A stretch of 63,785 bases of DNA, the filler included, from Collodictyon triciliatum (taxonomy: Eukaryota), in assembly GCA_043381765.1 (NCBI GenBank). It is 13 parts of 13 records of this genome, joined end to end, with 100 filler letters (N's around TTAATTAATTAA, not from the genome) between each part and the next. Parts side by side here need not be neighbours in the genome. Positions count along the whole stretch, not along the records: positions 1 to 5,214 come from JBHJMP010005233.1; 12 more parts are not named here. One strand, written 5' to 3'. Position 1 is the stretch's first letter, and each line of letters begins with the position of its first letter. This document shows positions 1 to 63,785 of the stretch, one piece after another. The position numbers and the translations under genes were made by a program. The notes beneath the pieces are model-generated. The model saw only the letters and a program-made list of their open reading frames with translations, did not search any database and was not told where the DNA came from.

Positions 1-69
1 GGATGAGCAAAGAGGTACAAGACTAAAAGAAGTAAGGGAATACCCGAATGCCCATTTTCTTCTGGAGGA

Positions 70-112
70 TGAGCAGGGGTTGAGCAGGGGTTGAGCAGGG
101 GTTGAGCAGGGT
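70..112 (+). repeat. 11-bp tandem repeat (TGAGCAGGGGT) x ~4, G-quadruplex-capable
   Basis: Units at 70-80, 81-91, 92-102 and 103-112 (the last has one fewer G). GGATGAGCA also occurs at 1-9 and 67-75. Confidence 0.95.
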
Positions 113-117
113 TCCCG

Positions 118-282
118 TTAATCAAAAATGACCTTGACTGGCCCTTCTATGATACCGTATATATGGGGCCCCTTTTTCTTTCTGCTCTTTTTCCTCAGTG
201 CCTCCAGCTTATCAAAGTATTCTTTCAGTTCCTCAAAAGTAGAAAAGAGCAGTTCACCGTCCATTGTATATAGTCGTAGCAT
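118..282 (-). CDS. Small viral hypothetical protein (54 aa; 48 aa from the ATG at 264), absent from the ORF track
   Basis: Manual translation MLRLYTMDGELLFSTFEELKEYFDKLEALRKKSRKKKGPHIYGIIEGPVKVIFD*. It follows the ATPase on the same strand and is preceded by the shared upstream motif (TTAAATATCT-N10-ATG). Confidence 0.65.
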   Translation of the reverse strand: MLRLYTMDGELLFSTFEELKEYFDKLEALRKKSRKKKGPHIYGIIEGPVKVIFD

Positions 283-298
283 ATCTAAGACTAGATAT

Positions 299-1021
299 TT
301 AAAAAAGGATTTCTTCCGAGAAGTTCTTGTAAGCTTTGATTCTGCGGGGCACCATCAAGTTGACATAAAGGAAACAATACGGATCTGCTGTAGCAAAATC
401 AAAAACCTGGTCAAAAAGTTTCTGATCGAGATTAGTCATTTCATTGAGGGCTTCCCGTTCGTGTTTGTTGTCGGTATAGAAAGCGACGAGGTGGGAGGCG
501 TTTTGCCGTACCTTGGGATTGAATAGCCTAATGGCGTGCCCCACCACTATCATAGATAGCCTGTAGTGCCTGTGCTGCAACATTTTCTTGAGCAAAGTCT
601 TACTAGGGCGTTCGAAGGCGGTGCCCAGGTCGTCTACCACAAGGAGGTAAGCATTGTCCTTGAACTCGGGGTCACTGGTAATGTCTTTTGTGACTTGTTC
701 AAAGATTTCCTCGTTAAAGTCCTCATACATGCGGCTCTTGTGAAATTTGACACCCTCGTAGCTTGAGTCGTGAATTTCTCCTCCGGAAATGTTTGAAGAG
801 CAGAAATATACCTTGTCGAATATCTGGTGATACATTTCCCGCTTACCCAGCAAATTACTGATCAAGGTTGTTTTACCGCTAGCGACTTTTGCACTTATAA
901 GCATCCAGAAGGGTCTATCACTTTTTGCGTCAGGCAATATTTCTAGAATGACTTCCCGCTTGTTTTTCTTGGCTGTCTTTAATGGGGCAACCTCAACGTT
1001 ACTTACTTTCTTGCTTTCCAT
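299..1021 (-). CDS. A32/FtsK-HerA-family viral genome packaging ATPase
   Basis: Walker A ISAKVASGKTT, Walker B LLVVDD, Arg-finger region QHRHYRLSMIVVGH, PKVRQNASHL, and C-terminal ATADPYCFLYVN typical of PLV/virophage ATPases. Confidence 0.92.
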   Translation of the reverse strand: MESKKVSNVEVAPLKTAKKNKREVILEILPDAKSDRPFWMLISAKVASGKTTLISNLLGKREMYHQIFDKVYFCSSNISGGEIHDSSYEGVKFHKSRMYEDFNEEIFEQVTKDITSDPEFKDNAYLLVVDDLGTAFERPSKTLLKKMLQHRHYRLSMIVVGHAIRLFNPKVRQNASHLVAFYTDNKHEREALNEMTNLDQKLFDQVFDFATADPYCFLYVNLMVPRRIKAYKNFSEEILF

Positions 1022-1027
1022 ACTTAT

Positions 1028-1357
1028 CTAACGAAATAAAAGATCATTGTCGTACGAAAGTTCTCTGACTTGAGCCTTGTCTACTATCTCCTTGGTTCTG
1101 CGCTTCTCGATTTTTCTAGCCTCTTCCTTTGTCAAGTATTGTTTGATCAAGCTTAAATCGTGCTGCATTGCGCTGTAGTCGTGAATGGGCTTTTTGACGG
1201 CCTCGTATTTTTTGACAGTCTGAACGATTTCCTTGTTCTTCTTTTTAGCTTCTGTTGCTTTAGGCTGGATTCTGGCAAGGTGCGCTCTCTGCTTTTCTGA
1301 AACTACGCGTTTCTTTTTTGGTCTCTCGATGGTATCCATGTTTTCCGGGTCGCTCAT
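1028..1357 (-). CDS. Small basic viral protein, putative DNA-binding/core protein
   Basis: 109 aa, K/R-rich, with KKKRVVSEKQRAHLARIQ; lies 6 bp upstream of the ATPase. Function is inferred. Confidence 0.65.
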   Translation of the reverse strand: MSDPENMDTIERPKKKRVVSEKQRAHLARIQPKATEAKKKNKEIVQTVKKYEAVKKPIHDYSAMQHDLSLIKQYLTKEEARKIEKRRTKEIVDKAQVRELSYDNDLLFR

Positions 1358-1367
1358 ACAACCGCAA

Positions 1368-1380
1368 AGAAATAATTTCT
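1368..1380. promoter_or_regulatory. Palindromic bidirectional promoter candidate AGAAATAATTTCT
   Basis: Sits in the 33-bp gap between the divergent ATGs at 1357(-) and 1391(+). On each strand it ends in ATTTCT exactly 10 nt before the ATG. Confidence 0.65.
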
Positions 1381-1390
1381 GGCCCAGAGT

Positions 1391-2158
1391 ATGGACAAAG
1401 CGTTTTACATTTATGTTGATTCTGCGAACCGAGAAAGCGGAAGCATCGCAGATTTTAATTTCGCAACGACACAGAACAGATATGTGTCGAGTAAAGCAAA
1501 AGTCGGATTAGAGAGCATCCAGATACCTTTTGCCGTACACAATGTCACGAGTTCTAATAATGAATTGTCCTTTCTTTGCCAAGTCGGAGCAGCTAGTCCT
1601 GTTTCGTACAATGTGTCACTTGATGTTGGACTACAAACAATCCAAGAAATAGTCGCTGACATTAAAGCAAAAATGGATGCAGTCACGGCGTCCCAGTCAG
1701 CTGATGCAAAAGTTACAGTCCAATTTCTTTTCAACAAACAAAAGATTCGAATTAAAGGAGACGGAGCGAGTATTTCATATCAGCTGTTTGTAAATTCTAG
1801 TACATGTAGAGAGCTAATCGGGCTGACGGCTAATCTATCATTCAATACGTCGTTTGTTGAGATGCAGAATATGGTAAACATTCGACCCTTTGAATACGTG
1901 TATTTAGTCAGCCCCAATATTCAGTCGTCAAGTTTTGCCAGCAACATAGGCGGCAATGGCATCATCGCAAAAATACCGCTGAGTCTTGGTTCACGGTACG
2001 CAAATTATTATGAGGTCAATGACAACATTCTCGAGAATCTGATGGACTGCTCGTATATCCCATTTAGCTGGAATTTCCGATTGGTAGATAGACTAGGACG
2101 GACAATTAACCAGTTACAAGACTATTCGTTTACGCTGCGTGTAATTCCAGAGGAATAA
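1391..2158 (+). CDS. Minor capsid protein (penton, single jelly roll) of PLV type
   Basis: N-terminal YIYVDSANRESGSIADFNF, VGLESIQIPFAVHNVTSSNN, and C-terminal IIAKIPL...FRLVDRLGRTI...DYSFTLRV match the PLV/NCLDV penton pattern. Confidence 0.82.
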   Translation: MDKAFYIYVDSANRESGSIADFNFATTQNRYVSSKAKVGLESIQIPFAVHNVTSSNNELSFLCQVGAASPVSYNVSLDVGLQTIQEIVADIKAKMDAVTASQSADAKVTVQFLFNKQKIRIKGDGASISYQLFVNSSTCRELIGLTANLSFNTSFVEMQNMVNIRPFEYVYLVSPNIQSSSFASNIGGNGIIAKIPLSLGSRYANYYEVNDNILENLMDCSYIPFSWNFRLVDRLGRTINQLQDYSFTLRVIPEE

Positions 2159-2174
2159 ATTCTTGGCAATTGTA

Positions 2175-3539
2175 ATGGGGTTTTTCATAACAGAAGAAAA
2201 AGAGTTACCTGAATTTTCCAATCAAGACGCAAACAAAGTATTAAAAGTAGATGCGAGTGGGCTTTATTTACAGTGGCTGCAGGAATTAGCTGAGCTGCCT
2301 AGCCAAACTGGTAACGCAAACAGACTTTTGACGACGAACGGGACAACCCCGTCGTGGACAGATGCACCATCAGTCAGTTCTCTTACTTGTGGAGGAAATA
2401 TAACTTTTACAGCTTTTAATGGTCAACTGAGGAGAACTGATAATGTATTTATAAATTTATACGAAGAACAGTTTACCCGGGCTATATCACTAAATACCGG
2501 TTCTAATCCGGCCACAAGAAGAAGATTGCATTTACTCGAAGGTAACTTTACTATTGAAAATAGCGTTTTAAGTGTAACCAACGCGGTGACTCATACAATC
2601 GCAGGACAGTTAAATCTTACAACAGCAGGATCGGCAGCTGCCCCGTCTCTGTTATTTAATGACACAACAACACCCAGTGGATTGTGGGGCACGGACAACA
2701 ATATATTTATTGGAACCGGTGGAGTACAACGAATGAACATTAACAACGATGGTATTTTTATATCAGGTGCAAATAATGGCTTACGGGGTATATTAGATAT
2801 AACAGACAGTAGTAGTTCAGCAACAGCACCTAGTATAAAAATAAACGCATCTTCTGGAAATGACACTGGAATATTTTCCAACTTTCAGAATAGATTACAG
2901 ATTGCTGTCGCAGGGACAGAAATATTTAGATTTGAGAATGATGTAAATTCAAACTATAACATATTAAACCTCAGTGACCATCTTAGGATGGTAAATAACA
3001 AAGAAATACAGTTTGGCACAACAACTTTCGGAACAAATGCGATTAAAGGCACTTATGCCGGCGACAATTCAGAAATTTTGTTTACAATTGGAGACATTCA
3101 ACACGTCCAGTTTAAAAAAAGCCAAGTAAACTTTTTGCGAAATGTATCCTTTGGGCAATGTCCCTTATATGATTTTACTTTATTCAGTAACAATTCATCA
3201 GAGTATCAAATTGGTACAAATACACCCCCGGTTATATTTTTCAGCCCACCCGCGGCCAACAATAGCACTAATACAGTCTATTTTCCAGTGTGTGCTAATT
3301 TACCAGTGGGGTGGCAGGTGCGTATCATTTTCCACAATATGAATGATACCTGGATAAATAACAGAGGCCGTTTAAGATTTGGTACACAAACAGTTAATCT
3401 GTTTCGCACAGGGGTTTCGTCTTGGAATGTAGATGATTATAATGAATTGGTAAATGGGACAGTTGTTGATGTAATAAATTATCGTCGCGATGTAACAGCA
3501 GACAGTCGCTGGTATGTCATTGGTGTCGTTAGTCCATAA
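2175..3539 (+). CDS. Fibre/receptor-binding-like protein with phage tail-fibre motifs
   Basis: LPSQTGNANRLLTTNGTTPSW and two GSAAAPS/SSATAPS...TG repeats; N/T/G-rich beta composition; directly follows the penton. ATG 2175 is preferred over TTG 2163 because of the upstream motif. Confidence 0.7.
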   Translation: MGFFITEEKELPEFSNQDANKVLKVDASGLYLQWLQELAELPSQTGNANRLLTTNGTTPSWTDAPSVSSLTCGGNITFTAFNGQLRRTDNVFINLYEEQFTRAISLNTGSNPATRRRLHLLEGNFTIENSVLSVTNAVTHTIAGQLNLTTAGSAAAPSLLFNDTTTPSGLWGTDNNIFIGTGGVQRMNINNDGIFISGANNGLRGILDITDSSSSATAPSIKINASSGNDTGIFSNFQNRLQIAVAGTEIFRFENDVNSNYNILNLSDHLRMVNNKEIQFGTTTFGTNAIKGTYAGDNSEILFTIGDIQHVQFKKSQVNFLRNVSFGQCPLYDFTLFSNNSSEYQIGTNTPPVIFFSPPAANNSTNTVYFPVCANLPVGWQVRIIFHNMNDTWINNRGRLRFGTQTVNLFRTGVSSWNVDDYNELVNGTVVDVINYRRDVTADSRWYVIGVVSP

Positions 3540-3560
3540 ATTACGACTGTCGTAAGTCCA

Positions 3561-3593
3561 TAAACAATTATTATTAATAGTAACAATTGTTTA
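3561..3593. terminator. AT-rich hairpin between convergent viral genes (candidate termination/polyadenylation signal)
   Basis: TAAACAATTATTATT-AAT-AGTAACAATTGTTTA forms a 15-bp stem with one mismatch and one G-U pair, closed by a 3-nt loop. Confidence 0.55.
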
Positions 3594-5213
3594 ATAAATT
3601 GCCTGTGAAAGGTTTTTCGGTTTATAACCAAAGACGCTTTCTGTGACCGGGCCGTACCTCTTGCCTTTAGATGAGCTGTAATATTGAGCGTCTCGGGCTG
3701 TACCGAAAATTGCCTTTTCACCCCGTGGTCCGCTTACGACGTAATTCAGGCCCTGTCTGCGGATGACACTGTTTGGCTGTGCGCCTACAAATATTGTGCC
3801 CATGTCAGAGTTGACTACTTGCCCGAGGGACCGGTTCAAGAACGCGACTGAGCGGGTGTTAACATTTGACTGATCGGTGTACCTTGGTTGGTACTTGAGA
3901 GGCCATGCTCCAGCTGCTCTTGCACTGGCAATGATTGCGTTCAGGTCCTCTCTTGTAGTACCCGGAGTATAAAATGAAGTTACAATTTCTTCGAGATAAC
4001 TAGTGTCGCTTGTTAAATCAACTGCTTCGATGCCATATGTTGCCATAGCATTTAAGAATGTATCATAAGAATTAAAAGCGAATGTGGTGTTATTCGTACG
4101 CAGGTTAGCGGTTTCAAAGAACCGTGACACTTTCTGAGCAAATCGGCTAGCATTGGACGTGTCTCGGGAATCTCTGACTTGCGGTCTGTTTGGTGCAAAG
4201 ACTGGTGTCATACTTGGTGTAGCTCCAACAAACGAGGGGGTAACTGGATTGATACCTGCGCCGCGTTGGGAAGCAGTAAATGATTGTTGCGAACGTGATC
4301 CCATACCAGTACCGAGAGGATTATTTTGCGGCTGTCTTGGGGTTGTGGCTCCGCTACCCCCTCTGGGTGTAGTAGCACCCCCTTGTCTCAGTCGTGCTTT
4401 CAGTCTTTCTACATTTGCTTGTAGGTCAATATTTTCTTGGACGAGTCTTTGATTTTCTTGTTCTCGTTCTCTACCTTCTCGGGCTTGGAATTGAATTGTG
4501 CTACCTTGTGCCTGTGTTTGTGCCATTAAATTGCGTATGGTCTGAGCATCTGTTTCCCTGTCTGCTTGTAATTGTCGAAGTGCCTCGTCTGATTGACGCA
4601 CAAGGTCAAGGTTACTTTGTTGTAATTTAGCTATCGTTTCTTCATATCCATCCACTGTATTATCATATTGGTTTTTTAAACCCTTTATTTCTCGTTCACG
4701 TCTTTTAGTTCTATTTTGTTGTTGCTCTGGAGTACCACCAGTTACAGGGTTTTTAGCTTGCCTTTGTCTTTCAGCTTCAAGTTTGTCTTCTGCTTCTTGT
4801 CTTGCTTTTTCTGCTTCTATAAGCTCTTGTTGTATTCGTTGGTTTCTGGCTTGCTCCTCGTTAGCGCGGTTGATTGCTTGTTTCAGTCTTTTGGGTGTGG
4901 CCTTGGATGCGGCAATAGCAGCTTCTAAGTCGGCTTTTAATTTTTCTTCAATGGCAACTCCATCATTAAGTTTAACTTCTTTTTCATTTAGTTGTCTTTG
5001 TAGGTCTCTTATCTGTTCAGTTTGTTGTGCGAGTAACTCTCGTTGTCGATTGAGTTCAGCGGGGGTTGTGCTTGGTTGAGCTTGTGTTTGCTGTTGTTGT
5101 TGTGTCAATAGATCAAGTCGACCCTGTAAATCTGCCATTTGTTGTCGCAGCTCTTGATTCCTAGCCTGCTCTTCATTTGCTCTTTTAGCTGCTTCCTGGG
5201 CTAGCCTACTTGG
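3591..5213 (-). CDS. Q/E/R-rich coiled-coil viral protein, 5'-truncated
   Basis: The frame stays open upstream of 5138 to the contig end (PSRLAQEAAKRANEEQARNQELRQQM). Internal repeats RANEEQARNQ x2 and GATTPR x2; probable globular C-terminus. Confidence 0.75.
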   Translation of the reverse strand, partial: PSRLAQEAAKRANEEQARNQELRQQMADLQGRLDLLTQQQQQTQAQPSTTPAELNRQRELLAQQTEQIRDLQRQLNEKEVKLNDGVAIEEKLKADLEAAIAASKATPKRLKQAINRANEEQARNQRIQQELIEAEKARQEAEDKLEAERQRQAKNPVTGGTPEQQQNRTKRREREIKGLKNQYDNTVDGYEETIAKLQQSNLDLVRQSDEALRQLQADRETDAQTIRNLMAQTQAQGSTIQFQAREGREREQENQRLVQENIDLQANVERLKARLRQGGATTPRGGSGATTPRQPQNNPLGTGMGSRSQQSFTASQRGAGINPVTPSFVGATPSMTPVFAPNRPQVRDSRDTSNASRFAQKVSRFFETANLRTNNTTFAFNSYDTFLNAMATYGIEAVDLTSDTSYLEEIVTSFYTPGTTREDLNAIIASARAAGAWPLKYQPRYTDQSNVNTRSVAFLNRSLGQVVNSDMGTIFVGAQPNSVIRRQGLNYVVSGPRGEKAIFGTARDAQYYSSSKGKRYGPVTESVFGYKPKNLSQAIY

Positions 5214-5214
5214 G

Positions 5215-5314
5215 NNNNNNNNNNNNNNNNNNNNNNNNNNNNNNNNNNNNNNNNNNNNTTAATTAATTAANNNNNNNNNNNNNNNNNNNNNNNNNNNNNN
5301 NNNNNNNNNNNNNN
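5215..5314. other. Artificial contig spacer (44N-TTAATTAATTAA-44N); the same spacer begins at 10715, 16213, 21710, 27200, 32693, 38187, 43683, 49175, 54670, 60161 and 62095
   Basis: Identical 100-bp linker with stops in all six frames; most contigs between linkers are about 5.39-5.40 kb. Confidence 0.98.
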
Positions 5315-5741
5315 ATGGAGTGTGCGTGCATTCTCTCGCTCCAATGATTCACCCGAACGAGAAATCAATGTAGCCAGGCTGGAAAGCCTCGTGCAATACA
5401 GCTTCTTGAACAGTCTCTAAAGCACGCTCGCATTCTTCGCTACTCTGACCGCAAGCGAAGAGAGATGTGAGAATGTGTCGTGCGATATCTCCCACAGCAT
5501 ATCAAACCTCTGCTACCCACACAACCAATCAACCAGTCGCGCTGCTCACCTGACCAATTCGCTATCACTGATTTCTCTCCAGTGGTTGCATCTTCATAGT
5601 AACGTCTTCTCCTACTCGCGTTTGCTCTCTACCATGCGCACCTATCTTGCCCCGTTGTATGGCATAACCTCGCTGCACTTTGAATCAAATATAGGGGAAA
5701 AAGTGCGCGAACACACGGACCGTGCCGGCTGTATTGTCTGG

Positions 5742-7241
5742 TCAGTGCGCGTCTCTGGACCGGCCCGGACACTCGGCCTGCAGGGACTCAGCCGTGGCAA
5801 AGGCATCTGCGCAGTAGAGGCAGTAGCGGTGCGTCTCACGCAGGTAGCAGAGGGCGGCGTCCAGGGCATCGGCCAGCTGCCGCCGCGTGGGCCCAGCCCG
5901 AAAAAGCATGCATGCATAGAAAGGCAGAGGCAGAGAGCGTTAGAAGCCGCGTGTGCGTATGGGGCGCCCAGTGGACTCTGTCGTACCTGCAACTCCGCAA
6001 ACGCATCGTCCGCCTCCGCCTGCTCCGCTCCGGCCGTCGCCGATTTGGCCGCCTGTGCCGGGAGCCACATCCAGTGCCGCTCGATGCCCTGATTACAATC
6101 CCCGCCGAAGGGGCCTTGCGTGTGAGTGCGTATGGTATGTGTGTGCGGAGGGCGGAAGTAAAACTCATGCGGGGTTGGCTCTGTCAATCGACGAGATGGG
6201 AGTTCGTGTGGGGGAGGTGCTGAGGGAGAAGGAGAGGGAGGGTTGCGCTTTTCTGATTCGGTGCACGTACATTTCTTGTGTCCAGGGTCTCGATGGTGCT
6301 CCTTGCCTTGTGTACGTCCTTCTCGTTCAGTCTGTGATGCGTGTGAGGAAAGAGGTGGAGAGGTTGCAGAGTGCAGTCATGGGCTGCCGTTTACCTCTGG
6401 CAATAATGTGGTGATTGTGCGGAATCCGGCTGGGTACAAACCTGTCTTCGAATCTACTGCTCATCATCAACCGGAAACGCTCCTGGTTTTGTCTTCCCTG
6501 CTGGATTTTCATCTCAAATGCCTCTGCTCGTTGCGATGAAATCCCAATCCCTTCTCGCTCTAAAATTCGTTGGTTTCTTTATATATAAACAAAGCAAAAA
6601 AAAAAAACCTGAATGATGTTTATGTATGCACATGTTTCTTATTTTCATTTCAATAAATCAGGAGCTCGGTGAATGCCAATATGAAGCAGTCAAAAGTTAA
6701 GGAGCTTGGCGTCAAAATACCTACTCTCGCTGAAGCTCACAGCAATAGGCTCCACGCGGCCAGACTCCTCCTTTCCAAGCCCTTTCCCTTCCCTGGCATG
6801 TTGTCCGTATTAGACCTGCTAATCAGTCTAGGAGTATAAAATATATAGATATAATCCACCACAGCCTCCCTCTGCGTATCCACCCGACGAATAAAATCCT
6901 GTCCATATTGTATTCATCTCATACCGGTATCCCATCTTTGCCAGAAGTTGAAAGCCTTTGGACTCGTGGCCTATGGGCCGTTGCATCCCTTCCAGCACAG
7001 ATTCTTTCATCCGCTCCTTCAGCGGGGCTATCTTTCCACTCTCCTTTTTTCCTCTCCCCTTCGAGACTCCCCCGGGTGCGCTTCTGCCTCTCCCTGTGTG
7101 GCCCCGGCGGCTGCAACCAGACTCAGCCGCACCTGCCGATTCAACCAGAAACTTCGGATCCATGTAGTCTGCCTCCGCGTCTTCAGCATCGTCCTTTGGA
7201 AAGCCAAGACCTGCGCGGGGCTGCTCCGGCTGCTGCTCCAT
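5742..7241 (-). CDS. GPATCH11: G-patch domain-containing protein 11 (multi-exon)
   Basis: N-terminal DYMDPKFL, G-patch SKGFQLLAKMGY, and C-terminal DUF4187-like exon LDAALCYLRETHRYCLYCADAF...CPGRSRDAH* (stop 5742-5744). Confidence 0.88.
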
Positions 7242-7550
7242 CTGCCTCTTCGCCCCTCTCCAGAGTATTTGTAGCTCCAGTCCCGACTCTCCTTGGCCAG
7301 CCGAACAATGATCGTTTTAGCGCCTGAAGCACATCTTGCGATTCATCTGCAAGCTGCTCGCTTTGCTTAAACCCTGTCGAGGGGATGCTCATTAGTGAAA
7401 TTATAAGTTGCAAATAAAATATAATTATTAAACATTATATGTATAATTGTAAAATTTACAGTTGATACTACCATTAAATCGGAAAATATATTAAATTCCG
7501 CATTTGTCTTGAATGGATTTTCTTTGATGCAGAGCCACACCTAACCAAGA

Positions 7551-7578
7551 AATCACGAATCACGAATCACGAATCACG
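7551..7578 (+). repeat. 7-bp tandem repeat (AATCACG)x4 in the divergent GPATCH11/RTN4IP1 intergenic region
   Basis: Direct reading of the sequence. Confidence 0.9.
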
Positions 7579-7765
7579 ATCTCCCTTCCTCCGATCACCG
7601 TTCATCTTGCGCTTGTCCTATTGTCCAGGCTTTCCAATCCTCCGTCCGTGTAGCATTCTAATAAGGCCTAAACATTTTTTTTTTTTATTGTCCTTTCCAT
7701 TCTTTTTTTTTTTCCGTACATCGCCATCCCCGCAAAGGTAACTTTTTCAAAGCACAATTCAAAGC

Positions 7766-10135
7766 ATGGCAACAACCAGCACCGTCCCCACCCAGATGAA
7801 GGCTGCGGTTCTGAAGGACTTTGGAGACTCAAAGGTTCATTACATCCCGTTGATTCCTCTTCTGTTATGCCTTTTTTTTTTTTCACTATTTCTTTTAGTC
7901 CAAATATTTTTCTCATTTTTTTTAAGAGTGGCATTGGTATCTTCCTGTGGCCTGTTTGGCTGCAGTGAACCTGCTGTAAGTCAAACTGGTTGCTTTCAAT
8001 CACTGAACCAATCTGCCCTGAATCATCGTAGAATATTGTGACTGAGCAAGTCCCTGTTCCAGAACCTGCCTCGCAAGAAGTTTTGCTTAAGGTTAGGTGC
8101 CACTCAGCGACTTAGCTCCCTTTCTTATATTGCTTTTGCTATTCTCCTTCCATATTGCTCTCAAGTTGGAAAGTCGTATTCGATTTTTGGGGATACTTGT
8201 TCTAATGCCTGTGTCAAATCGCTGATTGGGAGAAGGTTTTAGCCGCAAGCTTGAATCCTATCGATTGTGAAATGAGGAGAGGGTACGGAAGGTCAATTCT
8301 ATGGTCGAACTCTGGACCTCACAAAATACTCGGAAGAGATTGCGTTGGCACCGTACGTACTTGAAAAATCTCGTACTTTATATTTTAAAACTAACAAGGG
8401 GTAAAGCATTTTTCCTTAATTGTCAAGCAGATCATTTGTCATTCAATTATTATCTCCGGTTTTTTTTTTCCTTCACGCTTCCTAATTGACCGATGTAAAT
8501 ATGTTGATAAAAAGATTATTATTTATTTTAAAGGTTCTCAAAGTTGGAACGAGTGTTTCTCAATTCAAAGAAGGAGATAAAGTTGTATGCGCACTTGACC
8601 CTCGCCAACGAGGTAATTTCTGAATCTTATGTTGATTTTTTTCGAATTTTCTTTGAAATACACCTCACCCGATATCGTGCTAGTTGTGGTGTGAACGCTA
8701 CATTTAATACTTACAAGCCATATCCCTTCGTTCCTTTTGTAAATTATGACACTGCCTTGGAATTGAAGGATGTCACGCAGAGTTCGTCTCCGTGCATGAA
8801 TCGCAAGTGGTTATTTGCCCACCTAGCCTCAGTGATTATGAGGCAGCTTCAATCCCCTACGCATCATTGACAGCATATCGCGCTGCCATAGACATCGCCA
8901 TGGTTGCGCCCTCCAGCCGCGTATTCATCAATGGAGGTTCAGGAGGTGATAATATTTCGATTTTATCCTTCACGTGACAGAATAATCAGATTTTCTGTTG
9001 TTCTCTCCTTGTTTATCCACAGCTATTGGTACATACCTGATTCAATTACTCAAGTCTGAGCGGTACAACTGCCATGTTTCGGCTACTGCTGGGCCAAGCA
9101 ACCAACAAGAACTCATATCTATGGGTGTTGATATACCTCTAGACTACAAGTCCTCTACTTATTCTCAATTAAAAAAATATTTGATTTTCCTCTATAGTTT
9201 CTGTTGCGTTCAGATATTGATCAAAATTTGCATGCATTTTACTACATATTTATATAAAGAGACCCAAAGTATCACGAGAAGTTCGAGCAGGTGGATTCCA
9301 TTATCGACACAATCGGCGGAGCTGAGAACGAGGTCATAAAGATATCTAATTCATCATTCTTTTTTTTTTCCTTTATTCGATTCAATCTAATTCATCATTC
9401 TAAATAGTAACTTGATTATGCTTGTCATCAATTTTCTATTTGTTTACGTAGTCTTATTTCCACTAGGCGCTACTGATTCCTAAGATTAGATCTGGTGGAA
9501 CTTACGTCTCTCTGCACGGCCCTCTTCTCGAGACTGTGGACAGAGTTGGATTACTCATCGGGGTCTTTCAAGCAGGTGCGACCATGGCGTACAGAATCGG
9601 ACGAGCGTTGTTTGAGAGGTAGTCTTACTGTTCAATATTTTTGCTTATGAAATTCGGTTCTTTTAATTTCGTGGTTATTTCATGGTTAATTTTGCTGTTG
9701 CATCTGATCTCTGGAAAAAACATTTACTACTATAGCCATTTGCGACTGATGAATTTTATTCTATTTTTATCTTTATTATCAGAGGCGTTCATTTGCGCTA
9801 TGGGCTGGTCCAACCGCGTGGTGAGTGGCTGAAACTCATTATGGACGATTATGCAAGTGGAGTGATAAAAACCAAGGTTATGATTTGTTGCTGTTTACCA
9901 CGCTTCAAATTGATTATGGTGTATCTGCCGTTCTGGTGCAATGCCGTCGTATTTGTTATGTCAGCTATTTATGATAAATATATTGGCTGGTGTAAGAAGG
10001 CGCTAAAGCTTGGTTCACTCGATTGCCATTTAGGTTGACCCTCAAATCTTCAGCCTAGACGAAGTGGCCTCGGCTCATGACCATTTCGACCAGAAAAAGT
10101 CCCGCGGGAAAGTCATTATCGACTGCACAAAGTAA
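7766..10135 (+). CDS. RTN4IP1: MDR-family NAD(P)H:quinone oxidoreductase, RTN4IP1-like (multi-exon)
   Basis: Exons give MKAAVLKDFG, VLAASLNPIDCEMRRGYG, ILGRDCVGTV, AASIPYASLTAY, VFINGGSG and C-terminal SRGKVII. Confidence 0.75.
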
Positions 10136-10567
10136 AGAGAAAGGAGAGGTATATATTTCGAGCTGCGATACCAGAGTTGGAAACTATGAAGGCCTTGGAG
10201 AATAAAATCTCTTCCATCTGTTAAACGGCCACAAATATTAGAAAATCTCCGCTGTCACTCAATTTACTCATGCATCTTACCGAGTATTCAAATCGATTAA
10301 CTATTGAGGATGGAGAGAAATAAAGCGTAAAACAAGAAGTTAAGCGCAGCATTTGTGAAAACTTTAGCATCTGGGCCGGCAATTTGCAAGATACTAACTA
10401 TGAATTGTGTCATAAAATAACAGCTCTTCTTAGTGCCCAGGGTTTCGGACTCTAGCCAATTTTTGCAACCTTTTCAGCGACAATGTCCAGAGGCAAAAAA
10501 AAGTTCTAGGTATCCGTGCGAGACCATTTCCCATGGAATATGTGGATGACATACACACACCAACACA

Positions 10568-10714
10568 TTTTTTTTTATTCTAAAAGTCTTGGCTGTTGAG
10601 CCCGTCTCAACAATCTTTCATTCAACCATCAGGCAAGTAGTTCCAAAGTAGGTGGTGATGTGTGGGAGATAGAAAAGAAAAACAGGGATAAAGATAAAAG
10701 AAAAAAAAGGGAAA
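10568..10714 (-). mobile_element. Dispersed repeat copy 1: 3' end of a poly(A)-tailed non-LTR retroelement (LINE/SINE-like)
   Basis: Near-identical to 37802-37950. The minus strand ends in AATAAA plus an A tract, contains a stem-loop, and runs into the contig end. Confidence 0.7.
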
Positions 10715-11033
10715 NNNNNNNNNNNNNNNNNNNNNNNNNNNNNNNNNNNNNNNNNNNNTTAATTAATTAANNNNNNNNNNNNNNNNNNNNNNNNNNNNNN
10801 NNNNNNNNNNNNNNAAGAAAAGAAAAAAAGAAAAGAAAAAAAGAAAAGAAAAAAAGAAAAGAAAAAAAGAAAAGAAAAAAAGAAAAGAAAAAAAGAAAAG
10901 AAAAAAGAAAAGAGAAGGAGCAAAACTGAAGAATAGTTTCTTCGTAGTCGCGGCTCCAACCCATTAGCCAGTCATATTCCTTCAAGAACTCAAAGCACAT
11001 ATCTCACAATGAGTTTCCTTCTTTTGAATGTAG

Positions 11034-13199
11034 CATTATGACGGGACAACAGACTCTACTGCAACAATGGATCCAGAGGTATGATTTCAAACCTTTTTGA
11101 AGATAATTGTTGGAAATTAACGCTTTCAAAAAAAATAACTTTCTTCATATGAAAGCGCTATATTGGACAAAAGTAATGAATAATATTCTATCTTTGACTG
11201 GCTTTCCACAGTCCGACAATGACCTGTATCTTGCTTCTCTGTCGTTTCTGGTCATCAATAATTTCATGCCCTCTGATTCTTACTGTTCATGTCTCACAAC
11301 ACACTCCCTTATGTCCTAGAGACGCGAATTCCTTGAGAACGCGTTTAAACAAATGACAGTCGATGTTCCCGGCAGAATGCGCAGCATCATCAACACACTC
11401 AAACTTTCGGTACTTTTTCTTTTTTAGAAAAATCCCTGCGGGTTGAATCTCAAACTGAAAACGCTGGAAGCCACGGTGTATCCACTAACGCAAGATTATT
11501 CTTTACATGAAGGAGAGCGGAACAGCAGAGGAAATTGCAGACGTTCGCCAGAAAAAATACCAAGGTTTGGTTGAATTGGAAGAATACGTGGAAAACATGG
11601 ACTTTGCAAGAGGTAATTGCAAAAAAAATAATAATACAATACCGGTCTGGCTAATCATACGAACTTGAAACCAAAATATTGAACCCATACTTGCAAACCT
11701 AGACAATGTCGCTTTACAATATTTAAGTGCGATAAAATGCTGCACTTTTGTTGGTACACATCACAATTCAGGGTTTCTCGGTGATATTTACTTTTCTTCT
11801 CCAAAATACAATCGTCTAGACCTTCACACAATGGGTGGATTAGAAGTCATCATCGCGATGCTTGGTCATCCCGACACCGAGGTGGCCCATGCATCTGTTT
11901 CAGTCTTCTACGCCGCAACTCAGAACCATCCCACGGTGACAAGCTTGTTGTTATTTTCAATCAGCTCGTCTTTCAAACCTTTTACACCAAACATCCTATT
12001 CCCGACAACTTCTACATCTTGGACTATTTTTTCCACATTGAATTCATGTATACGCACTCAAGCGTGTTGCTACCATCGTTTTGGGACAGAACATAGTTTC
12101 TGAAATCTTTCTCAAATTAACAACAGGTAAAAACTGAAGCATGTCGCTTGGGAGCCATTCCTGCGTTGTCCCAAATATTCAGGGACATTGATATGAACTC
12201 ACCGCCCAATCGCCTTAAGTACTATGCCCAAATCTTTTTGGCTGTCACAGGTGTGTTTCCCTTGCGGCAATACCTTGAACAGGCTTCTCTGCATATAAGG
12301 ACAGTCGACTTTCTGTGGTTGCATTTTGTACATGTTTAACTTCTGCACCTAAAATCTACCACTTTTTGCAGGTATGGTCATAGACACTCCGCCGGTTCTT
12401 TCGTCCTTCTTGCAGAATGGAATACTTCGGAAATCAATCGAGCTGCTTGAAGGGGAGATACAGGAATCCGTTGAGATCCACAAGATACAGCGCAGGCTAC
12501 TGAAGCTTCTCCAAGTATCTCACGATACGCACAACACAGCACAGGTCTCTATTTTTTTTTTCATATTATCCAATCTGATAAACTTCATACGACGAAACCG
12601 ACCCTTCCACATACATATATCAGGCTTCTTGTAAAAATAAGTTAATCTAATCATTTGCAATTCATTTTTTTTTTCACTTGTTTCCATTCAATAATATCTG
12701 GGATTGCAACAGGATGAAATTGCGGCCTCCAATCTGCACGTGGTTCTTCTTGGCCAGATGGGTAAAAGCGAAGACGTCCTGCATCGCGATGCTGTTGTTT
12801 CAACACTTGATCATTTAGCATCTAAAAGCGGTGCCTTCTTGTCAAAGCTCAAATCCGTTCCAAATGTTGTTCAGGTTTGCTTATCAATGAAAGCCGAGTT
12901 CATTTTTCAGATATTTTTTTTGTCTATTTTTATTTATTTTGTCTTTTTTCAATCCACGAAAACCTCAACCGCTGGATTCAAGCACGTATGGTCACCGTTC
13001 TGTGGCCTTGTGCATTGATACAAACATCTTTTAGGCGAGCGACATTGTGCCTTCGTTCGATAATAGTTTTTTCTTCCTTCTTTAACAACAGGTTTTGAAG
13101 AGGCGTCAGCAGGAAATAAGCAGAATGTCAGCCGAGGACAAGGCCTCGTGCGAGGAGGAGACTCAGCATCTGTCCAACTTACTTCTGCTTCTGCAGTAG
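11034..13199 (+). CDS. HSPBP1: Hsp70 nucleotide exchange factor HSPBP1/Fes1 (multi-exon, 5'-partial)
   Basis: Exons MDPE|RREFLENAFKQMTVD, LVELEEYVENMDFARD|LHTMGGL and AATQNHP; armadillo-like helices. Confidence 0.82.
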
Positions 13200-14144
13200 G
13201 AGAAAATAAGTGGAGTGGGATGCGAAAAAGCCTATGTACCCAGTCCTATCTTTTCTCTTCTCCTCATTCTCTTTCCTTTTTTTCATATCTCCCTTTTCTA
13301 TCATAACATATCACACGGAGAAATGATTATCCGTTCATCACTCGGACACACATACTTGTTGCCACCTTGCTGCCGAACTACACCACATCATTCATTTTCA
13401 ATCGAAATCATAATCATAATCATAGTCAATAAGAAGAAAATGAAAACCTTGCAGAAGCAAGTAAGACCAGAGCTATGTCCGCTGCTGGGAGATCATCCTA
13501 AAAAAAAACGAAGAAAAAGAAGACTGGCATTGCGTATCGAAAAAACAAACAAACAACGACTGAATATCTCTGTTCCAAACTTCGTCGAGCCTCTTCGCGC
13601 AGGTGTCAGATATTTCTCTTGTCCTTATCATCACCTGCCTCGATATATCATCACACAATGATGAGAGTCAGACAGGACGAAATCCACCATCGGCTGTGTT
13701 TTCATCCAATCCCAAGACAGACGCCGCTTCAGCTTCTCAGGGACAGCTTGCAAAATATGTGCTTGAAAGCACCGCCACCTTCACCAACGCGTTGAGTAAA
13801 AAGCTCTTGAACCCCAATATCAACCAAAATCAAATAAAAAATAATCATACATGTTGAAAAAGAATAAGAGATAAGAGAGAAAGAGAGAGACAGAGTGTAT
13901 GTGATTTACATGCCAACCATCATTTTCGACCGACGAAAAGCTGTGCTCTGTGATTTATTTGGTTCAAACAGTGACCATTTTGTCTCTATTCGTTACATTC
14001 TCTCTTTTGATACTGTTGTTCCATTTATATACATAAATAGATCCTTTTCATTCAACAATCATTCGATAAAATAAAATAAAACCCATTCAAGCTTTTGTTT
14101 GGCAGTGAAAGAATGGGGTAATTCAATAGTAAACAGTTCAAACT

Positions 14145-15257
14145 CTATATTGCAGCACAGCAACCAACAAGAAGATACCACAGAACACCAACGATACTGC
14201 CTGATGCCAGGATGATAAGAATCAGTCTGTTCATCGTCCAATTGACCGGATACACACGAGAGTGGTTTGCGGGTGTGGGAAGCACGTCGCTTGTTTTGTC
14301 CGTGGTTGGTTGCACAGAACCATCGCTTTCCATCGACCAGATGCTGATGCCAACATGCTGGGTGTTTTCTGGATTCAGCCTCACATGCGGCTCGTCCTTC
14401 AGACCAAAGTTCCTTGATGAAAAGGAGGTTACATCCAACATTTCACCATCACCATTGCGCAAAACTTCAATTGCATAATGGGCGTCACTGGCTGCCGAGA
14501 CACTGCTCTCTCGATTTTTTCGACTTGGTCCGATTGAGGTGGGAGAGAGCTCTCTGTCTGGGGGTTCTATCGGAAAATAGGCTGATTCCTTAACATCCCC
14601 GTGGACCAATGTGTGGGAATCAAACATAGGCAATCCCATGAAATCGACCGCAGTGTAGGACGGAGCAGGAGGCAAAGACACGTGATCAAGAGACCGCTGC
14701 TTGGTGAGGTCATTACAAAGATGCACTTGGAATCGTTGGCGCGGTGGTGACGGGACAAAAGGCCGAGGCGGCGATGTCTGTGTTGCTGGCTGCTCGACTC
14801 CATTCGAACACGAGCGAAACCGCAGACTGGCGTCTGAGTGCGACGTTTGGGTGGCGTTAGAGTCGGACTTTGCATCGCACACAAACTGTGTGCTTCTCTG
14901 TTCTTGCACTCTTGATTTACCTGGAGTCTGATGCCGAAAAGATTGCGCGGCACTTGTCTTTTGAGTCTGCGTCAAAGCCATAGACCCTTTTGTGAAGGGC
15001 CTGTCGTGTGATGTGTTTGTGGGGGTTGCGCGTGGCTTCATTTCGACGCTGATTCGAGGCGGGGGTTTCCTTTCGGTGCGCCGATTGTATTGGACATCGG
15101 TATCCTTTTTCACTACTGTTTTGGTCTTTGTCTGTGAAATGCATGTCCGCTCGTGGATGAGGAGCCTTGCTTTTACAAATCGGCGGTTGCAAGATGGACA
15201 TGCTTTAAAGTCTGTGTCCAAAAGTCCGCATGATTCTTGCGTCCATCCGTCTGGCAT
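14145..15257 (-). CDS. C2HC zinc-finger protein with low-complexity middle and C-terminal hydrophobic segment (probably has upstream exons)
   Basis: ACPSCNRRFVKARLLIHERTC resembles zf-C2HC_2; the C-terminus is LILIILASGSIVGVLWYLLVGCCAAI. Confidence 0.55.
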   Translation of the reverse strand: MPDGWTQESCGLLDTDFKACPSCNRRFVKARLLIHERTCISQTKTKTVVKKDTDVQYNRRTERKPPPRISVEMKPRATPTNTSHDRPFTKGSMALTQTQKTSAAQSFRHQTPGKSRVQEQRSTQFVCDAKSDSNATQTSHSDASLRFRSCSNGVEQPATQTSPPRPFVPSPPRQRFQVHLCNDLTKQRSLDHVSLPPAPSYTAVDFMGLPMFDSHTLVHGDVKESAYFPIEPPDRELSPTSIGPSRKNRESSVSAASDAHYAIEVLRNGDGEMLDVTSFSSRNFGLKDEPHVRLNPENTQHVGISIWSMESDGSVQPTTDKTSDVLPTPANHSRVYPVNWTMNRLILIILASGSIVGVLWYLLVGCCAAI

Positions 15258-16312
15258 GGGCTCCGGATCCTCTTATCGAGAACACGTTTGAAGCAATAGA
15301 GTGGCATGTATGAAATGTAATTTTGAGTGAATACTATTCGATTGCTTCTTATCTTCCTTTGCTGTCACTGAATATTACTTTGTTTTTCAATAGAACATAA
15401 TAAAGCAAACCAAAAGAAACTAGTAAAAAAGAAAAGAAAAGAAAAGAAAAGAAAAGAAAAGAAAAGAAAAGAAAAGAAAAGAAAAGAAAAGAAAGGAAAA
15501 GAAAAGAAAAGAAAGAAAGAAAGAAAATGAAATAAAATAAAAAAAGAAAAGAGGGATATAAATTATAAGTCGTGTTGAACAGGAATGGCATGAATATACT
15601 TTCAGCTCGTCCATCCAACCCAACTCTGCGGCCCTGCTGGTTAGGATCGGTTTTTCTTCCACGGATCCCATTAGGCGGGTTGGCTTATTCTGGTGATCGA
15701 TCAAACCTTTTTTTTGTTTCAACACTTAATCGAGAGAAAACAAAGCCGAGGAAACCGCCTTCGCCTCTAGGACAAGAAATGAGCTGTGGACAAGGCAGTG
15801 GAAAACCGCAGATAGTGTGGTTGGAGATTTTGTTTTGGGTGGAAAGAAAAAGAAAAAGAAAAAGAAAAAGAAAAAGAAAAAGAAAAAGAAAGGAAAAAGA
15901 AAGGAAAAAGAAAATAGAAAGGAGAGATGGTGTTCTCAAACGCGCAGACTATTCTACCCGAGGTGAATCAGCTCCAACGCGATTTCTGGTTGTATTCGAG
16001 GCTGACAGAAGAGCAGATAAAGTTGTCGGGTCGATGAAAGTACGCACATGGCTGTTCCTTCTCAAATCGATTCCGACGAGTCCTTTCAACCGTCTATCTC
16101 AGACAAGGTTTACATCCTATTTCTTTCCACTGGATGAGTCTTTTGAGGAGACAACGGGTCACTTTCCTTGCGTTTCTTGCTGGGCGACTCTGACAAAAAG
16201 CGATGCATCGTTNNNNNNNNNNNNNNNNNNNNNNNNNNNNNNNNNNNNNNNNNNNNTTAATTAATTAANNNNNNNNNNNNNNNNNNNNNNNNNNNNNNNN
16301 NNNNNNNNNNNN

Positions 16313-17492
16313 AAAAACTAACAATATACCATGTCATATTACTCTAGATACTGCATGTTTGATAGATAGCTATTAGTATTAACTGTAAAAACATTATTAC
16401 TGAAGAATATACCAGGATACAAAGAGACACTATGGGATGAGTTCTTTGAAATGAAGAAGAAAGTTTTTCATCAAAGAGACTGCAATTTTAAATACATGAT
16501 ACAAACAGACGGCTTGGCGGTGTCATTATTGTTTGGAAAGAAAGGCATTTCAAATTCAAAATTCAAATATAATCAAAAAGAAGCCAAGAATATGTTTATA
16601 TATGAACTTTCTAAAGTGCAGTTATCTTTATTAGCGAAATAATAGTTGCAGTGGACGCAGGCAAGTTTAATTTGGTTTACGTGGTGGATGAGACAGGTAA
16701 GAAATTACGTTACACAGCACACCAAAGAAGACATGATAACAAATCTCTTAAAAATCACAAAATACTCTTGTATGAGAAAGAAAATAAATGTACAATGCTT
16801 CAGGGATATGCATGGCAACAGATTTACAAAGTGCTGTTTCTTTTGGTGCCCTGACTTTAGAAGAGAATCAGCAGTTTGAGACATCAAGAGTATCTTTAAT
16901 CGATTTAGAGACAAAACCGAGTAAACATAACTCATGCACTGTCGATTATGAATAATTTCGAAAATATTTATCTATGAAATCAAGATACCAGATAGAATTT
17001 TCCAGATTTTATAAACAAGTAACTTTTCGAAAGATGATATGGAGGCAGGATGTTAATATAAAAAGAAGTGAACAGTTGTTTATGGACAGCATCGAAAAGA
17101 CATTTGGCGATGATGTTGTACTGGCGTATGGAGACTGGAGCAGAAAATCTCCGATGAAACATTTTATGCCAACAATCGGAAGAGGATTACGAGAAATACT
17201 ATCCAAACGTTTTGAAACAGTCACCGTGGATTATTTCAGAACCGCCAAAATGTGTTGCAACGGCGAAAAAGAACTGGAATATATGAAACTGAAAGGAAAT
17301 ACAAAAAAAAAAGTGTATAGATATCTCATATGTAAAGAATGCAACCGCTCAGAAAGCAAACAAAGTGTATTCTTGACAAGGGACTTTAAGAGCGCTTATA
17401 GTACACTCAAGAAAGTTCTTTTAATCCTTCAAAATATGCATACAACTCGCTCTAAAAAAACAGGCTGTCGGGTTCTCTCCTGGCAGCCTTAA
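16313..17492 (+). pseudogene. Fanzor1 (eukaryotic TnpB-like RNA-guided nuclease), degraded and 5'-truncated
   Basis: Across frameshifts: TNNIPCHITLDT, MIQTDGLAVSLLF, RuvC-I IVAVDAG, LAYGDWS...HFMPTIGRGLR, RuvC-II VDYFRTAKMCC, zinc finger LICKEC and RuvC-III LTRDFKSA. Has several stops/frameshifts, a probable ~100-bp insertion near 16790-16895, and no introns. Confidence 0.88.
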
Positions 17493-17602
17493 CCACCATA
17501 CGATCTTTGTGAAAAAAGTGGGGAGACCTTGGATACTAGCGCACCAGGTTTACCATTCAAAAGAATGGTATACCCCTCCTAGTTTAGATGAAATAAAAAC
17601 AT
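17455..17602 (+). ncRNA. Putative Fanzor omegaRNA scaffold plus flanking guide
   Basis: 11-bp stem 17462-72/17479-89 with two G-U pairs; its loop UCUCU is complementary to GGAGA at 17522-26. Second stem TACCATTC-AAAA-GAATGGTA at 17551-70. The position at the Fanzor 3' end is as expected; boundaries are inferred. Confidence 0.55.
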
Positions 17603-17686
17603 GAAAAGAGACGAAGGAAGCAGAAAGTGCTACTGCGAACGTTCGCTGACAGGTGGCTCCATAAAGGGTATTCTCCTTTGGCACTG

Positions 17687-19383
17687 ATGGCCCTCACGGA
17701 GGTTTTTGTTGAGCACCGCAGCCACATCGCGGATTCTGTTTTCTCGCTCGTCTGCTTTGTTGTTGCGACGGCCGCTTTGGATTCGATCGAGCCGACTCAT
17801 CAGCAGTTCGATCCATACGGTGCAGACTCCCGCCTGCTGCTTTGCCTTTGTTTTAAGTGCTTGTCTCTCGCATGTTGCACGAAGTGTAACTCACTCGGCT
17901 TTAGATCCTGACATCAGCTACAAAAATACTGCGGGCACTGTGACGAGTTTGCAGCTGTCTCTGATTTCGTTTGCTGCTCCTTTGGCGATCTTGATTGCCC
18001 TTCACTTTGGATATCGCCACCAGGTGTGTGTTTTCTTCTTCTTGGTCTTTTTCTTCTTTTCTTGTTCTTCCTTATGGTTCTTTTGTAGTGCGCTCGACCA
18101 TGTTGTCGCTGTATTCACCTTGGCCTCTTGTTTGTATCTCACTTCTAACATAGCACTAAACATGACAATATAAACATATGTATAAAAAAAAGTATGTGAA
18201 TGAATTAATGAATGAATAAACAATGTCGAGCGAAGGAAAGATCCAAAAAGCAGCTAATTACTAGAGCCTGCTGCCTCTGGTATGCCATCGGACTTACATC
18301 GATCCTGACCAATATTGTTAAGGTTAAGTGACCATGGCATCAGACGTTCTCTTTTATATTCTTGTCTACTCCTTCTACTTCTCAACTATTGTGAAGAGAA
18401 TACTCCCTTGATCAACATACCGACAAATATGGCATAGATTTCTCTTGGAGAACTCAGGCCTGATTTTCTGGACAGATGCAAGCCCATCCCAGGCTCGACT
18501 ATATGCACAGGCGACGAACAGGATGTACGCGACGGTCGAAAATCCTTCCCCTCTGGTGCTGTTTACTTACTCTTCTCTTTTCTCCTCATGCCCTCCGATA
18601 TGTCCTATTATCTTCTCGCTTTGCATTGTCCGGTTAGCTGATTTACAAATGCAACATGCGATATCGTATCCTCTGTCTTATTTTCCAAAGAAAAATTATT
18701 TGCTCGAGATGTTACTTGCATCTAATCATTGCATCTTGGATTCACTCCTGTCTCTGGTCCCTTCAGGACACGCATCTTATTCCTTTGCTGGCTGCACGTT
18801 CATCACAATTGTTCTTCTTCAGGAACTCAGACCGTATTCCCAAATTAACGTCCGCCGTGCCCCATTTATTCGCTTCTGTGCATCCACGTGGCCCCTGGGT
18901 GATTACTCAAGATGATTCCATAACCACATTTCAAGGATATTATGCATGTCCTTTTCCTAATTACAGTGTTTGGTACAAAAAAAAAAAGTGAATAAATATG
19001 GGCCATTATAATTAGATATATTTATAAATTTCTCATGCAGTTATCGCGGCGCTGGTTGGGGTCAGTCGAGTCACAGATAATCGGTAAATAAAACAAGCAT
19101 TACCAACCACCGCATCTCTTTCTTCTCTCCTTTTTTCTTGGGTTGGTCTCTTTACTTTGGTGCCAAAAGCTGGCGCCGAGACCCTGATGCCATTCATCTC
19201 CGCCTCAGGCACCATCCCCATGATGTCATCGTTGGCAGTGCCTTGGGCATAGTTGTGGCCGTTTTGTGTTCCTATCTCTACAGAGGAGACGACACAGATG
19301 AAATGTCGAACACAAACTATCTCAAGCAAGAGGATAACACTTCAGGGTCTAGCGTCCAAGAGCATATGCTCGCAGATAGCTAA
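17687..19383 (+). CDS. PAP2-superfamily lipid phosphate phosphatase (multi-exon)
   Basis: Catalytic motifs K|ISLGELRPDF, SFPSG|HAS and SRVTDNR|HHPHDV. Confidence 0.92.
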
Positions 19384-19589
19384 GAGAATACTTTCCAGTA
19401 TATTCTTGAGGGAAAAAAAAACTGCTTTGTTCTTGACAAGTAATAATTTATTGAATAGATTTCTTGATGTATATAATGCACAAAGTTAATTTGTTTTGGT
19501 TAGTTGACTATGTAGATTTTTTTTTTTTTGCACTCGAAAATAATTCTTTTTTTTTTCTTTGTCCTTTTATTTGTGAGTAATGTTGCTTG

Positions 19590-21709
19590 TTAGGATTCTG
19601 TTCTCTCCGGGCTGTCAAGCGATTCGTCATATTGCCAAAGAGCAACATTTTTGTCATGAGAGCAGCTAATTTTAATATCAAGATAATTGACTGAGCGAGT
19701 TGACACAATAAACAACATGCTGTAATGCATGACCAAAAAAGAAACGAGCATTTATGTACGTGTATATTTTAGCCTACATTGACGAACATGAGACAATTTT
19801 TCATGCAAAGAGAATGAAAGACATGTGGTAAGAGCGAAAAGAGGAAACCACGAATCACTGTGCGGCTACCTTGCCAAGAGTGCTTGGTTTGCATTCCAGG
19901 TTGCGTTGTAGACTACACCCTTATGTCCTGTCAGCTTGCCGACCTGGTCTCCTGTGTTTGAGTCCCAGATGTAAACACTCCCGTCCTATATTAAACACCA
20001 CCGTAAGAGCCTGTCTGCATGATATATCTACACACTTAAGGAAAGTTGCTACTTTCTGTTCTATTTTTTTTCTGCCAAATTCCATCAGATGAACAAGTAA
20101 TTGGGTTTATAGCATAAACTGCAACGCATGACCAACAGACAGTTACCTCAGACCCGCCCACTACCAGTTCATCTTTGGGTCCGAAGTTACATCTTACAAA
20201 GTTCTTTGAAGTGTTTTGGTGGCCTTTGAATCTCCGCATCGGGCGTCCCTGTGGCCAATTTAATTATCATATTTACTTTGTTTTTGTTTGACCTTGGATT
20301 CATGAATGATATGCGTCAATGATTATATGGAGAGGAGATAATATATAAGAAACAAAGAAACAAGGACACAAAGACACAAAGACACAAAGACACAAAGACA
20401 CAAAGACACAAAGACACAAAGACACAAAGACACAAAGAAACAAAGAAACAAAGACACAAAGACACAAAGACACAAAGACACAAAGACACAAAGAAACAAA
20501 GAAACAAAGAAACAAAGAAACAAAGAAACAAAGAAACAAAGAAACAAAAAAAAGTGCAGCTAATCAAACATATGCAACCAAGTAAAAATAAACCAAAACA
20601 TATTATGCGGACAATAGTGATTATCTTCTCACTGTCCGAACATCCCACAACCGATTTGAATTGTCCTTGCACCCACTCAACAAGTGAACCCCAGATGCGT
20701 TCATAGCCACACTTGTAACTTCCCAAAGATGTGTAGAGTATGTTTTGATGCAAACCCCGCTAATAATGTCCCAGAACTTGATGGTACTGTCTTTCGAACT
20801 AGTGAATGATGGCGAAAATACTAAACCTATGTGCATCAAATGTAGGCGCAAAAATAGATGGAAACAAACGTCTAATTTGTTCAAAGCGATAACTATGATA
20901 GATTCACATTGATTGGCGTTCTTTTTTTCTCCTCTCTCTCTCCAAATGATAATGATAATGATAATGATAATGATAATGATAATGATAATGATAATGATAA
21001 TGATAATGATATATGAGTGATTTTAAACCCGCTAATAACGAGGTTTCCAAGGGGGGAAAATATAACTCGCGAAACCGATGACTCGTGTCCTTCGAATGTT
21101 CTCAAAAGAGTCCCCGTATGTGCGTCCCAAAACTTCACAGATTTATCATATCCACCCGTCGCAACATGCATCTAGATGGATAATTTGTCAGATGTCACCA
21201 ATTCTGGAACGAAATACCAATATATTCATTTTATGGAGTATGATTATAACCCCATCATGGCGAAAGTCTACACTGTAGACATCTCCGCTGTGTCCTGATA
21301 GCGTAGTTAGGCATTTCGGCTGGAAAACAGGCTCGTCAAGCCTTGAAGTGTCCCATACCTACATAATGATGTGAATGAGAGCGAATTCAGCTATTGTAAT
21401 GGTTTGATATATGTTGGTCACTTGTAGAAGACATTGCTTTTTTGAACCTTGATTGTGCTATCACCAGATGCGCTACAAAGTACTGTCCCTTTTTTGTTAG
21501 AGGTGACATCCCATATTCTAGATTTGTGGTCACTGAGAATATGCGTGACTGAACCGTTGCTACTTTTCCAGAGCCTGACAGTGTTATCACTGCAATTGAT
21601 GTTACTTGGTGACATTTTTTCAAAATATGTATTTCAGGAAGATCATCTAAAATGCATAAACATAGGAGGATTCGGGGACGGCGGAGGGTGGGTATCTGCA
21701 AAAAACAAA
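19590..21709 (-). CDS. WD40-repeat protein (multi-exon, 5'-partial)
   Basis: Multiple GH...WD repeats (SDHKSRIWDV, GGYDKSVKFWD, SKDSTIKFWD, FKGHQNTSKNF, LTGHKGVVY); last exon CSHDKNVALWQ...ES*. Confidence 0.85.
20348..20548 (+). repeat. 8-bp minisatellite (ACAAAGAC/ACAAAGAA)n in a WD40 intron
   Basis: Direct reading of the sequence. Confidence 0.9.
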
Positions 21710-22343
21710 NNNNNNNNNNNNNNNNNNNNNNNNNNNNNNNNNNNNNNNNNNNNTTAATTAATTAANNNNNNNNNNNNNNNNNNNNNNNNNNNNNNNNNNN
21801 NNNNNNNNNAGCAGTGTTTGATGCTATCAGAGATTCTTGCTGTGAATTGAGATGCAGCACTTGCTGCTGTGTTTGGTTCAACTGAGTTTGTACCAGTTGC
21901 AGTTGTTGCATCAAACGCATACATTCAAACACAGCTGACTGCGCCTCAAAGTTTCCTGCTCATTGTTTTGAACACAAACTTGCCAAAGTCAGACGCAGAC
22001 GAATAGGACACAATACAGACGCTTACCACAACATCGACCGCACAAGGAAGACAGGCTTGTGGGTGGGACGAAGCGGACCGACGCCGTAATCCCCGGATGC
22101 CAAGGGATTCATGGCAACCCGCGTATCTAAGCTGCAGCCATGAAACAAGTTCAGGAAGCCAAACTCCAAGCAGACGGCCAAGCGGTAGCGCCACGGCTTA
22201 CTCGCAGTTCGCCGCCGAAGCAGAAGAGAAGGAAACGAAGAGACAAAGAAAAAAAAAACTCAAGAGTTTGCTCATGCTTGGTTAAGGATCCATCGGCGGA
22301 CTTTATGCTAATTGGGTATGAGACCGCAGCCGCTCTTCTGCAC

Positions 22344-25300
22344 TCAGTTCGTGGCAGCCGGGAATCCGCTGTAGAGGCCGCGCGACTTGAGCTCGGCGAT
22401 GAACTGGGAGCCGACAGCAGAGCCGGCCGGGAAGAAGACGGGAGGATAGCCAAGGGGCGCGGGGACGTTGATGTAGGAGCCCTGTGTTGGCGAGCCAAAG
22501 GACTTCTCTGTCCACAGATGAACCCACTGGCCGGCCGGCAGATACAGGTCGACGTTGCTTGTGCCTTCCTCCACACACGGGGCGAAGAGCAGTTCGGTGC
22601 CGACAAGGTATTGGAAGCGCAGGTCGTAGACGGCTGCATCGTTGGGGTAGTGCAGGAAGAGGTGGCGCACAACTAGGTGGGATAGGCAAGCACGTGCGAA
22701 GAGGATTGTGAGTTTGCCCTCGCCGATGCACATTCTTTTCTTTTCTTTTCTTTGAAAATAATACATTCACTCCCTCAGTAAATAAACAAGAATCATAAGA
22801 ATCATAAGAAAAGCATGTGGCGTTTCATTTTGCCCAATATGTCATCAGCCGCGTGGTGTATACCCGGGTATCCCAAGTTCGTGGCCTCACGAATCAACTG
22901 TGTGCGATAGAACTTCCAGGCTGCGTACACTCCGGCCATGCGCCCAAACAGAACCACGGATTCTTCGTCACCATCGAACTAGCGTCGCCGTGCACAAGTC
23001 AAATGAGGGAGAAGCAGGTGTAGGCGAGGCAGTAAAGAGAAATATATTGCAGGATGAAAGTTAGGCTGTGCAAATAGGAGGCTGCTGAACCTGCCAGTGT
23101 TGTGTTCGGAGGTTTCCTTCGTGTGTGCGGTAGACTGTGGTGAATGCAGAGAGCTCGCACCAGCGCAGGAACAATTCCTTTGTGCGGATGTAAGAGAAGT
23201 TGCCCTGCAAAATAATGTTCAGACGGAGATGAGTTGGTGGAAATGGCACGAAATCTCTGGAGTAAGGCTGCGCGGTCTTGTGCTGAATTGATGTTGAATT
23301 GGTTTGACTGTGTCTTACAACTGGTGTGACAATGTTCAATCCCGTGTAGCCACCGATATCACTGTGCTGCAAGCTGAAGCCGGAAAGACCAGACGACAAC
23401 ATCCCAACAACCGCGCTCTTCAGGCCATCATACTCATCCCAGGTCACAAGTTGGTCCTGCGTACAAAGTCAATATTGTGTGTGTCAATGGTCACAAGCCC
23501 ATCTTTCTAAGTTTTGTCTCGAAACCGTCTCCCTTGCACTTCGATTGGACAGGACGTGGTAAATATTGAAATGAGGGATGACAATGATGACAATTATGAC
23601 AATTATGATAATGGTTATGGCGACGATATTCATAATTGAGTGCTGTGTGGGTCTGATTCTTCATTTGGGAGGCTTTCAAGAGGGCCGATTGCAAATGCGC
23701 CTTACCCCGAGCCAGAAGAGGGTGGTGCGGCCAGGGCTGAGTGAGTAGGCAGCACGCATGAAGTAAACAACTTCGCCAGAGAGTCTTGCCTCAGCAATCG
23801 CCTCTTGATTTATCAAGGCCCATTCCTAAGGTCAAACGTGGTTCAGAGTCTAGTTTCCACATATTGACGTATGTAGTGATTAAAATGAGCAAACGAAATC
23901 ATTGTGCAGCAACAGCCAAACCTGGGGGTATCTGTTGTGGTACTCCTTGGGGTCTTCACCGTTGAATAGGACGGAGTCATACCACGGCACTGATTCACCA
24001 AAGTCTGCCATGTATCCACGAGCACCAGAGGCAAGCATCTCGTTCTTGATGATATCCTTGTACCATGTACGTGCTGCGGGGTTTCTGCGTAGGTAATATT
24101 TTCAATTATACGGACCATAGAAGCTGAATCAATGGAGTTAACTTCATGGTTGAATATCAGTGCGACGCATATTTCGGAGAACGTGTCATCATACGTGAAA
24201 TCAGTGAGCCCAGCCGCTTTAGATATTAAGTATTGTTATTAGATTAAGAGAGGATTATTCAACTGAGCAAGGAAAAAACTACAGCTCGGTTTGGTATGAA
24301 AGATGGAAAGTCGCTTACAGAATCCGCCTTGGTCAAGCAGGATTGGCTCTCCGTTTCGGTTCTTGATAAAGTAACCTTTCTCCACGCCCTCCTTGAAGTA
24401 ATTCTTCTGAATTCCAGGCTTATTTGTCCCGTCTGTCAGGAAGGGGTTGATGTAGGTCATCATACGAACGTTCTCGCGGAGAAGATCAGAGACCAGCGTG
24501 TCCCAATTCGGGTACTGGTTGTAATCCAGCTCCCAGGTCCACCATAGGCGAGATCCAAAGTCTGTGATGCGAATTCCAACCCAATCCTGATGGAATCACC
24601 AAGGATGGTGAGTTCATATTTGAAAAGGAAAAATATATGGCATATGACATGAACGAATGCATGCGGAGTAGGTGGTAAGGTAGAATCTCTTTGAGTGTAA
24701 TGGATATTGATGACAGCTTGTACCTGCAACCAAAAGGCGGCTGTTGGGACCTACGTTTGATGGGAATGTAATGCTCAGTAGTAATTATCAAGCCCCCCTC
24801 ACATATGTGATATTTTGACGGAATTCTGTGATATCTTTGAGTTATCTACAAAGAGGCTTAACGCTCGGAAGGGAAGAAATTTAATGTTTGCTGACATGTC
24901 ACCTTGTACTGCTTGAGAAGGGCATACGTGTTGAGAACTTCCTGGGTTCCTCCTTGCATACCGAGAACAGCGCCATTATTGATCCAATCGGCAAGCAGAG
25001 GCATGCGGCCGCAGTATGTTGTGTACTCTCGGATGATGTCCAGTGGGGATCCGCTCTCGGAGTGGATGATTCGCCCGGCAATTTTGAGAGCGAACATCTT
25101 GATTGAGACCTATGTTTTCGTAGTTTGAAGACATCAGTAATGTACGGTCAGTCAGGACCAAAGGAGCCACACTTAAAATACACATGAGATCAACGCTTTC
25201 TCAGCAAGCTCAAGGTTATAAAGAGGGTCAGTGACCTTACCTTGAAATCGTCAGTCAAGTCAAAGACGGCATAGCTGTTACTGTAGAGGAATGCAGACGT

Positions 25301-27175
25301 GACTTTGTTCGTGACGTAATGAGGCACGGGTGAATAGGTGGTCTGATAGTTTCCTCCGGTATTGTTCTTGTAGTTGTTCAGATACCTACAAGACAATGTT
25401 TTTAACAAGATCATAAATCATGGGAAATGAATAATAATTAGTCATCCAAGAACTGGTATTGAGCGTAAGAATCCGCCCAAAAAGAGCAGAATCAAGTGGA
25501 TTGCGGTAACATTAAATTCTGCAAAACGCAAGAGTACAATACATGGGAGGGATAGTTCGTGACTTGTACTGTACAAAAACAATATGTTCTCGGGTAGATG
25601 GATAATGCATAGATACCATGTCAATGGCTGGATTCCACGGCCCACGCCCTGCTCCTGGACGAGGATTTCGACTTTCTTGCCCTTGTAGTCAAAGAATGTG
25701 AACTGCTCACCGAATCCGAAGATGCGCTCGGTCGGGTCAGAGCGGAGATTCAGATAGAGCCTGTTCCAGTTCTCGGAGGTGGCTGCTTGCAGAGAGAACT
25801 CGAGCTGATTGGCAGAAACGGGGCGGAAGACAAGAGAGAAGGAAACCTGGCAGTTTGCAAGGCGCCCTTGAACTGTGACTGTGCGGCCGTCGCTGGTGAT
25901 GGAGGTGACAGCCGAGCCTTCGCATGTGCGGGTGACTGAGTCGGTGATTTTGTAGTGGCCTGCATACTCCTCGACCTGATGTGTCGCAAATGCACGAGTG
26001 AGTAGGGAAGTGGCTTATGCTTGGCTGCGNNNNNNNNNNNNNNNNNNNNNNNNNNNNNNNNNNNNNNNNNNNNNNNNNNNNNNNNNNNNNNNNNNNNNNN
26101 NNNNNNNNNNNNNNNNNNNNNNNNNNNNNNNNNNNNNNNNNNNNNNNNNNNNNNNNNNNNNNNNNNNNNNNNNNNNNNNNNNNNNNNNNNNNNNNNNNNN
26201 NNNNNNNNNNNNNNNNNNNNNNNNNNNNNNNNNNNNNNNNNNNNNNNNNNNNNNNNNNNNNNNNNNNNNNNNNNNNNNNNNNNNNNNNNNNNNNNNNNNN
26301 NNNNNNNNNNNNNNNNNNNNNNNNNNNNNNNNNNNNNNNNNNNNNNNNNNNNNNNNNNNNNNNNNNNNNNNNNNNNNNNNNNNNNNNNNNNNNNNNNNNN
26401 NNNNNNNNNNNNNNNNNNNNNNNNNNNNNNNNNNNNNNNNNNNNNNNNNNNNNNNNNNNNNNNNNNNNNNNNNNNNNNNNNNNNNNNNNNNNNNNNNNNN
26501 NNNNNNNNNNNNNNNNNNNNNNNNNNNNNNNNNNNNNNNNNNNNNNNNNNNNNNNNNNNNNNNNNNNNNNNNNNNNNNNNNNNNNNNNNNNNNNNNNNNN
26601 NNNNNNNNNNNNNNNNNNNNNNNNNNNNNNNNNNNAGAGGCGAAGGCTGTGACGAAGCGCATCTGCGTATTTGCCGTCAGTCTTTGTCCGCCCTGCTTTG
26701 TCTTGGGAAGTCTGTCTGGGATCAACAAAGTGTGTGCCTTCTTCCAGGCTGCTGTTGTGTCTGTCTCGACTTTGTGTTCTCGTCTGCGTTCATATGACAT
26801 GCGAGTGCGGCATTGGTTTCTAAAACATGCTTGGGAACAATATATTGGCTCAATTTTCCAAGAAAGTAACATGTCCGAGGCGTGATGTCGACAATCTCAT
26901 GGAACCTTACATGTGGTTTTCATTCTGGTCTATCATACTATATTAGTCGATGAAGTGTGGTGTGGTGGCCTTGAGGGAGGAGTGAGATACAGCCCAATTT
27001 TTGCATCGACCGGAACGCTGTCAGGCTCGACAAACCCCGGGATTCAAGCTTCAGATTCCCATCCAAAGGTGACATGTCTTCACCGTGTCTCACTTCCCTG
27101 CAAACGGCTATAAATGCATTCATTTGTACCCACAACAATGGAGAGTAGGACAAAGGCAGAGTGGTGAGTGCCCAT
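22344..27175 (-). CDS. yihQ: GH31 alpha-glucosidase, sulfoquinovosidase (YihQ)-like; multi-exon, spans a 606-N scaffold gap, 5' end tentative
   Basis: GFGEQF...VQEQGVGRG, LGMQGG, FWLQ|DWVGIRITDFGSRLWW, nucleophile motif YMADFGE, acid/base motif WLG|DQLVTW, HSDIGGYT and RWCELSAFTTVYRTHEGN. Confidence 0.85.
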
Positions 27176-27377
27176 GCACCAGTTCGAACTCAAAAAAAAN
27201 NNNNNNNNNNNNNNNNNNNNNNNNNNNNNNNNNNNNNNNNNNNTTAATTAATTAANNNNNNNNNNNNNNNNNNNNNNNNNNNNNNNNNNNNNNNNNNNNT
27301 CTTCTTCTTCTTCTTCTTCTTCTTCTTCTTCTTCTTCTTCTTCTTCTTCTTCTTCTTCTTCTTCTTCTCTCTATTAG

Positions 27378-30300
27378 ATTCGTGTCGGTGAAATGGGAGG
27401 TATGACTTTGGGATTCTATAAGTGCGCCTTCTCACCGAACAGTAGCCAAATGATTGTCAATGGTTACAGGTTCCTTTTTTCTCTCCTTCTTTCCCTTTTC
27501 AATCTCACCGTACCGAAAAAAAAAACAGGCTGTTTTTAATTCATAATATATTTAATTATTTTCTTGAAGTGCTGTTGCACTATTTTTTGTAATTACTTAT
27601 TAATTATTTCAATTATAAACATATCATATAGTGGTGCATTCCATCTATGGGAAAAAATTGCGGAAGGAGGTAATGGATCACCAAAGAGATGTATGGGTAG
27701 AAGTAATGTGCCCTTATAGTGTAACTGAATACATTTTTTTTTTGTTCTGAATTGTACCTAAAGAGCGATGGGAGCCAAAAGTTGTAGTCTCTGGTCATTT
27801 CGGCTCTGTTGATGATATATCCTGGGACACTACAAGGAGTTTCTTAATTTCAACAAGGTTGAAATCCCACACATACCGCTCGAATTTACTAGTTTTATTT
27901 ATATCTCCCTTTATCCTGCATATGTTTATCACAATTCATGTTAAAAGAGACAATTTCAGTAGTGGAAACCATTCTGAAAAAATATTCACATTCTAGAGTT
28001 CAACTAAAATCATCATACACTATATTTTTCTTTCTTATGGTACCTCAACAACATTTACCCATAAAATTTTATCTCAACAGCCAAGACCAGACAACACGTA
28101 TATTCTCTGACTGGAAAAAGGGAGAGGGAAGACCTTATTGGTACGAGGTCGCCAGACCCCAGGTTTTCAGATGAAATCCTACCAGCTATTTTGTAAAAAA
28201 CAGAGAAGGCCAAATAAATCCTTCTTAACATTGCTTATACAAATTTCAGCCTTTTAAGTTTTTCCCTTCAGATCAAATTATGTTTGTTCCTAACTACACA
28301 TTGAACCGAATGATGGAAAAAAATGTTCGTTCCTAACCGATTTTATTACTTTCTTGAAATGCTCTATTTATCTACTTGCGATAGGTTCATGGTCATGATT
28401 TAAATTGTTTGGCAGTTATACAAAACAAATACTTCCAATATGTATCCGGAGCAGATGAAAAAGTTAGAATATCCATAACTTTTTTTCTTCGTGATATCTC
28501 GTTTGGTATTATACAGTTTCGATAATTTCAGCTACATTCCGTAAATTGAGCCCACATACCAATACCCCACATAGGTTCTCCGTGCATTTTTCTCGCCAAA
28601 GACGTTCATGGAGACACTCCAAAACATTTCCGGGGTCAAGCTTCCAGTCAATGTAAGCAATTAAATATAATGGGTCTCTTCCCTTCATTAACATTATATA
28701 TTGTCCCGATTCTCTGGTGCAACTCATTTTAAATTGTTGACAATATTTTTCCTAGCCGGAACTTCCTATTGGCGCCATTGTCCCTCCTTTGGGTCTTTCC
28801 AATAAGCCTGTATTCGAAAGTATGCGCATAGAGACTCAATTAATGCCGTAAAAAAGTAAAGAAAAAAAAAGAATGAAGCAACAATTGATAATTGCATATC
28901 GAATCAGGTGATTTAACAGCCACGGGACTTCCGTCCGAGGCCATGGAGCAATTGATCATTGCCGACGAAGATGAAGAGGAGGAGGGTGGAGACGAGCGAA
29001 AATTTAACCTTTCAATGCTTGTATGATAATTGTGCACATTCATCGTAGCAAACTAATGAGCCTTTTCGTTTCTCATCCCAGACGTTTTGTAATCATGCCT
29101 TACTAGTATGCTACTAGTTTATCTTATTGAATTTTTATTTCTAGTACCTATATGACCAATCTTGACGAAATTTACCCTATTCCTTTTATTGACACTGCAA
29201 TATTTTTTCCGCCCTTTGTCTCATCCGGTGCTATCCAAGACTGCATCAGTTCATCCCCCATTTGAAGAGCATCTTTTACAAAACACTTTATGGCCGGAGA
29301 GTCAAAAACTGTAATCACCAGATATCATCTCTAAATCTGAATCACGAAACCATCCATTATAATCCTATAACAATTGATTCTCTGTCATATATTATATATA
29401 TTATACATTTCCTTTTCTTTTTTTCTTTCTCTCCTCCCTCTCTAAATCCCATATTGCGAAACTACACTATTGATACCTTCCAATTCTAAAATAGTTACGG
29501 CCATGGCAATGAGATTGTTTGTGTGACAAGCAACAATGCCGGCACATTGATTGCTTCTGCATGCAAGGCATCCAATCAAATCACGCTTTGATTATCATTA
29601 TTACCATCATTATCATCATCATCATCACCTTTCTTTTGTTCTGTGTTTCATTTTTTTAACTTTTAATTTATTGCCTGTTGATTATAATTATTTTTATTTT
29701 ATTCACAGGCCACAACACAAGCAATTGCCGCCATCCGGCTGTGGGACACAACTTCGTGGAAGTGTCTCGGAGTTTTGTCATGTTTGTAGTATATATGCGG
29801 ACTCTTCATAGTTCGAATTCAGGGGGAAAATAAGATTCTCATCCAATTTGTTTCTTTTGCCTCTAATAGTTTGCTCTTCGAGATGAACATTTGACAGGTT
29901 GAATGTGTTTAATCACTTTTCCATATACTTCCAGCGCACAAACTCACAGTTACACAATTGCAATTCTCGCCTGATGACAAATACCTTCTAAGTATTTCGC
30001 GTGACAGACATCTCTCTGTCTACGAGCGAAATGATGACCCAAGCAGCGGTGAATAATCAATCATTATAATAGTAAAAGAAAATATTTTAGGTTTTTTTTG
30101 TCTTTTAATTATTTTTTTTAACAATGTCCGATTTGAAGAAATATTGACAGATTTTCAATTGATATCACAGCTGAGCCACCATACACACTCCTGAGCTACA
30201 TTGAGGCCCACGAGAGAATCATTTGGGGATGTGCTTGGAGTCCTTCAGGAAATCTGTTTGTTGATTATTGTCCATTTTGACCTCTTATCTTTTTGGAACT

Positions 30301-31546
30301 GTAATGCACATTTTTTTCACATGAATTTTTCTCACAACTTAAAACTTAACATATTTTCAATCTATATCAGTTTTGCTACATGCTCTCGAGACAAAAAGGT
30401 TCTCTGCTAATTTCTTCATTTTCTGAATGTGTTTCATGCTTGCATTTATTCTGATGGACGACACAACATCCAATCAGACGTGGAGTCCATATTAGTGTCC
30501 AAAAGTTATGTCACTAATGAGGGTACCCTAGGTGAAAATATGGGACAACAGCAACAAAGAATGGACTGTTGTTCATACTTTTCCAACATTTTCAAGCGCG
30601 GTCTGTTCTGGATCTGATATTGAATTTTTTTTTTGTTTTGTTATTATTCGCTGTCAATCATTACATCTCAATATTTTGTTTACATTCACGTAAGGACATT
30701 AATTGAGTTGGTTTTCTTTTTCTTTTTTTCCCGTTCATTTCTCGTGTTTCGATAAATCTACAATAATTCTTTTATCGCAGGTCACTGCTGTGGATTGGTG
30801 CCAAGTTGTGTCACAAGGTGCTCACCCTATCAACACTCTTGCGATTGGATTGGAAGACGGATGTAACATCTTTGCTACAACTACATCATAGCTTGATTTG
30901 ATTCTATCTCTCCTTCTACTCATAAAATGTAGAGTTCCGGAAGACATAGTAAATAATTTGTTTATTTAAAGCAATATCTCTTTGGATGGGCCATGAAAGC
31001 GGATTCAGCAAATGGTGTTCTATCGACTCATTGTATCCGTTGATAATTTTTTTCTGTTCCTTTTTCTTTTATTACAACAAAAAATTGTTCATTCAAGAAT
31101 AAAGAATATTCTGTCTTTAACTCAAATCACTACAAGAACTGCTCCTGTGGCTGCAGTCAAGCGCCTGCGATGGAGGTACGTTGCGTGTATTCCCATCCAC
31201 ATAATTTTGGCCAGTAGCTTGATGTAGGAAAAATCACATATTTATGAGCGTGCATTATGTTGATATAAATAATCGCAATAAATAAAGTAATATAAAAATA
31301 ATGAACACCACAGAAAACCTGTGACAGGCGATAAAGAAACGATTTGGCTTGCTTGTGCCAGGTTTGTCTTAATATATGATAGTCACGATTGGATTCAATG
31401 TACTAAATGATACCTTTTTTTTTCCATTCTCGTTTGTGATTTTGACATTTGTCCGCCTCAAAATATTCGCTTGTAGCGAGGATAATTCAGTTCGTCTCTA
31501 TTCATTCGGTGCGTTCAAATCAGAGGCGTCGAAGCCACCAGAGTAG
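27378..31546 (+). CDS. ELP2: Elongator complex subunit 2 (WD40; multi-exon, 5'-partial)
   Basis: [77 protein letters not shown] and SRDR. Confidence 0.95.
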
Positions 31547-31859
31547 AGCTGAATAACCCAAACACAAACTGTGTTTCTTCAAAAAGAAAAAAAAAGACAA
31601 AAGAATATGAAAAAAAAAAAAAAGTACACCGAGAATTCCAACACAGCAGGAAGATAAAGAATAAAGAGAAAAAGAATACCTTCGCATTGGACTCATTCAT
31701 ACTGACAGAGTTTTCTGACAGAGACAAATGGCATTTTGTTGAATGAATGAATGAATGAATGAATGGGAAAAAAAGCAGCAAAATGTAAAAGCCATTTCTT
31801 TTTTTTCTCTCTCCCAATATCTTGTATCATGAATGCGCTCTCTTCACTACTGGAGGTTT

Positions 31860-32452
31860 TTATGCAGTGGTTGGTGTCTCTGGCTTCTTGCCAATCATGG
31901 GCTCGAGCGGAGGCGCGCCAGGGACGAAGCGAAGGATGATGCAAATAACCCCTGCGGCAATCACAACGCCGCCAGGAATGCTTTCGACTGTGTCGCTTTG
32001 GAGGCAAAGACAACCAATACTGATGGCAATAGCAAATGATAACAAAGAAACAAAGCAAAAGGAGGAAAAAGTTGAACACGTATGTTTTTACAGCGAACTG
32101 TGGACGCAATCATGTCCGTGGAATCATACACCTCCGAATTCGCACAATATAGACATTGTAGAGGCGAGAGCTAATATATAGGGAGAGAGAGGAAAAAAAG
32201 AAAAAAAGAAAAAAAGAAAAAAGAAAAAAAGAAAAAAAGAAAAAAAGAAAAAAAGAAAAAAAGAAAAAAAGAAAAAAAGAAAAAAAAGAAAAAAAAGAGA
32301 AAAAAAGGCTCGTGCTTTGTTATGGTTGATGATGTGAGTCTTACAAAATGTAGAAGAATCCACGGCCCAGGTAGTTGAAGAGAAAAGCAACGTTTTGTCC
32401 GATGACTTTGGGGCACTTGAACTGTACGAGAAACAGTACAGCGGAGAAGAAC
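31860..32452 (-). CDS. TVP15: COPI-associated Golgi membrane protein TVP15-like (3' exons)
   Basis: The splice joins FLFNYLGRGFFYIF|IGCLCLQ...GGVVIAAGVICIILRFVPGAPPLEPM. Confidence 0.75.
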
Positions 32453-32559
32453 CTTTGAAGAGGACAGACGCGAGTTAGTCTCTTAGTGCACGTACGATTT
32501 CTCTCGGGAAGATATGAGGCTTGAATTGTTTGGAGGGTTCAGATGAATAAAATAATAAG

Positions 32560-32692
32560 AACAATACAAATAACAACAATACAAATAACAACAATACAAA
32601 TAACAACAATACAAATAACAACAATACAAATAACAACAATACAAATAACAACAATACAAATAACAACAATACAAATAACAACAATACAAATA
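32560..32692 (+). repeat. 15-bp minisatellite (ACAATACAAATAACA)n at a contig end
   Basis: Direct reading of the sequence. Confidence 0.9.
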
Positions 32693-33047
32693 NNNNNNNN
32701 NNNNNNNNNNNNNNNNNNNNNNNNNNNNNNNNNNNNTTAATTAATTAANNNNNNNNNNNNNNNNNNNNNNNNNNNNNNNNNNNNNNNNNNNNTTTCTTTT
32801 TCTTTTTCTTTTTCTTTTTCTTTTTCTTTTTCTTTTTCTTTTTCTTTTTCTTTTTCTTTTTCTTTTTCTTTTTCTTTTTCTTTTTCTTTTGTCTTTTGTC
32901 TTTTTTTCTTTTGTCTCAAATACCAAGCCTTACTCTCTTCGAGCTGCGCGTTTCTTGCGTGAGAATTGTTTGAAAACATGTTGAAGAAGGAACAGGGCTA
33001 GCGAAAGAGTCTAATACACCCCCAGTTTACAAGCACAGCCCAAAGAG

Positions 33048-33324
33048 ATGGTTTCGCAAGAGGTGAAAGCCAAAGCCCAGCAATGGCTCGAGTGGGACAG
33101 AAACCCAGAGGATCGTGCACAAATCGAGGCTCTTTTGAAGGCCGAAGACGAAGCCGAACTCAAGAAGAGACTCATGACTCGCATCCAGTTCGGAACAGCC
33201 GGACTGCGAGGACCGATGAAGGCGGGATTCAGCTGCATGAACGACTTAACTGTGATCCAGGCTTCTCAGGTTTTTTATTTTAATCTTATTATCATTTTTA
33301 CTTTAACCATTATTATTATTAATA

Positions 33325-33380
<56 letters not shown>

Positions 33381-33381
33381 A

Positions 33382-33445
<64 letters not shown>

Positions 33446-36123
33446 CACTATTCATTTCCAAGTTGATCGTCCACAGCATCTCACTCACTTGAAACATCCC
33501 ATCCTTTCTTAGAGGCATTGCCAAGTGTTACTGTATATGACAAGAGTCAATATAATATCTCTTTTCTATGTTTGTTGATACAGGGTTTGGCTGTCTATCT
33601 CGAAAAGACTGTGGAGAATGCCAAGGCCCGTGGGGTCGCTATTGGGTACTGTTTTATTTGATTCAATTGACTGATTTATTTATATATTCATCTGACTTTC
33701 TTTTTATTTTTACGTATTTATTGAATCTAACTCATTCCCAAATCAGATACGACGGCCGCTATCATAGCAAGGACTTTGCCTACCTTACTGCGGCCACCTT
33801 CATATCTCGCGGATTTACCGTCTACCTGTATTCCGGCCTTGTGCCAACACCACTTCTCGTATGTTAACACCGGCAATACAAAGCAACTTTGATGCAAAAG
33901 CCTCCTTCTTATTATACAATCAAGGCTATTCCAGAAATTACCCTATCCACTTTATGTATATGCGTCACTTATCCCTATCGTTTCCTTTCGATATCGCTTC
34001 CCGCAGGCATACTGCTGTGTCCAGAAGAAAACCGCCGCTGGTGTGATGGTCACAGCCTCACACAACCCAAAGAACGACAATGGCTACAAAGTCTACTGGG
34101 AAACCGGCTGCCAAATCATTCCGCCACACGATGAAGGAATTGCCGCCGCCATCGAGGAAAATCTCGTGCCTTGGAATGTGGATCCAAGCACTGTGGAAAA
34201 CCATCCACTCCGCATTGATCCTTTGGCCGAACTTGCGCCGCGTTACTGCCAGGACGTTGCCCGTGATTTCTCCAATACGATGGAGTCCAATCCGGCATCG
34301 ACTCACAAGATCGTCTACACAGCAATGCATGGTGTTGGTGCAGAGATGATTGCAAAGATTTTCGAGGCTTTCAAGCTCCCTGCATACATCCCTGTGAAGG
34401 AGCAGATTTTGCCCGACCCGGAATTCCCCACAGTAGCATTCCCGAACCCGGAGGAAGGAAAGGGCGCACTTGTAAGACCGCCTTTGGGTTTCCCTCCTTT
34501 TGTTTTACTTTGCTTTGATTATGTTGTAGCTTAATTTTATTTCAGAGGTAAAGAAATCTGCAATTTTTTTAAAAGGATATAATAGTGCAATTACGCATTC
34601 ATTCCACTAGACACTTGCCATGAAAACCGCTGATGAAGCCGGAGCAAAAATCATCTTTGCCAATGACCCTGATGCTGACCGCCTGGCTGTTGCCGAAAAG
34701 CAAGAAAGGTAGCGAATCAGATTTGTTTTTCTTTCTTTTTAGTCTGCAATCAGCAATTATCACCAAAGTTGAATACAATCGCATATTCATTTATTTTAAC
34801 AGTAATGATGTTTTTCTCGCCCAATCGAATGTGCAGTGGAGAGTGGCGCATCTTTAGCGGGAATGAACTCGGCTCCATGCTTGGCCACTGGGTCTGGACT
34901 CAGCACCTAAAACGCAACCCATCTTTTGATAAATGTAAGTATATATGACGTACGCATAAAGTTTGATGGCTAATGGCTTTATACCCGAATTAGTCGAGCC
35001 AGAAACACCCAATTACAAATAAGAAAAATGGAAAAGAAAGATTAAGAAAGTCATGTATTTAATCCGTATTCTGTAGCCAAGGGACTTATGATTGCCAGCA
35101 CTGTGTCGTCCAAGTTCCTCAAATCCATCGCAGCAAAAGAAGGCTTCCGCTTTGAAGAGGCGCTGACTGGCTTCAAATGGATCGGCCATCGAGGAATCGA
35201 CCTTGAGAAGGAAGGCTACGAATATCTCTTTGGCTTTGAAGAGGCCATCGGCTTCATGATTGGGAAGACTTGCTGGGATAAAGATGGTGTGCGCACGGCT
35301 GCAGTATTTGCTGAGATGTACATCCATTATGCCAACCAAGGCCTCTCCCTCTCAAAATATCTGCAGAGCCTTTACAATCAGTAAGTGGCTGGGTTCTCAT
35401 AGATTCAAACTTCGGCACGACAACCTGCGAGAAAAAAAAATAAGGAAATGAGAAAGCAATCATTGTTAACTAACGCTTTCTCTTTTGGCTAGATACGGCT
35501 ACATAGAGTCCAAGGTTCATTACTACTTTTGCTACGACCCGAATGTGATGAACAAAATCTTTGATCGTCTGAGAGAAGGAGGCAAATACCCAGAGTCCGT
35601 GGGCAACGGAAAATACAAGGTCAAGTACGTGCGCGACCTGACAACTGGGTTCGATAACCAGCAGGTAAGTTCATCCTGCTTGATATTTTTTTTTCAAAAA
35701 AAAATAATAATGTAATAACCGACATCCCTATTCATAACTAACGCCCAAATACACAAACAGCCCGATTTGAAGGCCGTTCTCCCTGTCTCTGCCAGCTCTC
35801 AGATGATTACCTTCACCTTTGAGAACGGTTGTGTCGCCACCCTTCGTGGGTCTGGAACAGAGCCCAAACTCAAGTAAACATCACACCTAATAATATTCGT
35901 TTTGATGGCAACAATCCTAATTGTTTATTTTTTCTTTTTCTTCTTTTTTAAAAAAAATTTTTTTTTTCATTTATGCTGCTCACACCTCTATAGATACTAT
36001 GTCGAGCTGAGCGGCTCCGATGGGCAAGCAGCTGTCCATGAGCGACTCTATGAGATGGTGGGGCTCATCACCAGCGAATTTCTTGAGCCCGAAAAGAACG
36101 GTCTTGTCAAGCCCCGCGATTAA
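33048..36123 (+). CDS. PGM2: Phosphoglucomutase-2/phosphopentomutase (multi-exon, complete)
   Basis: FGTAGLRG, phosphoserine motif [22 protein letters not shown], metal loop [19 protein letters not shown] and [10 protein letters not shown]. Confidence 0.95.
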
Positions 36124-36516
36124 AGACAAATAAATAAATAAAATAAAATAAAAAAACTACGAGGAAGAAAATCGATAGGAGAGAGTGAGTGTGATTAAGG
36201 AACAGTAGTTTCGCGTAGTGAAATGTTAGGTTGGTCGTGTGTAGGTGATGCTTAGGAAGAGAGGGAAGTAATTGCAGGCTTAAACAACCCGCTCATATTG
36301 CAGCAGCCATGAAACCTAAACAGTGTCCCTGTTCTTCCTTATTTTTCTCGTCTTTTCTTGTCTTTTCTTGTTTTTTCTTGTTTTTTCTTGTTTTTTCTTG
36401 TTTTTTCTTGTTTTTTCTTGTCTTTTCTTGTCTTTTCTTGTCTTTTCTTGTCTTTTCTTGCCCTTTCTTATTCTCTTCTGCTTTTTTTTCTGTGTGTATG
36501 TATATGGATTGGGAAT

Positions 36517-37639
36517 TCAAGGACCGCCATCTGCCACTTGTACCGATTGCATGGCTTTCTCCGTTTTATTGTAGTGACCAAAGAGTAAAGGATTTACTCC
36601 GCCTTGGCGGTAATTCCTTTTCTTTGCTCCACCAACGCTTTCTGTCAAAAAAAAAGAAGGGTGTAGGTAAAAGCAGTAGTTCAGAACACAAAAACCAGTA
36701 TTGAAGGATGTGTGTGAAGTATAATGTGAAGCAAGAGACAAAACGGGATATTTGTATACAATGGCTTATTTTTTCAACTTTGAAATGTTGACTACACAAT
36801 AGCAGAGTGAGATGCACCTGCAGTTTTGCCTTGATGCGGACAGCAACGGGCGAAGCAAGCTTTTCCATGCTCGTGTTGAGGATATAATTGTCCAGCCCTA
36901 TTGTTTATCTCTTACTTCATTCCTTTATTCATTCAAAAAAAAAGAGAGAGAACCATCTCCATGATTATATGAATTATATTATATTATATTATATTATATT
37001 ATATTATATTATATTATATTATATTATATTATATTATATTATATTATATTATATTATATTATATTATATTATATTATATTATAAATAATTGACATGTATG
37101 TGAGAACTATATATAAAAAGGCGAATACCTCCAGCCTTGTCTATACACTTCAAAGCGTGCGTGCCTACAAAGACTCGTACTTTGTGGCCAAGAATCTCGC
37201 TGTACAGCTCGCGAGCTTGGTAATTTGGCCACCACGTTCTTCGAGTTCTGTCGCGTAGCAAGGGTTAGTCTTACTCCCAAGAAGTTCTACTTGATCGGAA
37301 GGTAAGAGGTAGAGCGAAAGAAAAAGGGGATTGCACCATAATTTAAAAAGAAAGAGAAAGGGTAAGAGAAGAAGAAAAAAGGCGATCAAGCAGGGCTGAC
37401 AAGGAAGCAGCACTTCGCACTGGAAAGCTTCACGAGATATATCTAGCTTTATGATAAGCACAAGGAGAAACACACATTGAGTTGTGCAGAGGCTACACAG
37501 CAAAAAGGGTTCATAGGTTGCCTCACTTGCGATTGCTGTGGCTGACGTTGTTCCCGTAGCCCACTGTCTTTCCCGACAAGAGACCGGCAGCCGGACGCTT
37601 TGCTGGCCCGCGGATCAAACTCAACACAAAGTTGAACAT
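36517..37639 (-). CDS. MRPL28: Mitochondrial ribosomal protein bL28m (multi-exon)
   Basis: GLLSGKTVGYGNNVSHSNR|KTRRTWWPN...VGTHALKCIDKAG|GLDNYIL is the bL28 signature. Confidence 0.85.
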
Positions 37640-37801
37640 ACGCGCCTTTGATTGAAGCTTCTTTGTGTTAGTAGCGGTTGTGGGAAGAGGATCAGGAAAC
37701 CATTATGGGCTGGTTTGCAGTGATTTGTAGGCTGTTTGAAATGGTGAAGAAGACCGACTCTGCAAGTATGTCCCACTTGTTTGTTTTACCACTCGAAAGA
37801 C

Positions 37802-38186
37802 TTTTTTTTTTATTCTAAAAGTCTTAGCTGTTGAGCCTGTCTCAACAATCTTTTATTCAACCATCAGGCAAGAAGTTCCAAAGTAGGTGGGGATGTGTGG
37901 GAGATAGAAAAAAAAAACAGGGATAAAGATAAAAGAAAAAAAGGGAAAAGAGAGGTCCTTGAGGCTTGATAAGAGGCGCATGGATTTCTTTTGGGGACGC
38001 GTGATAGTGTCCCAAGAGCATGAGAAAAAAGGGACGGGTGATATTGATTGGATGGAGGAGGGGGGAATACTGCTTTGATGGCACAAGCTGTCGAAAAGGA
38101 TGGTGAAAAGAGAAGTGAGGTTCGTTTGATAAGCACTAGGTCGAGTGCAAAGAGGACTTCTCTGCATGGTTGACTCACCTCCTTCC
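37802..38186 (-). mobile_element. Dispersed repeat copy 2 (longer): retroelement 3' end with poly(A)
   Basis: Matches 10568-10714; lies about 160 bp upstream of the bL28m ATG and runs to the contig end. Confidence 0.7.
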
Positions 38187-38588
38187 NNNNNNNNNNNNNN
38201 NNNNNNNNNNNNNNNNNNNNNNNNNNNNNNTTAATTAATTAANNNNNNNNNNNNNNNNNNNNNNNNNNNNNNNNNNNNNNNNNNNNTAACAATAATAACA
38301 ATAATAACAATAATAACAATAATAACAATAATAACAATAATAACAATAATAACAATAATAACAATAATAACAATAATAATAATAATAATAACAATAATAA
38401 CAATAATAACAATAATAACAATAATAACAATAATAATAATAATGATAATAATAATGATAATAATAATGATAATAATAATAATAATAATAATAATGAAAAT
38501 CAACGTTCGGAATTTATTGAAGGACCCATCGTTTCATGAGATGAAATACTTTAAATTTATATCGCCACAATATTAACGTTTTAGTCAG

Positions 38589-41500
38589 GGGCCAAACGAA
38601 GCCAGAGTCCAAGTATTTAGAGCATGTTTTGGTACGTTTTGCTTTAGGTTTTTTTTTTTCACAGATGAATGGTGGATAGGTTTCGGCCGTAATACCCCGC
38701 TGTTGAATTTTGTTTTTACATATGTATAGAAATGTTCATCGAAAGCTTCACTACGTACAAACCACTTCTATCAAGAATAAAGCAGGAATATGATATAATC
38801 CTTCATTTCCTGGAAACCAGAATACAACAACTGTAACGATTGATAGATACAATAACATTTCAATATGTCCATAGATACTAAACCATAGGATATAATCAGA
38901 CATGCTCATTTTTTTTCGTACAAAGTAAAAACAACAACAACAACAATCAAACTGTTTTCAATATCTAGAATTCCGATGGAAGTTCAACTACAAACCATAC
39001 GCCAAGAATATGAAGCCAAGCTGCGTAATATGGTGGTAGAAAACCAGAAATTAAAGTAAATACAAACTAATTTTTTTGAGAAAATTCCTTTTTCTTCAAC
39101 CATTTTTCTTAGACAAATCTATCTTCCAATTAATATAGTGAACAAACTTCTTGATGCATATTCTTGTCATTTTCTTTTTGCCCATTATACATATACTGAA
39201 AACATACCCACCTTCTCCAGAATGATGCTAGATGAACAAAAAGAACGCTGCAAAGGCCTCGAAGGCTTATGTGATGAACTTCGTGTTGATCAAGGAGAGC
39301 TCAAGGTGAAGCTTATTGATCTGGAAAAAGAATACGAAGAGAGTGCCGAAATGGCTAGAGAGCTCGAGGCAAAATACAGAACTTTGCAGGTAATATACCC
39401 AACCACACACATTTCATCATCGCCTTTTATTTACCCGAATTTTTAATTTAATCACATGCTGATGATGGGTAAATAGGTCAATTTCATCCTTTGTTTACTG
39501 ACAAGTCATGTCTTTTTTTTTTTTTTTGAATTTATTTGTCAATAAACACAAAACCTATCAAATTAATAAACACTGTATGAATCGAATAAAGGAGAAACTA
39601 ACATTGATAAACACTCATTTGGTTAATAGTCGGAATATTCGGAGATAATGTCCGAGCATAGAGAAAGTGAAGCAAAATATACATTCTTTTTATTTAGATG
39701 TATATGTCATCAAGATTCTTCCCTTCCTTTTGTTAATTTACTCATATTAGCAATATATCCCAGTACAACTTCGATATGAGGAGAAAGCCAGTGATTTAGA
39801 GCGCACAAGAAGACTTTTTGATGAAATGGTCCCCAAAGAGCATTTAGAAAACTCAACAAAAGACCTCATCAAGGCAAGGACGGAGATCCATCTGAAGGTA
39901 ATTGGATTCCGACACCATAGCCAAACGAATATCTCGATCAGGTATTATTGAGGCGATTTCCATATATATTCATTTTTTTAATTTTGTTTCAGTTGTCCTT
40001 TAATCGTTGAGAAATTATCCTAGTCGTTAAAAGTACTTGTTTTAGAATGGGGAAATAGAAAAGCTATTGCGTGACATCGAAGATTTCAAAAACGCGCAGG
40101 AATCCACGGAGAAGTCCATCGAGGAAATGAAGGTAATACATGCATTTGTAGAACACCATGTTCGTTACAAAATCAAACAGAAAGTTTTCCCTCAACCAAG
40201 AATATGAAAATCATAATTACGAGGCACATTTTCTGTGAATGGACAGGATATGCACACCCCGCGTCCTGATTGGTCTATCGCAAGCCAATACTTGTCAGAA
40301 GAGCAGGAAACTAAGAGGCCGTCGTCAGATCTTCTCGCAGAACTGTGCCAATATATAGCTGATGTGATATTGCAATTCATCTATTTCAAAAAACTAAATT
40401 ATGAAGCGTTTTACTCAGCATATTTTAATATCTTTATGTATTAGTCCAATAAGGATATATCACTTTCGCCGACATGTTTTCACTTCTTGAGCCACTTAAT
40501 ATGCTTTCCCCTTGATTAGTTATCATGTGAATATCAAGTATTGAGAGATAAGCTAGAGCCTCCAACAGATCCAAAGTATCCCTCCTTTACATCGCTATTC
40601 ATTCTAATGATGTTCCTCATACTTTCTGTAATTAGAATAGAGGAAGTTAAAGATATAACTCTCCATATGTTACTGCGTGTTCACAGATATCCGGCCCAAA
40701 ATAAGGATAAACCCAGTCGGTTTCGAGGGGAGGACACAATCGCCGCCCTGGGCACTGGAAATTCTGTTCCGAAATACCTGCGGTAGCCAATCTATTTATA
40801 TTTTCCCCTATAAAATAGTAAAAATGAAAAATAAAAGATGAAGGACTTTCGAATGCACTTTTTTTTTTGTTTCTTCAAATAAGACAAACTAAACACATAT
40901 ATCTTAAAATTCAGGTATAAAGGAAAGGTTAGGAATCGGCACCTGCCAAAGCAACAAGTGGAATCATTCATTAAAGAAATAATGTCTGCTCGGATGGTTG
41001 CTACCCCAGAAGAGTCGACGGGCTCGGTATATCTTTTGCACTCGCAGGCTTAAACTATCGCGGTTTATATCTCAAAACCTTTTATTTGTTGCACATTTTT
41101 TTAAACAAGCTATTTTCTTACCCCTTCATGCAACCATGATATATTTTATAGTTCGAAGATTATCTATACATATTTCTGCAAAAGAAGTTTGGTCTGCAGT
41201 CCATGATAGCCGAATGGGGATATAGCCTTCTGGACTCCCTGAAAAGATTTGAGTATGATGCTGACTGTGAATTGTTTCTGAAAATATTGACAGGTGCGGA
41301 TTCATATTTGAACATACTTTGTCTTTGCTATCGAATAACAAAGATTATTTTATGCACAGGAGAGATTGGTGAGGATGTTTACTATGACCAACAAAAGGCG
41401 CTTGAAAAGCTTTTGAAGATGTTTATCAAACTTGATTCAGAATCCAACTCAGCCAGAATAATGGGTGTACTTAGCAAGAGTGACATCAGGTTTTGTACCA

Positions 41501-43090
41501 CGTCGTTTCATTATAAGTTTATCTTATCCATTTCTCAATTATTTTCTGGACTCTCTTACTTTACACTTTTGCCAGATTCCGTTGTTACATCACTCTCTTA
41601 TATTTCCCGTTTATTCAATTAAAAGTATCTGATACTTTCATATTTAATAGCCAATATGGTCTAATCATAGCTTTTCTACAGAAGCTCACACAACTATTCT
41701 AATCAAATATTTTTTCTTTGAACGCATCTCTCCCTAGACAAGTGCTAAAGAAGATGTTCCCACTAAAATCTGAGGAAGACTTGTCGGCTATTCTTAAGGT
41801 TGCTTCCTCAAAAATACTCCCCTTTCATGCAGTTTTTTTTTTTTGGTTGTATTATATCTAAGAATGCAGCCTTTCAAATAATCGATGCGTTATTTCACCT
41901 ATCAATTAGCCAATATTAGTTAACAATAAAATCTTGAAACTAAAACCAATAAATCGCTGAAACGGTAACTTATTTCACAAGGCCTTGGACACTGATTGCC
42001 CCGGAGACCGAGTCGAATATGAGAAATTATTTGTGGAAAACAGAGAAGGAGACCAGGCATACATAATTTCATTTCCGATTATTCCGTTTTCCTTTTATAT
42101 CAGATATCATGCGGAGTTACATAAAACATACGCAGTTTTCAATACTTAAACGCGTTCAATAAAGGGATGTTTCATGGAAGAAGTCAGAGACCAGTTTTTG
42201 AAGGAAAGGCACCAGTACCTTTGCGACATCGAAGTATGTTTATTGGTCAACCCAGAAGCATGCATTCAACCCCTTCCATGAATTGAGTGTAATATATATA
42301 TATATATATATATTAATTCTTTCTTTGGACTGTCTATTTATTCATGGTAAGGATGCCCTGAAAGATAATGCTGTAGAAGGCAGGGTTTCAACAACCGGCG
42401 CCAAAAACGCATTCATATTTTCTGATCCGAAAAAGCCGAAGAGCGAAATCACTGAGATGGTCTGCCGTGCATTTAAAATTCCGGCGAACTCGGATGCCAA
42501 CACTGATTTAAGCCTCCCTGTGGAAGAGATACTTAAGGTATTTTTTTTTTATGGATATATGCTTTTTACGCTATGATAACGTCAAACAATGACAACAAAC
42601 AATGACAACAAACAAACAAACAAACAAACAAACAAACAAACAAACAAACAAACAAACAAACAAACAAACAAACAAACAAACAGGTATTGTGTTTGATGTT
42701 CATATTCTTTCCAACTATTCATCCTAATCCCAGTAATAACTCGACGTTAGAACATTCGCTTTGGTGTTCTGAAAAGACAATCGAAGAAGGACCCGAAGAA
42801 AAGGAACCGCTCTGGATCTGTATTCAAAAGTGCGCGTTCACACATCCACATTTGTCACTTATCTCCCATTTACTTTCACCCTGTTCATTCATTCAATTGA
42901 TAACTGCATTATTCTTTGAATCGTGTGAAGAGGTATTCGGGTTGGAATCCTTCATATTTTCCTAATCCTTCATATTTTCCTCATCCTTCATCGCATAGTC
43001 AATCCTAGCCAGAGTCCAGCCCAGAGTTCAGAAAACAGCCCCTTTCGCGACATGAAAAAGGACATGGAGCAGAACTCAATAAAGTTAGTC
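38589..43090 (+). CDS. TSNAXIP1: Translin-associated factor X-interacting protein 1 (multi-exon, partial; 3' end approximate)
   Basis: FIESFTTYKPLLSRIKQEYD, HTPRPDW, LGTGNSVPKYLR|YKGKVRNR and EWGYSLLDSLKRFEYDADCELFLKIL|GEIGEDVY. Confidence 0.88.
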
Positions 43091-43631
43091 CAATTTACTT
43101 TATGTTTTACATTAACCATTTTTCCCCCATTATTCAATTCAAATACGTTTTGAATCAACCATGAAATTAACTGTGAGAAACTAATCGCACCCCACGCACG
43201 CAGGGAAGAATCATAATGCAAACGGTTCCGGTCGTGTGGCCCATGGAAATCCCTCAAACGCATGGGATGCTGTAAAAAGAAACAATGTTAACCACCCACG
43301 CCGATGTACACTATCTATTTCAAGTAACTTGCAACATATGAATACAAGAAATCGATAGAAAAAAGGGCGAGAAATAAAGCTTCAGAGAAATACAAATGGG
43401 AACACGAAGGTTGCAAAGGACACATAAATATAGAAGCGAGGCCGAGGAATGATAAATCATACCTATTAAGGATATGAATGGCGATCTGAATCTATTTCTA
43501 TTTTTGGCGAAACAAAGAACGCAAAAGAAAACTGTGTCGGGAAACAATCGAAACACAAAGCAAACAAAAGGCAACTTTGGCAATGATTCTCGGCCCGCAA
43601 CATCAAAGACTCTCGTGAGTCTAACATACTA

Positions 43632-43682
<51 letters not shown>

Positions 43683-43797
43683 NNNNNNNNNNNNNNNNNN
43701 NNNNNNNNNNNNNNNNNNNNNNNNNNTTAATTAATTAANNNNNNNNNNNNNNNNNNNNNNNNNNNNNNNNNNNNNNNNNNNNAAAAATAAAAAAAAA

Positions 43798-43834
<37 letters not shown>

Positions 43835-43886
43835 AGAATTAAATCAAAAAATACTGGTGATTGGTACTAACTGATTCTTTCGTCAG

Positions 43887-46800
43887 AATCCCCCGGCTGG
43901 TCTGAGATTGAGATCACTGAGCCTTTCAAAATGGTAAGAGGCGGTGAAATTTAGAAAATATATAGGGAATATCCATGAAGAGAGCAATTTATATTTTTCA
44001 GAAAATAAATACCATTATCTTACTGATTTTTTCCATTATGATTTATTCGTAATTGTCACAATATTGTAATCTTCAAGATATCCGGTGATGCAGACACTAT
44101 ACCAATCCTGGAGAAAGACGTCCTTGCAGATATATTCAGCTCCATCCGGTCGTCTTATAGCGAACTGCAAATAAACTTGGAGCCATTCATCACTAACCGC
44201 GAGCCTTATCTTCTCCTCAAAAAGAAGGCCAAGGAACAAAGACAGGATTTCAAGTCTTTACTGGACTTCATATCCAGTATATTTCGTTCTTAATATATAT
44301 CAACTTTTACTTTTTTTTTTAGGTAATCTATGAAAATAGTCTCTTTTTATTAATATATAATATTCTTCTAGCCCAAGATGAGCCTCCAACTAGCCAAATC
44401 CCGAATCTATTGAGGGTCTCTTACGATTATATCACATCTTCAATCATCACCACCCTTTCAGAAGTTCTGGCATCTGAGTATAGCAAGCAACAGAAAACAG
44501 TTATTAGAACAAAATATTTGATCATATTCCTTGATATATTGTAGCCTTGTGTGCATAGAATTGATTTTTTATTTTATTTTCTGAAAATAGATTTCTGCTT
44601 TAAGGAATGAGCTTGATGAACTCCAGGTAAACTACATTCTTAATCAAGCATATGCAAAGTTTATCATTTAAAAAGGTTGAAATATGTTGCTTGATTTAGT
44701 CCTGCTTAGATAAGATTACTAAAGAACACAACTCAAACGTGAATGTAAGCGCAGTCAATTTTTATTTCAACCAAATCATATGATGTTTCAAAAAGGAAAA
44801 AAATACGTGTAACTATTTTACATCCCTATTTTCACACATGTCTCATATAATAAGTCTCTTACATCTACAGCATCTTCAGTCAAGGATGGATGCACTGAAT
44901 GTCCAGGTTTAACTTTTGAAGAATATGATTTTTTCTTCTTTTTTCTTTTTCCTTTTTCCTTTTTTTCCTTTTTTTCCTTTTTTTCCTTTTTCCTTTTTTC
45001 CTTTTTTTCCTTTTCCTTTTCTTCTTTTATCTTTTCCTTTTCTTCTTTTATCTTTTATCTTTTATCTTTTATCTTTTATCTTTTATCTTTTATCTTTTAT
45101 CTTTTATCTTTTATCTTTTATCTTTTATCTTTTATCTTTTATCTTTTTCTGAACCGTTCAATTTCCGTACTCTAATCATACTTTTGACAGATTTCAGAGA
45201 AGGACGCCGAAAATTCAAAATATGTGATTTAATGATTTTTTATTTTGAAAAATTCCCCATCTTGCACGCAAAAGAAAAAATGAAAAATTGCCATTATGCA
45301 TAAACCTTCCTTTTTACGTATAGGTATTGGAGATTCGTAAAAATCTCAGTAATCTGGATAAAGTTGAAAAAGAATTAGAAGATGCCAGAAAAATTATTTC
45401 AAGTCTTGAAAAAGGCATACTTGTTATTTATTATAAATTATCATTTAGTGTATTCGAATAACTTTTTAAAATTATGAATCAAGATTGTGCCTCCTTCAAA
45501 TCTGAGTTTCTTGCTGTCCAAAGTATTCTCGATGCAACTGGTTTTTGGGTTTGCCAATTTTTTATTCACTTCCCACTTACCTCATAATATTGCTCGAAAT
45601 CATGGCATCTCTTTAACGAAATGTTTGTTTGTTTGTTTGTTTTTTTATTTGTTTGTTTGTTTTAGGATGCAGACATGTCAGTTCTCGAAGAAAAACTGGC
45701 AAACTCTCGGTCAAGAACCTCTCGTCATTTCGAAGTCAAGCAGAACGAAAAAAGTTGCTTTGGTGACCCCGATTCCCTAGCGGCAATATTGATTAAGAAA
45801 TTTCCGACGTTGAGTCCATCGACAAGTATTTCTTTTTCTCATTTTGCATATTTATCATATTTAGTTGGATATTATATCAATTGTTCATATGTGATTATTT
45901 TGGTATGAAATTAAAAAAAACTATCCTCGTAAATTCTCTTCAAAATACCAGCTGATTTTCCGGCCCTGCTGTCAAGTGCGATGCTTCAACTAGAGGATGA
46001 AAGGAATCGGAATGAGCTTTCTCTACGTGATTTGCAAGAAGCTTATGAGGCCAAATTGAATTCTTTCTTAAATCAAGAAAAAGAATTACGCGAATCATAT
46101 CAAAATGAATTCAAATCAAAAACCAAAGAGCATGAAAACCAAATCCAAATATTGAAGAGCAAACTTCAAACACAGAGTGATGAAAGCCTAAAGTCTGTGG
46201 ATGACAGGATATCTTTTGATGGCCAAATAGCATCCCTGCATTCAAAATTGGATATTTTGGTAGCTGAAAACTTGGAATTACGTGCACGCATCAATACAGA
46301 CACAGAGAGCCATTGTAATGTTGAAAATTATCTGAAGGAGGAAGTACAGCGCTTGCTCCAGGTGATTGAGAAAAATAAGCTGGAACATGCGGAAGAGCTC
46401 CAAAAATCATTAAATAGTTTAAAGGTGCTACAAGAAGACAGTCAAAGGGAACATTTCGCAGAAATTGAGGCACTGGAGAAGAAATACAAAGAATTGACAA
46501 ACAAACTCCAGGAAGCCCATGAACAAACAATGAAAGAACTTTCCAGGGAACACGCACTAGAATTAAATTCGCTCAAGGAAACCACAGAAAAAATCCAAAA
46601 TGAGGAAAGAACAGAACTAATTGAATCTTTGAAAAGCACTATCACAACTATGGAGGAAAAAGTGCTACATCTTACTAGTGCAGTGAGTGAAAGAGAAGGA
46701 GAAATGGAGGCACTTCAGAGCGAGCTCAAGAGGGTTGAGGAGCAGCATATGAAAGAGAAGGATTCTTTGTCCGAGATTCAGAGACTATTGCATTCAAAGG

Positions 46801-48890
46801 TCGAAAAGGTTGCCATTGATCTAGCTGAGATTCAAGAAAGGGAACGGCTTTACAGTGTAGCTGTTTACGATGAAATACAAACCACCTCTGATGAATTTTC
46901 AGAAAAAATCGCTCCTACGGCAGCTGTAATCGATATGGTCAAATGTTTGCTCCAGCATCTCTCTGAAGAGGCAAAAAAAGTCTCTGGGGTAAAAGCATCT
47001 GAAGAAAAATTGATGAAGGATATCGGTTGGTGAGTGCTTATGTAGGGAAGAAAATTTTATTTAAATGGAACTGTTACCTTTTTCAGTAACTTTCTTTTCT
47101 TTTCTTTTCTTTTCTTTTCTTTTCTTTTCTTTTCTTTTCTTTTCTTTTCTTTTCTTTTCTTTTCTTTTCTTTTCTTTTCTTTTCTTTTCTTCCGACTTAA
47201 GTTCTTCTCCGTATGCTATGCATATGAAATAGGCATTGGAATATTGACATTTTGCTGATTTAACTCTGCAATGATGCAATAATTTAGGTTTTTGTCAGAA
47301 TTCAAGTCCCGGTACAACCAATCATGGTCGACTTTGAACCATGAGCGGAATCGCGTGCTTGGGAATCTGCAAACCGTGCTATCCTACGTCGGAGGAAAAG
47401 AAGGACGGTTGAAGGAACTCATTGTAGAGAATGAGCAATTAATGGTTCGTCTGGCTTTATTAGAATCTGATAGGTCAAAGACTATGGAGAACTCTTTAAG
47501 AACCGAGCAAGAGTATATTGGAAAATTCAAGATGTTGCAAAATGAGCATGACATACTCAAGAAACAGTATCAAAAAGATATTAGTGATTTAGCAGAACTT
47601 AGGCGTATGCGCAATAGAATGGAGGAAGACGTCAGCGAATTAAGACAGAAAAATATCGACATCGAAAAAAAGTTGGAAACTTTTCAAGGCAAAGAGAATA
47701 CTGAAGAGAAGCTACAATCTGACAATATTCGTCTTCGGACCGAATTATCTCAGTCACAGGATTCGAATGCGATACTTTTGAGAAAACTACATGACTCTAC
47801 AGCAAATATGGAAAAGTTAAAATCGCTTTCAGCAGGTCAGGAGAAGGAATTGGAGAGATTGCGCTCGCATCTTATTGAAGTTCAGGAACAGGTCGCACAG
47901 GATGAACTTTCAAGAGGAGACATCATCCTTTCCCTGAGGCAACAGTAAAATACTTTTTTAAAAAAATCTTTCGAAAAAAAAAAAGGTACTCGTCTGATAT
48001 CTAATCATTTTTGAACTATTAGATTAATGTTTGAACAGGAGAAATTCAAATCAGCGACTGATGACAAAGAATCAAAGATTAACGAACTGCAAGAAAAACT
48101 CAATTCTACAACAGTATTCTTTTAAATAATATTTTTGCAATGCTAAGAAAAAGTCAATTAATACCATGTTTTTTTTTTTAAAAAAAAAAAAAAAGACAAT
48201 TGAAACGTTGGTGGCATTAATTTATGTATTATTTGTGTGGAAATGATAGGAAGAACTTAGGTTAATGTCTGAGGGCTTGGAAACGAATCGTGTCGCTCTT
48301 TGCAACCTAGAAACTGTATTGGAGCAGTTTCAGGAGGGTATGTTTATCTAAAAATATTCTTTTTAGTTTGAAAAAATAATGAATAGCCTGATTTATGTAC
48401 ATGTCGGGAGGGGACTGGTTATTTTGAGGCTTGTCGAGATGATAAAACATTTGAATAGAGAAGGAGTTGCTATTTGTTTGTCAAAATAAAACTAGTGCAT
48501 TTTTTTTATTTCTTTATGGATTAGAGAGTGATATCAAACATCAGCAAGAAATCAAGCCTCTTCGTCAAGAAATTAAAAAATTGGAGGAGCAAAATACAGC
48601 CAACGCTGAGAAAGTACTGCAATTGGAGGTCGGTAGAATATGTTTTCGTTTTGTAATTCCCTATTATGTCAATATAAGGCTAATGCAAAAGCCATACTTG
48701 TTTAGGCTTGGTATGACTGAAGAATTTGGATTATATGAGCTTAATTGTGTTCTTGTTATGTGCTCAATATATTGGTATTTGTATTTTCAAGGCTATTCTG
48801 CAACAATCAGACGATGTTCGAGGCACATTAAAGGCTACAGAATATCAATTACGAGAGAGGACAGAAGAGCTGCGAATATGTAAAATGGAA
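43887..48890 (+). CDS. TRIP11: Long coiled-coil golgin, GMAP-210/TRIP11-like (multi-exon, partial)
   Basis: Extensive heptad exons with ELERLRSHLIE and ALCNLETVLEQFQ motifs; the C-terminal GRAB domain is not on the contig. Confidence 0.65.
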
Positions 48891-49080
48891 AGTGCGTTGT
48901 CGATTATATGCCAACCGGTTTAATTCTAGCATTTGTTCATTTAAATTGTGGCTTAATGATTTATTTGGACATTTCTGTAAAATTAATAAATGGATTATAT
49001 TCAAGAAAAAAGGAAACACTGCATAATATTTGCATTTATGATTAAGAAAAAGAATCTGTAATATGAAACTGAGTTTACTA

Positions 49081-49174
<94 letters not shown>

Positions 49175-49274
49175 NNNNNNNNNNNNNNNNNNNNNNNNNN
49201 NNNNNNNNNNNNNNNNNNTTAATTAATTAANNNNNNNNNNNNNNNNNNNNNNNNNNNNNNNNNNNNNNNNNNNN

Positions 49275-49351
<77 letters not shown>

Positions 49352-49396
49352 ATTGTAGCTGTTGTTGTTGATTTAAATGACATCATTAATGTGTAG

Positions 49397-52300
49397 GGGA
49401 AATCGCGCGGAGTTGGATCCTCAATATTGCCAATATTCGGTAGCCTAAAGATTGCAGAGTATTATTTTGTGATCAAGATAGGCACGCCTGGTATATTCTT
49501 TTTTTAAAAAGTTAATTTAGGCAAACTATTGAATGAATGATATCCTTATGGATTCAAAATCAGAAAATGATGTGGTATATACATTAAAAAAAAAATTTAT
49601 ACAAAACCCACAATTCAATTCATTTAGGGCAAACATTCAACGTACAAGTTGATACCGGAAGCTCATCCACCGCGATTCCGATGGTTTTTTATTTCATTCC
49701 ATCAAAATTATCGTGTGAAAAATATAACAAAGCTAATCATATAATAATAGAAATATAATAGTTTATTAAAAGGAATATTAAACATATTGTTGGTTAATAT
49801 GTATAATTAGACTCAATCATTTTTATAACAGATTGATTGTAAAGAGGGACAAAAATTTAAACCATGCCACGTTATCAATGATCATTATGACCCTGAAAAG
49901 TCTTCGACGTCTCTCATTATGCCCTGTAATAGGTATATCTTAGCTATCATATCAATAAATTACACAACATATCAAAATCATGAAATTGCAAGAAAAGGAA
50001 ATGATGCTGATGAACTCAATACTAATTTTTTGTGACGGTTATGAAGTGAGTGTTCATTTTGCTATTCAAAAACTTGTGGATTTCGCCTTCAATATGGAGA
50101 CGGAGCGAACAGTTACGTATTATAAATATCATGATATGGCATCCAAAAAAAATAACATTTATTATTTATATTCACGTAAAGGCACGATAAAGTAGTCATA
50201 GCTGCTCTTCTTCATTTTTTGGCCTTTTTGTCTTCAACTAAACTTCATTTTTAAAAACAGTTCAAGGAATTGTTGTGGTGGATGAAGTAGTCTTTGGTCC
50301 ATATAAATTCGTTTTGGTGTTTGGTGGCGTCAAAGAGACCAATACAGGATTTGAAAGGGGTCCTGTTGACGGGATAAGCGGATTTGCTTCTATCGCGCTA
50401 TCTCCCTCAGAAATGGACTCCTTCTTTGATGCGCTAATAGTACATTTTTTATTTTATCTTGAGAGTATTTAATTCAATAATTCGATACAATATATATATA
50501 ACCTTTGAATCGAATAAGGGAAAAGAATATATAACTTAAGTGCACTATTCTAATAATCCAAAAATTAAAAAATATTAGCAAAGCAACCATATGGATGAAG
50601 TATTTTCTATATGTCTTGGATGGGAGGGGGGATATATGGTGTTTGGTGGATATGACCAAAATGTAATACATTTGTCACTTTCATTAGAAAGTTTAAAAAT
50701 CAGTCTTTCAATAATCTATGGACCAAATTTAAAAGTGCAAAAATACTTAGTTGAATGATGGAAACATAAATTATGTCCCCATGGTATACAGCAACTTCTA
50801 CTCTATAAAAATACAAGGGATATACGTAATTTTATATCAAAATCTTTCATACTAATAAAATATACAATAAATTTACTTCTTATCATTTGTGTAAAGGCAT
50901 ATTTTTATTTAAAAAAAACTTTTTAATAATTTTATAATTTATAGACAGAGTACGGTACACTTTCTCTGTCCTCTCAGGACTTCAATTTTTATTTTGATTA
51001 TCCTGTAATTGACAGCGGGACTACATTGTAATATACTGATACAAGTTTAATATATTGTATGCAATTTATTTGTTCTTTTTCACAAATTCACCTCTTTTGG
51101 TCCACACTAGAATAATATTTCCCACCAAAGTTTACAACGAAATCAAGGCTCATCTTCAAACATATAAATGTCACATCGTTGGAATATGTCCAGAGTAATT
51201 AATACATAATCAGCCAAAATAGCTACGAGAGTAATATAAAGACTAAAATTACAAAAATGATTGATTAAAAATGAATGATGACCCTCCTTCGAATATAATG
51301 AGCCTCTTATGTTGTGATAATTACAAAATAAACATCTAGCGACGAAGGGAAATCTCTTTTCGATGGGTATTATTACCGTATCCCCTCGAGCCAAATGAAC
51401 CAGCTTCCTACACTTACCTTCAGACTAGAAAATCAAGTTGAGATCAAACTTGAACCCGAACATTACATGACCGATATGGATGTACACATCTTTTACATAT
51501 AATAATTTACCATTTCCTTTTAAAGTTTTCTCTAATAAACCCACACAATTTTCTCGACCTTATTTTTACAGTGAATAAATAAGAATTCATTTAAAAAAAG
51601 TACTCGATTTTAAAATTTAAAACATCAGGGGTATACTGGTCTTGGGTTCTCTATGGGAAATAGTGCACCGACAATATTAGGTTATTTTACATAAGATAGT
51701 TGAGTCCCTATCAAATATAAATGTTGAGACTTCTCTATTTGCTTTAAAAATATACATATTCCCCTTTTTTTCTTTCTTTCTCAGATGTGAAATAATAACA
51801 AAGCATCACTTATTCTGCCCATGCGGTTAACAGGTGATACTTTCATGAGGGCATTCAATATCATATTTGACATCGGAAACCAGCGTATTGGATTTGCGAA
51901 GCCGAAAAACTGTTTTGGTAATGACACATCTAAAAAGAAATACAGGAATTTTGATTTTGACGAGTATACATTCTTTCATTTCATTTATTTGTTAAAAGGA
52001 TGGTAGGTTTTATTTAAATTAAATATCTGGCATTTTCTTGTATTACAAGGGGTGCCGTATGTGATTTCATATTTTTCTGGAGATCTGCAAAAAGGAGGTG
52101 TCTCTACTCGACTTCAAAAACCTTTGCAAGTTAAGGGTATGCTATACCAAGATACAAAGATACCAGTCAAATATTTTGGTATACCATGCGCCTGATACAC
52201 CACTCTCTATTCTTTTTCTTTTTCTTTTTCTTTTTCTTTTTCTTTTTCTTTTTCTTTTTCTTTTTCTTTTTCTTTTCTTTTCTTTTCTTTTCTTTTCTTT

Positions 52301-53400
52301 TCTTTTCTTTTCTTTTCTTTTCTTTTCTCAAAGTTGTGGATGCAATTACGAAAAGAGCAGTGGTTGGAATTCCTGTTCGATTTGAAATCGATTTTCCGCT
52401 TAATTCTGGTCACTTCCTAGAACAAACTGTATACACAGATGAGTTGGGGTAAACATATCTTACATATTTCCTGGGTCTCTTTTTGTCATTCGCCATGTCT
52501 TTATCCTTTAAAAGGTATGTCTTTGGATGTACTGCATGTAAATGTGTTTGTAATGCATTTCAACCGTGGATATCACTATCAATTTAGTATTGCGTCGTCA
52601 CTTCTTTATTTCGGACGCACAGCTGGACACTACTATATTTCAGGTACTGATAAGTCATGCTTTTGAACAATATTGCTCACGATTCAATCTTATGATGCCA
52701 AATTGTGCCTTTGAATGACCACCTTTGTTTCTGTCTCTATTTTTTTTTATTTTAACTTATCTGTGTACCACAAAGCATCGGTCAGCAACGCCGCACATTC
52801 TCCGATAACATTTATTCTAGAGGCTGATTTGACTATCCGTGAGGGTAATTATTTTTTAAAAAAAAATAACATATTGATATATATATGATTTGAAAGTGAT
52901 TCACGAATGTCGCAATTTATGGATTAAAACGTGAAATTCACTGAACCCCTCTTAATCACACTTTTTGTGTACTCCAATAGAGTTCCGTTTGGTAGCAGGA
53001 TTTCTCCTGTTTGTTGGTAGGTTAAGATGAGATGGTCGAAACGGCGGTGTATTATTGCAAATAAAAAACTATTATGATTTAATGTAAATGAATCCCACTT
53101 TATCAATAGTTGCTGTCATGTCCATATACCCAGTATACGCCAGGTGGATTCGTAAGAAGCGGTATGAGTCAGACCGAGTAAGTTTCCATTCTTTTCTTTT
53201 TAAGTTGATTAAGAGACAAAAAAAAAAAAAAAAAAAAAGACAAAACAACCGGGTCAGCCGAGGTTGATGAGAACATGATTAGCTCGATATAGTTTCGTGC
53301 CACTTGTGCTGATGTATTGGTTAATCTGCTGTGCAATCCAATATAGACACGTTCGACGCTCATGACACGACATGAATACAATAGAGTCGAAGAGGTGCTA
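49397..53400 (+). CDS. Pepsin-family (A1) aspartic protease with C-terminal bacterial Ig-like domain and transmembrane helix (multi-exon, partial; 3' end approximate)
   Basis: YYFVIKIGTP|GQTFNVQVDTGSS, VIDSGTT and IL|GDTFMRAFNIIFDIGNQRIGFA, followed by Big_1-like exons and FRLVAGFLLFV|VAVMSIYPVYARWIRKKR. Confidence 0.85.
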
Positions 53401-53808
53401 TCTTTGCTCTAAACTGGCGGATGGAAGACAAGTAACCCCGCTACTTGGAATCCCATATATTGATTTCTGGTGTTGTTGTTATTTTGGAGTATCTACAAAA
53501 ATAAATTCGCAATATGTATGGCTTAGCACTAGTCGAGATGTATGATTTGATTCGTTTGTTGGGATGCATCCTTGCTGTTATCAGAGTCTTACGGAAGAGT
53601 GAAAACAATTAAGTTTAGTACATTGTAATTTGTGTTTCTTTTCATTACTATTATTATAATTATTATTGTGAGGAGAAGGAAGAAAAAAAAAAAGAAGCAC
53701 ACAACTGCATTTCGAGTAAGGCTATAGATTGATAGTGTTTCTGGAATCGAAGGGTTTCGGTCTTATTTATTGTCGCAACAAAGCGCTTGTGATGTTCCAC
53801 ACTTGTTG

Positions 53809-54530
53809 TTACCATATGTCTGTGAATGGAAAGTACCATAGATTGACTGTGCGAAGAATCGGATCAACTATGACATAACAAAAGTTCTGTTGAGCACTTT
53901 TTCCAAAGAGCATGCCATTAGAAAATCCGATGATCTTATAGGCATAGGAGACAATCTCAATTTTTCCAGTTCCTGAGTTCTTTTGCACGCTGTGGAGTTC
54001 ACAATGATGCAAGGTTTCGTTAGATTGGTTACTTAAATTTTGTTCAATTATCAATTTGAGACTTTTTTTAGCGGTATTCATCAACACATTTATAGTAAAA
54101 AGTGGCAAAGGAGTGAATAGTGGGGTGGTTAATCAGGAATCAACCTAGCCAGATCCTTGTAGAGTTTTCTTGATGTATCCAGGTATGGTTGGATGACGTC
54201 TTCGTACTGTGACAAATTCCCTCCCAATACCAGTGACTTCATGATATGGAATATTAATTCGTCTTTCTCTTCATCAGAGAAGAGAGGGTAAAATTCGCTT
54301 TCATCAGTCACTAACATTTCCTATTGGTCGTAGAGGGAGTTGATAAAAGTGTTATTATTTTTTGAATGTCTGCGCACATAGTAATGCCTAGAGCCTCCGA
54401 CAAGAAAAGCACAAAGTCACAGCATTGTAATTTAAACCACTCCAACAGACCTGAAGTCTGTTGCAACACATATAGCCATTGATAGGTGTGTCGACCATTC
54501 GTACAATGTGCCCGGACGGCCTTATGAGGT
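53809..54530 (-). CDS. CFAP300: Cilia- and flagella-associated protein 300 (C11orf70), 5'-partial
   Basis: EMLVTDESEFYPLFSDEEKDELIFHIMKSLVLGGNLSQYEDVIQPYL...LYKDL and QNFCYVIVDPILRTVNLWY. Confidence 0.9.
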
Positions 54531-54769
54531 CTATAATGAATAAGATACAAAAAAAAAACATTATAATATTATTTGATATGATATGATATGATATGATATG
54601 ATATGATATGATATGATATGATATGATATGATATGATATGATATGATATGATATGATATGATATGATATNNNNNNNNNNNNNNNNNNNNNNNNNNNNNNN
54701 NNNNNNNNNNNNNTTAATTAATTAANNNNNNNNNNNNNNNNNNNNNNNNNNNNNNNNNNNNNNNNNNNN

Positions 54770-55905
54770 TCAATCCCAATCTCAGTCTCAGTCTCAGTCT
54801 CAGTCTCAGTCTCAGTCTCAGTCTCAATCTCAGTCTCAGTCTCAATCTCAATCCCAATCCCAATCCCAATCCCAATCCCAATCCCAATCCCAATCTCAGT
54901 CTCAGTCTCAGTCCCAATCCCAATCCCAATCCCAGTCCCGATCTCAGTCTCAATCTCACTCTCACTCTCAGTCTCAGTCTCAGTCTCAGTCTCAGTCTCA
55001 GTCTCACTCTCAGTCTCAATCTCAGTCTCAATCTCAATCCCAATCCCAGTCTCAGTCTCACTCTCAGTCTCAATCTCAGTCTCAATCTCCATCTCAGTCT
55101 CAATCCCAATCGCAATCACAGTCTCAATCCCAGTCTCAATCCCAGTCTCAGTCTCAGTCTCAATCCCAATCTCAATCTCAATCTCAGTCTCAGTCTCAGT
55201 CTCAATCTCAGTCTCAGTCTCAATCTCAGTCTCAATCCCAATCTCAGTCTCAGTCTCAGTCTCAGTCTCAATCTCAGTCTCAGTCTCAATCTCAGTCTCA
55301 ATCCCAATCCCAGTCTCAATCTCAATCCCAGTCTCAGTCTCAATCCCAATCTCAGTCTCAGTCTCAGTCTCAATCTCAGTCTCAGTCTCAATCTCAGTCT
55401 CAGTCTCAGTCTCAGTCTCTGTCTCTGTCTCTGTCTCTGTCTCTGTCTCTGTCTCTGTCTCTGTCTCAGACTCAGTCTCAGTCTCAGTCTCAGTCTCAAT
55501 CCCAATCCCAATCCCAATCTCTGTCTCAGTCTCAATCTCAATCTCAATCCCAATCCAAATCTCAATCTCAGTCTCAATCTCAATCTCTGTCTCAGACTCA
55601 GTCTCAGTCTCAGTCTCAGTCTCAATCTCAATCTCAATCTCAGTCTCAGTCTCAATCCCAATCCAAACCCATATCCCAATCTCAGTCTCAGTCTCAGTCT
55701 CAGTCTCTATCTCAGTCTCAATCTCAGTCTCAATCCCAATCTCAGTCTCAGTCTCAGTCTCAGTCTCAGTCTCAGTCTCAGTCTCAGTCTCAGTCTCAGT
55801 CTCAATCTCAATCTCAATCGCAGTCTCAATCCCAATCCCAATCTCAATCCCAATCCCAATCTCAATCCCAATCCCAATCTCAATCTCAATCCCAATCCCA
55901 ATCTC
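54770..55905 (+). repeat. Coding hexamer repeat encoding about 380 residues of (Ser-Gln)n
   Basis: TCT/TCC/TCG/TCA alternate with CAG/CAA in constant phase; a second tract lies at ~60048-60160. Confidence 0.9.
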
Positions 55906-58900
55906 ATTCACATTCACCGTTGTCGCCCATGTGCCTTAACGGTGAGATTAAGAACCAATGTGGTTCATGCGGTCCAGTTGAACCGGATGTTGACGTATCT
56001 CTCCAGTTCTCTCCTATCACAGCCGCATTCACTCATCCAGTCGCCCAAAAGTTATCAAAATGGACATCTCTGCGAAATGTGACCGGAATCACAGATTCCG
56101 CAACTATAGACCTGCAGGCTTCAATATCTGATATTTCTTCTGCTGCAACCCAACTGACACCTTCTAAAGCTGCACCCGTCGCTCCAACTGGGATTACATT
56201 AACTACAAAAATATTTAGCTCTTCACCGACACTGACCCTTCGTGTCTGGCTCACTGGACAAAACGGCGAGACTAACAACATGGGCGGCACCATTACCATC
56301 GGAACAGTTGAGATACCGTCCTTGATGTCTTCATGCATATACGATGGGTTGAACCCATGTTTGGCTTCTCTGACAGTTCCAGTGTCGGCCTTCACATCTA
56401 CCGATACCACTATCACCCCTGTAGCATCATTTGCCACAAAGATTGTCACATTGACATCAGCTACGCTCGTCGCCTTACCCAACTATGGCCCCAATCCATC
56501 TGCAGGAATGAAATTGCAACTGCCACAGAAACCCAACCTACCTTCATCCATATTCACATCAACATTGACAGCGTACACAAACGGAAGAGTGCTTGAAGGT
56601 CTCAATGTTGTCATCAATATACCATCCTCTGTGGCGTCCATTGTGAGCATCAGCGGAGATAATAAGTTTTCGGGTGCAACAAACATCCAACACAATAGTG
56701 CATCGATTGTGTGGACACGACAAAGTGGCGCCAGCGACTCATCTGCCACAGGAGCGGTCAACGTCGCAACAATCACATGGAAGATGAACGATTCACCCAC
56801 ACAGATTAGTGGCGAAGTCAGCTTCGTAATCAAACAGATGACAGACGTCCAGAACATACCGATAGTCAGCGAGTCAACAAACGGTGTTGTGTTTGATATC
56901 ACGCAGTCAAGCGAGAAAGGGTTTATTGTTGTTTCTCAAGACTCCATACGAGGTCACTTCATCACTTCTCTTCAGCAGCAAATCGTCAACACAGCCGTAA
57001 TCAACAAACGCAGTGTGACTGTACCACTGAAAGTATTAGAGTTCTACGAGTTTCAAACACCAAAAGACATTACCTCACAAGCATCATGCACCAGCTCCGA
57101 CCCACAAGTCGCACCCGTACAAGGCTGTACTATTGCCATGACAGGGAGTGAGACATCCGGCTCAAGCTTTGTGTCGCTCTCACACAGCGCTGCAACCACT
57201 GGTGTCCGTGTGTGGTATCCAGCAGCTCCTGTCAGTATAATCGCCCAGGACACGATAATCAACCGAATCTCCAACTTCAAGACCGTTGATTGCACTGGCT
57301 ACAGATACCAAAGCTGCAAAATCACTGCGTCTGTGTCATTTGTGAGCGGAAGCGACAGCTTCTTTGCCGATGTATCCGACTTGATTACGCTAGAGGTATC
57401 TGACAGCCGTATTATTAGCGTGAAAGATAACACAGTTATTGTCGGTATTGCAGCAGGAGTCGCTACAGTCAATGTCGCCGGTTTCCAATCAAATACAATA
57501 TCATTGAGCGTGACCGACATCGAAGTCTCCGTGACGAAGCTGATGCCAATCGTGTTCACCGATGTATCGATAATTTCAGTGATGCCAAGTAGTGCATTGA
57601 CACCCACATCCATCAGCAGCGTGAAAGCATCTGTGTCTCAAAATCTAGACTTTGAAGGCAAGATAGGATATGTTGTGGTCTATGCCTACTTTTCTGATGA
57701 CACACGAATGGAGGTACAGGAGTCAGACGGACTCGCCATAACATCAACCAATCCTTCCATTTCAGTCATGAGCTCGCCTCCAAGAGTGATATCAGTCTCA
57801 AATGGATGTGGATACTATGTCAATGTACAGTGGAGCTCCTGTGGCAAGAGCCTGGGTGACGGACTCGGACTCGTCAACTTGAATCTACCCAAGATTACTC
57901 AAATAGCAGTGACTATCACAGATACAAAAATCACGAGTGACAATGACCTATCAACAAGTGTTGGCATACCCACGAAGAGCATCCTGGAGGTCATGTGCAC
58001 GTTCGAGAATGGAAAGGAAAAGGACTACACACTTGACTCCAGGACAAACTATGACGACATCACAGCCGATACAAGCAATATAATCCAAATTGAGACGACA
58101 ACAGTGTCATCCAGTGTCACAGAGGTCTATGTGGTTGCAACAGGCAATGGCTTCGGAACTGCGACGATAGTAGTGACAGTCAACAGCGCACCCAATTTAC
58201 AGGGAAGCGTGGACATCAATGTGATTGGATTTGCGTCGCTGCGTGTCTCGTCCAGTCCATATCCAACATACACAGGCTCCAGCACAGTGTCACTGACTAA
58301 GCTGACTCGCTATGCATGCACACAGGTCTATCAAAGAGCGACGCTGGCATTGTCCATGAGACTAACTGACAACTCCGTTCATGACATCACGTCAAAACCA
58401 CTGACTGTATTTTCTGTACCTACAAGTCAGCAAAATATTTTGGCAATCACAGACAAAACAGTTCTTGAACCAACTGGCACAAACTTCGGAAATGCTACAA
58501 TCACAGCCTCATACGGCGATGCATCAGCTACAATAGACATCGTGGTTGCGGACGAAACAGTGAGCGCAACATCGCTAGCAACCGTATTTCCGTCAACATA
58601 CACTAGTTTCATCGGAATATCATCACAAAGCATCAAAGCGACTGCCGTATTCCAAGATGGAACAAAACATCCAACGGCTCACTCCATCACTGGGCTACTA
58701 TCTTACACCAGCGATGACCCGACCTCGATAGCTATCGATAACATAGGAACAGCCACTGTTAAAGCAAACTCGCTCAGTATTGTAAAGCTTACATCGTCCA
58801 CATGCTATGGAGTCGTAGGAACGTCGAGCACCTATGCCAATCTTAGCCCGGATGTCGGCGATGTCGATATTGGAAGCACAAGCGGCCTTGCACTGAGCAA

Positions 58901-60160
58901 CATCGCAGTTGGGTCCAGCCTGACAGTTCCTGTCCGTGTCAACACGGGAACAAAGCCACTTGGAAGTATCGATGTCAATCTTATATACCACGCAGACATA
59001 TTCGATATAATATCCTACTCTACTGGAAGTAGCTGGCCAGGTGGACAGTTAGAGATTACGCTGAACGACCCACCGGGAGTCATTCGCATTGTGGGAGCGA
59101 CAAGTGCAACCAGCAACTCAAAGGGAACTTTGGAGGTTGTCAAGCTAGTCATCAGAAGCAAACAGAATGGACTATCATACTTTTCCGGCTTCATCACCAA
59201 GATGCTAGCTAACGACGCAACGTCTTCACCAATCGGAAGCGCACTTGGGCAAGGTCAGACAAGAGCAATAGTAGCTGGTCATGCTCCAGTAAAGAGCGGA
59301 ACGGGAATCAATTCGAGAGCCTCTTGGAGGAACGGAATGAATTTGGATGCGAGACATCAAAATACTGCAACAATACAACATGGTGGCAGTAAATCACAGA
59401 CATGCAATCCAGCTAGTATTCTTGGAAATACGGATGGAGACTGCGAATTCTCAGTCGGCGATGTCCAGTTTACATTGAGATATCTGGCCGGACTAATCAC
59501 CACATCATTACAGCCCCACCAACTTCAATACTTGGATGCAGACAGAAATGGAAACATTCAAGTACAAGACGCTATATACTTGATTCGAGTGCTGTCAAAC
59601 AAATGGCGATTCTTCAATATCCGCACTATTGAGCCGACCAGCTCCAGTTCCTATCTCCAAGTTTCTATAGACTCACAGACAGCTGATATGGCGTACTCGT
59701 CGGTCAAGACGTCATATGACATAATTTTCTTGACTAAATTCAACACAGATATGACCATTACATTTGGGACAAACAAGCAAGCGTTAACTGAAGGATTTCA
59801 AGTATCAAGCGAAGAATTAAACAATGGAACATTCACCGTCATTGGAGAAACATACAATTATGAAAAAATTGGCATTACAATCCATCTGAAAACCTATGAT
59901 AGTCTTGGACAAACATCCAATGACCGAGACGTATCATTTTATCAAGGAGTGGGAGGCACGTATGTGAGTTTTACAACAATAGACGCAAGGTTTGACGCAA
60001 CTAAATCGCAATCGCCATCACATTCAATGTCTAAGTCTATGTTTCAGTCTCAATCTCAATCCCAATCCCAATCCCAATCCCAATCCCAATCCCAATCCCA
60101 ATCCCAATCCCAATCCCAATCCCAATCCCAATCCCAATCCCAATCCCAATCTCAATCCCA
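54771..60160 (+). CDS. Giant extracellular protein: (SQ)n - TMEM132-like (cohesin/Ig) - Ig repeats - cohesin - dockerin - (SQ)n; open at both ends
   Basis: One stop-free, intronless frame covers the whole contig. TMEM132-like motifs IVNTAVIN..VTVPLKV, CTSSDPQV, VRVWYP and C.GYRYQ; cohesin at ~58905-59280; dockerin twin calcium loops NTDGDCEFSVGD and DADRNGNIQVQD. Confidence 0.8.
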
Positions 60161-60386
60161 NNNNNNNNNNNNNNNNNNNNNNNNNNNNNNNNNNNNNNNN
60201 NNNNTTAATTAATTAANNNNNNNNNNNNNNNNNNNNNNNNNNNNNNNNNNNNNNNNNNNNATAATACAAATCGAATTTTTCACTAACAAATTATGCCTCT
60301 TTTCTTTAGGAGGAATGCATCAAAGGTTTATATTCATGTTAAATCATATTTATCAAATATAAATAATAATAATAATAATAATAATG

Positions 60387-60473
<87 letters not shown>

Positions 60474-60489
60474 GTAATAATAATAACAG

Positions 60490-63785: not shown

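Follow-up and report, generated by a model that had tools for sequence, protein, structure and literature searches.

What transcription machinery reads the genes of a small viral element in the genome of the eukaryote Collodictyon triciliatum (GCA_043381765.1)? The locus raises this question through a short AT-rich box that stands at a nearly constant distance before its start codons. A sequence-only reading of the window (the whole stretch of DNA that was analysed, 63,785 nucleotides with filler included) had described the box as WWWWAWWTCK before five ATGs, and had proposed that a co-infecting giant virus transcribes the element, in the manner of mavirus and CroV, and that the motif could help to identify the helper.

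Gene content and class of the element

Bases 1-5214 of the window are an entire contig (G000:C5233), separated from the next part by an N linker, and no host junction is visible for it within the window. Five ORFs on this contig are complete and intronless, and a sixth is represented by its 3′ part; they are listed here with the motif sites and other signals.

118..282, minus strand: small54, a conserved 54-aa ORF with 7 close and 5 distant homologues and no Pfam match
283..306, minus strand: candidate late box TTTTTTAAATATCT, ending at 293, upstream of the small54 ATG; the last letters of its 10-nt spacer are AT
302-293, minus strand: motif site, 10-nt spacer, ATG at 282
299..1021, minus strand: A32-like DNA-packaging ATPase, 240 aa (PF04665, E=1.6e-8, above the cut-off; 40 genome matches)
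1022..1041, minus strand: candidate late box variant TTTTATTTCG with a 10-nt spacer, before the ATPase ATG and within the last ORF109 codons
1041-1032, minus strand: motif site, 10-nt spacer, ATG at 1021
1028..1357, minus strand: ORF109, a basic helical protein with no assigned function, conserved, together with its box, in all subfamilies
1377-1368, minus strand: motif site, 10-nt spacer, ATG at 1357
1358..1390, no strand: head-to-head intergenic region CAT-N10-AGAAATAATTTCT-N10-ATG, with one palindromic box (1368-1380) for both genes
1371-1380, plus strand: motif site, 10-nt spacer, ATG at 1391
1391..2158, plus strand: putative minor capsid protein (mCP), 255 aa, so labelled from its position; no Pfam match
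2154..2174, plus strand: candidate late box AATAAATTCT with an 11-nt spacer ending in TA, before the fibre-like ATG and overlapping the stop codon of the 255-aa gene
2154-2163, plus strand: motif site, 11-nt spacer, ATG at 2175
2175..3539, plus strand: putative fibre-like protein, 454 aa, with a conserved N-terminus and a variable body; no significant Pfam match
3561..3593, no strand: AT-rich hairpin of 14 pairs, placed between the fibre-like gene and the large gene, which converge; a candidate shared 3′ end signal
3591..5213, minus strand: large coiled-coil/low-complexity ORF, 3′ part, its start lying beyond the contig end

The small54 ORF is a real gene, since it recurs, conserved, in other copies and a distant homologue exists; the nearest Atlas clusters of the 255-aa protein are viral hypothetical proteins (score 0.98). 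Matches in the genome, which are pieces and not copy numbers, amount to 40 for the ATPase, 67 for the MCP and 36 for the integrase; by ATPase identity, the subfamilies stand at about 100-83, 54, 44 and 35%. In other copies, genes for an SF3 helicase, an rve integrase and the capsid protein are present as well, with small ORFs and a gene of 119 aa (core119), and the large coiled-coil ORF measures 1000-1580 aa. One copy of 15.5 kb, on C1334, is bounded by matching inverted ends; no target-site duplication was seen at this single copy with both ends, which contains N gaps. Integration of the lineage is supported, because one and the same end sequence is joined to four flanks that are unrelated. 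Contigs from four metagenome runs contain relatives at 85-99%, and none were found in viral_contigs.

The element is a multi-copy Polinton-like virus (PLV). The PLV marker set is present (PF04665 A32-like ATPase, DUF5906/D5_N SF3 helicase and rve integrase), and the C1334 copy agrees with the PLV format of about 15-25 kb with terminal inverted repeats. The modelled MCP is a double jelly roll (DJR; pLDDT 78, pTM 0.81) whose fold matches to DJR capsids have E values of 1e-22 to 1e-13 at 7-12% identity, virophage MCPs ranking beneath other capsids in these searches. Its alignment gave no sequence match among solved structures, the Sputnik and mavirus MCPs included, and no significant Pfam match, and the 42 homologues found are all unnamed or 'hypothetical'. 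No free ORF for a maturation cysteine protease occurs in the gap-free ATPase-to-MCP modules L153 and L156, no protease match was found among the Pfam-scanned element proteins, and PF00770 was not found in the genome in a search run without a positive control. Assignment to the virophages (Maveriviricetes), by the marker-gene criteria in the accessible text of PMC9952930, was thus rejected for want of a virophage-type MCP and a cysteine protease. Assignment to the Polintons/Mavericks, which combine pPolB, protease and rve integrase, was rejected too: a protease was not found, and pPolB is limited to 3 contigs, of which the two read belong to an AT-rich subfamily. With the exception of this pPolB, no polymerase or transcription-factor family was found among 38 Pfam-scanned element proteins, one of which was later recognised as a flanking host gene.

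The box and its distance from the start codon

All five motif-spacer-ATG strings are present where they had been reported, and the two divergent genes do share a 13-bp palindrome, AGAAATAATTTCT at 1368-1380, with 6-bp arms around a central A and 17 nt to each ATG. The CAT-N10-box-N10-ATG layout recurs in many copies and across subfamilies, both for the ORF109/mCP pair and for the core119/large-ORF pair. In tandem genes the boxes overlap the end of the preceding gene; that of small54 at 283..306 overlaps the ATPase stop codon, and small54 starts carry the broad core family-wide (9/9). The TCG in place of TCT in TTTTATTTCG may be due to the location of this site in ORF109 codons.

The pattern WWWWAWWTCK, with its fixed A, fits all five window sites but proved overfitted, with 27/98 capsid-module starts and 10/43 held-out starts in the wider family described below. 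Within the window, 5 of 140 ATGs in bases 1-5214 have it upstream, as does 1 of 2098 in the rest, a count that is circular because the pattern was derived from those five sites.

For the wider family, starts were called per gene family, in genome loci and 22 metagenome loci, as the first ATG after an in-frame stop. The 448 starts kept lie at most 12 residues from the seed start and have 60 N-free upstream bases, failing starts having been dropped before counting; collapsed at 80% identity, they gave 152 starts, 98 of the capsid module and 54 of the replication module. Some of the starts kept are probably miscalled and count as misses, and the element copies are related, so that the counts are not independent events. 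Of the 98 non-redundant capsid-module starts, 58 have W6-TC[TG] ending 10-11 nt ahead of the ATG (47 at 10 nt and 11 at 11 nt; 40/98 are without it). Composition-matched shuffles, 2000 in all, gave 0.92 on average and no more than 6, and the box precedes 0/652 internal in-frame ATGs. The number rises to 74/98 when TAT and TGT are allowed. Held-out genes, namely the MCP and 119-aa genes that the window lacks, have W6-TC[TG] at 10-11 nt in 20/31 genome starts and in 8/12 metagenome starts, and the box is retained in relatives whose MCPs are 26-27% identical. The TCT form is found in 0/21 helicase and 3/15 integrase starts, and no TCT was found in the AT-rich subfamily that includes both pPolB contigs read.

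The host set comprised 24 starts, chosen by eye in 34 stretches and in the window: histones, actins, Arf-family GTPases and two genes of the window. An actin search matched many groups at 92-96% and did not place the host, which is treated here as an intron-rich microbial eukaryote. None has the box at 9-12 nt (0/24), their contexts are A/C-rich with T at -1 in 0/24, and any W6-T[CA]T within 120 nt of the ATG occurs in 1/24, at 77 nt. A host initiator element was rejected on these 24 starts without the box, and a splice acceptor was rejected on a profile that has no fixed AG. The box is position-fixed, virus-specific and promoter-like, and we consider it very probably a promoter.

Other gene classes of the element have other signals. 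The giant-virus early motif AAAATTGA precedes 12/34 small non-structural ORFs (related copies, not independent) and 0/98 capsid-module genes. CTTAAA, before 13/21 helicase starts, and YGCGTT, about 37 nt before the starts of ORF180 (11/15), the integrase (7/15) and the MCP (6/20), make up two further signal classes. At the 3′ ends, hairpins of at least 13 pairs follow the fibre gene in 7/8 cases (shuffles, about 7 pairs); overall, hairpins were found at 7/8 fibre, 6/16 helicase, 6/21 MCP and 5/15 ORF109 ends and are scarce at those of mCP (0/9) and core119 (1/29). A hairpin after every gene was rejected, since hairpins occur only at unit ends. Hairpin transcript ends are described for BsV and mimivirus in the accessible text of PMC5871332.

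Giant-virus capsid genes and a proposed TA initiator

Giant-virus MCP starts were taken from viral_contigs with a degenerate pattern that we presumed to mark them, and they are not a random sample. Among the matches listed, 145 stretches reduced to 138 distinct ones and to 81 non-redundant upstream regions, and 5/5 of those tested are NCLDV capsids by Pfam. The same box, as W6-T[CG]T within 3-35 nt of the ATG, precedes 73 of these 81 listed NCLDV MCP genes (shuffles, mean 22.1, maximum 35). It is present in all three MCP N-terminal sequence types among the matches listed (34/37, 17/20 and 16/17), and W6-TCT precedes 10/62 neighbouring non-MCP genes at the giant-virus loci.

The TCT-anchored profiles of the element and of the listed giant-virus matches agree in order, with AAAA, TT, a relaxed A/T column, TTT, TCT and TT(G/A). 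Their correlation outside the core, for the listed matches, is r=0.83, whereas the nulls do not exceed 0.62 for shuffled sites and 0.63 for host sites; it is to be read with the caveat that both sets are AT-rich and that the anchor fixes nine columns. The 12-mer AAATTATTTTCT occurs in 12 giant-virus promoters among the matches listed and in 10 element promoters. When a matrix trained solely on the listed giant-virus promoters is run on the element starts, its top-scoring site lies at 10-11 nt in 73/98; only 45/98 element starts, and two of the five window sites, score above the 95th shuffle percentile. At the level of sequence, the element box is like giant-virus MCP promoters.

The distance to the ATG differs. 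Among the matches listed, the giant-virus MCP box lies mostly 13-28 nt from the ATG, and W6-TCT stands at 10-11 nt in just 2/81 genes. A giant-virus lineage with the fixed-10 rule was not found in a search of 15 loci chosen for TTTCT-N10-ATG at an MCP-like start, the box lying at 10-11 nt in 0/62 neighbouring genes. What is fixed in the listed giant-virus promoters is the distance from box to TA (64% at gap 10), the ATG distance being variable. In the element, TA stands at gap 9 in 81% of the sites and at gap 10 in 13%, so that the modal gap after the core is 9 nt in the element and 10 nt in the listed giant viruses; either gap is found in 58/62 element sites and in 63/73 giant-virus sites among the matches listed. 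The element TA is mostly formed by the T at -1 and the A of the ATG: T at -1 occurs in 47/51 ten-nt sites versus 4/24 helicase/ORF173 starts (p=1e-10). Where the spacer has 11 nt, a separate TA keeps gap 9 in 3/11 sites, that of the window fibre gene included. The element thus seems to merge a putative TA initiator with the start codon, and this would explain the fixed distance between box and ATG.

One of the three MCP N-terminal types resembles prasinovirus capsids, and prasinoviruses are not known to have an RNA polymerase. The reader of the box may therefore be viral initiation factors and not a viral polymerase, because prasinovirus-type capsid genes, if this label is right, carry it. The occurrence of the box in giant viruses is too broad to name the helper. 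The hope that the motif could identify the helper was therefore not borne out: all three MCP types sampled carry the box among the matches listed, and since 73/81 of the listed giant-virus MCP genes have it, the motif cannot by itself pair a small virus with its helper.

What reads the box, and its place among known systems

The reading that we favour, and hold to be probable, is that the box is a late promoter of giant-virus type, read by a giant-virus helper. Late giant-virus machinery is the best reading because the box is absent from 24/24 host starts and matches the giant-virus MCP box (73/81 among the matches listed). The earlier proposal of giant-virus transcription is retained in this form, but its link to CroV in particular finds no support: the base after W6-TCT is A in 16/54 sites, compared with T in 24, G in 10 and C in 4, and a strict TCTA was rejected. 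In the proposed mechanism, the core late promoter of the PLV lineage would have the same form as in Nucleocytoviricota, with an A-tract, a T-tract, a TCT end (variants TAT, TGT and TCG) and a TA initiator 9-10 nt further on. Late initiation factors of the giant virus would bind the box, and the particle genes of the element would be switched on late in co-infection. By analogy with the TA(+1)TA of ASFV late genes, which have short leaders with a median of 9 nt (accessible text of PMC7163114), TA would be the transcription start; placed on the -1 T and the A of the ATG, it would yield mRNAs with a very short leader or no templated one, and hence the fixed ATG distance. The near-palindromic box would allow one site to drive two head-to-head genes, and hairpins would terminate the transcription units. 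These likenesses in sequence suggest that the element borrows the late gene-reading machinery of a giant virus. A much wider proposal is possible but doubtful, namely that much of the giant-virus phylum, and not CroV in particular, has AAATTATTTTCT-N9/10-TA as a shared late promoter, which the PLV lineage would have adopted in compressed form, with nearly leaderless mRNAs, two palindromic 33-bp head-to-head promoters, a broad helper range and a three-class code (early AAAATTGA or CTTAAARACA; YGCGTT at -37; late TCT box).

The promoter could also be a late one that host RNA polymerase II reads in the nucleus with an activator encoded by the element, its likeness to giant viruses stemming from ancestry or convergence. 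Adenovirus offers a precedent, its packaging ATPase IVa2 being an activator of the major late promoter as well. Integration of the element takes place in the nucleus (rve integrase, junctions), several of its small ORFs belong to no known family and could be its own activators, and the NCLDV capsid and VLTF3 families (PF04451, PF04947) were unmatched in the host genome in a search without a positive control; PLVs that replicate without a helper do exist (accessible text of PMC10945749). We nevertheless judge this unlikely, since host promoters have no similar box within 120 nt (the single W6-T[CA]T lies at 77 nt), the element genes read are intronless, the giant-virus early motif is present too, before another gene class, and identity over 12 nt with the giant-virus MCP box that is commonest among the matches listed would be kept more easily under selection by a shared reader than by descent.

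A translation-start signal in the mRNA, held at a fixed distance from the AUG, would account for the tight spacing (47 at 10 nt, 11 at 11 nt) and for the T at -1 that accompanies it. Such a signal is quite improbable, since the giant-virus box among the matches listed is fixed to TA while lying mostly 13-28 nt from the ATG, and two head-to-head mRNAs would both need to overlap across one palindrome. Host ribosomes, moreover, do not require the motif, because host start contexts are A/C-rich and have no T at -1 (0/24). A chance pattern of spacers that are indeed short and AT-rich in a compact genome, with a five-site pattern that generalises poorly (27/98), has hardly any probability left, being refuted by the shuffles (maximum 6/98 versus 58 observed) and by the held-out genes and independent metagenome contigs that carry the box, while helicase starts are equally AT-rich and do not.

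Promoter sharing between small and giant viruses is already known, as the accessible literature records for Halocafeteria virophages (bioRxiv 2026.07.28.741278). Three points differ here: the presence of a late-type box ahead of most capsid-module genes in a PLV lineage, the wide occurrence of the box among the giant-virus MCP genes in the matches listed, and an initiator that appears to be fused with the start codon. No description of a TCT box of late type, whether for a PLV lineage or for MCP genes across giant viruses, came up in the accessible main text of the literature searched, which takes in few subscription papers. The 12-base match to giant-virus capsid promoters is evidence, at the level of sequence, that a lineage outside the virophages may live like one. 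The box, being short and fixed, also predicts the start site within a base or two.

The published systems are compared here as described in the accessible text of the sources cited. The late promoter of mimivirus and Megavirus, [AT]8T[AC]TN4[AT]5[AG]TA[TG]A, serves Sputnik, Guarani and Zamilon as well (PMC6510173, PMC11464507). It has the same first half as the element box, W8-T[AC]T in both TCT and TAT forms, and its second AT-rich half ending in R-T-A is found in the element too; in the element, however, the spacer mostly has one base fewer, the start codon itself closes the second half (RT-ATG), and the box stands before most capsid-module genes and not a minority. The full pattern with at most one mismatch fits 11/98 element starts (null mean 4.8, maximum 9), and with a W4 spacer it fits 27/98 (null mean 5.3, maximum 12), 21 of them at one position. 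Sputnik uses giant-virus promoters in part (PMC11998528).

The late motif TCTA of CroV and ChlorV is copied in mavirus and type-4 EMALEs (PMC8547959, PMC13196603, PMC10945749, PMC5294985), and when EMALEs met CroV only the motif-bearing type 4 responded (PMC10945749). The element resembles these systems in an AT-flanked TCT shortly upstream of the ATG, a comparison of motif and approximate position, and resembles mavirus and EMALEs as an integrating, rve-encoding small DNA virus with many copies and with subfamilies of differing motif variants. It differs in the base after TCT, which is A in 16/54 sites only, and in not being a virophage. The late TA(+1)TA of ASFV and TAAATG of vaccinia (PMC7163114, PMC5294985) likewise combine an AT-rich upstream element near TA with very short leaders and an initiator able to abut the start codon; no TCT box is described there in the accessible text, and start sites are mapped in those viruses and inferred in the element. 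The BsV late motif TGCG in AT-rich context (PMC5871332), set beside the YGCGTT of the element, shows a 4-base resemblance only. In Antarctic viromes, promoter matching reaches even prasinoviruses (PMC11502894).

A case of the same class is PgVV-14T/Gezel-14T, a PLV with the early motif AAAATTGA and without virophage marker genes, whose authors contrast its early-motif use with the late promoters of virophages (bioRxiv 2022.07.28.501842, accessible text). Our element likewise is a PLV with giant-virus promoter motifs and no virophage markers. Unlike Gezel-14T, however, it would use the late promoter class, with the late-type box predominating and the early motif limited to the small non-structural ORFs.

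Modules, termini and the AT-rich subfamily

In the Collodictyon genome (G000), different types of SF3 helicase, some with a D5-like part at the N-terminus and others lacking it, occupy the replication module of element copies whose capsid modules are near-identical (loci L030, L033, L036, L040, L048 and L050), indicating that modules were exchanged between subfamilies. One copy (L051) additionally places an HNH-like ORF between the helicase and its homologue of small54, the conserved 54-aa ORF. The terminal inverted repeats of the element open with a palindrome of ~40 nt, which could possibly act as a replication or resolution hairpin; in one subfamily it carries W8-TCTA on both strands, and in other subfamilies the repeats start with a different palindrome. 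The AT-rich subfamily, with a GC content of 0.23-0.27, is without the TCT box, the proposed giant-virus-type late promoter, and may respond to another helper or to none at all. Its genes include a pPolB fragment as well as ThyX, a thymidylate synthase (PF02511, E=5e-40).

Features of element copies in G000 (C, contig)
L051:1-315 (C962): HNH-like endonuclease ORF, labelled by eye, HMDGNP motif
L040:3391-3430 and L041:8859-8898 (C1334): terminal palindrome
L043, L118, L132, L142, L134: terminal palindrome, further loci
L047 (C4366), 3519-4157 and 5240-6484, and L067: AT-rich subfamily ThyX / pPolB loci

Repeats, joins and host genes in the window

A TTAATTAATTAA linker lies between the N runs in the gaps (window 5215-5314 and later gaps), showing that the contigs were joined artificially and that neighbours in the window are possibly not neighbours in the genome. 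The putative receptor exon contains long Ser-Gln repeats, together with a region that looks cohesin-like, both labelled by eye. G000 also holds an expanded host family of about 40 ORFs, which are long (500-1500 aa), lack introns and show a weak small-GTPase match.

Features of the window
72-111: four tandem TGAGCAGGGGT-like 10-mers, downstream of small54
54726-60212, +: large host exon, surface receptor, labelled by eye
60363-61912: kinase exons after the receptor exon, labelled by eye

Further conserved upstream motifs

A second fixed motif, YGCGTT, was found at about -37 upstream of the ORF180 (11/15 starts), integrase (7/15) and MCP (6/20) genes. It is similar to the late TGCG motif of the virus BsV (PMC5871332), a resemblance of four bases only. 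Upstream of the terminal small ORFs, GGTATAAAATTGA is retained despite diverging flanks (L132, L134, L136, L144 and L163), and it is similar to TATATAAAATTGA, which PMC5294985 proposes as an ancestral giant-virus box.
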